Shown here piece after piece: positions 1 to 12,552 of a stretch of 12,552 nucleotides of DNA. Both the position numbers and the translations under genes were made by a program. This DNA is from Candidatus Wukongarchaeum yapensis (lineage in GTDB: Archaea; Asgardarchaeota; Wukongarchaeia; Wukongarchaeales; Wukongarchaeaceae), in contig JAEOSI010000041.1 in NCBI GenBank assembly GCA_016840425.1, positions 1-12,552 of the forward strand, written 5' to 3'. The notes beneath the pieces were generated by a model. The model did no database searches. It saw only the letters and a program-made list of their open reading frames with translations, and was not told the DNA's origin. Numbering within the stretch: the first letter of the stretch is position 1; every line of letters begins with the position of its first letter.

Positions 1-71
1 CCACTTTTTGGCTTCACAAAAACATTAAGAACAACACCATTACCCGAACCATCACTAACAATAATATCCAC
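1..71 (-). CDS. 5' part of a probable DUF167/UPF0235 (YggU-like) protein, running off the left edge
   Basis: The minus strand from GTG at 71 reads MDIIVSDGSGNGVVLNVFVKPKSG with no stop. GVVLNVFVKP resembles the DUF167 N-terminal strand (GvxLxVxVKP). GGTG lies 6 nt upstream and TATAAAT at 107-101. An alternative GTG start is at 80. Only 24 codons are visible. Confidence 0.5.
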   Translation of the reverse strand, partial: MDIIVSDGSGNGVVLNVFVKPKS

Positions 72-100
72 AATTAACACCAAAAAAATACAAAAAGAAA

Positions 101-139
101 ATTTATACGATTGAAAGGTTTAAACAGTAAGCTTAAATA
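101..139. promoter_or_regulatory. Divergent archaeal TATA boxes: TATAAAT (minus, 107-101) and CTTAAATA (plus, 132-139)
   Basis: TATA-like boxes lie 30-60 nt upstream of two divergent start codons (71 minus, 196 plus). Confidence 0.45.
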
Positions 140-147
140 TTTTTCAC

Positions 148-160
148 TGTAAGGGTTACA
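148..160. promoter_or_regulatory. Candidate operator TGTAA-GGG-TTACA
   Basis: Perfect 5-N3-5 palindrome between the plus-strand TATA box and the TrmB start codon. Confidence 0.35.
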
Positions 161-195
161 AAATACACCATGAAGATAGTATATAGTGAGAAATT

Positions 196-963
196 ATGGC
201 ATTAAAAGAGGTATTAGATGTACTAGCGCGTCTTGGACTATCAGAGTATGAATCAAAAGCTTATGTTGCTCTTTTAAGAAAAGATGGAGCAACAGCAAGC
301 GAGATAGCTAATGAATCAAAAGTGCCAAGAACACGGATATATGACGTGTTAAACTCGTTAATTGAGAAGGAGTTTATAGATCCTGAGAAAAGTAGGCCAA
401 TTAAGTTTTATGCTAGGCCTGTTGAGGAGACTATTTTACGCTTAAAAAAGCAGTTGGATAGCGAAATCGATGTGGCAATAGATGAAGTGCGGAAACTTCA
501 GAAAGATGTTGAACAAGAGCGTATGATAATGTTTATGATCAGAAATGAAGAAAGCCTTAACAATTATATAAAACGTTATATAGAGGAGGCAGAGCAGACA
601 ATTAATATATCCCTTGATTCCATTGATGATCTTCTCAACCTCTGTAATTTACTTCTAAAAGTAGTGAAACCGCCAAAATCTGTAAAAGTATGCATTGACA
701 TTTACACTGACATAAATCAGTTAAAGAATGAGGATGAAAAATTAAATAAACTTAAACCTTTGCTTAACCGCTTTGATGTAAAATTACTTCCATTACCTTA
801 TATGTTTAGTACTATCCTCATTGATTATAAAAAGATCATAGTGTATCTTCAGGAGAACAAGCAGGGATTTTTAATGAGTATAGGTAGTTCTATGAGGGAA
901 ATGCTTGAGCCTGCTGTATCAGATTATAGGGCGAGATTACCAAGTTTACGTGATTATCTATGA
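196..963 (+). CDS. TrmB-family transcriptional regulator (N-terminal winged HTH, C-terminal effector-binding domain)
   Basis: The TrmB signature LGLSEYESKAYVALL...ATASEIANESKVPRTRIYDVLNSLIEKEFI is followed by a coiled helix and an alpha/beta C-terminal domain (YIEEAEQTINISL, TILIDYKKIIV). Confidence 0.92.
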   Translation: MALKEVLDVLARLGLSEYESKAYVALLRKDGATASEIANESKVPRTRIYDVLNSLIEKEFIDPEKSRPIKFYARPVEETILRLKKQLDSEIDVAIDEVRKLQKDVEQERMIMFMIRNEESLNNYIKRYIEEAEQTINISLDSIDDLLNLCNLLLKVVKPPKSVKVCIDIYTDINQLKNEDEKLNKLKPLLNRFDVKLLPLPYMFSTILIDYKKIIVYLQENKQGFLMSIGSSMREMLEPAVSDYRARLPSLRDYL

Positions 964-971
964 AAAATGAT

Positions 972-1012
972 TGTTTTTTGTTTAAACGTTTTATTTTTTC
1001 TTTGGGTTTTTT
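972..1012 (+). terminator. Oligo(T)-rich tract after TrmB, a possible archaeal intrinsic terminator
   Basis: Several T5-T6 runs lie between the TGA stop at 963 and the GAGGTGA RBS at 1013-1019. Confidence 0.35.
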
Positions 1013-1026
1013 GAGGTGAGGTACTT

Positions 1027-1455
1027 ATGGGAGTATTGCTATTCATAAGAAAAACAGGTAAAATGAGACTAATTGATGATAAAGGCATAGTTCGTGGGGA
1101 GTGGGAAGCAAGGAATAATACGGTGGAAGGGCGGGAACCTGTACCCTTAGGCGTTCATAAAATAAATACACGCCCAGGGGATGTGGTTTACTATGATGAG
1201 CAAAACTCAAAGTATGAGAGCCAAGGGCCCCTTTTCATCGCTATAGGCGATTACGAGAAGATGGATGAGGATGCTAAGCGGAGGTCAGGTATTCACGGTC
1301 ATGGGAGAAAACCAAGCATTGAGCACCTTACAAAGGGGTGTATTCGGATGTGGAATGAGGAGGTCTTGGAGATGTTTGAAAAGATTCAAGAGCTTAGAAA
1401 AGAAGAAGAGAATGTGGAAGAATTTGTAATAATATTAGAAGAGGAGGGAAAATAG
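1027..1455 (+). CDS. YkuD/L,D-transpeptidase-like (Tlde1/DUF2778-like) Cys-His enzyme without a signal peptide
   Basis: RSGIHGHG...LTKGCIRMWNEEV matches the HG-x(n)-[ST]xGC[IV]R motif (H92, C105). EPVPLGVHKI resembles the GPIPxGxYxI motif and SQGPLFI resembles the GPxFI strand. A strong RBS GAGGTGA lies at 1013-1019. Confidence 0.72.
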   Translation: MGVLLFIRKTGKMRLIDDKGIVRGEWEARNNTVEGREPVPLGVHKINTRPGDVVYYDEQNSKYESQGPLFIAIGDYEKMDEDAKRRSGIHGHGRKPSIEHLTKGCIRMWNEEVLEMFEKIQELRKEEENVEEFVIILEEEGK

Positions 1456-1519
1456 GACACTAATGAGAGGTTTTTGATTGGGAACAAAAATTCGGGGTTT
1501 GATGGGGGGGGTTCATGAG

Positions 1520-2044
1520 ATGGTAGATGAAGTAAACGATAAAGCAGGGGATATTGGAAGGGTGTTAAAGGACAGGGAGGCATGGCTTCGGGGAGAGGCG
1601 GTTGAAAAACTAAGAAAAGCTCCTGAAGAGGAGATTGAATTCTTCATAGAAAAGCTTATTGATATGCTAAGTGAGGATAGGGATCGGTGGATTAGGGAGG
1701 AGATATTTGAAGCTCTTTGGATCGCTATTGAAAGGGGTATGAAGGTTCCTTTTGAGAAGATCGTTGAGAAGCTTGAGGATCCTGATTGGAGGCTTAGAGA
1801 GATAGTCGTTAGATTATTAGAGGCTGCCTTAGAAAAGGGTATAGAGGTCCCAATTAAACTTATTTTAGAAAAACTCGATCATGACGATTGGAGGTTTAGA
1901 AAAGACGCTTTAAGAGTTCTTAAAAAAGCCGTTGAGAAGGGTAGAAATGTTCCCTTAAAAAAGGTTCAAGAAATGGTTTCAGATGAAGAGGAAGTTGTCA
2001 GGTTAGAAGCTGCGAAAATCCTTGACGAATCAGGAATAAAATAG
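1520..2044 (+). CDS. HEAT/ARM-like repeat protein with about five 34-aa repeats
   Basis: Repeats of the form LxDxDWxxRxxxxxxLxxAxEKGxxVP. The start is uncertain (TTG 1478, ATG 1502 or ATG 1520); ATG 1520 follows the G-rich tract at a normal RBS distance. Confidence 0.8.
   Translation: MVDEVNDKAGDIGRVLKDREAWLRGEAVEKLRKAPEEEIEFFIEKLIDMLSEDRDRWIREEIFEALWIAIERGMKVPFEKIVEKLEDPDWRLREIVVRLLEAALEKGIEVPIKLILEKLDHDDWRFRKDALRVLKKAVEKGRNVPLKKVQEMVSDEEEVVRLEAAKILDESGIK
1730..1954 (+). repeat. Degenerate 102-nt tandem coding repeat inside the HEAT gene
   Basis: gaaaggggtatgaaggttcct (1730), gaaaagggtatagaggtccca (1832) and gagaagggtagaaatgttccc (1934) are spaced exactly 102 nt apart. Confidence 0.7.
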
Positions 2045-2115
2045 GACGAATATTTATTGAAGTTTTTAAGCGAATCTATTTTAAATTCATTATCTTGTTT
2101 TTGAGGTGATATGTT

Positions 2116-3528
2116 TTGAAGGTGGAAAAAGTGAGGTATGAGGTTGAATGGACTGAAAAAGAAACAGAAAAGAGAGAGGAAAAAAGGAAACATAAGGTTA
2201 TTATTATGGGGGCTGCGGGTAGGGATTTTCACAATTTTAACGTCTATTTTAGGGATAATGATAAGGTTGAAGTTGTGGCTTTCACAGCGACTCAGATTCC
2301 TGGTATCTCCAAGAGGGTTTATCCTACAGAGCTTGCTGGGCTTAACTATCCTGCTGGTATCTCGATTTATCCTGAGGAAGAGTTGCCCAACTTGATCCGT
2401 GGGTTTGATGTGGATGAAGTGGTTTTTGCTTATTCTGATGTTTCCCAAGAGTATGTGATGCATAAGGCTTCGATAGTTTTAGCAACTGGAGCGGATTTCC
2501 GCCTTATGGGACCGAAAAGCACTATGCTTAAAGCGAAGGTTCCCGTGATATCTGTTTGTGCTGTCCGTACGGGGGCTGGGAAGAGTCCTACTTCTAGGGC
2601 TATTTCAAGAATCCTTTCAGAAAAAGGTTTGTGCGTTGTGATTGTGAGGCATCCTATGCCTTATGGAGATTTGAGCAGACAGGCTTGTCAGAGATTCTCC
2701 TCTTATGAAGACTTGCATAAACAGGAGGCGACAATTGAGGAGAGGGAGGAGTATGAACCGTATATTGAGATGGGATTTACGGTTTATGCGGGCGTAGATT
2801 ATAAACAGATTCTTTTAGAGGCTGAAAAGGAGGGAGATGTGATTTTGTGGGATGGAGGTAATAATGATTTTCCTTTTTATAAACCAGATCTTCATATTGT
2901 GGTTGTTGATCCTTTAAGGCCAGGACATGAGCTGAGGTATCATCCAGGAGAGACTAATGTTAGGATGGCTGATGTGATAATAATTAATAAAGTGGACTCA
3001 GCGGATGAATCTGCAATAAAAACTGTTGAGAGGAATGTCAAATCCCTCAATCCTGATGCCTTGATTGTAAAAACGATTTCGAAGATAGAGATTGAGGGGG
3101 ATGGCAGTATTATAAAGGGTAAGAAGGCTTTGGTTGTGGAGGATGGTCCTACTCTCACTCATGGTGGTATGCCTTATGGAGCGGGAACTCTTGTTGCGAA
3201 ATGTTATGAAGCAGGAGAACTCATTGATCCTCGAGAGTTTGCTGTAGGATCAATTAAGGAAGTTTATAATGTTTATAAACACTTGGGCCCTGTTCTTCCA
3301 GCGATGGGTTATAGTCTAGAACAAATCGAAGAACTTAACGAAACTATAAAAGCTTCAGGGGCAGATGTAGTAGTAGTGGGAACCCCTATAGACTTACGAA
3401 AAGTAGCCGATATAAAAAAGCCTACAGTTAGGGCGAAATATTCCATAGAAGAGACAGGAAAACCGACTTTAGAAGAAATTATTTTCCAATTTTTAGAAGT
3501 TAAAATGAAAAAATCCGGTAAAGAATAA
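2116..3528 (+). CDS. arcE: P-loop ligase of the cyclic 2,3-diphosphoglycerate synthetase-like family (often annotated 'GTPase'); most likely arginine synthetase ArcE subtype
   Basis: N-terminal MGAAGRDFHNFN and VAFTATQIP, P-loop RTGAGKS, RHPMPYG, TIEEREEYEP, WDGGNND, NKVD and VEDGPTLTHGGM. The DGEHY motif of authentic methanogen CpgS is absent. TTG start lies 6 nt after GAGGTGA (2103-2109). Family assignment is high confidence; the subtype is recalled from literature, not computed. Confidence 0.75.
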   Translation: MKVEKVRYEVEWTEKETEKREEKRKHKVIIMGAAGRDFHNFNVYFRDNDKVEVVAFTATQIPGISKRVYPTELAGLNYPAGISIYPEEELPNLIRGFDVDEVVFAYSDVSQEYVMHKASIVLATGADFRLMGPKSTMLKAKVPVISVCAVRTGAGKSPTSRAISRILSEKGLCVVIVRHPMPYGDLSRQACQRFSSYEDLHKQEATIEEREEYEPYIEMGFTVYAGVDYKQILLEAEKEGDVILWDGGNNDFPFYKPDLHIVVVDPLRPGHELRYHPGETNVRMADVIIINKVDSADESAIKTVERNVKSLNPDALIVKTISKIEIEGDGSIIKGKKALVVEDGPTLTHGGMPYGAGTLVAKCYEAGELIDPREFAVGSIKEVYNVYKHLGPVLPAMGYSLEQIEELNETIKASGADVVVVGTPIDLRKVADIKKPTVRAKYSIEETGKPTLEEIIFQFLEVKMKKSGKE

Positions 3529-3561
3529 GATAAAAACACATCATGAAGGGTAAACAAACTC

Positions 3562-3569
3562 TTTTTTTT
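3562..3569 (+). terminator. T8 tract after the arcE-like gene, overlapping the convergent stop codon
   Basis: T8 lies 34 nt after the TAA stop, at the junction of convergent genes. Confidence 0.4.
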
Positions 3570-3822
3570 ACGTGTAGTATATTCTACTATATTCAGGGAC
3601 TTCTTCATCCTCTTTGCTTAATAGCCTCCCCTGTTCAAAGACTACTTCTATTTTTTTAGGCATATCATGTTTTTTTTCTAAGTGTAATAACCAGCATTTG
3701 TTGTAGATATCACCGTGTACTACTGCGCCATCTTTTTCGCAGATAAAGGCTATCTCGTTTTCAAAGAAAGGTTGACCGCATGCGTCACATATTTCAGGCT
3801 TTTTTAATTTTTCTTTTTTCAA
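3568..3822 (-). CDS. Small zinc-finger protein (B-box/C1/RING-like cross-brace ligand pattern)
   Basis: C12-x2-C15-x12-C28-x2-D31-x4-H36-x6-C43-x3-H47-x4-H52. TTG start with GAGG 6 nt upstream; co-oriented with the roadblock gene. Confidence 0.7.
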   Translation of the reverse strand: MKKEKLKKPEICDACGQPFFENEIAFICEKDGAVVHGDIYNKCWLLHLEKKHDMPKKIEVVFEQGRLLSKEDEEVPEYSRIYYT

Positions 3823-3933
3823 AGGAATCCTCTTTACTTTTTTAATATAATCTTTTTTTACGAGATAAAAAAAGTTTGCGAATTTTTGAGGAATATCTTA
3901 TTTTCTCTCCCTTTCTTTGTTTTTTTCTATTTT

Positions 3934-4326
3934 TTATATGTGTTCTAAGATTTCTTCGCCTAGTTTTTTCATTGATAAGAGTATGAATCCTAAGTTTGCT
4001 TTTTTTGTTGTAAGTGCTAAAAAGATTGCTTTCTCTTCTATGCTTGTTAGGATGAGGTAGCCTTGTTCTCCTGCTAGTAAAACATGTTGTAGGGTTCCTC
4101 TTTTTAGTTCATTGACTGCTCTTTCTCCCACGCTTAAGAGGGCTGCGCTCATAGCACCCATAATAACGTCAGAAGTTGTAGAGTATTTGCCTTTAAACTT
4201 TGAAACAATTGGCAATCCTTCAGGAGTGATTAAGGCAGAAGCTTGAACTCCGCGTGTTATCCTTTGCAATGTAGCAAGCATTCCAATTAAAATAGTTTTT
4301 TCTGTTCCTTCTATTTTTGAAGACAA
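3934..4326 (-). CDS. Roadblock/LC7 (MglB-like) domain protein
   Basis: GVQASALITPEGLPIVS, MGAMSAALLSVGERAVNELKRGTLQHVLLAGEQGYLIL and ANLGFILLSMKK are typical roadblock motifs. TTG start with a GGGGG RBS. Confidence 0.92.
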   Translation of the reverse strand: MSSKIEGTEKTILIGMLATLQRITRGVQASALITPEGLPIVSKFKGKYSTTSDVIMGAMSAALLSVGERAVNELKRGTLQHVLLAGEQGYLILTSIEEKAIFLALTTKKANLGFILLSMKKLGEEILEHI

Positions 4327-4458
4327 GAAAAGAAACCCCCATCGATCTTATGGTAAAAATAGGCGTAATATTTTTCCCTATTTGTTTTTTCAGAGGATTT
4401 CAATCGCCTCATTATCTAAATATTTGTTTTTGTCTTTAATATTTTTAATGGCGGGGGT

Positions 4459-5211
4459 TTAAGTTTCCTTTATGGCTGAAATAATTTTTTTCAAGCTTTT
4501 TCCGCCATCATTGAGGACTGTTTTTTCGATAAAAGTACCTTGAACGATCAATTTAGCTCCTGCCTTGATAACATCTTTTGCATGTTCTGGCGTATTTATC
4601 CCGCCTCCCACCACCACGGGAATATCGATATTTTGAGAAACCGTTTTGACAACTTCGATTGGAACAGCTTTCTCAGCCCCAGAACCCGCCTCTAAATAGA
4701 CAAGCTTAAAGCCCAAGTATTGAGCAGCCAAAGCATAGCTTAAAACGACTCCAGGCTTGTTTCGAGGCAGGAGATTCACATCCCCCACAAAAGACACAGT
4801 AGCCCCAGGTTCCAATATGAGATAAGCCATGGGTATGGGTTCAAGATTCCATTGTTTAATAAAAGGAGCACTCAAAGCTTGGGCTCCTGAGACCCAATAT
4901 ACATTTCTACTGTTTAAAAGGCTCATAAAAAATACAGCATCAGCATACTTTGAGAGTCCGCTAACGTTTCCTGGAAATAGTATCACGGGGACATCTACTT
5001 TACTTTTGATCTTTTGAATTGTCTCGTCAAGGATGCCAAAAGCTGTACTGCCACCAACCATTATAGCGTTAGACCCTGAAGCAATGGAGATTTCAGCGAT
5101 TTTAGAAGCTTTTTCTGGGGGTGTTTTCATAATATCTGGATCTATTAGTGTGAGGTGTACTACACCTTCTTTGGAAAAGATTTCGTTTAAATAGTTCCAA
5201 ACTTTGCCCAT
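4459..5211 (-). CDS. pcrB: Geranylgeranylglyceryl phosphate synthase (group II GGGPS, PcrB family)
   Basis: HLTLIDPD, IMVGGS, ILFPG, DAVFFMSLLNSRN, YLEAGSGA and VVGGGI motifs; 250-aa TIM barrel; GAGG RBS upstream. Confidence 0.95.
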   Translation of the reverse strand: MGKVWNYLNEIFSKEGVVHLTLIDPDIMKTPPEKASKIAEISIASGSNAIMVGGSTAFGILDETIQKIKSKVDVPVILFPGNVSGLSKYADAVFFMSLLNSRNVYWVSGAQALSAPFIKQWNLEPIPMAYLILEPGATVSFVGDVNLLPRNKPGVVLSYALAAQYLGFKLVYLEAGSGAEKAVPIEVVKTVSQNIDIPVVVGGGINTPEHAKDVIKAGAKLIVQGTFIEKTVLNDGGKSLKKIISAIKET

Positions 5212-5243
5212 GGGTAACTTCCTCTAAAAATCTTAGAGACAGT

Positions 5244-5255
5244 TTTTTATAAAAA
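5244..5255 (-). promoter_or_regulatory. TATA box for GGGPS (TTTTTATAAAAA)
   Basis: Palindromic TATA box about 35 nt upstream of the GGGPS start codon. Confidence 0.45.
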
Positions 5256-5499
5256 TTGCTGTATTAAGATAAAGATTATGATTTTTTTGTATGCTTTTCT
5301 CTTCACCCTCTCGCCTAAATTTGAGTCTTTAAAATCCTCAAGGATTCATCTTGATAACCCCATTATAACTCCATCAAAAATAGATATATAATATTAAGAT
5401 TAAAGAAAAGATAGAAGTGTTTTAAAAAGATGAAATTAGAATACAAGATTTTTATGAACATTTTTTGCCACATTAAGCATTTTCTTAAGGTGATATGAG

Positions 5500-5931
5500 A
5501 TGGTTAATGCTGGATTGGTTGGGATTACTGCTATAATAACTTTTAGCATCGTTTTCATCTTATTTTATTGGAAAGAGCAGGCTGCTAAAAAGCCGGATAA
5601 ACCTACTCATTCTATGAAGATTAGTGAAGCCATCAGGAAAATTCAGCAACTTGGGCGTACTGGTGAGTTTAAGGAGGGCATGATTCTAATTTATAAGACG
5701 CTTGAAGGTATTGCTGCTCAGTTCTTGGGAATAAGAAGAAAACCAAGTCAAACGCCTCGAGATTTTGTTAATCAACTTTCTTCTTCTGGGAAAGTTAACG
5801 CTATGCAAGCGCTTTCGATAGTTTCATCCTTTGAGCGAGCGTTTTATGGGGATAAACTGGTTTCACAAGAGGAGTTTCAACAAGCAGTTTCTGCCCTAGA
5901 AGAAACGTATCAGAGCGCACTAAGAGCATAA
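5500..5931 (+). CDS. Membrane-anchored DUF4129-domain protein
   Basis: One N-terminal TM helix (LVGITAIITFSIVFILFYW), then KPSQTPRDF...FERAFYG, typical of DUF4129. RBS AAGGTGA upstream. Confidence 0.85.
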   Translation: MVNAGLVGITAIITFSIVFILFYWKEQAAKKPDKPTHSMKISEAIRKIQQLGRTGEFKEGMILIYKTLEGIAAQFLGIRRKPSQTPRDFVNQLSSSGKVNAMQALSIVSSFERAFYGDKLVSQEEFQQAVSALEETYQSALRA

Positions 5932-5975
5932 AAACAAAAACAATAAGATAATTAAGGTTTTTTTTAAAAAAAAGG

Positions 5976-7616
5976 TTGATTATTGGGGTATTGAGGCAGT
6001 TGTCTAAAACAGAAGTAGTAGAAACCGGAAAACCAGGGGTTTCACGTGGCCTATTCTTGTTGATAGCATTACTACTACTTACAGGATTTCCTTTATTTAT
6101 GTCCATCACAGGTATTTCAGGTCATGAAGAGGCAACTTTCAGCATCTATAATGATGACTGGGACGGTTGCTCTGAGTTTGGAAATTACGTCAAGGAACAG
6201 TATGGGGGTGAAGATGGAGAAAATATTCAGATTATAACATCATCGTTAACTATGTTAAACCGGGTGAATAGGACAGGCATTCTTATAATGATGGGGCCAA
6301 CTATCGGATACGGTTTCACCGAAACGATAGCGATAGTGGACTGGATAATAGGAGGAGGAAGCATTCTTTTAGTCAACGATTTTGGTTCAGCAAACGATAT
6401 CTTGGATCTTTTCACTTCTTTGATGAAGCTTGCGGCTTTACAATTTTCAGGACAGGAGGACATACCAGTTTTAGGTTTAAAGTTTAATACTAGCGGCGTC
6501 CTCCTCGATGTAGGATCTTATGATACAAACCCTGCCATGCCTGTCATCACAGAATTCAGCGATGAATTTGGTGATATCACAAGCGGAGTCGATAAAATCA
6601 TATGCAACTATCCAAGTATAATAAGCATGTACTATAAGTCAGGGGAAGACGAGGATGGAGACCCGATATATAAGTGGTATCCAGTCCCCTACGGAGCTGC
6701 TTCATCTACGACAACTGCGTGGATTGAAACAGATGTAGACGCCGTTAAAAGGGGAGATTGGGATAATATTAAGCCAGACGGGGGTGAATGGGGTCCTCCC
6801 TATTTTTCTTACAACTATTCAGGGATTAGTGTTTCGGGATATTTAGGGTTTTCAATAGCCCTTCCTTTGCCTTTAGGTGATGAAGGAAAGTTTATGTTGG
6901 TTTCTGATCCGGATATTTTCGCAAATGCGGCGTGGGAAAATGCGGAGTATGATAATCAGCGGTTTGCAAAAAACATTATCGATTGGATGATAAGTGGGTA
7001 TAGTTCTGATGATAATCCGGTAATTATTTTTGATGAGGGACATATAACCCAGAAGCCTTATTCTTCGATGCTGTATTTTGGTGCTTATTTGAGGACTATA
7101 ACACAGTATACGGCATTTTCTCTTTCTCCGGCTCTTTTTGGCGTTGATTACAGAAACCCTAGTGAGGGGAATTTATCGGCATATCTTTGGGTTAATGTTT
7201 TCTTAGCGTTGTTCTTTCCGTTGATTGTTATAATGGTGGGATCAAGATGGATACCGAAAAAACGAGCTCCAAGGCCATTACTTATGACGCGGCTAAAAAG
7301 GTATTATGCTCGGTCTTATTTTGCTGTGAAGATGCGGTATTTTCTCCAGTTTAAACAGTATGAACGTGCAACAGCTTTGATCTATCGCAGACTCAAACGT
7401 ACGCTGATCAAAAAGCTTCATTATAGGGGGCCTTTGGATCCTAAAACTTTGACAGACTTGATCTCTAAAGAGACGACTAAGTTTAGTAAGGAACAGATAA
7501 TGCAGAGATTAGTATTAGCGGAAAATGTCTCAAAAGGAGCTGTGACTTTGGATGAAGAAAAATTCCTAAAGTTATTTTTGGCTCTAAAAGAGTTGATAGG
7601 AGAGTTAGGTGGATAA
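5976..7616 (+). CDS. DUF4350 (GldG/IFT52 GIFT-like) membrane protein of MoxR clusters, with a C-terminal helical domain
   Basis: N-terminal TM/signal, SIYNDDWDGCSEF, GGSILLVNDFGSAN, LVSDPDIFAN...DNQRFAKNII, VIIFDEGH and C-terminal TM helices. The true start may be TTG 6000 (MSKTEVV). Confidence 0.82.
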   Translation: MIIGVLRQLSKTEVVETGKPGVSRGLFLLIALLLLTGFPLFMSITGISGHEEATFSIYNDDWDGCSEFGNYVKEQYGGEDGENIQIITSSLTMLNRVNRTGILIMMGPTIGYGFTETIAIVDWIIGGGSILLVNDFGSANDILDLFTSLMKLAALQFSGQEDIPVLGLKFNTSGVLLDVGSYDTNPAMPVITEFSDEFGDITSGVDKIICNYPSIISMYYKSGEDEDGDPIYKWYPVPYGAASSTTTAWIETDVDAVKRGDWDNIKPDGGEWGPPYFSYNYSGISVSGYLGFSIALPLPLGDEGKFMLVSDPDIFANAAWENAEYDNQRFAKNIIDWMISGYSSDDNPVIIFDEGHITQKPYSSMLYFGAYLRTITQYTAFSLSPALFGVDYRNPSEGNLSAYLWVNVFLALFFPLIVIMVGSRWIPKKRAPRPLLMTRLKRYYARSYFAVKMRYFLQFKQYERATALIYRRLKRTLIKKLHYRGPLDPKTLTDLISKETTKFSKEQIMQRLVLAENVSKGAVTLDEEKFLKLFLALKELIGELGG

Positions 7617-7829
7617 AAGGGGATAAAAGATAAGCTTTCCATCCTTTACTTTATTTATTATGAAGGAAATAGAAAAATAATGGTTTGGATAAGAGGGAAA
7701 TGAATAATAAAGTTTGATGAGAATAAAAATGTTAAGTAAAAAGGTTTGCATTACTCCGCTATCAGTTTGTTTGTGTTTCAGACTCATAAGCGTTATAGGG
7801 TTAACTGATATGGTTGGAGGACTAATAAA

Positions 7830-8900
7830 ATGAAAGAAGAAGAAGGAGAAGAAGAACCTATTATGGAGTTTTTTGAGATGACAGAGGAAGGAGGAGAAGC
7901 AGTAACTCCTATGGAAATAGTGATGCCTGCTCCGGCGCTGGAAGGAGAAGAGGTTCCTTCTGTCGATACAAAAGATATAGAACGTGTGTGGCAAAAAATT
8001 AAGGAAGAGATGGGAAAAGTTGTCGTTGGTAAGCTGGACATAATAGAATCGCTCTTTATAGCGTTGCTTTCTGGTGGTCATGTCCTAATGGAAGGGGTAC
8101 CAGGTATAGCGAAAACATGGACGGCTAACAATTTTTCTAACACTTTGGGTTGTGAATTCAAAAGGATACAGTTTACTCCAGACCTACTTCCAAGCGATAT
8201 ATTGGGAACAAATGTTTATGATCCAAAATCAGGGGCGTTCCACCTTAGACAAGGACCGATATTTGCTAACATTATTCTTGCTGATGAGATTAACAGGGCG
8301 CCCCCAAAAACCCAGTCAGCGATGTTAGAATGTATGCAAGAAGCTCAGGTCTCGATAGAAGGTGTTACCTATCCCCTTGATAAACCGTTCATCGTGCTTG
8401 CAACACAAAATCCGATAGAGCTTGAAGGCACATATCCTTTAGCGGAGGCGGCTCAAGACCGTTTCCTTTTAAAGGTGTTATTAGACTTTCCTAACCCCGA
8501 AGAAGAAGCACAAGTGATCAAAATAAAACATGAAAGAAAATATAGCGGTGTTAAAAAGGTGACCTCGCCTAAAACTATTGCAGAGATGCAAAAGACTGTG
8601 GAAGAGATATACATAAGCGATGAGTTGATATACTATATAAGGGACATAGTTGTGCGAACTCGGCGGGATCCTCGTTGTTTGTCAGGGTGCAGTCCTAGGG
8701 GCAGTTTAACGCTTTTAAAAGTCTCTAAAGCTCACGCAGCCATAAGAGGAAGAGATTACGTGGTTCCTGACGATATTAGGAAATACGCTAGTTGGGCGTT
8801 ACACCATAGGATGATCCTGAAACCAGAAGCTGAACTGGAAGGGGTTACGCAGGTAAGAGTTGTTGAAGAGATACTTAACGATACACCAGTCCCCGTATAA
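7830..8900 (+). CDS. moxR: MoxR-family AAA+ ATPase (MoxR proper subfamily)
   Basis: Walker A GVPGIAKT, RIQFTPDLLPSDILG, Walker B LADEINRAPPKTQSA, ATQNPIELEGTYPL..A.DRF and SPRG. RBS GGAGG at 7816-7820. Confidence 0.96.
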   Translation: MKEEEGEEEPIMEFFEMTEEGGEAVTPMEIVMPAPALEGEEVPSVDTKDIERVWQKIKEEMGKVVVGKLDIIESLFIALLSGGHVLMEGVPGIAKTWTANNFSNTLGCEFKRIQFTPDLLPSDILGTNVYDPKSGAFHLRQGPIFANIILADEINRAPPKTQSAMLECMQEAQVSIEGVTYPLDKPFIVLATQNPIELEGTYPLAEAAQDRFLLKVLLDFPNPEEEAQVIKIKHERKYSGVKKVTSPKTIAEMQKTVEEIYISDELIYYIRDIVVRTRRDPRCLSGCSPRGSLTLLKVSKAHAAIRGRDYVVPDDIRKYASWALHHRMILKPEAELEGVTQVRVVEEILNDTPVPV

Positions 8901-9128
8901 GAGCTACAGCGACAAAACCAAATTTAAAAACAATAATTAATAGTTTAATAGAAGATTTTTGGGGAACGGTAAACAGATTATTCTTAACTTGACTTGAGAT
9001 GGGAAAAAGGGTTTCTTGGTTGTCGCTTTCCTCTTTTCTCTATAAAATGTTAACCAAATGCGCTTGCTGGAAAGAAAACTTTAGAAGAATTAAGAAAGAG
9101 TAAGAGCTAGAATGGAAGTGTTAGGTTT

Positions 9129-10523
9129 ATGTTAAGTCCAAGAGGGGCTTTCACGATCTTTGGCGGCGTGGTTCTCATCGCTTTCGGATTTGCGGCTACG
9201 CAGATGCATATAGCGTTTACAACTTACCATGCTTTAGGGGGCGGTAAACAGATTAATGTACCTGAAGAGCTACCGTTTTTCCTTCTCTTGATGGGGTGCA
9301 TAATGATTTTAAGCACAGTTATAGGCATCCCAATATTTAGGTTATCAGCAGATCCACGCGCGGTAGTAGTCACACGAAAAATTGATCGTGAAAAGGTTTT
9401 TGCTGGAGATTATGTTTTTGTCGAGGTTACTATGAAAAACACGGGACTTGGAGGAATCGATCTTTTAGAGGTTTATGATGCTTATCCCCAAATTTTTGAG
9501 TTAGCCTTGGGGGAAAACTGGGTTTTAACCAAACTTGAAAGCGGTCAAGAGGTCTCTTTTGCTTATGTTGTAAGAGCTTTAAAACGGGGCAGATATAACC
9601 TTGGACCTAGTAAAGTGATCGTTAAAGATCGGTTAGGACTCTTCTTTGAGGAGGAAGTAAAGGAAGGAAATGAGACAGAACTGATTGTTTATCCACCATA
9701 CGAAGATATTGCCAAGATGACAGTTGTAGGTAAAAAGAGGCTTATGGGGCGTGCTTTTGGTATCCACAAAACAAGGGCAAAAGGCATTGGATCCGAGTTT
9801 TTTGCTATAAGAGAGTATGTTATGGGCGATGAATTTAGGAGAATTGATTGGAAAGGCTTTGCAAGAAAAGGAAAACCCATGGTTAGGGATTACGAAGATG
9901 AAAAAAGCCTTACAAGCATTATTTTTTTAGACTGTTCTGGAAGCATGGGAGGAGGACCTCCTGCCAACTCAAAACTTGAATATGCTATAAGGGCTGCTGT
10001 TTTGTTAACACACCTTGCCTTTGAAAGAAGCGACCCTGTTGGTCTTTGTATTTTTTCAGATAAGGTCCAAGCTTGGATAAAACCTGGAAGGGGACAGCGG
10101 AAATTTTACGAGATTTTAGAAGCTTTGGCCGTAGTGGAACCAGGAGGGGGGGCAAATATTGAGGGAGCAACGGAGTTTGTTTTAAGCCAAGTTCGTAAAG
10201 CTGGCTTTTTCATGGTCATTTCTGATTTAGAGCATGCTAATGTTGAAAAACTTACTAAATCGTTAAAACAAGCAGTGGCTCGTAACAATAATGTGGTAGT
10301 TTTAGCGCCTTTTGGACCTTTCTTCGAGGTGAAAGTTGGGACGTTGAGCCCTGTTGAAAAAGCGTTAGCAGAAGCTGTAGCAGAAGAATATTTCGGGGAA
10401 CGGGCAAAAGTCATTAAAGAACTTCAAAAAGCAGAAATAGACACGATTAGTGTAGGGCCTGACGATATTTTGTCGGTGGTCATTGACACTTGGATTAAGC
10501 AAAAACGCATATCAGGTGCATAA
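9129..10523 (+). CDS. DUF58-domain/vWA protein (MoxR partner) with N-terminal TM helices and an Ig-like domain
   Basis: GSEFFAIREYVMGDEFRRIDWKGFAR (DUF58), MIDAS-like LDCSGSM, VISDL, Ig-like VEVTMKNTG...RGRYNLGP...DRLGLF, and two N-terminal hydrophobic helices. Confidence 0.93.
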   Translation: MLSPRGAFTIFGGVVLIAFGFAATQMHIAFTTYHALGGGKQINVPEELPFFLLLMGCIMILSTVIGIPIFRLSADPRAVVVTRKIDREKVFAGDYVFVEVTMKNTGLGGIDLLEVYDAYPQIFELALGENWVLTKLESGQEVSFAYVVRALKRGRYNLGPSKVIVKDRLGLFFEEEVKEGNETELIVYPPYEDIAKMTVVGKKRLMGRAFGIHKTRAKGIGSEFFAIREYVMGDEFRRIDWKGFARKGKPMVRDYEDEKSLTSIIFLDCSGSMGGGPPANSKLEYAIRAAVLLTHLAFERSDPVGLCIFSDKVQAWIKPGRGQRKFYEILEALAVVEPGGGANIEGATEFVLSQVRKAGFFMVISDLEHANVEKLTKSLKQAVARNNNVVVLAPFGPFFEVKVGTLSPVEKALAEAVAEEYFGERAKVIKELQKAEIDTISVGPDDILSVVIDTWIKQKRISGA

Positions 10524-10525
10524 AA

Positions 10526-11824
10526 ATGATGATAGGTAGGGGAAAATATGCCGTTCATACTCTGCGTCTAATCAGCCTATTCTCCTTCCTTTTAATACTA
10601 AGTTATCTTTTGGTAAATATTGAGCTCGACGCCTTTGACCCTAGAGCGTTTAAGAATGTGGGTATTTTTCTTATAGCGCTTGTGGGCGAGATCTTAATAA
10701 ATTTAAGCGATGTTTTTACAGAGCTAGGGGGAGATGCAGGAGCGAATGTTTCTAAATCTGTTATTAGGACGATGATTTATTATGTATTGTTGGGAGGTAT
10801 GGATCTTTCGGATTACAATATGACTGCCGAAGAATATATCTCCGGCGAAGCTTTTCCTTCTCCTAAAATATTTGCCAGTTCTCTTGGAAGCATGGTAATG
10901 TTAATTTTGCTCCCTATTGCTTTGTTGTCTGGACTCGGGTTCTTAAGGGATTGTAATGTGCGTTTATCTGTGATCTGCTTCTTTTCCCTTAGCGCTTTGT
11001 TAGCGATAGCGGTGGCTAAGGAAAAAATTGAACTTGAATATGATACAACTTCAGAATCACTGGGAGAATTAGTTACTTCTCCCCTATTCTTTTTAGGGTT
11101 GATATTGCTTTTCTATTTGGAGATCAGTTTTCAAGCATCTTATGCTTATACTATATTGGAACCTAATCTAAAGCGTAGCGAGAGAATAAGGCAACATATT
11201 CAGCGTATTAAAGAGTTTTCAGAAACCGAAGAAATAGGACCTTTAAAAGAGGAAAAAAGAGAAGAGACCACGGAAACAGCAAAAAGGAAGTCAATAGAAA
11301 GCTGGATATTGATAAGGGAACAGATTGAGGAAAGGCGGGTGGCAAAGCCTCGAGAATCAGTTAGGGTAAATATTAAGCTTAAACACTATCTTGAGAGTTT
11401 ATTAAGAAATAATCCTGATGCTCAAAGGTTATTATCTGCAGAAACTGCTAGACCTAAATCTGGCCGTATCCTGCTTTTCATTATTCCAAATTTCGTTATT
11501 CGGTTAAGCATCGTGGTTTTTCTGTCTTGGATAGTTCTTAGACCCATAGTCTTTCTAAGAGCTTTTCATGCACCAGACCCGTTATTAGATTCGGTGGAAT
11601 CGTTACAACCTGAGACAACATTCCTCGTTCTTATACCGCTAGTTTTAGCCATCATAATATTTAGCGGATTTATAGGAACCATACAAGAAAAAGTACATAA
11701 AAACGTGTTAAAGAGAGTCAGGGAGGAAGAAAAAGAAAAAGAAGAAATCGAGAAAGGCACAACTATGGTGTTTACAGGCACCGGTACGGCGCCATCTACG
11801 ATAGAAACAGATGGAAACAGCTAA
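10526..11824 (+). CDS. Polytopic membrane protein (about 7 TM) with a large charged loop; probable member of the MoxR cluster
   Basis: The ATG lies 2 nt after the DUF58 stop, suggesting coupling. Alternating hydrophobic segments, an E/K/R-rich region at roughly aa 215-310 and a charged tail. No family recognised. Confidence 0.8.
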   Translation: MMIGRGKYAVHTLRLISLFSFLLILSYLLVNIELDAFDPRAFKNVGIFLIALVGEILINLSDVFTELGGDAGANVSKSVIRTMIYYVLLGGMDLSDYNMTAEEYISGEAFPSPKIFASSLGSMVMLILLPIALLSGLGFLRDCNVRLSVICFFSLSALLAIAVAKEKIELEYDTTSESLGELVTSPLFFLGLILLFYLEISFQASYAYTILEPNLKRSERIRQHIQRIKEFSETEEIGPLKEEKREETTETAKRKSIESWILIREQIEERRVAKPRESVRVNIKLKHYLESLLRNNPDAQRLLSAETARPKSGRILLFIIPNFVIRLSIVVFLSWIVLRPIVFLRAFHAPDPLLDSVESLQPETTFLVLIPLVLAIIIFSGFIGTIQEKVHKNVLKRVREEEKEKEEIEKGTTMVFTGTGTAPSTIETDGNS

Positions 11825-11885
11825 AAAAATAAATAATCCACGAATATAAAAATTATTTTTTGCGATTTTTCTAATTTAGGGGGTA

Positions 11886-11918
11886 TGCGGATACTTTATC
11901 CACAAATTACTATAAATA
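11886..11918 (+). promoter_or_regulatory. TATA box TATAAATA (11911-11918) with an upstream palindrome TG.GGATA-CTT-TATCC.CA
   Basis: Canonical TATA box 50 nt before the TTG start; inverted repeat at 11886-11904 just upstream. Confidence 0.45.
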
Positions 11919-11967
11919 TCTTAAAGAATTTAATAATAAGTAATGAACACTTATTGGAGGACTATTA

Positions 11968-12489
11968 TTGACAAGCTCAAAAGAATGGTTTTTTACTGAA
12001 GAAACAGGCAAACAAGTGGAAGATTTATTAAAGCAACAAATAAGTGAATTCATAAACGATGAGGATCGTATAAGAATAAAAAAACATTGTAGAAAGGTTT
12101 TAGACGCTTTATACCAGCTGGAAAAAGGTGTTACTCCGTACAAAGTTGAAGAAATGCGGTTAAGAGGCTGGAATGATGGGGAAATAGATTCAGCACTGAC
12201 AATCGCGACTTATCTTGTAAGACCCTCATTTAAACACGAACTTGAAATCACAAGGGATTATCTTATAAAAACAAGTTCTAAAAAAGATTTTGACCAACAA
12301 GGAAGAGTTTGGGATATGATCATAAAAGAACTAAAAACCAACCTCGCTCAACTTGATACAGAGTCACAGTTTTTTGAAATTTTCGTAAGTTTAACCCTCA
12401 TCTTCGAAGACCAAGAGCTTGCCCTAGAAGTCAGCTCAATACTTTCAAAGATCATAAGCCAAACAGCCTATGACCTGATGTATACATAG
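11968..12489 (+). CDS. Hypothetical, predominantly alpha-helical protein
   Basis: 173-aa ORF with GGAGG RBS (11956-11960) 7 nt before TTG and its own TATA box; no recognisable motif. Confidence 0.8.
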   Translation: MTSSKEWFFTEETGKQVEDLLKQQISEFINDEDRIRIKKHCRKVLDALYQLEKGVTPYKVEEMRLRGWNDGEIDSALTIATYLVRPSFKHELEITRDYLIKTSSKKDFDQQGRVWDMIIKELKTNLAQLDTESQFFEIFVSLTLIFEDQELALEVSSILSKIISQTAYDLMYT

Positions 12490-12552
12490 GGACACCTAGC
12501 TAAACAAAAGATAAGAAAAAATAATATCTAAAAACTATTTTTTTAAAAAAAA

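Follow-up and report, generated by a model that had tools for sequence, protein, structure and literature searches.

The locus and its neighbouring genes

The window, the whole 12,552-nucleotide stretch of DNA analysed here, belongs to a Hodarchaeota (Asgard) MAG of 2.16 Mb that is 92% complete. Close to its start lie three genes that the earlier note had tentatively grouped into one module, followed by a fourth in the same orientation:

196–963, + strand: TrmB-family winged-helix regulator, 255 aa (PF01978)
964–1026, + strand: intergenic region between the regulator and the YkuD-like gene, with T-runs, the core GTTTAAACGTTTTATTTTT and GAGGTGAGG
1027–1455, + strand: stand-alone YkuD / L,D-peptidase-fold enzyme, 142 aa (PF03734, AF2, Foldseek)
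1294–1347, + strand: predicted catalytic motif of the enzyme, G-I-H90-G-H92-G...T102-K-G-C105-I-R107, aligned to B. subtilis YkuD
1520–2044 (alternative starts 1478 and 1502), + strand: HEAT_2-repeat α-solenoid, 174 aa, about five helix pairs (PF13646, AF2)
2116–3528, + strand: fourth co-oriented gene, starting 71 nt after the HEAT gene

The co-orientation and close spacing described earlier were confirmed, with the same gaps (63 nt from regulator to enzyme, then 22–64 nt from enzyme to HEAT gene, depending on the start codon chosen) and with domains assigned by Pfam. Where would a module of this kind end? The fourth gene follows at so short a distance that the limits of a 'module' are arbitrary. 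Gene order around a conserved 470-aa gene is entirely different in three other families. In PADLOC, neither the enzyme nor the HEAT protein had a match, apart from a repeat match at 0.009. In the only RNA run, reads cover 2272–3600 alone and are zero over 1–2160, which is no evidence of silence. A sigma-70 and terminator scan of the locus gave results at shuffle level, with bacterial models that are not applicable to an archaeon.

The regulator contains a TrmB winged helix (PF01978, E 5.5e-23) and a short C-terminal domain. Is it a sugar sensor, as had been suggested? The C-terminal, sugar-binding Regulator_TrmB domain (PF11495) scores 16 bits, under the cut-off of 22.2, and the NCBIfam equivalogs TrmB and TrmBL1 reach 50–66 bits against cut-offs of 500–650, which leaves that label without support. 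The genome holds eight TrmB-type genes above cut-off, this one included, and of 41 relatives without the YkuD gene, 32 have paralogues resembling it (250–290 aa, 29–35% identity). Ahead of the YkuD start there are a conserved TATA-like core (GTTTAAACGTTTTATTTTT), a Shine-Dalgarno-like GAGGTGAGG and T-runs, and the core is unchanged in more distant strains too (two sequencing runs). Over the aligned 101 nt from 940 to 1040, 95% of positions agree with the sister species, in a setting where the flanking genes have dS values of 0.38–0.60. From these sequence features, 964–1026 is likely to act as a separate promoter of the YkuD-like gene, and the TrmB-type regulator probably forms its own transcription unit.

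The third gene encodes a HEAT_2 protein (PF13646, E 2.2e-11, 44.3 bits, cut-off 27.7) whose AF2 model is all-helical (pLDDT 84.3) and matches designed armadillo and alphaRep proteins in Foldseek. Its only orthologue in a six-frame genome search is in the sister species, with 84% identity. The start codon matters for the gap to the enzyme. The candidate TTG at 1478 reads TTA in the sister species, related strains carry indels upstream of 1520 (1 nt at 1482, 3 nt at 1509 and 1 nt at 1517), and the ESM Atlas contains the 174-aa form, letter-for-letter identical; these points favour ATG 1520 as the most likely true start, with 1478 and 1502 unlikely, and hence a gap of 64 nt. An index of 5.8 billion proteins gave no match to the HEAT protein at E <= 1e-5, self included; the protein is apparently absent from that index, which is therefore uninformative on distribution. 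An exact look-up there of the 1520 form and of its sister-species counterpart found neither. The 64-nt gap has a T5 run in the source genome and a T4 run in the sister species, and no clear terminator or TATA-like box was seen in it, which makes it plausible that the two genes form a bicistron and so are functionally linked. The HEAT gene is thus possibly co-transcribed with the YkuD-like gene.

The YkuD-like enzyme, its ancestry and its relatives' neighbours

The enzyme matches the YkuD profile PF03734 with 31.5 bits (cut-off 23.4; 31 bits in the six-frame genome search), and its AF2 model (pLDDT 88.8, pTM 0.84) has the YkuD β-sandwich fold. The best Foldseek matches of the model are B. subtilis YkuD (1y7m, E 1e-5, TM 0.62), Pgp2, Bd1075, Csd6, DpaA and Tlde1a, and every top match is an L,D-transpeptidase or carboxypeptidase. 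The motif GIH90GH92G...T102KGC105IR107 lines up with GIHG...SKGCIRM in B. subtilis YkuD. Across an alignment of 32 family members, H92, T102, G104 and C105 do not vary, and R107 hardly does. Nearly all positions conserved across the family are kept, among them N30, T32, P38, P40, G42, G67, D82 and R85 besides the five just named. The predicted catalytic set consists of Cys105 as nucleophile, Arg107, and His90 or His92. Composition is skewed, and a dN/dS of 0.10 indicates strong purifying selection. No signal peptide leader is visible, and residues 2–7 form the first core strand of the AF2 model (pLDDT 96). The gene product is an intact cell-wall-peptide enzyme, with activity predicted from its sequence, which stands alone in an Asgard archaeon.

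Where does such a protein come from? The family is small, and this protein has diverged far from the rest of it; most of the other members form the C-terminal warhead of a bacterial Rhs polymorphic toxin. A phmmer search against 1.84 billion representatives gave four matches. Among 400 genomes of the phylum a real match is present in two, the source genome and the sister species, and one of 68 Methanophagales genomes has a family member. The profile matches bear Rhs-type domains (PF05593, PF03527 and PF25023) in addition to PF03734, and one protein from a related locus combines Rhs repeats and YkuD. Rhs-fused relatives have a DPxGL junction, and the stand-alone proteins start exactly where the warhead starts after this junction. 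In the tree the enzyme and the stand-alone clade group together (SH-aLRT 100), the enzyme on a branch of its own of 2.28 substitutions per site, and the relatives' motif DIARQRGIGIHGGR has become DEDAKRRSGIHGHGR. By these sequence relationships, the enzyme descends from the Tox-LD-peptidase lineage, whose domains form the C-terminus of Rhs toxins. The 142-aa ORF has no Rhs carrier fused to it, and neither Rhs-repeat nor phage-sheath genes were found in the source genome at its 92% completeness.

Three candidate relationships were set aside. A 995-aa TPR protein matched by phmmer is a repeat artefact, with eight stretches all aligning to residues 45–78. Five further Asgard genomes gave weak profile matches (E 1e-3 to 7e-3, in ORFs of 660–690 aa), which were put down to a generic YkuD motif or to chance. 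A link to the cell-wall recycling enzyme ElsL comes down to a motif match of 21 bits, where the cut-off is 270, and is an analogy at most.

What accompanies the relatives of the enzyme? At 36 of 46 Rhs-toxin loci, one family of signal-peptide immunity-like proteins is encoded directly downstream of the warhead. This family was not found in the source genome or the sister species, and the HEAT protein is no relative of it (no phmmer match, hhalign probability 0.1%). The idea of a toxin-like enzyme is therefore borne out in part: the family does consist mostly of Rhs warheads with an immunity gene directly downstream, but the HEAT protein does not belong to the recurring partner. The nearest stand-alone relatives come from one Methanophagales MAG and one bacterial MAG. 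There the YkuD-like gene heads a PLD and SNase nuclease cassette and is followed by genes for a helical protein, a PLDc_2 protein, an HhH-PLDc_2-DUF4332 protein and an SNase. A HEAT neighbour is absent at 52 homologous loci elsewhere, and no YkuD-like homologue outside the genus has a TrmB or HEAT neighbour. The YkuD-like and HEAT genes occur as a pair only in the source genome, the sister species and near-identical strains, and the regulator and HEAT genes accompany the YkuD-like gene within this one genus. Conservation of the YkuD-like and HEAT neighbourhood, which would have spoken for a dedicated pair, is thus not seen, as homologues are not co-located beyond the genus. Both the apparently undescribed periplasmic immunity-like family of the Tox-LD-peptidases and the cross-domain cassette of a stand-alone YkuD-like protein with PLD/SNase nucleases may serve toxin–immunity catalogues.

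What the enzyme may do in an archaeon

To our knowledge, neither Hodarchaeota nor other Asgard archaea have a murein wall, so the substrate of the enzyme would be bacterial. We favour, with a probability of roughly 0.55, a reading in which the three genes are neighbours that form no dedicated system, and the enzyme is a transferred stand-alone warhead derivative serving as an L,D-peptidase on bacterial murein peptides. A stand-alone derivative of an Rhs warhead would have entered the Hodarchaeota genus by horizontal transfer, and would then have diverged strongly and been retained as a working enzyme. Going by YkuD, Csd6, Pgp2 and Tlde1, the nucleophile would be Cys105, with His90 or His92 to activate it and Arg107 alongside, and its target the L,D bond that ends a murein-type peptide stem (mDAP-D-Ala); the outcome would be hydrolysis (carboxypeptidase activity) or exchange of the D-residue. 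The bacterial material could be wall peptides that the cell imports as food; the walls of nearby bacteria are a less likely target. The HEAT protein is one of about 31 HEAT_2 paralogues; it may share a transcript with the enzyme but presumably has no functional link to it and does not bind it, and the TrmB-type regulator appears to be transcribed separately.

Could the HEAT protein be a dedicated partner after all? If the enzyme were harmful or held inactive in the cytoplasm, a co-transcribed HEAT solenoid could be its immunity protein, inhibitor or chaperone. A family made up mainly of Rhs warheads with the immunity gene directly downstream speaks for such an arrangement, and HEAT-repeat immunity proteins (Imm-HEAT) are known for other toxins (PMC3482391), which provides a precedent. 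Both genes are confined to one genus, the 64-nt gap lacks a TATA-like box, and the HEAT gene is the faster-evolving of the two (dN/dS 0.49), as is common in immunity genes. However, the pair is not seen again beyond that genus, different genes flank the closest stand-alone relatives, and none of the 32 profile matches of 77–331 aa has a HEAT Pfam domain. The cognate partners of Tox-LD-peptidases are periplasmic, which indicates murein as the target, and an archaeon without a known murein wall would need no immunity to a murein-targeting enzyme. Moreover, the ~31 HEAT_2 ORFs in 2.16 Mb represent about 1.4% of the genes, and several of them are ~180 aa long, making chance adjacency to the enzyme credible. 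We consider a dedicated enzyme–HEAT pair unlikely. The adjacency and co-orientation of the two genes, together with their shared restriction to the genus, do count against the favoured view.

Equally doubtful is a change of function, in which the fold has been turned to a substrate of the archaeon itself, for instance in protein or peptide acyl transfer, unrelated to murein. The very long branch and the change from DIARQRGIGIHGGR to DEDAKRRSGIHGHGR would fit this, and the branch length of 2.28 together with the skewed composition makes a changed substrate possible. That the gene is under strong purifying selection although murein is not known from its host points the same way, as do the failure to find a signal peptide or delivery genes and a stand-alone sister clade that is also cytoplasmic and lies beside nucleases even in a bacterium. 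Against it, nearly all family-wide conserved positions are kept, which suggests a similar substrate pocket, and no archaeal candidate substrate is known. Improbable, in our view, is a leaderless anti-bacterial effector, that is, an Rhs warhead captured by an Asgard archaeon with the HEAT protein as its dedicated inhibitor or chaperone, which would make a new toxin–partner combination directed against the walls of bacteria. Least probable of all is the full three-gene scheme, with a TrmB protein that responds to a sugar or a piece of cell wall by regulating the YkuD–HEAT pair as one antagonism or cross-linking system: co-orientation, short gaps and the unusually conserved 940–1040 (95%), which could hold an operator, are in its favour, but the regulator has no sugar-binding domain above threshold, T-runs and a TATA-like core separate it from the enzyme gene, its paralogues exist in 32 of 41 relatives without the enzyme, and a TrmB neighbour is present at no homologous locus elsewhere.

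The regulator–enzyme–binder module of the earlier note is accordingly not retained, as YkuD-like homologues elsewhere have no HEAT or TrmB neighbour and both neighbours come from abundant paralogue families, and the proposal of a new archaeal antagonism module does not hold. What is left is of modest but real interest: a murein-type L,D-peptidase, derived from Rhs warheads, under strong purifying selection in an archaeon without known murein. Asgard archaea are the archaeal group closest to eukaryotes, and we are aware of only scarce direct evidence on how they feed on or fight bacterial neighbours in sediments. Should the enzyme act on bacterial wall peptides, it would bear on this.

Comparison with known systems

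The closest relatives of the enzyme are the stand-alone proteins of the Methanophagales and bacterial MAGs, with 32–37% identity in the core of the clade and a common leaderless start, MxxLxFxRxxGxMxLxD. Unlike the enzyme, they have an acidic Gly/Pro-rich tail and a nuclease cassette, and no HEAT or TrmB neighbour. The Tox-LD-peptidase domains of Rhs toxins (PMC3482391) are homologous to the enzyme and agree with it at the N-N-T, P-x-P-x-G, G-I-H-G and T-x-G-C-I-R positions. Identity to these Rhs-borne forms is 21–30%. Unlike them, the enzyme lacks an Rhs shell and any secretion or trafficking domain, and the cognate signal-peptide immunity gene is missing. Archaea are not among the hosts listed for Tox-LD-peptidase by Zhang et al. 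2012 (PMC3482391).

More distant are YkuD, Csd6, Pgp2 and Bd1075 (1y7m, 4xzz, 6xj6 and 7o21), which share the fold (TM 0.61–0.66 on the query) and the His/Cys/Arg motif. These proteins are located outside the cytoplasm and have accessory domains (LysM, NTF2-like or others), whereas the enzyme is a bare leaderless domain with 12–18% identity to them. The Tlde1/Tae5 effectors (10.1101/2020.02.18.954545; PMC9638812) are, like the enzyme, small and stand-alone, and they are toxins of the L,D-transpeptidase fold with an adjacent immunity gene. The enzyme model matches the Tlde1a structure 7uo3 in Foldseek (E 2.4e-4), but the sequence scores 13.6 bits against the Pfam Tlde1_dom, under the cut-off of 30.1. 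Tlde1 and Tae5 are T6SS effectors, whereas no T6SS or sheath gene was found in the source genome, and the immunity protein Tldi1 is periplasmic, whereas the neighbour of the enzyme is a HEAT solenoid.

How does the enzyme compare with what other archaea use against bacteria? The survey of bacteria-killing archaeal peptidoglycan hydrolases (PMC12352652) makes no mention in its text of transpeptidase-fold enzymes or of Asgard archaea. Many of these hydrolases have no recognised signal peptide (PMC12352652). They are modular and carry wall-binding domains, whereas the enzyme is a catalytic domain alone; like the enzyme, they are encoded by genes of bacterial origin and have bacterial murein as the only known substrate class.

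Genes at the start of the window

In an Asgard archaeal MAG of 2.16 Mb (92% complete) the window forms contig C247; its DNA is present in marine-sediment, seawater, mangrove and marsh metagenomes. The earlier note had suggested that its first three genes might form one regulator-enzyme-binder system, and ORF calls and Pfam confirm both the genes and their gaps (63 nt; 22-64 nt):

196-963, TrmB-family ORF, co-oriented with the next three, 255 aa (Pfam TrmB, E 5.5e-23)
1027-1455, YkuD-like ORF (the enzyme), co-oriented, 142 aa (Pfam YkuD, 31.5 bits; cut-off 23.4)
1478/1502/1520-2044, HEAT ORF, co-oriented (Pfam HEAT_2, E 2.2e-11)
2116-3528, fourth ORF, co-oriented, 470 aa

The best-placed HEAT start is ATG 1520. 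The candidate TTG 1478 reads TTA in the sister species, related strains carry indels of 1, 3 and 1 nt at 1482, 1509 and 1517, upstream of this ATG, and the 174-aa form is present in the ESM Atlas. Is the regulator sugar-sensing, as had been supposed? Neither a C-terminal sugar-binding domain nor any NCBIfam equivalog reaches its threshold, so this label is unsupported. The genome has eight TrmB-type genes above cut-off, and paralogues similar to this one occur in 32 of 41 relatives without the enzyme. The gap between the TrmB and enzyme genes has T-runs together with a core that is TATA-like (GTTTAAACGTTTTATTTTT) and a Shine-Dalgarno-like site (GAGGTGAGG), and the aligned stretch 940-1040, which spans this gap, is 95% conserved even though dS in the flanking genes is 0.4-0.6; these features suggest that the enzyme gene has its own promoter, apart from TrmB. 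Within the window, cover in the sole metatranscriptome run is limited to the 470-aa gene. The sister species has this gene arrangement in full, which carries little weight given its closeness, and a search for this synteny in other families found it absent.

Further along, the 470-aa protein has weak CobW/HypB-type matches and is kept in 32 of 41 relatives at 50-64% identity. A Roadblock/LC7 protein (window 3934-4326; L004:7393-7785 in the sister species) is far more diverged between both species than its neighbours (67% identity and dN/dS 0.50 against 86-95% identity). A DUF4129-DUF4350-MoxR AAA (AAA_3)-DUF58/vWA-multi-pass membrane protein cluster at 5500-11824 is complete in the sister species at 90-95% identity.

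The enzyme and its toxin relatives

In an alignment with B. subtilis YkuD, the enzyme motif GIH90GH92G...T102KGC105IR107 falls on that protein's catalytic GIHG...SKGCIRM. An AlphaFold2 model built from a 32-sequence alignment (pLDDT 88.8, pTM 0.84) finds L,D-transpeptidase-fold enzymes as every top Foldseek match in the PDB, including YkuD (1y7m), DpaA, the T6SS effector Tlde1a and the L,D-carboxypeptidases Pgp2, Csd6 and Bd1075. No leader peptide is visible in the protein, whose residues 2-7 already make up the domain's first core strand. Between the two species its dN/dS is 0.10, as low as for nearby housekeeping genes, and thus the gene is in use.

Searched in full with phmmer, 1.84 billion representatives yielded only four matches, one of which, a TPR repeat artefact, was dropped. 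A small profile extended the family to 32 proteins in two groups: a stand-alone clade (177-263 aa), most members of which share 32-37% identity with the enzyme, and many fragments also bearing the Rhs domains PF05593, PF03527 and PF25023. Genome and metagenome scans gave 52 loci with homologues. Bacterial loci have the domain at the very C-terminal end of Rhs proteins, which reach more than 1,700 aa, right after the DPxGL junction. Zhang et al. 2012 (PMC3482391) describe such polymorphic toxins as the 'Tox-LD-peptidase' class and give it for bacteria only, with the immunity families Imm16 and Imm57. In 36 of 46 bacterial loci (L012-L053) the next gene belongs to one protein family, overlapping the warhead gene or starting within a few bases of its end. 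Its members have 165-200 aa and an N-terminal signal or lipoprotein-like sequence (alignment A9), for example:

L012:4767-5267, warhead partner
L015:5415-5930, warhead partner
L018:2797-3333, warhead partner

Since the family has no Pfam match, it probably represents an undescribed group of periplasmic immunity proteins for Tox-LD-peptidase; a periplasmic partner fits murein as the target.

The closest stand-alone relatives carry a conserved cassette unlike the window's arrangement, in which the YkuD-like gene is followed by genes for a helical protein of ~95 aa (in L011 a fusion with the enzyme), a PLDc_2 protein, an HhH-PLDc_2-DUF4332 protein and an SNase:

L010:5001-8464, cassette on an archaeal contig (Methanophagales MAG) with PurP genes as neighbours
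L011:5001-8599, cassette on an apparently bacterial contig (MAG)
L019:1060-2449, cassette

The PLD parts are weakly like DrmC/Mko defence nucleases.

Origin and likely role of the enzyme

In a maximum-likelihood tree the stand-alone proteins and the Hodarchaeota clade split from the Rhs-borne domains (SH-aLRT 100). Among 400 genomes from the phylum, real matches occur in 2, which belong to one genus, and the order containing the Methanophagales MAG has a match in 1 of 68 genomes. This patchy distribution and the broad bacterial radiation fit a horizontal acquisition from bacteria; as the tree is unrooted, we infer the direction. The earlier description of the enzyme as toxin-like holds for its ancestry. 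The immunity logic does not transfer, because the cognate partners are periplasmic and Asgard archaea are not known to have a murein wall that would need protection. A search of the window's own genome (92% complete) for a delivery device found neither an Rhs repeat nor a phage sheath. For these reasons we read the enzyme as an L,D-peptidase that lacks a leader and was acquired horizontally. Its most likely substrates are bacterial murein peptides, which it would scavenge; antagonism is less likely. Might it have been re-aimed at a changed, endogenous substrate? This is possible in view of the long branch of the Hodarchaeota clade (2.28 substitutions per site, with skewed composition), but nearly all family-wide conserved positions are kept, which argues against it.

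Proposed partners of the enzyme

That the HEAT protein is an inhibitor or chaperone of the enzyme is unlikely, even though the two genes adjoin, are confined to the genus and are possibly bicistronic, and Imm-HEAT immunity proteins for other toxins provide a precedent (PMC3482391): none of the 65 ORFs that follow enzyme homologues matched the HEAT protein in a phmmer search, its profile comparison with the bacterial warhead partner family gave a probability of 0.1%, and that family was not found in the window's genome or that of the sister species. An orthologue exists in the sister species only, further matches being generic repeat similarity in longer proteins. The window's genome has 113 HEAT_2 matches in ~31 ORFs, several of ~180 aa. 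This is a strong expansion for 2.16 Mb, and those of ~180 aa are stand-alone proteins like the window's; examples of the genome's HEAT_2 proteins are:

C62:6443-6886
C198:2569-3006
C228:6936-7379
C132:3015-3476

At the 52 loci elsewhere the enzyme homologues occur without a HEAT neighbour, and the closest ones sit in the other cassette. The earlier note had itself counted such a lack of co-location in other genomes against its regulator-enzyme-binder module, and in the form proposed that module should be given up.

The gene families were already known, as was the L,D-transpeptidase label that NCBI gives the near-identical sister-species protein. New are the enzyme's standing without any conserved partner, its link to Rhs warheads and its place within a stand-alone clade that spans both prokaryote domains.
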